Below, in pieces: positions 1 to 64,000 of a DNA stretch of 64,000 nt. Under the pieces are notes generated by a model. It saw only the letters and a program-made list of their open reading frames with translations, was not told the origin of the DNA and did no database searches. The stretch spans positions 22,878,001 to 22,942,000 of the forward strand of contig NC_086108.1 in NCBI RefSeq assembly GCF_963921235.1. Reading direction: 5' to 3'. Numbering within the stretch: the first letter of the stretch is position 1; every line of letters begins with the position of its first letter. Source of the stretch: Mobula hypostoma. Taxonomy: Eukaryota. A program made the translations under genes and the position numbers.

Positions 1-3000
1 GCCACTCATCTTACCATTCCATTCCAATCCCATGAACTGACGCACTAACCTTACCATCCCAACCCCATGAACTGACACCCTCACCTTACCATTCCATCAC
101 CATGAACTGTCCCACTCACCATTCCACTCCAACCCCATGAACTGAACCAGTGACCCGACACTTCAACCCCATGAACTGACCCACTCACCTTACCATCCAA
201 CCCCATAAACTGACCCACTCTCCTCACCACTCCAACTCCATGAACTGACCCACTCACCTTACCATTCCACTCCAACCCCATGAACTGACCCACTCACCTT
301 ACCATTCCACTCCAACCCCATGAACTGACCCACTCACCTTACCATTCCACACCGACCCCACGAACTGACCCACTCACCTGACCATTCCATCCCCTAAACT
401 GACCCACTCACCTTACCATTCGAACCGCATGAACTGACCAACTCACCTTTCCACTCCAAGCCGATGAACTGATCCATTCACCTGACCATCCTATTCCAAC
501 CCCATGAACTGACCTACTCACTTTACCATCCCAACCCAACCCCATGAACTGATCCACACACGTTTCCACTCCAACCCCATGAACTGGCCACTCATCTTAC
601 CATTCCATTCCAATCCCATGAACTGACGCACTCACCTTACCATCTCAACCCCAGGAAGTGACCCACTCACCTTACCAATCCAACCCCTTGAATTAACCCA
701 CTCACTATTCCACTTCAGCCCCATGAACTGACCACTCAACTTACTATTCCACTCCAACCCCATGAACTGAACCAGTGACCTTACACTTCAACCCCATGAA
801 CTGACCCACTCAAAACTGACCCACTCTCCTCACCACTCCAACCCCATGAACAGACCCTCTCACCTTACCATTCCAACCCCACCAACTGACCCAATCACCT
901 TGCCATTCGAACCCCATGAACTGACCCACTCACCTTACCATTCCAACCCCATGAACTGACCTACTCAGCTTACCATTCCAACCACATGAACTGACCCACT
1001 CACTGTACCATTCCAAAACCATGAAATAACCCACTCAGCTTACCACTCCAACCCCATAAACTGACCCACTCACCATTCCCTCCAACCCCATGAACTGAAC
1101 CACTCAACTTACACATCAACCCCATGAACTGACCCACTCACCTTACCAATCCAACCCCTTGAATTAACCCACTCACCATTACATACAACCCCATGAACTG
1201 ACCACTCAACTTACCATTCCATCCCAACCCCATGAACCGACACCCTCACCTTACCATTCCAAACCAACCCCATGAATTGACCCATTCACCTTTCCATTAC
1301 AAACCCATGAACTGACCCACTCACCTTAGCTTTCCAACCCCGTGATCTGACCCACTCACCTTACCATTGCAATCCCATGAACTGACCCACTCACCGTACC
1401 ATTCCATTCCAACCCCATGAACTTAGCCACTAAACTGACCACTCCAAACCAACCCCATGAACTGACCCACTCACCTTACCAGTATAACCCAATGAACTGC
1501 CCCACTCAACTTTCCATTCCAACCCTATGAACTGACCCACTTACCTTACCATTCTATTCCAACACCATGGACTAACCCACTCACCTTACCATTCCAACCC
1601 CATGAACTGACCCATTCACCTTACCATTCAACTCCAACCCCATGAACTGACCCATTCACCTTACCATTCAACTCCAACCCCATGAACTTTCCCTCTCGCC
1701 TTAGTATTCCAACCCCATGAACTGACCCACTCAGCTTACCATTCCACACCGACCCCATGAACTGACCCACTCACCTTACCATTCCATCCCCATAAACTGA
1801 CCCACTTACCATTCCGCTCCAACCCTAGGAAATGAGCCACTCCGCTTACCACTCCAACCCAATGAACTGACTAACTCACCTTACCACTCCAATCCCATGA
1901 ACTGACCCACTCACCTTACTATTCCAACCCCATGAACTGACCCACTCACCATTCCACTCCAACCCCATGAACTGATCCATTCACCTTACCATCCCATTCC
2001 AACCCCATGAACTGACCTACTCACTTTACCATCCCAAACCAACCCTATGTACTGATCCACTCACCTTTCCATTCCACTCTAACCCCATGAACTGGCCACT
2101 CATCTTACCATTCCATTCCAACCCCATGAACTGACGCACTCACCTTACCATCCCAACCCCAGGAAGTGACCCACTCACCTTACCATTCCAATCCACCCCA
2201 ATGAACTGACCCACTCAGCATACCATTCGAAACCAACCACAAGAACTGACCCACTCACCTTACCATTCCATTCCAATCCCCATGAACTGACCTACTCAGC
2301 TTACCACTCCAACCACATGAACCGACCCACTCACCTTACCATTCCACACCGACCCCACGAACTGACCCACTCACCTGACCATTCCATCCCCCTAAACTGA
2401 CCCACTCACCTTACCATTCGAACCGCATGAACTGACCAACTCACCTTTCCACTCCAACCCCATGAACTGACCCACTTACCATTCTGCTCCAACCCCAGGA
2501 AATGACCCACTCCGCTTACCACTCCAACCCAATGAACTGACCAACTCACCTTACCACTCCAACCCCATGAACTGACCCACTCACCATTCCACTCCAACCC
2601 CATGAACTGATCCATTCACTTTACCATCCCAACCCAACCCCATGAACTGATCCACTCACCTTTCCACTCCAATCCCATGTACTGGCCACTCATCTTACCA
2701 TTCCATTCCAATCCCATGAACTGACGCACTCACCTTACCATCCCAACCCCAGGAAGTGACCCACTCACTTTACCATTCCATTCCAACCCCATGAACTGAC
2801 CTACTCACCTTACCACTCCAACCACATGAACCGACCCACTCACTTTACCATTCCAAAGCCATGAAATGACCCACTCAGCTTACCACTCCAACCCCATGAA
2901 CTGACTCACTCACCATTCCACTCCAACCCCATGAACTGGCCACTCATCTTACCATTCCATTCCAATCTCATGAACTGACGCACTAACCTTACCATCCCAA

Positions 3001-6000
3001 CCCCATGAACTGACACCCTCACCTTACCATTCCATCACCATGAACTGTCCCATTCACCATTCCACTCCAACCCCATGAACTGAACCAGTGACCTGACACT
3101 TCAACTCCATGAACTGACCCACTCACCTTACCATTCCATTCCAATCCCATGAACTGACCCACTCACCTTACCAGTATAACCCAATGAACTGCCCCACTCA
3201 ACTTTCCATTCCAACCCTATGAACTGACCCACTTACCTTACCATTCTATTCCAACACCATGGACTAACCCACTCACCTTACCATTCCAACCCCATGAACT
3301 GACCCACTCAGCTTAACACTCCAACCCCATGAACTGACCCATTCACCTTACCATTCAACTCCAACCCCATGAACTTTCCCTCTCGCCTTAGTATTCCAAC
3401 CCCATGAACTGACCCACTCAGCTTACCATTCCACACCGACCCCATGAACTGACCCACTCACCTTACTATTCCATCCCCATAAACTGACCCACTTACCATT
3501 CTGCTCCAACCCTAAGAAATGACACACTCCGCTTACCACTCCAACCCAATGAACTGACTAACTCACCTTACCACTCCAATCCCATGAACTGACCCACTCA
3601 CCTTACTATTCCAACCCCATGAACTGACCCACTCACCATTCCACTCCAACCCCATGAACTGATCCATTCACCTTACCATCCCATTCCAACCCCATGAACT
3701 GACCTACTCACTTTACCATCCCAAACCAACCCTATGTACTGATCCATTCACCTTTCCATTCCACTCTAACCCCATGAACTGGCCACTCATCTTACCATTC
3801 CATTCCAACCCCATGAACTGACGCACTCACCTTACCATCCCAACCCCAGGAAGTGACCCACTCACCTTACCATTCCAATCCACCCCAATGAACTGACCCA
3901 CTCAGCATACCATTCGAAACCAACCACAAGAACTGACCCACTCACCTTACCATTCCATTCCAATCCCCATGACTGACCTACTCAGCTTACCACTCCAACC
4001 ACATGAACCGACCCACTCACCTTACCATTCCACACCGACCCCACGAACTGACCCACTCACCTGACCATTCCATCCCCCTAAACTGACCCACTCACCTTAC
4101 CATTCGAACCGCATGAGCTGACCAACTCACCTTTCCACTCCAACCCCATGAACTGACCCACTTACCATTCCGCTCCAACCCCAGGAAATGACCCACTCCG
4201 CTTACCACTCCAACCCAATGAACTGACCAACTCACCTTACCACTCCAACCCCATGAACTGACCCACTCACCATTCCACTCCAACCCCATGAACTGATCCA
4301 TTCACCTTACCATCCTATTCCAACCCCATGAACTGACCTACTCACTTTACCATCCCAACCCAACCCCATGAACTGATCCACTCACCTTTCCACTCCAATC
4401 CCATGTACTGGCCACTCATCTTACCATTCCATTCCAATCCCATGAACTGACGCACTCACCTTACCATCCCAACCCCAGGAAGTGACCCACTCACTTTACC
4501 ATTCCATTCCAATCCCCATGAACTGACCCACTCACCTTACCATTCCAAACCGACCACAAGAACTGACCCACTCACCTTACCATTCCAACCCAGCCCCATT
4601 AAATGACCCACTCACCTTACCATTCCAACCCCATGAACTGACCTACTCAGCTTACCACTCCAACCACATGAACCGACCCACTCACTTTACCATTCCAAAA
4701 CCATGAAATGACCCACTCAGCTTACCACTCCAACCCCATGAACTGACCCACTCACCATTCCACTCCAACCCCATGAACTGGCCACTCATCTTACCATTCC
4801 ATTCCAATCCCATGAACTGACACACTAACCTTACCATCCCAACCCCATGAACTGACACCCTCACCTTACCATTCCATCACCATGAACGGTCCCACTCACC
4901 ATTCCACTCCAACCCCATGAACTGAACCAGTGACCCGACACTTCAACCCCATGAACTGACCCACTCACCTTACCATCCAACCCCATAAACTGACCCACTC
5001 TCCTCACCACTCCAACTCCATGAACTGACCCACTCACCTTACCATTCCACTCCAACCCCATGAACTGACCCACTCACCTTACCATTCCACTCCAACCCCA
5101 TGAACTGACCCACTCACCTTACCATTCCACACCGACCCCACGAACTGACCCACTCACCTGACCATTCCATCCCCTAAACTGACCCACTCACCTTACCATT
5201 TGAACCGCATGAACTGACCAACTCACCTTTCCACTCCAAGCCGATGAACTGATCCATTCACCTGACCATCCTATTCCAACCCCATGAACTGACCTACTCA
5301 CTTTACCATCCCAACCCAACCCCATGAACTGATCCACACACGTTTCCACTCCAACCCCATGAACTGGCCACTCATCTTACCATTCCATTCCAATCCCATG
5401 AACTGACGCACTCACCTTACCATCTCAACCCCAGGAAGTGACCCACTCACCTTACCAATCCAACCCCTTGAATTAACCCACTCACTATTCCACTTCAGCC
5501 CCATGAACTGACCACTCAACTTACTATTCCACTCCAACCCCATGAACTGAACCAGTGACCTTACACTTCAACCCCATGAACTGACCCACTCAAAACTGAC
5601 CCACTCTCCTCACCACTCCAACCCCATGAACAGACCCTCTCACCTTACCATTCCAACCCCACCAACTGACCCAATCACCTTGCCATTCGAACCCCATGAA
5701 CTGACCCACTCACCTTACCATTCCAACCCCATGAACTGACCTACTCAGCTTACCATTCCAACCACATGAACTGACCCACTCACCTTACCAATCCAACCCC
5801 TTGAATTAACCCACTCACCATTCCATACAACCCCATGAACTGACCACTCAACTTACCATTCCATCCCAACCCCATGAACCGACACCCTCACCTTACCATT
5901 CCAAACCAACCCCATGAATTGACCCATTCACCTTTCCATTACAAACCCATGAACTGACCCACTCACCTTAGCTTTCCAACCCCGTGATCTGACCCACTCA

Positions 6001-9000
6001 CCTTACCATTGCAATCCCATGAACTGACCCACTCACGTCACCATTCCAAACCAACCCAATTAACTGACCCACTCACCGTACCATTCCATTCCAACCCCAT
6101 GAACTTAGCCACTAAACTGACCACTCCAAACCAACCCCATGAACTGACCCACTCACCTTACCAGTATAACCCAATGAACTGCCCCACTCAACTTTCCATT
6201 CCAACCCTATGAACTGACCCACTTACCTTACCATTCTATTCCAACACCATGGACTAACCCACTCACCTTACCATTCCAACCCCATGAACTGACCCATTCA
6301 CCTTACCATTCAACTCCAACCCCATGAACTGACCCATTCACCTTACCATTCAACTCCAACCCCATGAACTTTCCCTCTCGCCTTAGTATTCCAACCCCAT
6401 GAACTGACCCACTCAGCTTACCATTCCACACCGACCCCATGAACTGACCCACTCACCTTACCATTCCATCCCCATAAACTGACCCACTTACCATTCCGCT
6501 CCAACCCTAGGAAATGAGCCACTCCGCTTACCACTCCAACCCAATGAACTGACTAACTCACCTTACCACTCCAATCCCATGAACTGACCCACTCACCTTA
6601 CTATTCCAACCCCATGAACTGACCCACTCACCATTCCACTCCAACCCCATGAACTGATCCATTCACCTTACCATCCCATTCCAACCCCATGAACTGACCT
6701 ACTCACTTTACCATCCCAAACCAACCCTATGTACTGATCCACTCACCTTTCCATTCCACTCTAACCCCATGAACTGGCCACTCATCTTACCATTCCATTC
6801 CAACCCCATGAACTGACGCACTCACCTTACCATCCCAATCCACCCCAATGAACTGACCCACTCAGCATACCATTGGAAACCAACCACAAGAACTGACCCA
6901 CTCACCTTACCATTCCATTCCAATCCCCATGAACTGACCTACTCAGCTTACCACTCCAACCACATGAACCGACCCACTCACCTTACCATTCCACACCGAC
7001 CCCACGAACTGACCCACTCACCTGACCATTCCATCCCCCTAAACTGACCCACTCACCTTACCATTCGAACCGCATGAACTGACCAACTCACCTTTCCACT
7101 CCAACCCCATGAACTGACCCACTTACCATTCCACTCCAACCCCATGAACTGATCCATTCACCTTACCATCCTATTCCAACCCCATGAACTGACCTACTCA
7201 CTTTACCATCCCAACCCAACCCCATGAACTGATCCACTCACCTTTCCACTCCAATCCCATGTACTGGCCACTCATCTTACCATTCCATTCCAATCCCATG
7301 AACTGACGCACTCACCTTACCATCCCAACCCCAGGAAGTGACCCACTCACTTTACCATTCCATTCCAACCCCATGAACTGACCTACTCACCTTACCACTC
7401 CAACCACATGAACCGACCCACTCACTTTACCATTCCAAAGCCATGAAATGACCCACTCAGCTTACCACTCCAACCCCATGAACTGACTCACTCACCATTC
7501 CACTCCAACCCCATGAACTGGCCACTCATCTTACCATTCCATTCCAATCTCATGAACTGACGCACTAACCTTACCATCCCAACCCCATGAACTGACACCC
7601 TCACCTTACCATTCCATCACCATGAACTGTCCCATTCACCATTCCACTCCAACCCCATGAACTGAACCAGTGACCTGACACTTCAACTCCATGAACTGAC
7701 CCACTCACCTTACCATTCCACTCCAACCCCATGAACTGACCCACTCACCTTACCATTCCACTCCAACCCCATGAACTGACCCACTCACCTTACCATTCCA
7801 CACCGACCCCACGAACTGACCCACTCACCTGACCATTCCATCCCCTAAACTGACCCACTCACCTTACCATTCGAACCGCATGAACTGACCAACTCACCTT
7901 TCCACTCCAAGCCGATGAACTGATCCATTCACCTGACCATCCTATTCCAACCCCATGAACTGACCTACTCACTTTACCATCCCAACCCAACCCCATGAAC
8001 TGATCCACACACCTTTCCACTCCAACCCCATGAACTGGCCACTCATCTTACCATTCCATTCCAATCCCATGAACTGACGCACTCACCTTACCATCTCAAC
8101 CCCAGGAAGTGACCCACTCACCTTACCAATCCAACCCCTTGAATTAACCCACTCACTATTCCACTTCAACCCCATGAACTGACCACTCAACTTACCATTC
8201 CACTCCAACCCCATGAACTGAACCAGTGACCTTACACTTCAACCCCATGAACTGACCCACTCAAAACTGACCCACTCTCCTCACCACTCCAACCCCATGA
8301 ACAGACCCTCTCACCTTACCATTCCAACCCCACCAACTGACCCAATCACCTTGCCATTCGAACCCCATGAACTGACCCACTCACCTTACCATTCCAACCC
8401 CATGAACTGACCTACTCAGCTTACCATTCCAACCACATGAACTGACCCACTCACTGTACCATTCCAAAACCATGAAATAACCCACTCAGCTTACCACTCC
8501 AACCCCATGAACTGACCCACTCACCATTCCCTCCAACCCCATGAACTGAACCACTCAACTTACACATCAACCCCATGAACTGACCCACTCACCTTACCAA
8601 TCCAACCCCTTGAATTAACCCACTCACCATTCCATACAACCCCATGAACTGACCACTCAACTTACCATTCCATCCCAACCCCATGAACCGACACCCTCAC
8701 CTTACCATTCCAAACCAACCCCATGAATTGACCCATTCACCTTTCCATTACAAACCCATGAACTGACCCACTCACCTTAGCTTTCCAACCCCGTGATCTG
8801 ACCCACTCACCTTACCATTGCAATCCCATGAACTGACCCACTCACGTCACCATTCCAAACCAACCCAATTCACTGACCCACTCACCGTACCATTCCATTC
8901 CAACCCCATGAACTTAGCCACTAAACTGACCACTCCAAACCAACTCCATGAATTGACCCATTCAGCTTACTACTGCACTCCAACCCCATCAACTGACCCA

Positions 9001-12000
9001 CTGACCTTACCATTCTAACCCCGTGAACTGACCCACTCACCTTACCATTCCAAATCAACCCAATGAGCTGAACCACTCACCTTACCATTCCATTCCAAAC
9101 CCCATGAACTGACCCACTCACCTGACCGGTCCAAACCAACCCCATGAACTGACCCATTTTCCTTACCACTCCAACCCCATGAAATGACCCACTCGGCTGA
9201 CCACTCCAAACCCATGAACTGACCCACTCACCTTACCATTCCAACCACTTGAATTGACCCCTTCACCTTACTATTCCATCCCCATGAAATGACCCACTCA
9301 CCTCACCATTCCACTCCAACCCCATAAACTGACCATTCACCTTACCATTACATTCCAACCCCATGAACTGTCGCACGCACCTTACTATCCCAACCCTATG
9401 AACTGAGCCACTCACCTTTTCATTCTGACCCCATGAACTGACCCACTCACCTTACCATTCCAAATCAACCCAATGAGCTGAACCACTCACCTTACCATTC
9501 CATTCCAAACCCCATGAACTGACCCACTCACCTGACCGGTCCAAACCAACCCCATGAACTGACCCATTTTCCTTACCACTCCAACCCCATGATCTGACCC
9601 ACTCAGCTGACCACTCGAACCCCATGAACTACCCACTCACCTTACCATTCCAACCACTTGAATTGACCCCTTCACCTTACTATTCCATCCCCATGAAATG
9701 ACCCACTCACCTCACCATTCCACTCCAACCCCATAAACTGACCACTCACCTTACCATTACATTCCAACCCCATGAACTGTCGCACGCACCTTACTATCCC
9801 AACCCTATGAACTGAGCCACTCACCTTTCCATTCTGACCCCATGAACTGACCCACTCACCTTAGCTTTCCAACCCCATGATCTGACCCACTCACCTTAGC
9901 ATTGCAACCCCATGAACTGACCGACTCACCTTACCATTCCAACCCAACCCCATGAACTGACCCACTCACCTTACCATTCCATTCCAACCCCATGAACTGA
10001 CCCACTCACCTTGCCATTCCAAACCAACCCCATGAGTTGACCCATTCAGCTTTATTCCGTTCCAAACCCCATGAACTGACCCACTCACCTTACCGCTCGA
10101 ACCCAACTCCATGAACTGTCCCTCTCGTCTTAGTATTCCAACCCCATGAACTGACCCACTCACCTTACCATTCCACCCCAACCCCATGATCTGACTCTCT
10201 CACCTTACCATTCCACACCGACCCCATGAACTGACCCACTGACCTTACCATTCCATCCCCATAAACTGACCCACTCACCTTACCATTCGAACCCCATGAA
10301 CTGACCCACTCACCTTACTATTCCAACCCCATGAACTGACCCACTCACCATTCCACTCCAACCCCATGAACTGACCTCGCACCTTACTTTTCCAACCCCA
10401 TGAACTGTCCCACCCACCTTACCATTCCATTCCAATCCCATGAACTGATTCACTCACCTTACCACTCTAACTCAATGAACTGCCCCACTCAACTTACCAT
10501 TCCAACCCTATGAACTGACCCACTCACCCTACCATTCTATTCCAACCGCATGGACTAACCCACTCACCTTATCACTCCAACCCCATGAACTGTCCCACTC
10601 ATGTTAGCACTCCAACCCCATGAACTGACCCACTCACCTTACCATCCCATTCCAACCCCATGAACTGACCTACTCATCTTCCCATTCCATTCCAACCTCA
10701 GGAACTGACGCACTCACCTTACCATCCCAACCCCAGGAAGTGACCCATTCACCTTACCATTCCAAACCAACCCAATGAACTGACCCACTGACCTTACCAT
10801 TCCATCCCCATAAACTGACCCACTCACCTTACCATTCGAACCTAATGAACTGACCCACTCACCTTACTATTCCAACCCCATGAACTGACCCACCCACCAT
10901 CCCACTCCAAACCAACCCCATGAATTGAACAATTCAGCTTACCATTCCATTCCAAACCCCATGAACTGACCCACTCAGCTTACCACTCCAACCCCATGAA
11001 CTGACCTACTCAGCTTACCATTCCAACCCCATGAACTGACCTACTCAGCTTACTACTGCAACCCCATGAACTGACCCACTCACCTGACCACTTCAAACCA
11101 ACCCCATGAACTGACCCATTCACCTTGCCATTCCAAACCTACCCCATGAATTGACCCATTCAGCTTTATTCCGTTCCAAACCCCATGAACTGACCCACTC
11201 AGCTTACCGCTCCAACCCAACTTTATGAACTGACCCACTCATCTTACCATTCCAACCCCATGAACTGACCCACTCAGCTTAACACTCCAACCCCATGAAC
11301 TGACCCATTCACCTTACCGTTCAACTCCAACTCCATGAACTGTCCCTCTCGTCTTAGTATTCCAACCCCATGAACTGACCCTCTCACCTTACCATTCCAC
11401 ACCGACCCCATGAACTGACCCACTGACCTTACCATTCCATCCCCATAAACTGACACACTCACCTTACCATTCGAACCCCATAAACTGACCCACTCACCTT
11501 ACCATTCCAACCCAACCCCATAAACTGACCACTCACCTTACCATTCCATTCCAACCCCATGAACTGTCGCACGCACCTTACTATCCCAACCCTATTAACT
11601 GAGCCACTCACGTTAGCACGCCATTCCAACCCCATGAACTGACCACTCACCTTTCTATTCTGACCCCATGAACTGACCCACTCACCTTAGCTTTCCATTC
11701 CAATCCCCATGAACTGACCCACTCACCCTACCACTCCAAATCAACCCAATGAACTGACCCACTCACCTTACCATTTCAAACCCCATGAACTGACCCACTC
11801 ACATGACCACTCCATACCAACCCCATGAACTGTCGCACGCACCTTACTATCCCAACCCTATGAACTGAGCTACTCACGTTAGCACTCCATTCCAACCCCA
11901 TGAGCTGACCACTCACCTTTCCATTCTGAATCCATGAACTGACCCACTCACCTTAGCTTTCCAACCCCATGGTCTGACCCACTCACCTTACCATTCCAAA

Positions 12001-14815
12001 CCCCATGAACTGACCCACTCACATGACCACTCCATACCAACCCCATGAACTGTCCCATTCACCTTACCACTCCAACCCCATGATATGACCCACTCACCTT
12101 AGCATTCCAACCCCATGAACTGACCCACTCAGCTGACCACTCCAACCGCATGAACTACCCACTCACCTTACCATTCCAACCACTTGAATTGACCCCCTCA
12201 CCTTACCATTCCATCCCCATGAAATGACCCACTCACCTCACCATTCCACTCCATCCCCATAAACTGACCACTCACCTTACCATTACATTCCAACCCCATG
12301 AACTGTCGCACGCACCTTACTATCCCAACCCTATGAACTGAGCCACTCACGTTAGCACTCCATTCCAACCCCATGAGCTGACCACTCACCTTACCATCCC
12401 TTTCCAGCCCCATGAACTGACCCACTCACTTTACCATTCCAACCCAACCCCATGGTCTGACCCACTCACCTTACCATTGCAACCCCATGAACTGACCCTC
12501 TCACCTTACCATTCCAACCCAACCCCATGAACTGACCCACTCACCTTACCACTCCAACCCCATGAACTGACCCACTCACCTTGCCATTCCAAACCAACCC
12601 CATGAATTGACCCATTCAGCTTACCATTCCGTTCCAAACCCCATGAACTGACCCACTCATCTTACTATTCCAACCCCATGAAGTGACCCTTTCACCTTAC
12701 CGTTCAACTCCAACCCCATGAACTGTCCCTCTTGCCTTAGTATTCCAACCCCATGAACTGACCCACTCACCTTACCATTCCACTCCAACCCCATGAACTG
12801 ACCCACTCACCTTACCATTCCACACCGACCCCATGAACTGACCCACTCACCTTACCATTCCATCCCCAGAAACTGACCCACTCACCTTACCATTCGAACC
12901 CTATGAACTGACCAACTCACCTTTCCACTCCAACCCCATGAACTGACCCACTTACCATTCCGCTCCAACCCCAGGAAATGACCCACTCCGTTTACCACTC
13001 CAACCCAATGAACTGACCAACTCACCATTCCACTCCAACCCCATGAACTGACCCACTCACCTTACCATTCCACACCGACCCCATGAACTGACCCACTCAC
13101 CTTACCATTCCATCCCCAGAAACTGACCCACTCACCTTACCATTCGAACCCTATGAACTGACCAACTCACCTTTCCACTCCAACCCCATGAACTGACCCA
13201 CTTACCATTCCGCTCCAACCCCAGGAAATGACCCACTCCGTTTACCACTCCAACCCAATGAACTGACCAACTCACCATTCCACTCCAACCGCATGAACTG
13301 ACTTCGCACCTTACTTTTCTAACCCCATGAACTGACCCACTCACCTTAGCACTCTAACCCAATGAACTGCCCCACTCAACTTACCATTCCAACCCTATGA
13401 ACTGACCCACTCACCTTACCGTTCTGTTCCAACCCCATGGACTAACCGACTCACCTTACCCTTCCAACCCCATGAAATGACCCATTTACCTTACCACTCC
13501 AACCCCATGAACTGACCCACTCAGGTTACCACTCCAACCGCATGAACTGACCTACTCACCTTATCATTCCAGCCCCATGAACTGACCCACTCACTTTACC
13601 ATTCCAACCCAACCACATGGTCTGACCCACTCACCTTACCATTGCAACCCCATGAACTGACCCACTCACCTTACCATTCTATTCCAACCCCATGGACTAA
13701 CCCACTCACCTTACTATTCCAACCCCATGAAATGACCCATTTACCTTCCCACTCCAACCCCATGAACTGACCCACTCAGGTTACCACTCCAACCGTATGA
13801 ACTGACCTACTCACCTTATCATTCCAACCCCATGAACTGACCCACTCACCGTATCATTCCAAATCAATCCCATGAACTGACCCACTCACCTTACCATCCC
13901 TTTCCAGCCCCATGAACTGACCCACTCACTTTACCATTCCAACCCAACCCCATGAACTGACCTTCTCACCTTACCTTTCCAATCCCATGAACTGACCCAC
14001 TCACCTTACCATTCCACTCCAACCCCATGAACTGACCCACTCACCTTACCATTCCACACCGACCCCATGAACTGACCCACTCACCTTACCATTCCATCCC
14101 CATAAACTGACCCACTCACCTTACCATTTGAACCCCATGAACTGACCAACTCACCTTTCCACTCCAACCCCATGAACTGACCCACTTACCATTCTGCTCC
14201 AACCCCAGGAAATGACCCACTCCGCTTTCCACTCCAACCCAATGAACTGACCAACTTACCTTTCCACTCCAACCCCATGAACTGACCCACTCACCTTACT
14301 ATTCCAACCCCATGAACTGACTCACTCACCATTCCACTCCAACCCCATGAACTGATCCATTCACCTTACCATTCCATTCCAATCCCATGAACTGACCCAC
14401 TCACCTTACCACTCTAACCCAATGAACTGCCCCACTCCACGTACCATTCCAACCCCATGAATTGACCCATTTACCTTACCACTCTAACCGCATGAACTGA
14501 CCTACTCACCTTACCATTCCAACCCCATGAACTGACCCACTCAGCTTACCATTCCAACCCCACCCCATGAACTGACCCACTCACCTTACCATTCCAACCC
14601 CATGAACTGACCCACTCAACTTATCATTCCAAAGCAACCACATGAACTGACCCACTCACCTTACCATTCCACTCCAACCCCATGATCTCACCCACTGATC
14701 TTACCATTCCAACCCCATGAACTGACCCAGTCACCTTACTATTTCATTCCAACCCAATGAACTGACCCACTCACTTTATCACTCCAACCCAACCCCATGA
14801 ACTGACCCACACCCA
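1..14815. repeat. Satellite / large tandem array, ~35-bp monomer (AACCC CATGA ACTGA CCCAC TCACC TTACC ATTCC) with higher-order repeats; runs off the left edge
   Basis: The monomer recurs continuously. Length variants mostly gain or lose one pentamer (ATTCC/ACTCC). Long near-exact block copies restart at 1, 4781 and 7521, and the ORF-track translations at 81 and 4861 are identical. Confidence 0.98.
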
Positions 14816-15592
14816 ACTACTCCCGTAGCCCATTTGTCATACAACTTGCTACCCAGCACCAAGTGTGTGAGCATTGTGATGCCCTTTCTCCCCGCTAATG
14901 TCTCTTTCTACTGATTTTTTCCTCTCCACTCCCATTAGCCTTCCGTAATGTTCCTTCCATGATTCCCTTTCCCTCCTCCCACAATGTCCTGTCCTGATGT
15001 CCCTATCCTTGAAGTTGTCTCTGTCCCAGCCGACACCAGGGTGCATGTGGTCCGCACTGTCCCGTCAGAATCATTGTTTGCCTGCCACCTGCTTGCAACT
15101 CAAAGCCTACGTGATATCCCTCAGTGTTCCTGTGTGATGCCTTGGACTTGGTCTTTGATACAATATGAAATTGCTCGAGGTGACCTGAAACCAAATTTCC
15201 ATTAATTGGCCCATCAGAATGTCATTTCATATTTGTTTTTAAGTACTGAATAATTTCTAAAACAGTGTTTATTTATCACACTAGATACGTAAAATCTGTT
15301 TGCAAACAGAACTCACGAAAGACAATTGGTATTCAATATTTTAACAAAGAATTACCAAGTAATTTCTGTCCTGTATCCAATTATCAAAGCATTCCAGGAC
15401 ACCAAGCAGGTTCACTTATCAACCTCTGCACCAAATTGACAAGATAAATGTCAATCAGCTGACCTGTGTATTGTACCTTTATTCCTATTTAATTAACAAA
15501 TTGTACCCAAGTGTCCTGAGACCCTGGAGCTGGTGTAGATTATACGTGGATATAATCTATGTATAGATGTAGATTATCTGGTGTAGATTAAA

Positions 15593-16210
15593 TTAGATTA
15601 TGAAGACACGCAGTCCTCTTTTATTGTCATTTAGTAATGCATGCATTAAGAAATGATACAATATTTCCTCCGGTGTGATATCACAAAGCACAGGACAGAC
15701 CAAGACTGAAAAAACTGACAAAACCACATAATTATAACATATAGTTACAACAGTGCAACAATACCATAACTTGATGAAGAAGTCCATTAGCACAGTGAAA
15801 GTTCAAAGTTTCTCAAATGTCCCACATCTCACGCAGACAGGAAAAGGAGGAAAAACTCTCCCTGCCGCGCCGACCACAATCCGACTCTGAGTCATCCGAA
15901 AACTTCGAGCTCTGATCAGCTCTCCAGCACCGAGTACTGAGCGCCATCTCTGTCCGAACGATTCGACCTCAATCTCGGTCGCCAATAGCAGGCAAAGCTG
16001 GGGATTTTGAGGCCTACCCTCTGAACAATTCCCGACCATGCAGTAACGACAGCAGCGAACGAGCGTTTCAGAAATTTCTCCAGATGTTCCTCTGTACTTT
16101 GACGTCCCTCTCCATCAAATCAGAATTATCCACAGCCCCTATTTAACGGATACGATATCATTTTTCACTGGAGGGCTGCGCACATGTGGTGCGCTGCTCT
16201 CTCTCCTCCC
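15593..16210 (-). mobile_element. Non-autonomous retroposon-like interspersed repeat, ending on the minus strand in AATAAA and an AATCT-type tail
   Basis: Collinear related copy at 25389-26048. The minus-strand 3' end reads ...TGACAATAAAAGAGGACTGCGTGTCTTCATAATCTAA. Confidence 0.7.
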
Positions 16211-16299
16211 GCCGATTTCTGTAATTATCTGTAATTTCACATACGTCCACCAGTTTGAGGTCATTCTGATACACCTTTTTAATGCTAACATATATGTCA

Positions 16300-16433
16300 T
16301 GGTTTTGTTAGTTTTTTCAGTCTTGGTCTGTCCTGTGTTTTGTGATATCACACCGGAGGAAATATTGTATCATTTCTTAATGCATGCATTACTAAATGAC
16401 AATAAAAGAGGACTGTGTGTCTTCATAATCTAA
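16300..16433 (+). mobile_element. 3'-end fragment of the same family, inverted relative to 15593-15726
   Basis: Reverse complement of 15593-15726, with 3 mismatches in ~134 bp by eye. Confidence 0.85.
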
Positions 16434-17707
16434 CTCCAACCTATGACTGACCCCTCTCAACATGCTGCTCTACAATCCTGTCAGAATTCCTCAGGCATCA
16501 ATCTCTCTCTCAGTGAAGAGCGGTGGGGAGAGGTAGAGCTCGGTTTGCAGTCTCTCACTGACCTGCGAATCCCCCGTTTCCCAGTGGAGCAGGTCTGCCA
16601 ACTGCCATCTCCCCCCATGCGCAGATTCTGATTGTTGCTAGATCAAGCTAGGAAGGGAGCAAACGGGGTTGTTGGGGTGGTGGAGAAGATAGAGGGAAAT
16701 GCTGAGAATGCTGAAGGGAGGACTCCTCCCTTGCCTGCTGTACCGAAGCATTTCTGTCCCTCCCTCTTGAACAATGACATGAGGCATGAGCTTTCACTTA
16801 TTTATTGGTCCCCACACCCCATGGACTCTGAGACAGGTCGTGGTGTAGGTGCCCATGGATTCTGAGATAGGTCGGGGTGTCGTGCTGATTTCACCTACTC
16901 ATGGGCTCTTTTCACCTAGTAGCACTATGAAACTGCATGAAAAGGTTGGCACTTCATCTACGAATTGGTCCACCCTGATGTACATTCAGACATTTCTCTC
17001 CAAGACCCATGTGAATTGTGTTCAGAGTTCAGGCTGAGCTCTTATCCTATGTGGACCATGGGATTAAGCGGCCATTCAGAAGCTGTAAGGGAAGTTCATA
17101 CTTTACGGTGGACTTCTGGCTACCAGCTGCCCCTACTTTTAAATTTGCATCTGTTAAACTTGGTGATTAGTATCCAACTCCATCTGACCCTTCACACATA
17201 GCTTCATCCACACCTTTATAACATCCCTTTTTATCAGATTCATTTCTAGTACGATGGTGTCATGCTTGGTTGCAGTGGGCTCTCCAGATCCAGTAAATGC
17301 TGCAAATGCATGCTTTAAACATCTTTTTTTGTGATTGCAAGATACACTTGGACATTGTTATAATAAAATACTGCGTTTGGTGGGACTGACGGCAAGGAGC
17401 TGTGTGGTCTCGGTTGTAGCACGGACCAGGTCCTCATGTTAGAGCCACCCAGGGGAGGAGGTGACTGCTGGAAGTCGTGTGAGAGGTAACAGAGGCTATG
17501 TGGGCATGTTGAAATCCACACTATTCTGGGAGCTGATCCCTACAGGCCAGGTCTCCTGTTGTTGAGGCATTTGTGGTTCTTAATTAGGCAACGAATAGAG
17601 GGATATGGACCATGGCAGATAGAAGGGGTTGTTTTAATTAAGTATTATTAGCTTAATTAGATTTTCACATCATCATGGGCAGAAGTACCTGTTCCTTTAC
17701 TGTTCCA

Positions 17708-18302
17708 CACTCAGTGGTCACTTTATTAGGTACCTCCTGTATTTCATAAAATAGCTGCTGAGTGCACAATCATCATCTTCTGCTGCTGTAGCCTATCCAC
17801 TTCAAGGTTCAACATGTGTATTCAGAGATGCTCTTCTGCACACCACTGTTGTAACAGAGGTTATTTAAGTTACTGTCGCCTCCCTGTCAGCTTGAACAAA
17901 TCTGGCCATTCTTCTCTGACCTCTCTCTCTTTAACAAGGCATTTTTGTTCACAGAACTTCTGATCACTGGATTTTTTTTTTCATTTTTCACATCATTCTT
18001 TGTAAACTTTGGTGTCTGTGTACATGAAAATCATTCTTTGTAAACTCTAGTGTCTGTGTGTATGAAAATCCCAGTAGATCAGTAGTTTCTGATACTCAAA
18101 CCACCCTGTCTGGCACCAACAGTCATTCCGTGTCAAAGTCACATTTCTTCCTCATTTTGATGTTTGGTCTGAACAACAACTGAACCTCTTGACCATGTTT
18201 TCATGCTTTTATGCTTTGAGTTGCTGCCACACAATTAGCTGATTAGATATTTGCATTAACAAGCAGCTGTACGGGTGTACCTAATAAAGAGGCCTCTGAA
18301 TG
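17708..18302. mobile_element. Tc1/mariner-type non-autonomous DNA transposon (MITE)
   Basis: Terminal inverted repeats CACTCAGTGGTCACTTTATTAGGTAC ... GTACCTAATAAAGAGGCCTCTGAATG, followed by TA. A second copy lies at ~41398-41885. Confidence 0.8.
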
Positions 18303-19310
18303 TATGTCCCACATTCTCCCAATTTAATTCACTCTAACGTTACTTGCCCAATATCAACTATTCCCAATTAATTCTCCCTAGCTCCTGCCTAATGTTAATG
18401 TAATCTACCCTCCCTTTAGCTACCGCATGAGGTTCCTTCTGCAAGCAACTTTGCCTCCCCATCTCCCTATATCACTATTCAAATGCACAGTTGTGCTGGT
18501 GTCGAAAAGGTATTTTGCTGTGGAGGAGCCCTGTTCCCTTCAATGAAAGCTGTTATCTGTTCACAGCTGTTGCTCTCTGAGGGTTGGCTGCTTTGTGTAA
18601 TTCTGTGTAGAATGCATAGATTGGATTTGACATTTTCTATCTCTCCCTCAATTGACCCCAATCTTGTAGCTGGAAATGATCTGTTTTTGCAGTGTATGTC
18701 AGTAGAGGTATAATTTATCCCAAGTCATTACAGCAATGAGCTTGCAAATCAATAACATGGCAATGCAGAAAGCAGGCTTCCTACTAGTACTGCCACAGGC
18801 TTCTATTCCTCAGCACAATTACTAACCTCTTAATGTTACTTAATGCTGATTAACCCTCACATCATCAAATGAATTTGCAGTTCCTGCCAATGGTTTGCAT
18901 TGTTATGGGTGTTTGGAGATGGCTGTAAATCCAGATCTGGGGTGAAGCATCTCAGCCTCTGCTCTGATGTTAGTCCTTCCTCTACAATCTGTCCTTTGTT
19001 AATTGCTGACACATACTTGGATCCTGAGCTATGCTCTGCTCTTTAGATATGTCTGTATCTTACCTGTTGTCTCTATGTATCCTGCCATGTCAAGTTCCTG
19101 CTGTCCACAAATTTCCTCTATCTTTGCACATCCAGTGCCTGTGCATATATAGGTATCTGTGCATATATAGGTCTGTAGGTATCCACAGTAGGTGCATACA
19201 TTGCATTTCTGCTATCTAAGGCATGGAAAAATGCAGCCTCAATATGCATAAATGGGATTAGTGTAAGTAGACACCATGGTCTGAAAGGCCATGACTGTGT
19301 GACTACTATC

Positions 19311-19423
19311 TGTGCATATTCACTGTCTGGCCCTATGCAGCAGTTTGTGCATATCCAATATTTGTGCATATTCACTGTCTGGCTCTATGTAGCGGTTTAT
19401 GCATATCCAATATTTGTGCATAT
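19311..19423. repeat. Short tandem duplication, 52-bp unit, ~2.2 copies, within a low-complexity TG/CT-rich tract (~19050-19980)
   Basis: TGTGCATATTCACTGTCTGG starts at 19311 and 19363, with a partial third start at 19415. Confidence 0.85.
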
Positions 19424-20463
19424 GCATCACCCTTGCTTGTACACTGTCTGTGAATACAGTATTCACTTTATGAAATAGATTAGCCCATATGAAACTATCC
19501 GTGCACATATGTTACCTATACTGTACTTAGCATGCTATTGATGTGTATCTAACAGTTTGTATGCATCTAACTGTGTGTGCCTATACCTTTTTGTCTCTGC
19601 CTCTCTGCGTCAATTACCTGGTTTTTGTGCATGTCTGTCTGCATCCTGCTACCTATGTTTTCCTTCTGTCCAACTTCTGTATACTCAGCTGTCCATATCT
19701 CTCTGCCTGTCCATACCATCCTACTTACACCTGTTCCGCTGTCTGCCCTCTCACTGCTCCAAATGTCTATTTGCTGCCTGTTCTATGCTTGTCATCTGGT
19801 CCTTGCTTGATGTCTGACTCTTGCCTGCTATTTAACCTCCCTCTCCTGTCTAATGCAGCCTGTTATTTGTTGCTCTATCCAATCCAAAATTTCATGTCTG
19901 CTTTCCTATCTGACCGTTACCTTTTTGTTGGTCTTTCCTGTCTGACTCCAGCCCTAACTTGTTCCCTGTACCCCTGCTGTTCTTATTCAATCCTTGTTAT
20001 TCTGTCAGTACTTTTACAATTGATGGATTGTGTTAGGCTGGTTCCAGATTTACAGGGGACTTTGGTGAAGTCTGTAAATATATTACGGAAATAGAGAGGG
20101 CTCTTGAGGTGTATATAGGTTGGCATCACTTCTGGGCTTAAAGCAATATGGGATTTGTTTCCCAGACCATCTGTTTCTTGTGAATTAATTGCTCTGATCT
20201 GCACTGTCAGATGTTGTGCCGTCGCTGTGTGAAGCAACAAGGCTAAGTTGCTGCCTGGACCTTTTCACAATGGGCTAAGCTATTTCTAATTTTAACAGAG
20301 ATTTGGAGATATTATACTAATGGACATAAAGACCATCACCATTGGATCTAACTTGTCAGCAGCAATTTCTAAAATACAGGATGTATTTCAGCAAAGTTGA
20401 TGCCAAAATGATGCAAGTTAGGAGATATGTGGCTTCCTTTTTAAAGGTTGATCATCTGTCCTT

Positions 20464-20860
20464 AGTCATAGTAGTCATAGTCATACTTTATTGATCCCGG
20501 GGGAAATTGGTTTTCGTTACAGTTGCACCATAAATAATTAAATAGTAATAAACCCATAAATAATTAAATAGTAACATGTAAATTATGCCAGGAAGTAAGT
20601 CCAGGACCAGCCTATTGGCTCAGGGTGTCTGACCCTCCAAGGAAAGAGTTGTAAAGTTTGATGGCCACAGCAGGAATGTCTTCCTATGACGCTTAGTGTT
20701 GCATCTCGGTGGAATGAGTCTCTGGCTGAATGTACTCCTGTTCCCAACCAGTCCATTATGTAGTGGATGGGAGACATTGTCCAAAATGGCATGCAACTTG
20801 GACAGCATCCTCTTTTCAGACAGAGAGTTCAGTTCCATCCCCACAACATCACTGGCCTTA
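20464..20860 (-). mobile_element. Rex1/Babar-type LINE 3' fragment
   Basis: Minus-strand translation LHAILDNVSHPLH...RSTFSQRLIPPRCNTKRHRKTF resembles the Rex1/Babar ORF C-terminus. It is followed by a 3' UTR with AATAAA and a (TATGAC)n tail. Confidence 0.75.
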
Positions 20861-21289
20861 TGTCCTTGCTTGGAAAGGTGCTACAAGTCTGTCTTAAGAA
20901 CATTACCTAAAGAATTACTGTGAGTGGGCAACATCAGAATTTTGTCACCATTTATTAGATCTGCAGAAGGGAGGCTATCCAACAGAACCACTTACGGTTC
21001 AGACTGAACCCATGAATACTGTAAACTGGTTTCATGATGCAGCTCCTAATGTGCATCAGGACCATGAAGAAGAACATGGGCTAGCATCTGAGATGGGGTA
21101 GTGGGAAGTGAGTATAGGTCTGGAGTAGTGGAGCTGCAGACAAATTGTTGTCAATGGATAGTGGTGTTTCAAGTGCATGTCAAGATGCCGCTCAAAGGTT
21201 CTGGGAGTCTCTGCTTTACCATCTCCTCTGTCAGTGCATTCGAGATTCCAATCATCATTGGGGGCATGAGGGATAGGAATATCTACTTG

Positions 21290-22640
21290 AGATCCCCTCT
21301 ACACCTGCAACCTTTTTCCTTAAACCCATGCTTTCTGGTTTTAGACACCTTTGCTAAGGACAAAACATTTCCCTTTCTGTGGCCTTCATAATTCTGTATT
21401 TTACAATCAGGGCCCCATCATCCTTCTCTCACTACCAATCACACCACACTCATTGATGACCTAAATTACCTCCTCAAAAAATTCAATCAAATTAGTCAAC
21501 AGCAACTCCCCATGATGGAACCCACTGACTAACCCTGGTTTTCCAATGCAGATTAATCTTGTCCTGCAGATTATTTTTCAACTATTTCCTTTTCACTGAT
21601 GTTAGACTCAGCAGCATGTCAGTATCTGGTTGACCATTGATGCCTTTCTTGAATTAAGCTTACCACATTCATGTCCTCCAGTCATTCGGCACTGCATCTG
21701 TATCCAATGAAATTTTAAACATTTGTCAGAGCTTCAGGAGTCTCACTGCTTCCCTTCGGCAGCAGCTTGGGATACAGTGCATCAGGCATTGGAACTTGCT
21801 TACCTTTTAGCCAGCAGGATATCTTTTACCTTATCTTTTCGATGGCAACTGTTCTAAAAATCCCCCAACCCCTCCTTGAATTCTCCAGCCTCACTGACAT
21901 CTTTGCAATGAATAGAGATTCAAAGTATTCATTTAACACCTCACCTACATCTTCCAGCTCCAAGCAGAAAATGCCATTTTGGTTTCCAGTAGCCGCTTCT
22001 ATTTTTCTGATTACTCTTTGTCATTAATATACATGTATGTTGTAGGGTTTTTATTTGATCTTGCCTGTTAGTGTTATCCTTTGCCCCCTTTGGCCTACCT
22101 AATTACATTTATACACATGCTCTTAAATATTCTCTGCTCCTGTATAACATGTCCTGTGTTTAATTATCTAATCCTGCAGTAGGTTGCTCTCCCTTTTAAA
22201 CCCAACCATTGATATGTCTAGTTACTGGAAATCTTTGAATTTGTTTTTCTTCATTTTCACCTGAATGGGAATTCCCGCCAGTTTATTCTTGAATGCCTCT
22301 CACTGGTTGCTTTGAAGTACTTTCTCCCACTCCACTTTTGCCAGAAGTTCAGTTGTCCCTCAGGATCTTAGTTCCTAATCTGTCCTTGTGCTTCTGCATG
22401 TGGCGTCAAAACTCAGAATTATGGTCACTATTTCCAAAATGCTCCCCCTCTGCCACTCCCTCCAATTGTCTCTCTACATTCACTAAAATTAGGTCCAGTA
22501 TTGCCCCTTCTCTGGCAGGACAATCTAAGGATTGCTCAACATCTATGCTGGATGCACTTTAAAAAAGAAGCCCATTCCCTTAAGGCATTTCACACTAAGA
22601 TAATCCAGATAGTAATGGGGAAATTGGAAGCCATAACCAC
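21290..22640 (-). mobile_element. Heavily decayed CR1-type LINE ORF2 remnants
   Basis: Patchy similarity to the reverse complement of the CR1 at 60476-63254; no intact frame. Confidence 0.5.
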
Positions 22641-23283
22641 CACTTTGCACCATAGACACATTCCTGATACTGCTTTTGGTCAGCGATATTGGTTTAATAA
22701 TAAGGTCCTCAACCATTTTGTGAACCAGGAGATAGCTGTCAGCCCTAAGACACTAGGAAATGGGAACAGATCAATCAACCAGCCACAAGATCAATGTCAG
22801 AGGGGAAAAAAGACACCATATGGTAGAAATCTATCAGTCAGAATCTTTGGAAAGAGAAACAGTCAACCCTTCAGGGCTAAGGCCCTTCAACTGGACTAAG
22901 AAAGAAGTGGAAAGAGAATAAATGAGTTTGCTGCAGAGAAGTGGGAGGGATGGCTAGAATGAAGGGAAAATCTCTGATAGGCCGAGACCAAATGAGTCAG
23001 TGGCAGTTAGAAGCAGATCCTGAACTTGGAACATAGAACAATACAGCACAGAGGTGGGCCCTTTGGCCTACGTCATGCCAGAATAACTAAACTAGCAATT
23101 AAATGCATAATTAAAATAATCGCATCTGCCTACACAATTATCGTACCCCTCCGATCTCTGCTAAGAGCTTCTTAAGCACTTATTTCATATTTGCCTCCAC
23201 TACCAGCCCTGGTAGCACATTCCAGGCACTCACTACTCTACATAAACAATAAAAACTTGCCCAGCACATCTTCTTTGAACTTA

Positions 23284-23614
23284 AACACAAAATACTCTGC
23301 AGATGCTGGGGTCAAAGCAACACTCACAACACGCTGGAGGAACTCAGCAGGTCAGGCAGCATCCGTGGAAATGATCAGTCAACGTTTCGGGCCGGAACCC
23401 TTCATCAGGACTGAAGAGGGAAGGGGCAGAAGCCCTATAAAGAAGGTGGGGGGAGGGTGGGAAGGAGAAGGCTGGTAAGTTTCAGGTGAAAAACCAGTAA
23501 GGAGAAAGATAAAGGGGTGGGAGAGGGGAAGCAGGGAGGTGATAGGCAGGAAAGGCGAAGAAGGAATAAGGGAAAACACAATGGGTAGTAGAAGGAGGTG
23601 GAACCATGAGGGAG
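23284..23614 (-). mobile_element. Short Penelope-derived terminal (pseudo-LTR) insertion with an 11-bp target-site duplication
   Basis: Flanked by CTTTGAACTTA at 23273-23283 and 23615-23625. Homologous to the 3' end (~29090-29400) of the Penelope element in this window. Confidence 0.85.
23375..23414 (-). ncRNA. Minimal type I hammerhead ribozyme motif (Penelope-associated)
   Basis: The minus strand reads TCAGTC-CTGATGA-AGGGTTCCGGCCC-GAAA-CGTT-GACTGA. It has the CUGAUGA and GAAA cores, a 6-bp stem I (TCAGTC/GACTGA), stem II GGG/CCC, and palindromic AACGTT in place of stem III. Confidence 0.8.
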
Positions 23615-24204
23615 CTTTGAACTTACCCCTTCTCACCTTAAATGTATGTCCTCTAGAAATCAATATTTTAACACTGGGAAAAAAGATACCGGCTCTCTAC
23701 TCTATCTATCTTTCTCATAAACCTCTATCAGATCTCCACTCAGCCTCTGCTGTTCCAGAGCAAATAACTCAAGTATATCCAAACTCTGCTTGTAGTACGT
23801 CCCCTATAGTCTGGTCTGCATCCTGGTAAACATCTTCTGCACCTTCTATTGCCTCCACATCCTTCCTATAATAGGGTGACCAGACTGAATGCAATACCCT
23901 AGACATAGCCTAGGCAGAGTTTTATAAAGCTGCAAAGTAAATTCATGACTTTTGAACTCAGTGCCCAACTAAAAACGGCAAACATGCCATATGCCATCTT
24001 TACCCTTGTTTATTTGTCTATGCTAACAGCAAAGCTCTGGGACAGGCCCAGCAAGCCAGGCTATGTTAACGGGGAAAGGTGCCATAAGCTGAGCTAAGAT
24101 GAGAAAATGATAGTTTTACCATTAAAGCATTCAAATCCAAACACAAAGAAAAAGGTCTTCCACCAGGTTATCAGAGTTGGTAGTGTGTGTCACCTGGGCA
24201 CTGT

Positions 24205-24560
24205 GCCAATATCATCATCATCAAAATTATGTGCCAAGTCATTTGATGTAGTTGATCATGGCCTTTACCATGATTGTTCTTGGCAAAGTTTTCTGCAGAA
24301 GTGGTTAGCCTTTGCCTTCTTCTAGGCAGTGTCTTTACACAATGGATGACCCCAGCCATTATCAATACTCTTCAGAGGTTGTCTTCAGTGGCTGCATAAA
24401 CCAGGACTTGAGATATGCACCTGCTGCTCATATGACCATCCACAACTTGCTCCCATGGCTTCACGTGAACCTAAGCAGGTCCTATACCTTGCCTAAGGTG
24501 ACTTACAAGCTATCAGAGAGAAGGAGAAGATTACGTCTGCTTTGGTAGAGATGTATCTCC
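24205..24560 (-). mobile_element. RTE-related SINE-like repeat with a (TGA)n tail
   Basis: Related to the plus-strand copy at 58975-59200. It shares a GGC(A/T)AACCA..TCTG.AGAAAA..TTGCCAAGAA motif reminiscent of RTE/BovA-type ends. Confidence 0.55.
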
Positions 24561-25388
24561 ACCCCACCATCCACATCTTGCCAATATCAGGATGTGAGAG
24601 ATGGTGACTGCGAGCTTGCCCCTCCACCAGTGCCCTGGGGGATGTCTGTCAGATGGCCAAACCAGCATGATGCTATCAGACTGCGAACTCGCAGTTAGAA
24701 TCTGCCCAGTCATATCCCAAGGCTTCTGCAGAGTCTCAGGGCCCTTCCACCAGCCGCCGGGGTGAAGACTGCATGAGAGCAAGAAGGAGGACATGGATGT
24801 GTGCAAGACAGACATGAAGGGTGCTTGTCTGCAGACTCATGCTTTGTTTTGGGTATGCTTGTATGCTCTTAGTCTTTGTATTATGGCCAAGTGGATGCTG
24901 CAAAGGTTGGCTGGTGGCCTAAGGAAAGCTGTTGGTCAATGGGGAATAAGGATTAGTCAGTAGAAACGAATGTGATGAGAAATAACTTCACTCACGTAGC
25001 TGTGAATCTTTGACATTCTCTACCCCAGGATTGGTGGAGTAAATTGGGTTGGAGACTGGGATAAGGCAGTGGAGATGAGAAAATGAGAGTTTGGAAAGTG
25101 CAGGAATGCAAGAGTGCAAGACATGCAAAGAGATGTGACACATTACTGTCCACCAGTTGGATAATGGCTGAATCACCTCATCTATTTTCTGTTCATTTAC
25201 AGTTGAATGAGCTTCTGACAGATTGACCAAACAGCAAGTGATTTCCTAGCTTGCGCCTTGCCTTTCATTTCTTCTTTCTTTTCCTCTTTCTTCCTCTCTC
25301 AGCGCCTTCCTCCTGCTACTCTGTAGCACTTCAGGCTGTGCAAAGTACAAGGACTATCATCAGTATTAGATTTGTTATTACTGACATA

Positions 25389-26048
25389 TTAGATTAGATT
25401 ATGGGGACACTCAGTCCTCATTTATTATCATTTAGAAATGCATGCATTAAAAAATGATACAATGTTCCTCCAGTATGATATCACCGAAACACAAGACAGA
25501 CCAAGACTAAAACTGACAAAGACCACATAATTATAACATATAGTTACAACAGTGCAAAGCAATACCGTAATTAGATAAGAGCAGACCATGGGCACAGTAA
25601 AAAAAAAAGTCTCAAAGTCCCAATAGCCCCAACATCTCACGCAGACAGTAGAAGGGAGAAAGTCTCCCTGCCATGAGCTTTCAGCGCCGCAAACTTGCCG
25701 AAGCAGCATCCTGGAAGCACCTGACCACAATCCAACTCTGAGTCTGTCCGAAACTTCGAGCCTCTGACCAGCCCTCCAACACCGAGGACCAAGTACCATT
25801 TCTGCCGAGCGCTTCGACTCCGCCCCCGGCTGCCAAGCAACAGGCAAAGCCAAGGATTTGGGGCCTTCTCCTCTGGAGATTTCGTATCACACAGTGGCGG
25901 TGGCAGTGAAACAGGCATTTCAGAAGTTTCACCAGATGTTCCTCCGTGCTTGCACTTCTGTCTCCATCAAATCAGAATTGTGCACAGCATCCTACTTGAC
26001 AGATTACAGATATTCATCTGTGTCGCACCGCCACCTTCTCCTCCTCCA
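25389..26048 (-). mobile_element. Second copy of the non-autonomous retroposon-like family seen at 15593
   Basis: Collinear with 15593-16210, with an (AATCT)n tail at the left end. Confidence 0.75.
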
Positions 26049-26059
26049 TCTTGTGGGAT

Positions 26060-26425
26060 TTGTTATGTTGTGGCAGCAGAACAGCACAAGACAAAAAATT
26101 ATCAATTACAATAAGAAATAAATAGTGCCAAAGAGGAGTAGAGAGGTCGTCTCCAGAGACTTTCAAAAGTCTGATGGCAGAAGGGAAGATGCATTGGTCA
26201 TGGGTCCAGTCTCTTCAGTAGAGGGTATGCCCCATGAGGTGAGGGTCCTTCATGATGATGCTGCCCTCTTGAGGCACCATCCTTTGAAATGTCCTCAATG
26301 GTGAGGAGGGTCTGCCCGTGATGGAGCTGCCTGAGTCTATGACCCTCTCCAGCCTTTTTTGATCCTCTGCACTGGAGCCTCCATACTAGGTTCTCCACGG
26401 TACATCTGTAGAAATTTGCTGGCAT
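26060..26425 (-). mobile_element. Decayed Rex1/Babar- or L2-like LINE fragment
   Basis: Minus-strand translation begins ANFYRCTVE, a typical motif of this ORF region, and is frameshifted thereafter. Confidence 0.55.
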
Positions 26426-26684
26426 AGGAAGAAGAAACGTTTATAGGATACTTATGAGGTTTTTTTTTGTTTTACCAAAAGTAGTGGATGCTTGGAATTC
26501 ACTGCTTGGGGAGGTGGTGGAAGTAGATATGATAACAATGTTTAAGAGGCTTTTAGACAAATAGATAAACTGACTGTGGTTGAGGGGTTTAGTCCAGTTG
26601 CAGGCTGGTGGGATTAATTAAAATTGGTATCAATCATCACTAAAGACATTGTGAGTCAAAGAGCCTGTTCCTCTGCCCGTCTAC

Positions 26685-29400
26685 AGATTACAGAACACGC
26701 TGCCTCCAACACTGGCAGCCAAGGCCGTCCAACTCAGTTCAACCTCCAATTCAGACTCCAGCCTGAACCTTGTCTGACAGCACCTCCACCTTGCGACTTT
26801 ACACGGTGCCACTGGAACTACAGTCTCCCCTTCCCAGACCACCACTCTGCAATCCCGTGTCCCTCAGGCCCCACCATCAGCTCTTGGGTCCTTGGAAACT
26901 CCATCTTCCTCCCACCCCCCCTTCCCTGACCCGCAACCCTCCCCTCTCCTCAGATACTGCCAACCGTCCTTCTTCCCCCTCTGATCCCAGCTCTCATCCA
27001 TTCAAGGTCTTCACAATTCCTTCTGACCTTTCCCCCTCTGAGGCGGAACAATCTGTCCCCAGTAAGGGCCTCACCTTTGTCCCCTGTGCCTAAATCTTAG
27101 TATGTTCTGCACCCACCATGATGCTGAGCTCTTCTTCTGCCACCTCTTTCTCCATCCTACTTCTTTGGCAAGGACCCTCCACCCCGCACCAATGACCCCT
27201 TCTCCCATCCAACCCTCCTCCTCTTTCTGGACACCAGCTCTGGTCTTCTGCATGCTCTGGACCTTTGCATTGCCAACTGCTGATGAGACATCAACCGTCT
27301 GGACTTCACCACTCCTCTCTTCAGTTCCAAGCTCAACCCTTCTGAACGCTCACCTCTCTACTCCGTCCGCACTAATCCTGACCTCACCATCAAACCACAG
27401 ATAAGTGGGGTGCTGTAGTAGTCTGGCGTACTGACCTCTACCTTGCTGAGGCCAGGCGACAACCTAACTCTTACTTACTCCTTGAACAGGACCCCGCTAA
27501 GGAGCACCAGGCTATTGTCTCCCACACCATCACTGACATTATTAGCTCTGGGGATCTCCCATCCACTGCCACCAACCTCATGGTTCCCACACCTCTCATT
27601 TCCACCTCCTACCCAAGATCCACAAACCTGCTTGTCCAGGTAGGCCCATTGTTTCTGCTTGTTTTTTCCCCACTGAATTTATACCTGCATACCTCACGTT
27701 TGTTTTACCCCCCCCCCCCGCCCCCGGTTCATTCCCTTCCTACCTACATCTGTGACCCTTCACACACTCTGGATCTTTTCAGTGACTTCAAGTTCCCTGG
27801 CCCAGTTCGTCTCAATTTCACCATGGATGTCCAGTTCTATACACCTCCATCCCCCATCAGGATGGCCTTAAAGCTTCCCACTTCTTTTTAGACAACAGAC
27901 CCAACCTGCTGTTCTCCACCACCACTCTCCTCTGTTTGGAGGAACGTCCTCACTCTCAATAATTTCTCCTTCGGCTCCTTCCACTTCCTTCAAACTAAAG
28001 GTGTAGCCACAGGTGCTCACGTGGGTCCCAGCTACGTTCCAAGCCTACACCAGTAACACTCCTCAACTTTCTCTATGCTACATCGATGACTGCATTGGTG
28101 CTGCTTCCTGCATCCATGCTGAGCTCATCAACTTCACCTCCAACTTCCAACCTGTCCTGAAATTTACCTGGTCGTTTCCGACACCTTCCTCCCCTTTCTC
28201 GATCTCTCTCTCTATTTCTGGAGACAGTTTATCCACTGATATCTATTATAAACCCACTGATTCTCACAGCTGTCTGGACTGTACCTCCTCCCACCCTGTC
28301 ACTTGTAAAAATGACATCCCCTTCTCTCATTTCTTCTGTCTCCACCACATCTACTCTCAGGATGAGGCTTTTCATTCCAGAACTAATGAGATGTCCTCTG
28401 TCTTCAAAGAAAGGGGCTTTCCTTCCTCCACCATCAATGCTGCCCTCACCTGTTTCTCTTACATTCTGTGCATGTCTGCCCTCACCCCATCCACCTGCCA
28501 TCCTACCTGGGATAGGGTTCCTCTTGTCCTCACCTACCACTCCACCAGCCTCTGTGTCCAACACATAATTCTCCATAACTTCCACCATCTCTTAACAGGA
28601 TCTCACCACTAAGCACATCTTTCCCTTACCCCACTTCCGCTTTCTGCAGGGACTGCTCCCTATGCGATACCCTTGTCCATTCATTCCTCCCCACTGATTT
28701 CCCTCCTGGTACTTACTCTTGCAAGCAGAACAGGTGCTACACATGCCCCTCCCAAGCGGTCCTTCCAGGTGAGGCAACACTTCACCTGTGAGTCTTTTGG
28801 GGTCATCTATTGTATCCGGTGCTCCTGGTGTGGCTTCCTGTATATCAGTGAGACCTGCTGTAGACTGGGAAACCACCAGAAAAAGTGGGATCTTCTGGTG
28901 GCCACATATTTCAATTCTACTTCCCATTTCCATTCCAACATGTCAACCCGTGACCTCCGCTATTGTGTGATGAGGCCACACTCAGGTTAGATGAGCAACA
29001 CCTTGTATTCCATCTGGGTAGCTTCCAACCTGATGGTTTCCAAACTTCCAGTAACTGCCCCTCCCCTCCTTCACCATTCCCATGTCCCTCTCCCACCTTA
29101 CCTACCTACCTGCCCATCACCTCCCTCTGGTGCTCCTCCCCCTTCCCTTTCTTCCATGGTCTTCTACCCTCTCCTATCAGGTTCCCCCTTTTCCAGCCCT
29201 TTATCTCTTTCACCAATTAACTTCCCAGCTCTTTACTTCATCTCTCCCCCCTCCTGGTTTCCCCCCACCTTGTGATTCTGACCTCATCTTTTTTTCCAGA
29301 CCTGATGAAGGATCTCAGCCCAAAACTTTGACTGTTTACTCTTTTCCATACATGCTGCCTGGCCTGCTGAGTTCCTCCAGCATTGTGTGTGTGTTGCTTC
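26685..29400 (+). mobile_element. Penelope-like retroelement, decayed (RT plus GIY-YIG endonuclease)
   Basis: Motifs: LSKGLTFVP-like (SKGLTFVP, ~27060), YIDD (28079-28090), TDIYYKPTDSH, SSHP, and GIY-YIG-like GVIYCIRCSWCGFLYISET (~28800-28856). The 3' terminal repeat carries a degenerate hammerhead at ~29297-29334. Many frameshifts. Confidence 0.9.
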
Positions 29401-30129
29401 TATATTCTATGTTCCATCTGCTCAATATTCCAATAGTTCATGTAAAGTAAGCACTCTGGGTTCTTTATTTAGTAACTTGCATAGTGCGCAATGTACTATG
29501 TGGGAAATCTGTGTGAAAATCTCAGCATGCCTGATCTGCTGAGTATTTCCAGCACTTTCCATTATTATTATTATGGCAAATCTGTCACGCTTATTGGAAG
29601 TTCTCAATGAGTAAGCGGCCTTTTAACAGTTGGTACCTTGGTAGTCTACTGCATGTTAAATATTATGCACTGTGTCTCAGGATCTCCTTTTTGGCAGTAT
29701 CCGCTGTTTGAGGCTGTGGCTGAGAAGGTGCCCAATAATGCAAATCGCAACAACCACTCAGATGCACAAATACTACATTGCTTTCACATTTTGACATACA
29801 GTGTAACCCTGCATTACAGCAGTTCATATAATGGAAAATCACCCATGTGGAATTGACAAATCTCTACCAAAAGTATAGGATATGGTAGAAGAATTATCGT
29901 GTCAATTTTTATTTTATTTTTAACCCTAGTTTCTTGATGCATATCAACAAATGCTGGAATGGTCTCATGACCCACTTGTGATGCACTTGGTGAATGTGTT
30001 CTGCAGACTTGGTAGACCGTACATTGGCTCTTCTGGATTTTTGACTCGTCTTCCAGTTAATAATTGCCTTGTGTGTTCAGTGAAGTCCTTCCATTATTCT
30101 GCTTCATTGTTCTTTGATTACACCTATGA

Positions 30130-31142
30130 AAACAGTGAGTGGGAATAAAGGGATCCTATTTTGGCTGGCTGCTGGTTACCAGTGGAGTCCCACAGGGGTT
30201 GGTGTTGGGACTGCTGCTTTTCACAATGAATGTCAATGATTTGGACTATGGGATTAATGGATTTGTGAGAGCCTGCAGAGAGACTTAGATAGTTTAGGGG
30301 AATGGGCAAAGACATGGCAAATGAAATGCAATGTTGGAAAGTGTATAGTCATGCACTTTGGTGGAAGAAATAAACAGGCAGACTATTATTTAGATGGGGA
30401 GAGAATTCAAAATGCAGAGATGCAAAGGGACTTGGGAATCTTTTTGCAGGATACCCTAAAGATTAACCTCCAGGTTGAGTCAGTGGTGAAGAAGGCAAAT
30501 GCAATGTTGGCATTCATTTCTAGAGGTATAGAATATAAGAGCAGGGATGTGATATTGAGGCTCTGTAAGGCACTCGTGAGACCTCACTGTGCCTTATGTG
30601 CAGTTTTGGGCTCCTTATTTTAGAAAGGATATACTGACATTGGAGAGGGTTCAGAGAAGATTAACAAGGATGATTCCAGGAATGAAAGGGTTACTGTATG
30701 AGGAATGTCTGACAGCTTTTGGACTTTATTCCCTGGAGTGCAGAAGAATGAGGGAGAATCTCATTGAAACATTCTGAATATTAAAAGGCCTGAACAGATC
30801 AGATATGGCAAAGTTATTTCCAATGTAAGGGAGTCTAGGTCAAGAGGGCATGACTTCACGATTGAAGGACATCCATTTAGAACAGAGAAGTGGAGTAATT
30901 ACTTTAGTCAGAGGTTGGTAAATCCATGGAATTTGTTGCCACTAGTGGCTGTAGAGGCCCAGTCATTGGGTGTATTTAAGGCAGAGGTAGTTAGGTTCTT
31001 GATTAGCCAGGACATCAAAGGGTATGGGGAGAAGTCAGGGGAGTGGGGATGACTGGAAGAATTCAAACAGCTCATGATTGAATGGCAGAGCAGACTCAAT
31101 GGGCCGAATGGCCTACTTCTGCTCCTACATCACATGGTCTTG
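30130..31142 (+). mobile_element. 5'-truncated CR1-type LINE (RT C-terminus plus 3' UTR), with an internal deletion
   Basis: GKCIVMHFGGRN...QRDLG...VKKANAMLAFISRGIEYKSRDV...YVQFWAP...LERVQRR; homologous to ~62180-63240. Confidence 0.92.
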
Positions 31143-31199
31143 TGTAATACCATTTGAACCCTGATTGTGAGCAATTTGAAACATCTGTGACAGGAAGAC

Positions 31200-32800
31200 T
31201 TTGTATCAACCGCCTTCACATGACACGATAAAGACTGATATTCTTTTCTGGCAATAGTGAGTGATGTGTTTTATCATTACTCCTGCATAACTGGAGGCCT
31301 CATGAGCTTCGTTACAAGACTTCATTAACAGAGGTTGTGTTACTTCTACTGTTTTTCTTTTCACCACCACAGTCTGTCCCTCTTGAGCAGCCTTTGCAAA
31401 GTCTGTGGGAGGGTCAGCATGATATTGGACCGAGCCAAGGAAAGATCTAAGTTTAGTGACATTCTTGGTTTATTTAGGCTTAGGAATGGCTTCAGCATCC
31501 TTTGACCAGTTGCAGACAATTTCACTATTCTTTGGGCCAAATACACAATCTCTTGCTTAAAGTAAAGATAAACCTTTGGCTTTCTGAAGGCTAATAATGT
31601 ACTTGTAAGTCTCCTGAGACTTTTAAGTGTTTGGGTAGATTTCTCTTTAGTGGTGATTACAATGAAATCAATATCCCAGTAGCATCAAGTTTGCTGAACA
31701 TCCTATCCAATGTGACTTCAAATACTTAGGGCAATGGGTTCATACTGTAAAACAACTTGGTATATGAAAGATACACAACACATGAGATGCTGGGGGTCTT
31801 GAAAGGGTGGATGTAGGGAGCGTGTTTCCTGTTGTCGGAGAAGCCAGGAGCAGGGCTTGCTGATTTAAAATAAAATTGGGGGATCACCTATTTAAGATGG
31901 AGATAAGGCAATTTATTTTCTATCTCAGGAGATGAGATTTTGAAACTTTCTTCCATGAGGTGTGGTAGAAGGAGATGAGTTGTATATTTTAGAGGCAGTG
32001 GTAGACAAATTCTTAACAAGTGAGGGGGTGTAAGGTTACCTTGAATGAACAAGAAAGCAGAGTTGAAGTTGCCATCAGATCAGCCATATAATGAAATGTG
32101 GGAGCAGAATTAAGGGGTTGTGTGGCCAGCTCTGGCTCCTAACCTGTATACCTGTAAGTAGTCCTCTCAAGAGTATTGATTATTATTTGATGTTGGCTTT
32201 CTTTATCCATGTGTACTTTGACATGAGATGTCCAATTTGACAGACTTTGGCCCCTGTCAACTCAGCATACAGTTCCCTTGTTGCTTCTTATCCACAGCTT
32301 GGTTGAGAATTGATTGTATTCCTTGTAGAACCAGAGAATTCAGTCTGATATGGGAACAACAACAATGGGTGCTGCTCATTCACTCTCATTTTGACCAATA
32401 TGCTACATCTTTCAAATTTGTTTAACTTTTCCTCTACTTCAACCTGCAAATGTATTGCACAAATTCAGTATAACTGCATTCAAATGGTTTCACTAAAATC
32501 TGGCTTGTGTGCCTTTTAATATGAATCTTTGAACAGCTGAGAGTTGCTCTTGGAGTGCATGTGGTGGTAAAACAATCATTTTGAATATTTCTTTCAGGTC
32601 TTCCTTTTATTCTTTGAATCAGTCTTTCCCTAAAAGGATTGGTCACTCTATCTGGTCAGCTACTGCAACTGGTAACTTCTCTCTTCGACCACAACACAAC
32701 TCCATAGGTCTTCAGTGTCTCAGAGTGAGTATTCAAATTCAGCATGCTTTTTGCTCATGGCACTTTGCTGAACTACTTAATATTCATGTGCCAAAGAGTC
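31200..32800 (-). pseudogene. Ancient, highly decayed Gypsy pol remnant (protease-RT), interrupted by a CR1 3' fragment (~31780-32150)
   Basis: Minus-strand peptide relics occur in Gypsy order: PILLGKD* (~32630), AAPIVVVP (~32365), FKQEIVYLAQRI (~31545), KNVTKLRSFLGSVQYH (~31445). Confidence 0.65.
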
Positions 32801-32861
32801 AGCAGCTGTGTTTTTGTTCTGCTCGGTAACAGGCCGAAAGTCTTTATGAAGTCTGAGTAAT

Positions 32862-33090
32862 TGTGGTAAACCATGTATATATGTTGTAACTCGGTTACCT
32901 GTCTGGACACACCCCTCTGCTGACTGCCTCTGTGGCTCCTCCCACAGAGTCCTGTATAAAGGTGTTCGCCTTGCCCCTCCCCCTCAGTCCGGGGGCAGAC
33001 ACTCACTGTGGAGGTCGTATTGTACAGCGAATAAAAGCCTATCAGTATTTTACCAAACCTAGGTCTTTTGGAGTAATTGAAGGTGCTTCA
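32862..33090 (+). repeat. 5' LTR (229 bp)
   Basis: Direct repeat of 37092-37321 (8 substitutions plus 1 indel by eye). TATAAA at 32955 and AATAAA at 33030. Confidence 0.97.
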
Positions 33091-33091
33091 A

Positions 33092-33106
33092 TTTTATTCG
33101 CTGTAC
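33092..33106 (+). promoter_or_regulatory. Primer-binding-site position, self-complementary to the LTR rather than to a tRNA
   Basis: TTTTATTCGCTGTAC is the exact reverse complement of GTACAGCGAATAAAA (33022-33036). It lacks the TGG that pairs with tRNA CCA. Confidence 0.8.
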
Positions 33107-33116
33107 GTTTTAAAAC

Positions 33117-34130
33117 ATGGAACAGTCCCTGAGACCAGAAAAATTAGACCTCCATCCGCAAATGCCTGAAGCTGGAAACGCTTTCGAACTCTGGCTGGCC
33201 TGCTTTGAAGCGTATCTAGAGGAGATTAAAGCGACCGACCCCGTAGCGAAGTGCAGAGTTCTACTCTCCAGGGTCAGTCCACGGGTCTATTCGCTGATCA
33301 GAGACCAGCCGAACTACGACGGCACGATGAACACACTCAAAAGACAATACCTGTGGCCGATAAACAGCGTCTATGCTCGGCACCGTTTAGCGACACGGCA
33401 ACAACGCCTCGGGGAATTGAGTGCTGAGTTTGTCCGGGCCCTACAGACACTCGTGCGAGCCTGCAATTGCCAGGAGCTGACGGCGGCGCAGCATGCAGAA
33501 CTCCTAGTGAGAGACGCCTTCGTCACGGGGACCGGGTCAGTGTACGTGCGCCAGCAGCTGCTGGAAAAAGCCGATCTTACCCTAAGTTCAGCGATCGAGC
33601 TGGCTGATACGTTGGAGGCCGCGCTGCATAACTCCGAGGCTCTCCAGGCACACGATCCCCCGATGGCCTCATGGGCGCCGCAGACCCCTCAACCTGTTGG
33701 CGAATCGACCTCGGCTGCCGCCAGTCGTGAGTCTGTGAAGTGCTACTTCTGCAGACTGGAGAAGCACCCCCGGAAACGCTGCGTGGCCCGACAAGCTACC
33801 TGTTCCAGCTGCGGAAAGAAGGGCCACTTCGCCAAGGTCTGTAAGTCAAAACCGCGAGCGGGATCGAGCAGCGCCGCGTGCGAGACGTGGGGGTCGCCAT
33901 CTTCCCTGCACACTGCCACCACGTGCGAGACATGGGGGCCGCCATCTTCCCTGCACACTGCCACCACGTGCGAGACGTGGGGGTTGCCATCTTCCCTGCA
34001 CGCCACCACCACGTGCGAGACATGGGGGCGGCCATCTTGGTCGGCGCCACCTCCGCCTACGACCAACGGGTGCTCCCGGGGCACCCCACCACGCTGGACC
34101 AAGACAGCGACCCCACCCTGGCTTCTGTGA
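33117..34130 (+). CDS. gag: Gypsy Gag (capsid-like region, two zinc knuckles, 15-aa repeats)
   Basis: ATG 27 nt after the LTR. Knuckle motifs CYFCRLEKHPRKRC and CSSCGKKGHFAKVC. The C-terminal end may be altered by a frameshift. Confidence 0.85.
   Translation: MEQSLRPEKLDLHPQMPEAGNAFELWLACFEAYLEEIKATDPVAKCRVLLSRVSPRVYSLIRDQPNYDGTMNTLKRQYLWPINSVYARHRLATRQQRLGELSAEFVRALQTLVRACNCQELTAAQHAELLVRDAFVTGTGSVYVRQQLLEKADLTLSSAIELADTLEAALHNSEALQAHDPPMASWAPQTPQPVGESTSAAASRESVKCYFCRLEKHPRKRCVARQATCSSCGKKGHFAKVCKSKPRAGSSSAACETWGSPSSLHTATTCETWGPPSSLHTATTCETWGLPSSLHATTTCETWGRPSWSAPPPPTTNGCSRGTPPRWTKTATPPWLL
33878..34040 (+). repeat. 45-bp tandem repeat, ~3.6 copies, inside gag (CETWGxPSSLHxxTT)
   Basis: GTGCGAGAC(G/A)TGGGGG..GCCATCTTCCCTGCAC...CCACCAC repeated with period 45. 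Confidence 0.95.
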
Positions 34131-36986
34131 CCCTCGACCAAAGCGCTCCCCACCAGCTCGCAAGGTCAATGATGGACATCCTGGTGGAGGGGCACAGGAC
34201 AAGCTGCCTGTTTGATACAGGCAGCACGGAGAGTTTTATCCACCCGGCCACGGTGTAGCATTGTGGACTCATGATACAGCCGGTAAGTCGGAGGGTCACC
34301 ATGGCCTCCAGGTCGCATACAGCAGACATCCGGGGGAGTTGTGTAGCGACACTAGTGGTGCAGGGCACAGAATATCAGGACTTTACGTTACTGATCTTGC
34401 CTCAACTGTGTGCCCCTGTGCTGTTGGGGTTGGACTTCCAGAGCCACCTGAAAAGCGTGACAATGAAGTATGATGGGCCCCTCCCGCCAATTACTGTCAT
34501 AAAACCCCTGTTTTGTAGAGATACGTCACATACCCCGCTACTGACCACACACACACACCGACCCGCGCATCCCACCCAACATCATGCCAACTGCCGCACT
34601 ACCGACACCACTTGTGGCCTCTCCACCCTCAGGATCCCTCCCCCACCGCTGTTCGCCAACCTGACCCCCGACTGTAAACCTGTGGCAACTAGAAGCAGGA
34701 GGTACAGCACGGGGGACAGAGCTTTCATTAAGTCGGAGGTGCAGCGGCTGCTCAGGGAAGGGGTCATTGAGGCAAGCACAAGTCCTTGGAGGGCGCAGGT
34801 GGTGGTTGTTCAGAACGGGGAGAAGAATAGGATGGTCGTGGACTATAACCAGACCATCAATAGGTTTACGCAGCTCGACGCATACCCTCTACCCCGCAGC
34901 GCGGATATGGTCAATCAGATAGCACAGTACAAGGTGTACTCAACCATAGACCTAAAATCCGCTTACCATCAGCTCCCCATCCGCCGGGAGGACTGCCCTT
35001 ACACTGCCTTCGAGGCGGATGGCAGGCTTTATCAATTCCTGCGCGTCCCCTTTGGTGTCACGAATGGTGTATCTGTCTTCCAGAGGGCAATGGGCCGGTT
35101 GGTGGACCAGTGCCAACTGAAGGCCACGTTCCCATATCTGGATAACATCACCATCTGCGGTCACGACCAGCAGGATCACGACAACAACCTCCAAAAATTT
35201 CTCCAAGCGGCCAAATCTTTCAACCTCACCTATAACAAGGACAAGTGTGTATTTGGGACCACCCGACTTGCTATCCTTGGGTGTGTCGTGGAGAATGGAG
35301 TCATTGGCCCTGACCCTGACCGTATGCGCCCCTTGTTGGAACTCCCTCTTCCCAATACCCTCAGAGCCCTCAAAAGGTGCCTGGGCTTCTTTTCATATTA
35401 CGTCCAGTGGGTCTCTAACTACGCAGACAAGGCCCGCCCCCGGTCAAGTCCACCACATTCCCCCTCTCTGCCGAGGCCCACGCGGCCTTCAGCTGTATAA
35501 AAGGGGACATTGCCAAAGCAGCAATGCATGCAGTGGATGAGGCCATTCCCTTCCAAGTAGAGAGTGACGCCTCCGACTTTGCGCTGGCTGCTACCCTCAA
35601 CCAGGCAGGAAGACCAGTGGCATTCTTCTCCCGTACCCTTCAAGGCCCTGAAATTCGGCACTCTGCGGTAGAGAAAGAGGCCCAGGCCATAGTGGAAGCT
35701 ATAAGGCACTGGAGGCACTATCTTGCCGGCAAAAGGTTCACCCTGCTAACTGACCAGCGCTCAGTCGCATTCATGTTTAATAATCAGCATCGGAGCAAAA
35801 TCAAAAATGATAAAATTCTGAGATGGAGAATCGAACTCTCCACCTACAGCTATGACATCATGTACAGGCCTGGGAAGCTCAACGAGCCCTCCGATGCCCT
35901 ATCCCGGGGAACATGCGCCAGCGCGCAGATCGACCGACTATACGCCCTACATGTAGACCTTTGCCACCCGGGAGTCACCCAGCTTTTCCACTTCGTGAAA
36001 GCCCGGAACCTGCCTTACTCCCTTGAGGAGATCAGGATGATGACCAGGGACCACTCATCAAGGCCACCCGCCCCTTTGAGCGACTGAGTGTTGACTTTAA
36101 GGGCCCCCTTCCCTCCACCGACTGCAATGTGTACTTTCTTAACGTAATTGACGAGTACTCGCGGTTCCCCTTTGCCATCCCCTGCCCCGACACCACTACC
36201 ACGTCAGTTATAAAAGCCCTGCGCAAGCTCTTCACTCTGTTCAGATACCCATGCTATATCCACAGTGACAGAGGGTCCTCGTTTATGAGTGACGAGCTGC
36301 GCCAATATCTACTGGCTCGGGGAATTGCAACCAGTAGGACCACGAGCTATAATCCCCGGGGGAGTGGACAGGTAGAGAAGGAGAATACCACGGTGTGGAA
36401 AGCCACACTCTTAGCCCTCAGGTCAAAGGGACTGCCGGTCTCCCGCTGGCAGGAGGTCCTTCCCGAGGCACTCCACTCCATCCGCTCCCTATTATGCACG
36501 TCCACCAATGCCACCCCTCATGAGCGGCTCTTTTCTTTTCCCAGAAAGTCAACCACTGGGACCACCCTACCATCTTGGCTGACGTCCCCGGGGCCAGTGC
36601 TGCTCCGGAAACATGCGAGGCGCAATAAATACTCCCCGATGGTCGTGAGGGTTCACTTACTTCATGCGAACCCCCAGTATGCCTACGTGGTTTTACCTGA
36701 TGGGCGGGAGGACACGGTCTCCATCTGCGACCTGGCGCCCGCAGGAGAACCGGGCCCCTACCCTGAACACTCCGTGGTGACTATTGACCCCGTACCCACC
36801 AATGTATGTACCTACGAGACACCGTGCACCCCAAACCCTATACAGACACCACACGACACTCCCATACCGGGCGCGACGCACACGCATGAGGGATTAACAA
36901 CGCCTACCGTGCTGGCACCTGAAGTCAGGCCGGAGCCAGCACAACCGCCATCGCCAGTGCAATCACCGCCGGTGCTACGTAGATAG
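34100..36986 (+). pseudogene. pol: Gypsy pol (protease, RT, RNase H, integrase), disrupted
   Basis: PR: LFDTGS, LLGLDF. RT: SPWRAQVVVV, IDLKSAYHQL, VPFGVTN, YLDN. RNase H: SDAS, EKEAQA, TDQR, DALSR. IN: VDFKGP, SDRG, GQVEKEN. Lesions: TAG at 34256-34258, a frameshift at ~35440, and a deletion/frameshift at ~36051. Confidence 0.95.
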
Positions 36987-37073
36987 TGGCGATGGACTCG
37001 ACCGCCTGATAGACTTGACCTGTAAATATACTTATTTTAAATATTGTCAGTCACCACCCGTGGGACTCTTTTT

Positions 37074-37087
37074 AAAAAAAGGAGGAG
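37074..37087 (+). promoter_or_regulatory. Polypurine tract
   Basis: AAAAAAAGGAGGAG, 4 nt upstream of the 3' LTR and preceded by a T-run. Confidence 0.85.
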
Positions 37088-37091
37088 TGCA

Positions 37092-37321
37092 TGTCGTAAA
37101 CCATGTATATATGTTGTCACTCGGTTACCTGTCTGGACACACCCCTCTGCTGACTGCCCCTGTGGCTCCTCCCACAGAGTCCTGTATAAAGGTGTTCGCC
37201 TTGCCCCTCCCCCTCAGTCCGGGGGCAGACACTCACTGTGGAGGTTGTATTTTACAGCGAATAAAAGCCTTTCAGTATTTTTACCAAACCTCAGTCTTTT
37301 GGAGTAATTGAAGGTGCTTCA
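37092..37321 (+). repeat. 3' LTR (230 bp)
   Basis: TG...CA direct repeat of the 5' LTR, followed by the TSD GTAAT. Confidence 0.97.
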
Positions 37322-37326
37322 GTAAT

Positions 37327-38130
37327 ACAGCAGAGAAATGGGTCCTTTGGCCTTAAACATTCATACTGACCTAGATGCCAACCCGAGCTAGACCCAATAG
37401 CCTGTAATTGGCCCATATCCCTCTGAATCTTACCTATCCATGTACAGTGTCTAAATGTCTTACAAACATTGCAATTGTTTCAGCCTCTGTGACTTCCATT
37501 AGCAGCTCGTTCCATATACCCATTGTCCTCTGTGTGGAAACGTCGCCCCCTCTGGCCTCCTTTAAATCTTTCGCTTCTTACCTTTGCCCCTTAGTTTGAG
37601 GCTCCTTTACTTTGGCAAAAGACAGTGACCATCCACCTTATTTTAATTTTTAAATTTTTATTTTATTGAGATACAGTGTGGAATAGGCCCTTCCAGCCGT
37701 GCCACGCAGCAGTCCCCGATTTTAACCTGAACCTAATCACTGGCCAATTTAGAATGACCAGTTAACCTACCAACCGGTAAGTCTTTGGACTGTGGGGGGA
37801 AACCAGAGGAGGCGGAGAAACATATGCGGTCATGGGGAGAATGTACAAACTCCTTCCAGGTAGCCACGGGAATTGAACCCAGATCACTGGTACTGTAGAG
37901 CATTGTGCTAACTACTATGCTACTGTGCCACCCCTCATGATTTTATAAGCCTCTAATAGGTCATCCTTTGCCTCCGATGCTCCAGGAAGAAAGTCCAAGC
38001 CTATTCATCCTCCCCTTATAACCCAAGCCTCCTAGTCTCAGTAACATATTGATAAATTTGTTTGGTTTAGTGACATCCTTCACGTAGCAGGGTGACCAGA
38101 ACTATACACAGTATTCCAAATGGGGCCTTA
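37327..38130 (-). mobile_element. Decayed CR1-type 3' fragment with a nested SINE
   Basis: Antisense CR1 RT C-terminal sequence (e.g. CAGTATTCCAAATGGGGCCTTA, encoding the RPHLEY region) lies on both sides of the SINE. Confidence 0.65.
37655..37930 (-). mobile_element. tRNA-derived SINE (V-SINE/HE1-like)
   Basis: The minus-strand head GGCACAGTAGCATAGTAGTTAGCAC...GGGTTCAATTCC has A/B boxes, and the tail is A-rich. Decayed relatives lie near 40600-40830, 44870-45030, 50640-50800 and 52455-52560. Confidence 0.75.
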
Positions 38131-38649
38131 GTGCACTGCTTAACATAAGTTACTGGTATTAATTTTGAAGTCACTGCTTTTCTCCTTGTCGCTAGTAACA
38201 AGGCATATTGTGTTTCAAATTTACCCTTCAGCATTGGTCTGATATAAACCTTTTCTTTCTAACATCCTGTTGTCAGCATTTCCTTTCCTCTGACAAATCA
38301 CTTGGCTGATATTATTTAATATCTTGACCCGCCCTTGAGTATCGTGTGCCTGTTTAAAATTAAAGTGTTTTGCTGTTTTAAACTGGCATATCCTTTGTGA
38401 TTGTTCTCCATTATATTCGTTTCTGCATCACTCTTAATTACATGACCTGGGCTTAATGACCAGTGTCAACCTTGTCTCCACAATCTGCGCTTTCACCATA
38501 ATGTACCGTTGCTCTACAATGGATAAAATTCTTAAGAGTTTTTGGAGGTATTTCCATTGATATGGGAGATCAAACTATCTCATGCTGTTAATAACTTGGT
38601 GTAAATCTGATCATTTGAAAGCACACACAACACACTTGTCCTACAGGAA

Positions 38650-38750
38650 AAGTTCAAAGTTCAAAGCCAATTTATTATCAAAGTAGATATATGTCAGTAT
38701 ATACAACCCTGAGATTCATTTTCTTGCAGGCATACTCAATAAATCCATGC
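38650..38750 (-). mobile_element. Short 3'-end fragment of a retroposon with AATAAA and a (TTGAACT)n tail
   Basis: Plus strand reads AAAGTTCAAAGTTCAAAG..TTTATTATCA. Confidence 0.5.
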
Positions 38751-39726
38751 TAAGATGTCTCAGGATTAATGGTTTACTATTTTCCAATCATTGATGTGGC
38801 CTTTGGTTTCTGCTCCTGAATTTGAAGCTGCCGACACTCTCTGAAGAGCGAGGGTGAAAATATAACTTGATCACCCCACACAAGGAACATTAATGAAAAT
38901 TACACATATCGAAATCTAAAATAAAAACAGTAAAAGCTGAAAGCACTTCAGGCAGCATCTGAGGGAAACAGCAGTCTTAATGTTCCAGGTCTGTTTCTTT
39001 TCCCATAGATGTGGCATGAACTGCTGAGTATTTCTAGCATTTACTTTTATCTTGGACCTCAGGAGGAGGTTTTGTATTGTGTCAAGTGACCAGGGAAAGG
39101 TAGCTCACATACGCTAGTCTACTACTTTTTATAAAGATCTAGCTGTGATTCCAGCCTTCCTGTTTGCTTCTGTATTGTAGGCTATGCATGATGAATTCAA
39201 AGCTGTGGAGGAGGCAACACCAATGATATCTTTGCAAAATCCTCCAAGTTCACTGGCTGAGTGAACTAAGGTGAATACATTTCCCTTGCCATAAACCAGA
39301 AGTAAAACCCTATTTCCTTTCAGTTAGCTCCAACAGGCATCTGGTCACTTGCATGCCCAGCACCAGATATTTTATTCCAAATACTGTCTTGGACAGAGAT
39401 TATTAATTGGCTTGGGAAATCATTCAAGGATCTGCTCAAAGCCTCTTTTAAAATAATACAATATACCCCGCTGACTCCGAGGAATCCCTAGTCCAAAGTT
39501 GACTGATGTATTTGGTTTGACACTGAGAACTATGTTCTATGCTGTATATTAGGAGCACATGGAAACCCAGTATGAATGACATTAGGTGTGTGTGCCTAAC
39601 AAACTACTGGCCTACCTGTCAAATTCCCACATTGGCCTCGTTTGCCACCTTGGGATCCTTAGAACTAGACTGCCCTTAATGCCGAGAGACTGCCCAGGAG
39701 ACAGAATGGAGATTACTCCTTCTGGT

Positions 39727-40463
39727 AAGATGGCAGCATGCACGGACACACCAGCTTTTACGGGTTCAACCAAAGGTGTTATTGTCTTTTTTTTTTAACT
39801 TATTTTTATGACTGCAAGACCCTGCTGGACATTAAAAACTTCAAGTACTGCAGATCTACCCATCAGTGAGCTGCTTGTTGGCAGAGAAACTGAAGGAACT
39901 GGAATTGGTGCAAACCGTGATGCTACCAGTGACAGAGAGGCATCAGCTCACAAAGAAGTTGTGTAGTTTAGCAGTGAATGATCATCTTAGTGGCTTTTTT
40001 TGTGATCACAAGACCCTAATGGACACTGGTGTTGTAGAATGTTGCAAGTCCAATTCATTGGTTTATTAGCGAACAGCGGAGGATCTGCACGGCTTCAGTC
40101 ATGGTGAGGACTAGGCTTCAAGGTGCGGAGTCGTCTGTTTGCAGCCACCCGGGGGAGGCGTCAGAGTTGGGTGCTTCACTGGTGTGCAGGAGGTGGTTTG
40201 GAGTGGTGTTTGTGCTGGAGTGGGTGCTGCCCCCAGTGTTTGCTTGCCAGTGGTCAAGCGGTATTGTGTTTGATTGCAGACAGCTGCAACGTTCATGGAG
40301 TCAGGGACCTAGACTATATTTTTTTGTGAGTGACTGTATTTTACTGATATCTTCTATGTGCCTTGTGCTGTGTGTGAGTGTTGGTCCTGTGTTTTGCGCC
40401 TTGTCCCCAGAGGAACAGGTTACATTTGGCTGTACACATGGGTATTCATGTATGGTTAAACTT
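39727..40463 (+). mobile_element. Interspersed non-autonomous repeat starting AAGATGGC; its 3' end is shared with 47390-47562 and 50195-50362
   Basis: Three dispersed copies of TGTGCCTTGTGCTGTG...CCAGAG...CTGTA..CATG...CATGTATG...TTAAACTTG. Confidence 0.6.
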
Positions 40464-41397
40464 GTGCTCCATCTTTCTCTTGGATGCCTAGCTTTTTGAA
40501 GGAATGGATTTTTCTGCTTTCAGTCCCAGAGCTGCCACTCCCAGTGAGTGATGTGTGTGGAGGCAGTGGAGCCCTGCAAAGCTATCGGTTCGACACGTTG
40601 ACACTAATTACATTAATCCTATTTTTTGCTCAGCCAGATTCTAGCATACACATACACACTAGGTGCAATTTGCCATGGCCAGTGAACTCGCTAACCCTGA
40701 TGTTGGGGGAAGCTTTGCAGTCCAGAGAGAATGCACACCGTCCCAGTGGGAAAATGCTGCTCCATACTGACAGCACCTAAATTCAGATTAAACTCAGATG
40801 TAAGACAGTGGCTTTACTATGTCTCTGTGGTTCCCAGCACCTTCTCCTGCTGTGTTCACACAATGTTTGTATGTGTGTGCATCAGGAAAGTCTCCTAATG
40901 CAAACATGTACACAACCAACTAGTTTGCAGGACCCTTCGAGTTGGGACTAAACCCATCAATATCTTTTACTTAGGCTTGATCAATTCGATAAAGTACCAA
41001 ACTTTCAGTGTTATAGAAGCAGCCAATAGTAATCAAGGAACAGTTATCCCAAAAGAGGTTGTTGATCTGTTTAAATGAGCAGGTGAATGTTATTCCTACC
41101 AATGGATATGTGATTATTTCCCAAGGCTAATAGAAGGGGCAATTTATTGTGTGGAGCTCCAAAATGGAAGGGTTGGTGTATTTGAATGGGTACAGATATG
41201 TGTGCGATGTGAGAGTATGACATTTGTGTGTGGTGCAGTGTTTTTGCAAAGTGTGTATGCACAAGGTGTATTGTGGATGTGGTGTGTGAGGGCATATGAT
41301 GGGTATGGTGTGTGTTGTGTGTGATGTTGGGTTTATGTTGTGTAGTGTGATGAGAGTGTGGTATGTAATGAGGAGAGTAAGGTGTATACTACAGTTG

Positions 41398-41885
41398 GTA
41401 CCTAATAAAGTGGCTGCTGAGCGTATGTTTGTGCTCTCCTGCTGCTGTAGCCCATCCACTTCAAGGTCTGATGTTTGGAGATGCTGCTCTGTGCATCACT
41501 GTGGTAACACATGGTTACTTGAGTTACTGTCAGCTTGAACCAGTCTGGCCATTCTCCTCTGACCTCCCTCATTAACAAGGCTTTTCACCCAGAACACCAC
41601 AGCTCACTAGATTTTTTTTTTTGCTTTTCACACCATTATCTGTAAACTCTAGAGACTGTTATGTGTGAAAATCCCAGGAGATCAGCAGTTTACGAGATAC
41701 TCCACCTGGCACCAACTGTCATTCCACAATCAAAGTGACTTGGATCACATTTCTTCCCTGTTCTGATAATTAAACAACGCCTGAATCTCTTGACTGTGTC
41801 TGCATGCTTTTAGGCACTGAGTTGCTGTCACATGATTGGGTGATTAGATATTTGCATTAACAAGCAGGTGTACTTAATGAGTGTA
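41398..41885. mobile_element. Tc1/mariner-type MITE, second copy (partial)
   Basis: Collinear with ~17735-18302, and contains GTACCTAATAAAGTGGCTGCTGAG. Confidence 0.75.
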
Positions 41886-42939
41886 CATGCTTATGGATTG
41901 CAGTGTGTGATGTTGAGTGCATGTATATGTGGAATGCATGATTTTTGCATGTGTGCATGAGAATGTATGCATCATATAGGATGTGTGCATGGCTGTTGGA
42001 ACATAAGCAATGTTCCCCTCTCTATCCTACACCTGCCACACTGGTTTTTAAATCAGCTATCAGACAGTTAAGCTGTCACTGGTAATTCATAACTCAGCTC
42101 ACAGAAGAAAACGGTTCTCTGTAGGAATACCCTATAACATTTATCGCTGACAATCTAGTCCCATTTGCAGTTCACTCAGAACCCATAAAAAATTGGTGGT
42201 GTCGTCTGCTCAGGCACAGCAGGTTGCCCTGCTTAGTTTTAGTCAGTGTAGAGCCTTGAGGTAAGGCACCCGGTGTGGGAGAGATGCCTTAGGATCAGCT
42301 GCAACTTCACTTTTGTAGTTATTCACTTGCCTCTTTTCTGTGTCAAAGAACTCTGACCCTGCTGACAGCAACACTCTAAGCCTGACTTCCTTAGCCGACC
42401 GTCCCAGTTCTGAAGTACGGCAGAAACACTGAAGTGTGACATATCAATAGAGGAATGAGGACAGAAAGTGAAGGGAAAGAGTATGAAGGAAGAGGGGAGG
42501 GAAGAGAAATGAGCAGGAAGAAGGGGGATGAGAGGTAAATCAGTAGAGGAGGAACTTAAAAGGAAAGAGAGCTGAATCCAATGAATCGGGGTGGGGGAGT
42601 TAATGAGAGTGTGAGAATAGAATGTGATGAATACAGGATTAGTGTGAGTGAGTGCTTTATAGTTGGCGTAGATATGGTTAGTGAAAGGAACCGTTCTGTA
42701 CTAGATCTGTTTTTAATTATTAATGTCCAGTGTTCTTCAATGCCTGGGGTCTGTTGATAATGAAAAAAACAGCACTAGATTACTGGATTTCCAGGTGAGG
42801 CTGATCTTGCAGGAAGACGCATGCTTAGATGTTGGCCTGCAGTTGCAGGGCCTCCCATTGAGTCCCAAATCACCCTGAGCTTGGAATAAGTAAATGTTGG
42901 ACATCTCTGGTTCCAAGAAAGATCAGCAGCACCATTTTA

Positions 42940-43123
42940 GGTGAATTTCAAGGTTTGCTGCAGCAAAGAAGGCTAATTAGAATCCCAGGCATTCCTTGTG
43001 TAAATATTCTCTGCAACTTTGTGGATCCCAGCATCTTAATGGCTAACATCACAAAGTTGTAGAGGATATTTGTACAAAAAATGCCTGGGATCTTCTTTGC
43101 TGCAGCAAACCTTGAAATTCACC
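42940..43123. repeat. Long inverted repeat / hairpin (possible palindromic MITE)
   Basis: Perfect 32-bp outer arms (42940-42971 and 43092-43123) plus ~41-bp inner arms with 6 mismatches. Confidence 0.9.
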
Positions 43124-45639
43124 AAACAAGTCAACACATGCAATCCTTTCCTTGTGCTGACGTTGATGCCGACCCCAGATCTAGCAATACCTAACACTCC
43201 AGTGCTGACTTGGGCATGTTTTCCTCCATCTGTCAGAATGAGGAAGAAAATCCCCTCCAGGTTAGTGGTAATTAGGGCCGATCAAGCCAGTCCCGTCATC
43301 TGCTCCGTGTAGCTGTGTTTCCCCCTAACACACTGTCCGAGCCTCAGGCCCAGGCCCACAGCCTTGTCTGCACCAGCATCCTATCCTTGTGACCCCTTTG
43401 TGTGAGATGGTGAGCTCAGTGATGAGCAGGGCCAGCTTGTAACGTGCACAGATGTGACTGTATTGAGAGTGCCAGCATTCATTTCATGTGTGATTGTCAC
43501 AGCCTGCAGACAGATGGGGATTTACTCCAGTCAATGCAGTCTGGAGCCTGGGTCCCAGGGGTGAGCACCAACCCATCTAAAGCACCAGTGCCATTTTTAG
43601 AAATGTACTGTTAACTGAAAATGTATTTTTATCTGCTGCAGGATTCCCAAATGCACACATTCCAAACAGCACACGTGTAGTGAATTTACAACAGATGAAC
43701 TAGACTCTAATTTCATCATTTCAGGAGGTGATGGGCATCCACTCTGGCAGAATTGCTCTTTTGCTAATGTGAATCTCTGCAATACTCTACCCAAGAGAAC
43801 TGGAGATGCTAGATCACTGGGGGTATTTAAAGAGGCAGTAGATAAACTTCTGAGAGATCTGGAAATTGAGGGCTTTGAGAACACGGTGATGCAGCTAGCA
43901 AAACCACTCGGTGCAGCTCCAGAGACCAGTGGAGTGAAGCTCTGGCTGCTCACCCACATGGAGGCAGAAGCAGCCATGGTGCTGTCGCCTGGAAGAAATT
44001 GGTGTCTGACCAGTGTTGGTCCTTTATTACTGAAAGGCAGGTAATTGTTCTTCATGGCTTCTTGCTGTCCTCTGTCCAATATTACAACAGTGATCACTCT
44101 TCAATAGTGTGTTTTAGGATGCATTTTGAAGGATTGTGAAAGGTGCTATGCAAATGCACAATCTTTCAGCACTTTTCACCTTTAACCCATGCCCTCTAGA
44201 ATTAGATTCCTCCATCCGGGGGGTAAGAGATGACCATTCGAGTATCTATGTTCCTCATGATCTTATAAACCTATAAGGTCACCACTCAGCCTCCTACACT
44301 CCAGGGCAAAATTCCTCAACCTAACCTCTCTTTTAATCCAACCATGCAGTCCTAGTAACATCATCGTGTTGATACTATGTTGAGCAGCATTGACTGGGCG
44401 AGACTTTCATGCTGGAGCTAGAATGCACAGCAAGCTGCTATCCACTCGGTCAGCCTGTGGCTGCAGCTTACTGCTGGTGTGTGTCCTCTCACCAGCAGCC
44501 TCAGTTAAGGTGAAGAGTAGAATGCCCCAGATGGTCAGAACAAGTGTTCACCTCCTCTCCTGTGCCAGACAGAAACAGTCCTTTAAGCAAAATCATGAAC
44601 TGTATCTGGGACAGTGATTATTAGTGGCTTAAGAAAGTTTTAAAGGAGCAAAGAATTCAGTGGGGAGATAAGGGAGGGATGCCAGGTGGGACGCTTCACA
44701 GATGCTCCTTGTATTTTCTGATGACATAGAAGGCTGTTTGGCCCATTGAGTGAAAACTGGTTCAGAGAGAAATTCCAACAATCCTATTTCCCTTTAACTC
44801 CGGCACTATCTCTATTTGTAAACCATTCCATCTCACTTTTCTCACTCTCCTACCTCTCTAGGTGGCACTCCTAATGAAAAGTAACCTACCAACCCAGTTA
44901 TCTTTGGGAAACCAGAGCAGCTGAAGGAAACCCACCCGGTCACAGGGAGAAGGGGAAAGCTCTGTATAGCATCGGAGGTTGGAATCAAACCTGTCCCACT
45001 GAAATTGGTGGTAGCAGCTTTGGCAAATGAGCTACCACATACCCATGTTGTTAGATCTCCATACCATGAGCAGCCGGTGATGAGAGGGCTTAGATTATAA
45101 AGACAACACAAAGCATGGTCACACCACGAGTGCAGATGAGGGAACTTCAGATCTGAAAAGGTTTGTGTTAAACTTTGTGAACTGAGTTTCAGAGTTGGCT
45201 GCTGGGTCCGGCCTTGATTTATTTTCCACTCTGTTTGACTGGGTGATGTTGCTGAGAGCACATTGGTGCCAGTCACTGACAGGTCACGTTTCTCATGGGC
45301 TGCTGCCAGTGGGTTTGCTGGGAAAATTCCAGCCCCAGCCTTGACACCAAAGGCATGGTTACATCCATTTCAAATTTAAGATGGTAATATTATATTTTGT
45401 TTCCCCAGTCTAATTTTTCTCCAAATGTGAATTTTTAAAATAGTTGCCTATGAAATTATTTCATGTACATTTTGTCTTTGAGACTTCTAAAATCATACAT
45501 GAGGAAAATTATTGAAATGTTTCTTCTGTTTGCAAACATCAATTATTTACAGTACATCAAAGAACAGTTCTTCGTAACTTAGCAGCTAACATCTGTCTCT
45601 GAGGTGAGACTGAGCTAGCAAGAGATGAGAATATTTTTT

Positions 45640-45760
45640 AAATACCTTGAAAAAGGGTCTCAGCCCAAAATGGCGACTGTCTATTCATTTCCATAGATGC
45701 TGGCTGACCTGCTGAGTTCCTCCAGGATTTAGATATCCAGCATCTGCAGACTTCCTCATG
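45640..45760 (+). mobile_element. Penelope terminal-repeat fragment with a degenerate hammerhead
   Basis: AGGGTCTCAGCCCAAAATGGCGACTG...GATGCTG...CCTGCTGAGTTCCTCCAG matches 29300-29400. Other fragments lie near 22850, 38930, 51480, 58535 and 59770. Confidence 0.75.
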
Positions 45761-46589
45761 TTTATAAAATAATGTAAGTGATCTTTCTAAACAAGAGATT
45801 TTTTGAAGGAAAAGTTTATTAATTAAATTAGTTTCCTTCACATCCAATGTTTCTTTAAACAGTTCTTGTATTTTTTTTGTTCTTACATAGAAGGAAGCCA
45901 TTAGTCCATCAAGTTTACAATGGCTCTCAGAGAAGGAAGAATCCAGGAGTCCCATTTTGCCCATAACCAAGTCTCTCTCGAAAGCCCATAATTTATCATC
46001 CATTCCTCGCACCAGTGACTAGCGGTATTTTACATTTGCCACACACTTGGTGAAACTTCACACAAAGCCCCCGAGACCTGGATCAAAACTCGCTATCTGG
46101 ATGTACGTGGCAGCAGTGGTAGCTGCTTGTGTCACCCACCACACTACACATGAAGCTCTCTTGTGTGCTGATGTTTAACAAAGTAGTAAAATGCAGATTA
46201 GCTTTGTTTCTTTTGTTTTCTGTATAGGCCCCACTGTCCTATGACTCGTGCTGTCTTCACATTTTGCTATTACATGATATGGGTCAACTGAAGCAGACAG
46301 ACTAATGACACTGACTGTTGCTCACTCTCTCTTTCTCTCTCACGCTCCCCCCATCCACACTCTGCCTGCTCTGCTGAGTAACCCCAGCAACTTAGCTTTC
46401 CAGCAAGGCGTGTCACCTGTCTACAGCCACCCAGGAGAGGGGCATATAGCGGAGGTGCTGTGGCGCGGCGTCTAAGCTGAAGTCGGCGCTGTCCCCCCGG
46501 ATGTTCGTTTGGCAGAAGACAGGTCGTATTGTGTTCAAATGCAAATTTCTGCCACATTCATGCACTCAGGGTCTTGACCTATATATTTT

Positions 46590-46972
46590 TTGTGTGGTTA
46601 GCATCCATCTGCCTCGAAGGACAATGGGTGATGATGATTATTATCACAAGCCTGGGCAGAAGGTATGGAGATCCTGAGATACCCAGTCATCAAGATCCCC
46701 CTCTCGGCTTCACCAGTGTAGTCCAAAGGAAAGCCTATGAAGCAATACGTTTGGCGCTACCTTGGCTGCAGGAGCTGCCGGAAGGATGTTCAATGACATC
46801 CAGCTGCATTAAGCTCCACTCCGGATTTGCTGTCTGGGTTGACTCCCATAGCCTTCGTCTCTCCCAAGGCTGCCCACAAGGCAGTGGGGCTATTTATCCA
46901 TAGCTGGGGCCTGCGTGCTACGTGTGCAGGGGCCAGACCTCCTCCCGTCCTCTGCAGTTCAGCCTGAGTCGG
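46590..46972. mobile_element. Probable RTE-related non-autonomous repeat
   Basis: GC-richer segment resembling RTE 5'-UTR-derived repeats; recognised by eye only. Confidence 0.35.
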
Positions 46973-47256
46973 AAAGGAGTTCAGTGTCCGTGTGTCGCCA
47001 GAGAGGAGGCACTACATGAGGCTTGCTGTTGGAGAGAGTTTGTAAAGGAGTTCAGTGTCCGTGTGTCGCCAGAGAGGAGGCACTACATGAGGCTTGCTGT
47101 TCGAGAGAGTTTGTAAAGGAGTTCAGTGTCCGTGTGTCGCCAGAGAGGAGGCACTACATGAGGCTTGCTGTTCGAGAGAGTTTGTAAAGGAGTTCAGTGT
47201 CCGTGTGTCGCCAGAGAGGAGGCACTACATGAGGCTTGCTGTTCGAGAGAGTTTGT
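46973..47256. repeat. 71-bp tandem repeat, 4 near-identical copies
   Basis: Units start at 46973, 47044, 47115 and 47186, with a single difference (TTGG vs TTCG in copy 1). Confidence 0.97.
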
Positions 47257-48023
47257 ACTGGTAGGGAGAGACTTACACATTCAGCTCTCCTTTTCGCAAG
47301 ACTGCTAGCCAGTGCGGGAAGTTGGAAGTGAGAGTGACAAGCACTACCCACTACAGTACCACAGTAGATGCATCACAACAACCTTTTTGATTCTAATTTA
47401 CTGATATTTTATATGTGCTTGCTATCTAATATGTGCTGTATGTGCTTTGTGCTGTGTGAGATTGTTGGTACTACGTTTTTCACCTTGTTCCCAGAGTAAC
47501 GGTGTTTCATTCATCTGTATTCATAGGTACTCATATGGTTGAATGACAATTAAAGTTGAACTCTTAGACTATGAGCTATCTGCAGTATTTTGCATCAGTT
47601 TTGGTGCTTAATGTGCCAACAACTCCTTTCTATTGAATTTCCATCAGATTCTTTTACCTCCAACTGCTCCCACTGATTTCTATTCCCACCACCGAAGAGA
47701 ACAGAACAGGCCAATTAGCTCAGCCAGCTATTGTGTTGTATTCAACCATTCTTGTAGCCTTGTGGCAACATGTTCTCTCTTACTTTCACATTCAGAACTT
47801 CCCTCCAAGCTGTTTTGTGACAGTGAGTAATGAAGTTATCCAAGGATGATAAACCACTTACTCTTCACTAATCCAGCCTTGATGTACCACTACTGCAGGC
47901 CTGGCTCTTTATCATCTGGCCTGTTCTATTTTCTATCTTGATCCCGACCTTGCATGCCCTCATATTTACCCCAGTATGTCCTCCTACATTTTTCCTCCCC
48001 AACAACCAATGCTGCTTTTAGAC

Positions 48024-48103
48024 CAGAGGTTCCCAACCTTTTCTGTGCCATGGACCCCGAGCATTAGCTGAAGGCTCCGTGGACCCCAGGGTGGGAACCC
48101 CTC
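48024..48103. mobile_element. 80-bp hAT (Charlie-like) MITE
   Basis: TIRs CAGAGGTTCCCAACC / GGGTGGGAACCCCTC. 8-bp TSD TTTTAGAC (48016-48023 and 48104-48111) with a central TA. Confidence 0.88.
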
Positions 48104-49675
48104 TTTTAGACAATAGCATGGAATAGTGTTGAGCCTCTCCTGCATTCTAGCAATCTCCACAAACACTGGCTGCACTTGAGAGACTGTAGTTTACTCTGAC
48201 TTTCCTCTGTCTCATCCAGTTGATCTATAATTGACCTCGTGTGGTAACCTGCCAATTGTATCCACCTCTTGTCCAATTGTCCAACCAACCACAACTGGAC
48301 ACACCAACAACTAGGGTTCAACTAGTGCAATGAACTTCAACTACAGGCTCATCATGGGACATCGTCTTGTATCTAAAGTTCATTATACTGTATATTGAAT
48401 GGTTGTCTGACATTTTGAACAAAATCACATAATTATCCATCAAACCTCAGAAAATGAAGGATAGGTCTAATCATCAGATGAAATAACATGAATCAGAAAC
48501 ATTAACTTTGCATCTCTGTTGATTCTACCTAACCAACGGAGCATTGTTTTTGTTTTTAGTACTTATATACTTGTTCCCGTGACAGTGTCAGCACACTGCC
48601 ATTCAAGATATAGTTTGCCTACTAGATCTCAGTCCACACATACTTCCAGTATCTTAGTAGTCTGCGCCAAGATTAACTTTTGGACTTGAGCATGTTCACA
48701 TTGCTCTAAATGACAATGGCACGGCACATGAGGAAGTAATACTTGCACTAGATTCATTGTCCACAGATGCTGCAGCCATACTCCTACCTTCACAATGATG
48801 TCTTGGCCCTCTTCCTCAGCTCTCCTGCCAAAAGTGTGAGATTGATCTACTTTCCTGCAAGACAAAATGGAAATAAGTGAATTGTACTTGCTGAAACACT
48901 TTGCCATGTTAATTCACAGTCAGTGTTTTGAGTACTATTCTTGTTGAGCTCCTGGATCCCACAAACAAATGATGCAGGCTGACCCTGTGTCCAATTAACT
49001 ATTTTACGAGTTCCCATGGATTAACTTCCTTCCTCCAGTGACTTAGTGCATGCAGAATTTGCAGTTAGCTTTTTTTTTGCACAGTTCATAAAATTGTTCT
49101 TCCAAGTTTTGGCTCTCCACCATGACATCAATATATATTTGCTTCAAATAAATACTTTACTAAATTCATTCTGTCCTCTCTCTTCTATTACAATGTTAAC
49201 TAATTATGTGCTTGAAATCATTTTTGGTTGTGAACTTACCCTTCTGTCACCTTCACTGACACTCTCTTAAAAACCTACCTCAACTGGTCACCAATTCTTA
49301 AAACTCAATCTCTGGATTGCTGTTAATATTTTGTCTCCTTGTTTTCCTGTGAGGATTCTTGGGCCATTTATTACCTCAGAAGCTCTCACAAAATGTAAGT
49401 TGTTTCAGTTGCCAAATTCAGTTTTTCATGCAATCCTTTACCATTTGTAAAGTCAATTATTTTAATTTAAATTCACCAAACATACCAAAAACAAGTCCTA
49501 ACACAATAGGCCCCATTTGTGATCCTGCCCACTGAGGAAATGAGAATGGGTACTTCAGGCTTCAATATCTCATGAATCTGCCTGATCACTCCCTGCACTC
49601 TAATTGCAAAATGGTGACCACCTACGTTCAGAAATTAGTTCAATTAAAGTTGCTCCTACATTTGGTGCAATTTAG

Positions 49676-49886
49676 TGAGAAGGGCAATGTAAATGGGTGT
49701 ACAAACAGCGAGACTGAGAATTGGAAGTCAAAACTGGAACCCAGCAGCTGTACTCAGCCAGGTGACCTGCAAAATAGGTGAGAGCCTTGTAAGGATGATT
49801 GTTAGGATGGTTACCATCCTTTCTCATTTATTAAAAAGGACATTTCCTGCCTGCAGCCGTGTCAGTTCTACTCTGTCTGATGGAAG
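49676..49886 (+). CDS. Candidate pair of coding exons of an unidentified host gene (49676-49777 and 49857-49886)
   Basis: Splice signals tttag|...AG|gtgaga and ttcctgcctgcag|...AAG|gtaagt. The 102-nt and 30-nt exons are both phase 2-2 and splice in frame across a 79-nt intron. Confidence 0.4.
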
Positions 49887-51719
49887 GTAAGTAGAAACAT
49901 TAAAGTACATTCAATGATCCATCTCAGCCACAGTGGAGTAACTGAAAGGCTACTTTGAAGGTACGGGGAAAGGGTGTGGCATACACCATATGCTTCTGCA
50001 CAGACACCTGTCACTCCCCCTTACACTAATCCTGTCTATTGGCTCCACTGCAAGGATTGGCTCAGATCTCTGTACTGTTCAGGTGTTGGAGATGCTCGTG
50101 GACAAAACTGAAGCACAAATTGATGAGCATGGCAGAATCTTTGGCTAAGGTATTGATAACTAGTTTGAGTTTACATTCAAGTTCAAATATATTATTTTGT
50201 TTTGTGTGACTGTATGTTTACTGCTCTCTTACCTGTGCTACATGTGCCTTGTGCTGTGGATGACGGTACTGTGCTTTGCAGCTCAGCCCCAGAGGGGCGC
50301 TGTTTTGTTAGGCTGTATTCATGGATATTCATGTATGACTGAATGACAATTAAACTTGAACATGAATCATACCCTGAATTTCAGCCCTATTTCCCAATGA
50401 CTGGACCTCTGCCAGAGGTTGGCACAATTACATTAAAGCATGCCATATGTCCATATTTCATATTTCTAATGGCATATACAAGCCATTCAGCCCACTGAGT
50501 CTATGACAGTTCACTGAGCAATCCTATCCCCTATTTTCTCTGTATCCTCTCCTCCCATGTGCTCATCCCTCTCTCTCCTCATTCCCATCCCTCTGCATGT
50601 CCCTCTGCTCAGATTGTCTCACTCAGTGACTAATTAACATACTGATGTTCAGGAATTGGGAGGAAACTGGGAACAGACACCCAAGAGAAACCTATGGAAT
50701 CGTAGGGACAACATGGAACCTTCACCCTAGGTCAAGATCAAAGCTGGGGACCTGGAGCTGTAGGGCAGTAGCTCTACCACCTGCACCATTGTGCTGACCA
50801 TATAAAAGGACAATAATCAATTTCTGCGTTTGGTCTGTGTTGTCCATATGCAGCAGCATACTTATCAAAATAGTTACTCAGTCAGCAAAGACTCCCATAT
50901 ACTGCACTGAAGGGTTTGCATAAATGCATAAATGTTTGACATCAAGGCAGAGATGAACAGAGCAACAATGGAATACAAAGTAATTCAGTAAAAACAATGA
51001 AAGATAACAAGGATATTGGTAACATCTTTTCATTTTATTAAGGGAAGAGGTGGGTGTGATTGTAAGGTAAGGGCTGCTGATATTAAATTGAATATATGGA
51101 TTTGGCAGATTTGCTGAGTAAGGAAATCCTGGAACCCATGCTTTATTCTGTGTTAGCACATGTGTGCTCTTGATCCTACAATGCAACACCAGCTTAGTCT
51201 ATCCCCAAGCAGCTAATGTCCTCTGCTTCACTTTATTCCACACACTCAGTGCTTCAACAAACTTTTCTCCTTTTCTGATGTCAAAGATTGCAAACTTTGG
51301 GTTCCAATCTCTCTGCTGATTCTTCTCTGCCCCTCCCTATATCCTCATCTCTTTCCATTCCTGCAATATTTTCACCAACCCTTCTGATCTTGAGTGATCA
51401 AGGCAGAAGTTTGTCTTCATCACTTTATGTTCCAATTTCAATGAATTCTGACCCCAACATGACAGCAAATTAAGTAAATTCTGATGAGGGTTCACACACC
51501 TGAAGCATTATCCATTTCTCTCTCAACAGATGTACTCTGACCTCGAGTTTTTTCCATAATTATCTCTTTTTAACTTTAGACTTCAGCATCTAGAGTTTTG
51601 TTTTTAATTTGCAAGAAAAATATTTTGCATTGGTCTTTATAATCAAGAATGAGGTTAAGGCACTAAAAGAGAGTCAGATGAGTACAAATCAAGGGGCAGA
51701 CTTAATGCAAATTGGAAAT

Positions 51720-52330
51720 TATTAGTGTAGAAAATAATAAGACTGAAAATTGGCAAAGATCCCAGACTTAACAGTTTCTACCCTCAGGGTTTATAAGGAT
51801 TGGAAATACAATTATACACACTCACACTAATCTATCAAAATTCCTTAGATTCAGGAATTGGTCCCTTGCATTGGAATATTGCCAAAATCACTCCATTATT
51901 TAAGAAGGGTGGGAGAGAGAAAAAACAGAAAACTATAGACCTATTAGGATAACATCTGTTGTGGAAGCTCTCTCTCGGGACAGAGTGACTGAACACTTGG
52001 ACAAATAAAAACTGATTAGAAAGCCAACATGAATTTGTAAAGAGCAAGTCATGCCTCAGAATGGTTGTTGAATTTTTTTTTACAAGTCACAAATATGTTG
52101 GATAAAGGATTGGTTCTAAATGTTATTATCATGGACTTCCACAATGTATTTATAATTTCATAAAACATGCTAGCAAAAATGGAAATTCATGAAAAGGACA
52201 ATGATGTATTGCTGTGGCCAATAAATGATTTGCCAGTGGATAATGGAATCATTGTGAAGAGTGAGCAGGATAATCTGTATTTGTGGAGACACTAGGATAA
52301 TACTGGGGTTTGGCAATCCTATTGATTGGC
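51720..52330 (+). mobile_element. Decayed CR1-type LINE RT fragment
   Basis: Relics TPLFKKGGREK, NYRPI and HEFVKSKSCL match the CR1 at ~61800-62000. Confidence 0.7.
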
Positions 52331-53194
52331 TGGTTCCTTCACAAGTAGAGGATGGCCAAGCTTCTATAGAAGCTAGAGAAGTACAGCACAACACAGGAAC
52401 AGGCCCTTTGTGCCAAACCATCAGGAAGAGGACAGGTAACACAGCTCCACCAACACAGATTCAACCCTGAGTTTGCATGTTCTCCCCGTGACATTGTGTT
52501 CTTGTTTCCAAAGATTAGGGGGTTAATTGGCCACTGTAGATTATCCCTGTGAATGACAAGAAAACCAGGACAAATAGATTTACTAGGAAATGGGGGAAAA
52601 ATATAATAACTAAGTCCACAAAACAAAGGAAAGACACTGTGGCCTGTTATTAGTTTTCTTACTTGCAGGACAAGCCAACAAATTTGATTGCATCTTTTAT
52701 TTCATTCACGCAGTATAAAATATAATTAGCAATTCTGCAGGACTGATTCTGTAATGCACTTACACTGCAGTCAATTTGGAACTAGTCCTTTTGTCTACAT
52801 GTTGCTCAATTCATGCTCTGGCATTCAACTCCCTGCAAAGCACCATTGGCAACAAATTACTAGGCTTGATATTATCATTAGAGCATTCAATACATTTACA
52901 TCAGATCCATTATCTGCTACTTTAATGGACTGATTTAATAATTTTCTGTCATTGACACCTCTATTAGGATGGGGGCCAAGTGCCAGCGTAAATGTTAAAG
53001 CTTATGATAATATCACTTAGAGTGATTTTTAGGATCCTGAAACAAGGTGATATTAATAATGCTTGAAAGCTAGTATATTATCTAGTTGATCTGCCTCATA
53101 AAGCTAGTTCCTTATTAGTAAGTAGAATCCAGTAATTACATAATTATGCTGCATATGATACAAAAATATATTATAATCAGGGAACCTGATCTTA

Positions 53195-54431
53195 AATCTT
53201 ATTGAATTTTTTTTGAAGAGGTTACTAGGAAAGTTGACGAGGGTAAAGCGGTGGATGTTGTCTATATGGACTTCAATAAGGCCTTTGACAAGGTTCCACA
53301 CAGAAGGTTAGTTAGGAAGGTTCAATCGTTAGGTATTAATATTGAAGTAGTAAAATGGATTCAACAGTGGCTGGGTGGGAGATGCCAGAGAGTAGTGGTG
53401 GATAACTGTTTGTCAGATTGGAGGCCGGTGACTAGTGGTGTGCCTCAGGGATCTGGGTCCAATGTTGTTTGTCATATATATTAATGATCTGGATGATGGG
53501 GTGGTAAATTGGATAAGTATGTAGATGATACTAAAATAGGTGGAGTTGTGGATAATGAAGGAGGTTTTCAAAGCTTGCAGAGAGATTTAGGCCAGTTAGA
53601 AGAGTGGGCTGAAAGATGGCAGATGGAGTTTAATGCTGAAAAATATAAGGTGCTACATTTTGATAGGACTAATCAAAATAGGACATACATGGTAAATGGT
53701 AGGGCATTGAAGAATGCAGTAGAACAGAGGGATCAAGGAATAATGGTGCATAGTTCCCTGAAGGTGGAATCTCATGTGGATACAGTGGTGAAGAAAGCTT
53801 TTGGTATGCTGGCCTTTATTAATCAGAGCATCGAGTATAGGAGTTAGGATGTAATGTTGAAATTGTACAAGGCATTGGTGAGGCCAAATTTGGAGTATTG
53901 TGTACAGTTTTGGTCACCAAATTATAGGAAAGATGTCAACAAAATAGAGAGTACAGAGAAGATTTACTAGAACGTTACCTAGGTTTCATCACCTAAGTTA
54001 CAGAGAAAGGTTAAAACAAGATGGGTCTTTATTCTTTGGAGCATAGAAGGTTGAGGGGGGACGATAGAGGTATTTAAAATTATGAGGGGGATAGATAGAG
54101 TTGACATGGATAGGCTTTTTCCATTGAGAGTGGGGAGACTGAAACAAGAGGACATGAATTGAGAGTTAAAGGGCAAATGTTTAGGGGTAACATGGGGGGG
54201 GGGAGAAAACTTCTTTACTCAGAGTGGTAGCTGTGTGGAACGAACTTCCAGCAGAAGTGGTTGGGGCAGGTTGGATGTTGTCATTTAAAGTTAAATTGGA
54301 CAGCTATATGGACAGGAAAGGAATGGAGGGTTATGGGCTGAGTGCAGGTTGGTGGGACTAGGAGAGAGTAAGAGTTCGGCATGGACTAGAAGGGCCAAGA
54401 TGGCCTGTTTCCGTGCTGTAATTGTTATATG
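53195..54431 (+). mobile_element. 5'-truncated CR1-type LINE (RT plus 3' UTR), frameshifted
   Basis: DVVYMDFNKAFDKVPHRRL, SGVPQGS, YVDDTKIGG, WQMEFNAEK. Confidence 0.93.
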
Positions 54432-54610
54432 GAAATCCAAGGCCATTTATTCAACATTTTAAGGATACTGGCTGTAGTTGTCAGGGAGAGTATTCATTGA
54501 TGATATCCCCAATTGCCCTTGAGAAGATGGTGAGTAGCTGCCTTATTAAACTGCAACATTGCCTTAATGATGGCAATGGGGTAAAAATCCCAAGGTTTGG
54601 ACCCAGCAAG

Positions 54611-55500
54611 GATAGAACATTAGAACATAGAAGAGTACAGCAGAGGAACAGGCTCTTCAGCTCACAGTGTTGCACCAAACCAGCTCAAAAGCAACCTAAA
54701 CTCTAATCCTTCCTACCTACACAAAGTGCATATCCCTCCATCTTCCTCACATTCATGTGCCTATCCAAATGTTCCTTAAAAGCCCCTAATGTATTTGCCT
54801 CTACCACCATGCCAGGCAATGCATTCCAGGCATCCGCCACTCCGAGTTTAAAAACTTACTCTTCATACCCCCTTTAAACCTACTCCCTCTCACCTTCACT
54901 TCATGCCCTCTGGTTTTAGACATTTCTACCCTGGGAAAAAAATATTATTCCAACTCTCTGCCTTCAGTTGGTTAATCAATCTTTGGTCCATGTTAATATA
55001 CTACATCCAGGTCTGTGCATCCTTACATAATGGACAAGTCTTCTATATGGCACCTTATTGAATGCCTTCTGGAAATCCAAGTATACAGCATTCACCTATT
55101 CCCTCTATCCATTTTGCTCATTATATCTTCAAAGGACACGCAAATTTGTCAACATGACCTGCCTTTTCTGAAACCATGCAGTGCCTGCTTGATGGAACCC
55201 ACTGTTTTAGAACAAAGGACCACTAACTGCAAGATTGTTAATTTTACCTGGATCAGTTTTACAATTACATTTTCCCTTCTTGGTTCAGTTACATGCCATA
55301 CAAGAAATCTGTCACAGATGCATTCTATGATGTCCTCCTCAAGACTGCCTTGAGCAACTTGTTTCATGCAATCTATGTGCAAGTTAAAATCTTCTATGAC
55401 AACTGCCTTTCCATTCTTGCATGCATCAGATATTTCTTGGTTCAATTGCCTGTGCCAGTAATGTTGTTTGGTAGTCTATAGACAGTTCCTACTGGGGATT
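54611..55500 (-). mobile_element. Decayed and deleted CR1-type LINE (3' UTR, RT and endonuclease pieces)
   Basis: Tail AGAACATTAGAACATAGA. Minus-strand relics include QEISDACKNGKAVVIEDFNLHID and HGFRKGRSC. Confidence 0.75.
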
Positions 55501-55751
55501 TATTTTACTTTGCGCACCCCCCCCCCCACCACCATTTCTGCTCTTTAGATCATTTCTTCCAAAGTTCTGTGGTCTAGGTCCCATTCTCTGGAATACAAGA
55601 CAGATCTCCCCCTCAAAAAGACAAAGGACCACAACTTCCCCTATCCATAGAATCCCACTCCTTAACTCTTTCCCATTGGCTGGAATCCCACTCCTGAAAC
55701 CCTTGCCTAACATACACCACATCCTTGACAAAGCTATGAAGCTATGATGTC

Positions 55752-57985
55752 TATAAGACCATAAGATATAGGAGCAGAATTAGACCATTTGGCTCATCCA
55801 GTCTGCTCCACTATTTTATCATGTCTGACCCATTTCCCCCTCAGCCCTAACCCCCTGCCTTCCCTCACATCCCTTCTTGATATGAAGAATCAGGAATCTA
55901 TCAACCCCTGTCTTAAATAAGTCCACTGACTTGGCCTCACCAGCTGCCTGTGGCAAAATATCCCACAGATTCACCACTGTCTAGCTATAGAAAATTCTCC
56001 TGATCTTCATTCTAACTGGACATCCCACTATCCTCAGCTGTGTCCTCTGGTTTCCTACTCCCCCTGCCACACATAACATCCTCCCCAAATCTACTCTATC
56101 GAGACCTTTCAATATTTGATAGCCTTCAATGAGATTCTCTCCTCCTCCCCTCCCCCCCCCCCCACTCCCCAACCTCATTCTTCTGAATTTCAGTGAGTAC
56201 GGACTAAGAGCCATCAAAGGCTCTCATATGATAAGCTTTTCAATCCTGGAATAATTTTCATGAACCGCCTTTGAAACCTCTCCAATGTCAGCACATCCCT
56301 TCTTCAATAAGAGGCCCAAAATTGCTCACGATACTCCAAATGAGGCCTTACCAGTGCCTTATAAAGCCTTGATATTACATCCTTGCTTTTATATTCTAAT
56401 CCTCTCAAGATGAATGCAAGCATTGCCTTTCCCCATCAGCTGCAAATTAACCTTTAGGGAATTCCGCAAAATGACTCAAGTCCCTATGCACTTCAGATTT
56501 TTGAAACTTCTCTCCATTTAGAAAATAATCTACCTTTTATTTATTCTACCAAAGTGTAAGACTATACACTTACCAACACTGTATTCCATGTGCCAATTCT
56601 TTGCCCATTCTCCTAATCTGTCACCCTTCTGTAGCCTCTTATGCTTCAACAGTATCTGTCCCTTCACCTTTCTTTGTATTGTCCACAAAACAGACCACAA
56701 AACCATCTATTCCTTCATCCAAATCATTAACATCTAAGTAAAAAGTGGTCCTAACACAGACCCCTGTGAAACGCTACCTGTCGCTGGCAGCCAAACAGAA
56801 AAGGCTCCCTTTATTCTCACTCTCAGCCTACTGCAAACCAGCCAATCTGGAAACACAACATCCACTAGCTTTCCTTTGTGTATGGTGCTTGCTATTTCTT
56901 CAAATTCCAACAGACTTGTCAGGCAAGATTTTCCCTTAGGAAGACCATGCTGACTTCAGCCTATTTTATCATGTGCCTCCAAATACCCTGAAACCACTTC
57001 CTTAACTATCAACTCCAACATCTTTCCAACTACCGAGGTTAGACTAACTGGCCTGTTATTTCCTTTCTTCTGTCCCTCTCCCTTCTTGAAGAATGGAGAC
57101 ATTTACAATTTTCTAGTCTTCCAGAACCATACTAGAGTCCATCAATTCTTAAAAGGTCATTGCCTTCACAATCTCTTCAGCCACCTCCTTCAGAACCCTG
57201 AGGTGTAGAGCATCTAGTCAAAGTGACATCAACTTTCAGTTTCTCAAGCATCATCTCCCTAGTAATAGCAACTTCTCTCACTTCTACCCCAATACTCCTG
57301 AATCTCCAGCATACCATCTGTGCCTAGTGCCTTCCACAGTGAAGACTGATGCAAAATACTTATTCAGTTTGTCCCCCATTACTATACTACCTCTCCAGCA
57401 TCATTTTCCAGCAGTTTGACATCTACCCTCACCTCTCTTTTACATATCTGAAGAAAATTTGGTATCTTTAATACTAATGGCTTGCTTACCTTTATATTCC
57501 ATCTTTATGACTTATTTAGTTGCCTTGTTTTTTTTTTAAAAAAAAAGCTTCCCAATCCTCTAACTTCCCACTAATTTTTGCTCTATTAAATGCCCTCACT
57601 TTAGCTTTTATGCTAGGTTTGACTTCTCTTGTCAACTATGGTTGCATTATCCTGCCTTTAGAATGCTACTTACTCATATCTATCCTCCACCATTCATATT
57701 TCTCCCAGAAATTCCAGCCATTGCTGCTCTGCCATCATCCCTGCCAGTGTTCTCTTCCAATCAGTTTTGGCCAGCTCTTCTCTCATGCCTCTGTAATTCT
57801 CTTTATTCTACTCTAATACTGATACATCTGACTCCTTCCCAAATTGCAGGTTGAATTCTATCATATTACAATCACTACCTCCTAAGGGGTCCTTACCTTA
57901 AGCTCTATCATCAGTTTTGGTTCATTACACAACACCCAATTCAGAATAGCTGATCCCTCATGGGCACAACCACAAGCTACTCTAA
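55752..57985 (-). mobile_element. Long decayed CR1-type LINE ORF2 plus 3' UTR
   Basis: Tail ATAAGACCATAAGAT. Minus-strand YSLKFRRMR...NLIEGYQILKGLDRVD; collinear antisense to 60476-63254. Confidence 0.85.
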
Positions 57986-58659
57986 AAACCATCTCATAGA
58001 CTAAATGCCATTCCTCCTTCACCATTTTCTATATACCTACAGAAGAAACTTTCTTATCTTATCCCATCACATTCCCACTTCCTACCCCTTCCACTCCACA
58101 CTAAAACTGGATTCTTCTGCCCCTCAAACACTCCACTCCCTTCATAGCAGTCCTGGCCTGAATATAGCACATAACCTAAATCTCAGGTGCAGGTTATAAG
58201 GACTAATTATTGATTGTTATATTTGTCCAATCATTTTACTCTTTCTCTGACCCAATTTAATCAGTACTTTAACTCTATTGCACCAGGAAATTACTTCCCA
58301 ATTGTCCTAGACAACATTTAACACTGAATCACCATCAATAATCACTGGTGTTTGTTGGTAAATGCTATGTGGACATTAAATGCATGTCTTTTATATTATA
58401 ACAATGTAACCCAATCACCCATCCCACTGGGCATTTCCTGCGGCAGTCTGTGTGTCTTACATTGAGCTCATTAGTTACCTCTGAAGGCATGGAGAACAAG
58501 CCATCCTTAATCCTAAGAGACCACTGACAAGGCAACACAAGAGCATGCAGATGTTGGAATCTGAAGCAACACAAAAAGCACTGGAGGAACATGGGTCAGG
58601 CAGCATCGATGGAAGGAAATGGACGATCTATATTTTGGGCCCAGATAACGGGTCTCAAC

Positions 58660-58929
58660 GCTGGCTGGTGGTGTAGTGGCATCAGCACTGGACTTTGGGG
58701 CAAGAGGTCCCGAGTTCGAATCTGGTTGGCTCCCTTGCACGCTCTCCATCTGTGCCTGGGTTGAGTGTCGAGCTAACAACTTGACCTCGTAAAAAAAACC
58801 TGGAGAGGGATGGGCTCCGCTAGGTTTCAGATGCCCAAGACACACCATACAATGAGCATACCAAAAAGCTTGTCATGACGACGCCCCAATGACTCCACCA
58901 AGAGTTAAGGGCGCGCACATACACACAAA
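58660..58929 (+). mobile_element. tRNA-derived SINE with a 10-bp TSD
   Basis: A box TGGTGTAGTGG, B box GAGTTCGAATC (58712-58722), (CA)n/A tail. TSD GGGTCTCAAC at 58650-58659 and 58930-58939. Confidence 0.88.
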
Positions 58930-58974
58930 GGGTCTCAACCTGAGACGTCCACTGTCCAATTCCCTCCAAATCAA

Positions 58975-59200
58975 TTTGGGTGGTGGGTTGGAGATGTATT
59001 TCTACTAAAGGAGGTGTAAGGCATTCCTTCCCTCTGCTAATCTGCAGGTCAACCTTCCGCAAAGTGCTTAGCCCTCCCCCCCCCCACCCCCAACTGATCA
59101 GGGAATGGCAAACCATTTCTGTAGAAAAAATTGCCAAGAATCATCACAGTGATGGAAAGACCATGATTTCCCATGTCATACAACACAGCACATAACAACT
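58975..59200 (+). mobile_element. RTE-related SINE-like repeat (same family as 24205-24560)
   Basis: GGAGATGTATTTCTACTAAAG...GGCAAACCATTTCTGTAGAAAAAATTGCCAAGAA...GACCATGAT. Confidence 0.55.
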
Positions 59201-60475
59201 GAATGAGTGTGTAACTGGACGTTATGGAATGTTCAGTGTTGAGGTTTGATGTACCCTTGTGGTCTCTGTTCCTGAACATCAGAGGGCAAACCCCAGAAGA
59301 AATAGGACATCTTCTTAACTATTATTCTACGGAAGGAAATAGGCTTAGTAAGTGGACTGACACAAGGGAGGTGTAGGTGAGTAAAGCTATCCTAAAGCCA
59401 GAGGAAGAAGCCTTGCCCTTATGCCCCTCTCTTCAGCAGCAGTTGGCACTAGCCTGCTTCATCCCATCTCCTTTTCCCATTGTTCATCTATGTCAGGGCC
59501 CCCCCGCTGGACAATCATGACTATGCACCCCCCTCTCCTGCTGGCTCTCAGATGTGCAATGTTCAATTGAAAAACACCTGTGATCTTCTGATAAATACCT
59601 CAGAGAATATCTAGAAGAAAGATGCTTAATCATTAAAGTTCCAGCAACTTGCCTCGGAAGACCTTACAATGTCCTTTAAAAATCCTCTGTAACCCTTTAT
59701 TTGCCAAAGAAGAATAAGAGAAGTTTTGGCACTCAAAGTCTGTTGAAGATGATGGGGATGTTCCTGAATAACACACACAAAATGCTGGGGGAACTCAGCA
59801 GGTCAGGCAGTTTCTATAGAGAGGAATAAACAGTTGACATTTTGGGCTGAGATCCTCCATCTGTATTGGGGGGGGTATTCTTTATGGGGCAGCATGATGG
59901 GAGGAGAACTCTGTGAACTGACACCCACATGAATCTGGGGCCTTCATAGTGGTTAATAAGACACTGATTGTCTTCAGCTCACCTCATCTTTTCAGGTTGA
60001 ATAAAGCACACACCAAGGGTCTGATACTGAGCAATTCTTTGATTATATTTGATAAGACAGTCATCCCTGGTGGAAAAAATTCTACAGGTTGATATATGCC
60101 TTGAACATCAATGTGAACATTTATACACCTTTTCCTATTACCTCGGGAGATTTCTGAGTGCTTCATAACCAATAAAGTATTTTTGCTTTGAAATTACTTT
60201 CTTAACATTGAGAAGTATGGCAGCTGGCTACTGCCTAGGGGTTGCACAAACTGCAATACAAGGATGAACAGACAACCAGTTTTTATTTAAGTTGATGTTA
60301 CATCTTTTCAGGAAACTGGAGAAAATTCCTTTTATTCTTCTGTGAAATAATATCATGGAATCTTTCCCAATGTGAGAGAGGGGTGGGTTTTGCATCTTAT
60401 TCAATTGACATCATTCTGACAGGACATTAAAGTTCCCTCACAAGACATACAACATCAGTTATATGCACAAACTCC

Positions 60476-63254
60476 CAGGGATGGGAGCTCAACGTTCAGG
60501 GATATTCAATATTCAGGAGGGATAGACATGAAGGAAGGGGAGTTGGGGTGGCATTGCTGGTTAAAGAAGAGATTAATGCAATATAAAGGAAGGACATAAG
60601 CCGGGAAGATGTGGAATCGATATGGGTAGCGCTGCGTAACACTAAGGGGCAGAAGACGCTGGTGGGAGTTGTGTACAGGCCACCTAACAGTAGTAGTGAG
60701 GTCGGAGATGGTATTAAACAGGAAATTAGAAATGTGTGCAATAAAGGAACAGCAGTTATAATGGGTGACTTCAATCTACATGTAGACTGGGTGAACCAAA
60801 TTGGTAAAGGTGCTGAGGAAGAGGATTTCTTGGAATGTATGCGGGATGGTTTTTTGAACCAACATATTGAGGAACCAACTAGAGAGCAGGGTGGACTGGG
60901 TTTTGAGCAATGAGGAAGGGTTAATTAGCGATCTTGTCGTGAGAGGCCCCTTGGGTAAGAGTGACCATAATATGGTGGAATTCTTCATTAATATGGAGAG
61001 TGACATAGTTAATTCAGAAACAAAGGTTCTGAACTTAAAGAGGGGTAACTTTGAAGGTATGAGACGTGAATTAGCTAGGATAGACTGGCAAATGACACTT
61101 AAAGGATTGACGGTGGATATGCAATGGCAAGCATTTAAAGGTTGCATGGATGAACTACAACAATTGTTCATCCCAGTTTGGCAAAAGAATAAATCAAGGA
61201 AGGTAGTGCACCCGTGGCTGACAAGAGAAATTAGGGATAGTATCAATTCCAAATAAGTAGCATACAAATTAGCCAGAGAAAGTGGCTCACCTGAGGACTG
61301 GGAGAAATTCAGAGTTCAGCAGAGGAGGACAAAGGGCTTAATTAGGAAGGGGAAAAAAGATTATGAGAGAAAACTGGCGGGGAACATAAAAACGGACTGT
61401 AAAAGCTTTTATAGATATGTAAAAAGGAAAAGACTGGTAAAGACAAATGTAGGTCCCCTGCAGACAGAAACAGGTGAATTGATTATGGGGAGCAAGGACA
61501 TGGCAGACCAATTGAATAATTACTTTGGTTCTGTCTTCACTAAGGAGGACATAAATAATCTTCCAGAAATAGTAAGGGACAGAGGGTCCAGTGAGATGGA
61601 GGAACTGAGTGAAATACATGTTAGTAGGGAAGTGGTGTTAGGTAAATTGAAGGGATTGAAGGCAGATAAATCCCCAGGGCCAGATGGTCTGCATCCCAGA
61701 GTGCTTAAGGAAGTAGCCCAAGAAATAGTGGATGCATTAGTGATAATTTTTCAAAACTCGTTAGATTCTGGACTAGTTCCTGAGGATTGGAGGGTGGCTA
61801 ATGTAACCCCACTTTTTAAAAAAGGAGGGAGAGAGAAACCGGGGAATTATAGACCGGTTAGCCTAACGTCGGTGGTGGGAAACTGCTGGAGTCAGTTATC
61901 AAGGATGTGATAACAGCACATTTGGAAAGCGGTGAAATGATCGGACAAAGTCAGCATGGATTTGTGAAAGGAAAATCATGTCTGACGAATCTCATAGAAT
62001 TTTTTGAGGATGTAACTAGTAGAGTGGATAGGGGAGAACCAGTGGATGTGGTATATTTGGATTTTCAAAAGGCTTTTGACAAGGTCCCAGACAAGAGATT
62101 AGTGTGCAAACTTAAAGCACACGGTATTGGGGGTAAGATATTGGTGTGGGTGGAGAATTGGTTAGCAGACAGGAAGCAAAGAGTGGGAATAAACGGGACC
62201 TTTTCAGAATGGCAGGCGGTGACTAGTGGGGTACCGCAAGGCTCAGTGCTGGGACCCCAGTTGTTTACAATATATATTAATGACTTGGATGAGGGAATTA
62301 AATGCAGCATCTCCAAGTTTGCGGATGACACGAAGCTGGGTGGCAGTGTTAGCAGTGAGGAGGATGCTAAGAGGATGCAGGGTGACTTGGATAGGTTGGG
62401 TGAGTGGGCAAACTCATGGCAGATGCAATTTAATGTGGATAAATGTGAAGTTATCCACTTTGGTGGCAAAAATAGGAAAACAGATTATTATCTGAATGGT
62501 GGCCGATTAGGAAAAGGGGAGGTGCAACGAGACCTGGGTGTCATTATACACCAGTCATTTAAAGTGGGCATGCAGGTACAGCAGGCGGTGAAAAAGGCGA
62601 ATGGTATGCTGGCATTTATAGCGAGAGGATTCGAGTACAGGAGCAGGGAGGTACTACTGCAGTTGTACAAGGCCTTGATGAGACCACACCTGGAGTATTG
62701 TGTGCAGTTTTGGTCCCCTAATCTGAGGAAAGACATCTTTGCCATAGAGGGAGTACAAAGAAGGTTCACCAGATTGATTCCTGGGATGGCAGGACTTTCA
62801 TATGAAGAAAGACTGGATGAACTGGGCTTGTACTCGTTGGAATTTAGAAGATTGAGGGGGGATCTGATTGAAACGTATAAGATCCTAAAGGGATTGGACA
62901 GGCTAGATGCAGGAAGATTGTTCCCGATGTTGGGGAAGTCCAGAACGAGGGGTCACAGTTTGAGGATAGAGGGGAAGCCTTTTAGGACCGAGATTAGGAA
63001 AAACTTCTTCACACAGAGAGTGGTGAATCTGTGGAATTCTCTGCCACAGGAAACTGTTGAGGCCAGTTCATTGGCTATATTTAAGAGGGAGTTAGATATG
63101 GCCCTTGTGGCTACAGGGGTCAGGGGGTATGGAGGGAAGGCTGGGGCGGGGTTCTGAGTTGGATGATCAGCCATGATCATAATAAATGGCGGTGCAGGCT
63201 CGAAGGGCCGAATGGCCTACTCCTGCACCTATTTTCTATGTTTCTATGTTTCTA
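60476..63254 (+). mobile_element. Relatively young CR1-type LINE, near-complete ORF2 (APE endonuclease part plus RT) and 3' UTR
   Basis: APE: VVYRPP, MGDFN, SDHN. RT: KSPGPDG, NYRPVSLTS, DFQKAFDKV, GVPQGSVLGP, FADD. (TTTCTATG)n tail. Lesions: a frameshift at ~60890, TAA at 61254-61256, and a frameshift at ~61880. Confidence 0.97.
61907..63157 (+). pseudogene. CR1 reverse-transcriptase ORF fragment (416 aa uninterrupted)
   Basis: Contains the non-LTR RT motifs through FADD and runs to the natural ORF2 stop. Confidence 0.9.
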
Positions 63255-64000
63255 AACCATTGCACTGGCCTGATCCTCTATCTTGCTGTCAAGAGTGCTG
63301 ATAAGTGTCATATAGACACCTTTAATTCTCTGCCATATTTTCACGACAAACTTCACAACATATGCCGGTGATATTAAATCCAGTTCTGATTCTGCCTGTT
63401 TTTAATATTAAGCAACTCATCCTGAAAATCACTACCTATATTATACCACGTGATATCACTACATTTATTCCTAAAACAGCATTAATAACTTTCCTAATTT
63501 TAATCCATTTATACCAAACAGGTTAAAGTATTAAGGCAGAAAAGTTTGATGAAAATACAATAATTGATTGCAGCAAAATTTTTAGTTCTGGCACAGTTTC
63601 CATTTGCGAGCCATTTGGCTATCTATGGCAGAGTAACAGTGTGCAAAAAGCTCACTACAGCACATGTAATGCAGTTGTATTGTCAGACCATCTCTATCTC
63701 CAACTCATCTGTTCAGTCATGTTTTCACTGGTGGCTCATTAAGCAACAATATTTACAATCAGTCAAATCCTGTACACATTCTGTGGTACACTGGGTTCAA
63801 TCCAAGGCTGAAATCTGCTTAGAAATTCAGTAAGTTGCTGAGCCACAGGTGACCTTGGCCACATTGTGAGTTGTTTGTCACTGCAGCAAACAAGGTGGCA
63901 GGGCACAAGTGTGCCTCATCATCAATACCTTCAAATTCTTCATAGTTCCTCACATGTGGAAGCAGTGAAGTCTTTCATTTTCACTCCCAGCCATTTCTGG

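Follow-up and report, generated by a model that had tools for sequence, protein, structure and literature searches.

A primer-binding site complementary to its own LTR suggests Tf1-like self-priming in a compact, chromodomain-less Gypsy family of the ray Mobula hypostoma

The locus described here raises the question of how a retrotransposon starts minus-strand synthesis when the place directly behind its 5' LTR, where a tRNA-complementary site beginning with TGG would be expected, is occupied by a sequence complementary to the LTR itself. The element lies in a stretch of 64,000 nucleotides from Mobula hypostoma (contig NC_086108.1, positions 22,878,001 to 22,942,000, forward strand), which we refer to as the window. 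On the basis of the letters alone, an initial annotation had proposed that the element primes itself without a tRNA, uses the same pairing as a poly(A) switch, or does both. To our knowledge, self-priming has been proven only in the Tf elements of fission yeast; beyond these it is a prediction, made mainly for chromoviruses and for a few copia lineages of plants. The full-text literature that we found on self-priming likewise dealt only with Tf1/sushi-type chromoviruses, Tcn1 and some copia lineages.

The window holds a compact Ty3/gypsy retrotransposon of 4.46 kb, flanked by 5-bp target duplications; its features are listed in Table 1. The earlier assignment to the Gypsy-type LTR elements was borne out by Pfam matches, namely RVT_1 and RT_RNaseH in the pol region of the window copy and the rve integrase core in a family copy whose pol is open over 851 aa. 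For the gag frame (33117-34130), Pfam gave nothing at E<=0.001. Within its family the window copy is a decayed one, and its two LTRs differ at ~10 positions in a pairwise alignment (95% identity over the 197 nt scored by the repeat finder).

Table 1. Features of the retrotransposon in the window (position 1 is the first letter of the window)
Feature	Position	Strand	Basis and remarks
5' target-site duplication, GTAAT	32857..32861	+	identical 5 bases flank each LTR
5' LTR, TG...CA, 229 nt	32862..33090	+	direct repeat of 37092-37321; ends from pairwise alignment
Candidate TATA box, TATAAA	32955..32960	+	read from sequence; promoter use predicted
Initiator-like TCAGTCC	32984..32990	+	A at 32986 is 31 nt past the first T of TATAAA; start predicted
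LTR arm GTACAGCGAATAAAA, candidate self-primer	33022..33036	+	perfect complement of 33092-33106; 3' end toward U5; homologous arm in relatives
AATAAA inside arm	33030..33035	+	sole canonical poly(A) hexamer of the LTR; putative signal
G/T-rich stretch GGTCTTTTGGAG, candidate downstream poly(A) element	33062..33073	+	27 nt past AATAAA; putative
One-base spacer (A), LTR end to primer-binding site	33091..33091	+	read from sequence
Primer-binding site TTTTATTCGCTGTAC, complementary to own LTR	33092..33106	+	sequence match
gag frame, 337 aa, two CCHC knuckles	33117..34130	+	ORF list; knuckles read from translation
pol (protease, RT, RNase H, integrase)	34271..36986	+	broken into three frames in the window copy
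pol ORFs	34271-35500, 35524-36087, 36285-36986	+	ORF list
Polypurine tract AAAAAAAGGAGGAG	37074..37087	+	4 nt ahead of the 3' LTR
3' LTR, 230 nt	37092..37321	+	repeat and alignment
Arm copy in 3' LTR	37252..37266	+	one mismatch, T at 37252
3' target-site duplication, GTAAT	37322..37326	+	read from sequence

When the 3.48-Gb assembly was queried with the LTR plus leader, 1351 first-look candidates were obtained, and the 40 of these that were scored were 97-100% identical. Complete family copies measured 4433-4460 bp and had an LTR of 229 bp. With the sea-anemone homologue as the query, 41 pol matches were scored in the ray genome; their open frames spanned 1203-1357 aa, and 18 of these matches contained no stop. 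The 30 loci fetched with this query all belonged to the same family, with no other related family among them. Judging from these copies, the ray family is a young, abundant (more than 1000 candidate copies) and very compact Gypsy family with a single gag-pol frame. Its nearest named proteins were found in Mobula (93% identity), Hypanus (up to 84%), Scyliorhinus (77%) and Narcine (69%), and homologues at ~60% identity were present in a sea anemone and in many metagenome contigs of ~4 kb. The records of these homologues are named 'uncharacterized protein', and a protein atlas gave generic names only.

The primer-binding site of the window copy is the exact reverse complement of the LTR arm over 15 nt, and T33021 and G33107 could contribute an extra wobble pair. 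With its 3' end directed at U5, the arm has the geometry of a primer. When up to two mismatches were allowed, only three sites were found across the window, i.e. the two arms and the arm copy in the 3' LTR. This last copy might alternatively pair with the site and so circularise the RNA, as the initial annotation had suggested. What the initial annotation had stated about the sequence was correct throughout (the coordinates, the complement, AATAAA, TATAAA and TCAGT), and the AATAAA that it had placed within the paired arm is the only one in the LTR. RNA folding paired the two arms in the window copy as well as in a copy of the majority type (z-scores of -5.3 and -6.4), and none of 200 shuffles folded as well. 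In the majority ray copy, the predicted duplex runs on into an extended stem. Among 60 fetched family copies, the primer-binding site was recognisable in 54 and kept in 47 of these. Both arms were present in 35 of the 60 copies; 27 of them paired at all 15 positions, and the remaining 8 had a single substitution confined to one of the two arms, the pattern expected if copies decay once inserted. Since the ray family is so uniform, no covariation is visible within it.

More distant elements were retrieved by an alignment-based scan of metagenome contigs, which gave 80 loci with a pol 40-63% identical to the ray protein; a scan of metagenome contigs with a single protein query gave no relatives. 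The relatives studied at the DNA level are all eukaryote DNA in metagenome contigs, and the shark and ray homologues were compared as protein. Relatives with two LTRs had these spaced 3.8-4.0 kb apart, at an LTR length of 120-250 nt. In the relatives, the LTR ends in ...ACA and is followed by a spacer and by a site starting TTTA..., which is the perfect complement of an LTR segment ending in ...TAAA. The spacer is again a single base in the two-LTR relatives L048, L049, L065 and L043.

For counting, we used a strict criterion that asked for an arm of 11 nt or more with Watson-Crick pairs throughout and a loop of 15-110 nt, with the right arm directly after CA and at most 150 nt from the place expected from the pol match. 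Enough upstream sequence for this was available at 35 of the 80 loci. Such a repeat was found at 16 of these 35 loci, with arms of 11-17 nt and differing sequences, and at none of 35 pol-coding control windows of equal size. Among the 19 loci without it, L055, L082 and L102 had the same layout with 1-2 mismatches, L095 had a duplex elsewhere in the locus, and L037 and L061 had weaker variants; rows negative under the strict criterion look like truncated or rearranged copies. The duplex was also present in L054, L086 and L092, which lie outside the testable set. RNA folds paired the arms in all 16 sequences that were folded, the ray copies and 14 relatives, with z-scores of -3.0 to -7.3 over the stretch from arm to site. 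A small hairpin ([A/G]CCU...AGGU) was predicted directly past the arm in many of the relatives.

We also built an RT/RNase H tree of 34 rows, comprising the ray protein and the 33 of 80 loci with an uninterrupted match of at least 300 aa, and rooted it at the midpoint. Duplex-bearing elements stood on both sides of this root, and negative elements stood beside positive ones (L050 with L048/L049; L037 and L107 with L035/L038), so that the duplex is most simply seen as a trait of the whole group retrieved. Loss of the complementarity in related families, which the initial annotation had named as an argument against its own proposal, was not what we observed: relatives at 48-63% pol identity keep the duplex in the same place with other sequences.

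To follow the pairing position by position, 20 elements were anchored at the 3' end of the arm and the 5' end of the site. Over positions 1-14, 269 of 280 cells were Watson-Crick pairs, and each of positions 5-13 showed three to four pair types. Arms set against foreign sites were paired at 40-100%, depending on position, with a longest run of 12; true partners had a run of 11-17 in 18 of the 20 elements, and the decayed L055 and L082 reached only 3 and 7. The pair count was made on a 19-row alignment in which the misaligned L086 was kept. There, 93.0% of cells were paired compared with 67.6% in shuffles, and 0 of 500 shuffles reached the observed value. Pairs that had changed on both sides numbered 13 of 15 (8.4 in shuffles), and the covariation score was 0.634 (0.160 in shuffles). 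When the partner was slid by 1-3 columns, the paired cells dropped from 93.0% to 31-46%. A compensated single change could be followed between L035 and L038, where T/C in the arm is accompanied by A/G in the site. The absence of G-U pairs is partly an artefact of the criterion, because the search required perfect Watson-Crick arms. The compensatory covariation that the initial annotation had suggested looking for in related elements is thus present. We read it as showing a duplex that is selected or templated, and priming is not thereby demonstrated.

The duplex, its position, its conservation and its covariation across the clade formed the observed basis from which we inferred cleavage, priming and the positions of the RNA ends. 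On this basis, Tf1-like self-priming in the ray family appears well supported, and the family probably starts minus-strand synthesis as fission-yeast Tf1 does. In such a mechanism, the LTR (R-region) segment 33022-33036 of the genomic RNA would fold back onto 33092-33106, and the RNase H of the element would cleave just 3' of this segment, after 33036. The new 3' end would be extended across the spacer and U5, giving a strong-stop DNA of ~55 nt (from 33091 back to 33037), and this DNA would move to the 3' end of the RNA, onto the short repeat bounded by the arm and the poly(A) site. Later, the plus strand would copy the primer arm, by which the site would be rewritten from the arm. This proposed rewriting would account for arm and site being exactly matched within families and drifting jointly between families. 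For the first strand transfer, the RNA would have to extend past the arm at its 3' end. Given the AATAAA of the arm and the G/T-rich stretch at 33062-33073, cleavage ~10-25 nt past the arm would leave a short repeat for this transfer. In Tf1, a stem-loop beside the primer duplex (U5-IR-like) is reportedly also needed, and the folds predicted here, an extended stem in the ray and the small hairpin directly past the arm in many relatives, may be compared with it.

The position of the RNA start matters for this mechanism. In the standard model, the plus strand would copy the whole primer RNA; an internal primer would bring along an unmatched tail, which would block the second transfer unless another cut trims the primer, and with a 36-nt 5' extension the plus-strand strong-stop DNA would become too long if no such cut is made. 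The start predicted from the TATA and initiator-like motifs of the ray LTR lies 36 nt ahead of the arm. In the relatives, a TATA-like motif stood, where visible, about 45-57 nt before the arm, and no TATA at a constant distance, including 30 nt before the arm, was consistently found among them. The sharp 5' limit of the complementarity (11-17 nt) would fit a primer that begins at the arm. Taken together, an RNA start at the arm and one ~36 nt upstream of it seem about equally likely. Contigs ending in poly(A), which would mark the poly(A) site, were not found among the contigs of the relatives. Contigs of four sequencing runs contained LTR-to-flank junctions, as genomic DNA does, and are hence silent on RNA ends; among the rows listed for these runs there were no poly(A) loose ends, and no pile-ups of starts or ends were seen.

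The same duplex could instead be a conserved structure of the 5' leader with another main role, with priming left to another primer. Candidate roles are the hiding of the 5' poly(A) signal (the poly(A) switch of the initial annotation), packaging or dimerisation, and control of gag translation. The hairpin can form only at the 5' end, where the site follows the LTR, and since AATAAA lies in the arm, as the sole AATAAA of the ray LTR, only the 5' copy of the signal would be hidden by the duplex. Because the primer-binding site is followed after 10 nt by the gag start codon (in L048 the codon directly abuts the site), the duplex could affect translation as well. The 3' hexamers of the arms in the 20 elements were AATAAA in 6, ATTAAA in 5, GTTAAA in 4 and others in 5; 11 of 20 arms thus end in AATAAA or ATTAAA, which speaks for such a leader role, but 9 of 20 end in GTTAAA, TTTAAA, GATAAA and other hexamers. 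The overlap between arm and poly(A) hexamer is common, not universal. Where it exists, masking of the 5' signal is plausible; with an overlap in only 11 of 20 elements, however, masking cannot be the reason why the duplex is conserved. In two of the four GTTAAA elements (L038 and L054) the loop contains an AATAAA of its own, and the duplex is kept nonetheless. In retroviruses, moreover, a poly(A) signal 45-50 nt from the cap is often weak anyway. The right arm always occupies the place of the primer-binding site, one base past the LTR, and the elements offer no second candidate for this site. We therefore regard a leader structure with a different main role as unlikely, and the hiding of the poly(A) signal and the effect on translation are likely side effects of a duplex that would mainly serve self-priming.

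A stronger form of the self-priming reading can also be considered, in which, throughout a chromodomain-less and metazoan-wide clade, the primer arm is itself the poly(A) signal and lies internal to the RNA, so that three signals are combined in one duplex. We hold this to be rather doubtful, if conceivable. If it were true, one fold would decide among three outcomes, namely polyadenylation at the unpaired 3' copy, read-through at the paired 5' copy, and priming. The last of these would call for an additional processing step that is dispensable in Tf1. This reading builds on a variant feature, a putative poly(A) signal in the primer arm and possibly an internal primer.

We also considered whether the site binds a host tRNA, a tRNA half or another small RNA, with the match to the LTR being secondary. 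Precedent comes from Steamer, a Gypsy element of the Mag lineage and of similar size, for which passages of PMC8905726 give a tRNA-Leu site, TGGTGTCAGAAG, directly after the LTR. The ray site starts with TTTTATT rather than TGG, in keeping with the earlier description of it as unlike a tRNA site, and a TGG start was absent from the sites of all 20 elements compared. The initial annotation had further held that the site should match the LTR better than any host tRNA. For the 20 host tRNA genes in our sample this was so, the best match being 10/15 with 6 contiguous bases, against 15/15 for the LTR; the sample consists of three isoacceptor types only (Lys-UUU, Cys-GCA and Thr-CGU), which leaves the claim standing for these and a tRNA primer some room among the others. 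Unlike in Steamer, no tRNA-Leu site was seen upstream of pol on the element's strand: the 9-nt core of the Steamer-type site was found there in 0 of 164 loci, and its 12 matches lay on the other strand or elsewhere. Furthermore, the sites differ between families and follow the LTR arm of each, whereas tRNAs are conserved, which argues against a shared conserved tRNA primer. Altogether, on the three isoacceptor types sampled and the sites of the families compared, we judge a tRNA or other small-RNA primer to be very improbable. Chance complementarity in one copy, which the A/T-rich arms might have favoured, is refuted for practical purposes by an expectation of 0.01 such matches in the window, by the full pairing kept in 27 of 35 family copies, by its recurrence, with differing sequences, at 16 of the 35 testable relatives and in none of the 35 controls, and by the covariation.

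Self-priming of the proposed kind has its closest counterpart in fission yeasts. In Tf1 and Tf2 of Schizosaccharomyces pombe, the site beside the 5' LTR pairs with the element's own LTR-derived RNA and not with a tRNA, and the same layout has been proposed for Tj1 of S. japonicus (both according to passages of PMC4600332). As in these elements, the ray site adjoins the 5' LTR and pairs with its own LTR, and the 3' end of the arm points toward U5. The ray arm differs from that of Tf1 in that it is 15 nt long (11-17 nt in the relatives), carries a poly(A) hexamer and may start 36 nt inside the RNA, and the ray element is chromodomain-less, much smaller and resident in an animal host. Cleavage and priming are proven for Tf1 and are predicted for the ray element. 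Neither the ray pol nor any of the 12 relatives that were aligned matched the Chromo family at E<=0.01, so the family is not a typical Tf1/sushi chromovirus. The vertebrate sushi-ichi and its relatives (the V-clade) are also said to self-prime, with Butler et al. 2001 as the source (in passages of PMC6317226 and PMC4600332). The fish members of this clade are 5.2-6.4 kb long, with LTRs of 330-540 bp and with gag and pol mostly separate (as given in part of PMC11117352); in contrast, the ray family measures 4.43-4.46 kb, with a 229-bp LTR, gag and pol in one frame and no chromodomain. In plants, self-priming is predicted across whole lineages, the Tcn1 chromoviruses and the TAR copia elements, from a site complementary to the own LTR (passages of PMC6317226). 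The ray site resembles theirs in this complementarity and in being predicted from sequence; the plant elements differ in superfamily or lineage and in host, and the passages in question make no link to a poly(A) signal.

Full-text searches, outside of which most subscription journals fall, returned no report of self-priming in a chromodomain-less clade, and a prior description is possible. The signature, with its strong covariation, runs through a compact chromodomain-less clade that occurs in rays, sharks, a sea anemone and many marine or soil eukaryotes. This suggests that annotation underestimates how widespread tRNA-independent priming is among the Gypsy elements of animals. Pipelines for LTR detection will score such elements wrongly or give them the wrong label if they require a tRNA-type site. 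Since the ray family is young and abundant, it should be possible to detect both the ends of its RNA and its cDNA intermediates in ray tissue.

As to the clade itself, the ray family may be Mag-like, Cigr-1-like or part of an unnamed clade, and the likeness to Mag lies in size, layout and the LTR ends of the relatives. Marine invertebrates contain many Gypsy clades without names, and also Cigr-1 (part of PMC6238403). Like the Mag lineage (Mag, SURL, Jule and Steamer), the ray family is compact, with an LTR of ~200 bp and a fused gag-pol of ~1300 aa; for fish Mag elements, a length of 4.7-4.8 kb, an LTR of ~210 bp and a fused frame of 1330-1365 aa are given (in part of PMC11117352). Passages of PMC3601003 describe no overlap of primer and poly(A) signal; table 3 of that paper gives the LTR-end motifs of Mag A as TGTTRKR...AYAACA. 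The LTR ends of the relatives, TGTTGTG...ACAACA, match these Mag A motifs.

Since no stop codon interrupted the match in 18 of the 41 pol matches scored in the ray genome (G000), where open frames span 1203-1357 aa, we conclude that the ray family has been active recently. Beyond the ray, its pol protein (P0001) is approximately 60% identical to that of a sea anemone (P0055) and to those encoded on many eukaryote contigs (metagenome loci L035-L114), and the tree contained scant deep structure. Horizontal spread among marine animals is a possible reading of these comparisons. The coordinates of individual features are collected in the table.

Features of the window element and of two related metagenome loci
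Feature	Location	Description
Private 5'-LTR changes	window 33041 and 33060-33061	three changes inside 21 nt
Overlapping gag repeat	window 33874-34038	3 copies of 75 nt, close to the gag frame's 3' end
ARAGORN tRNA-Gly (CCC) call	window 35817-35907, - strand	91 nt, within the RNase H coding region
Doubled U5 end and primer-binding site	L072:138-246	right arms 180-190 and 236-246
Inverted repeat	L096:1187-1331	perfect 16 nt, loop 113 nt
CA followed by TGGCGACC	L096, at 1390	~60 nt past the inverted repeat

Within the family, the window copy is distinguished by its private 5'-LTR changes, at positions where T and CA stand in the 3' LTR and in those other copies of the family that were listed in the element's own orientation. 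Combined, these changes create a GCCUA...UAGGU hairpin that resembles the one found in invertebrate relatives, and they could reflect either conversion from another subfamily or coincidence. Family copies also vary in length (4433-4460 bp), for which the gag repeat array, with copies spaced 45 nt apart and 92% alike, may be one cause. The array encodes a recurring peptide of ~15 residues.

Two relatives depart from the usual layout. In L072, both right arms lie downstream of a single left arm, and this doubling could be due either to a small duplication or to the assembly. L096 lacks the usual pairing of LTR arm and primer-binding site and carries an unrelated inverted repeat; the TGGCGACC motif, located where a primer-binding site would be expected, may be a tRNA-type site. 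The tRNA-Gly call inside the window element itself is probably false.
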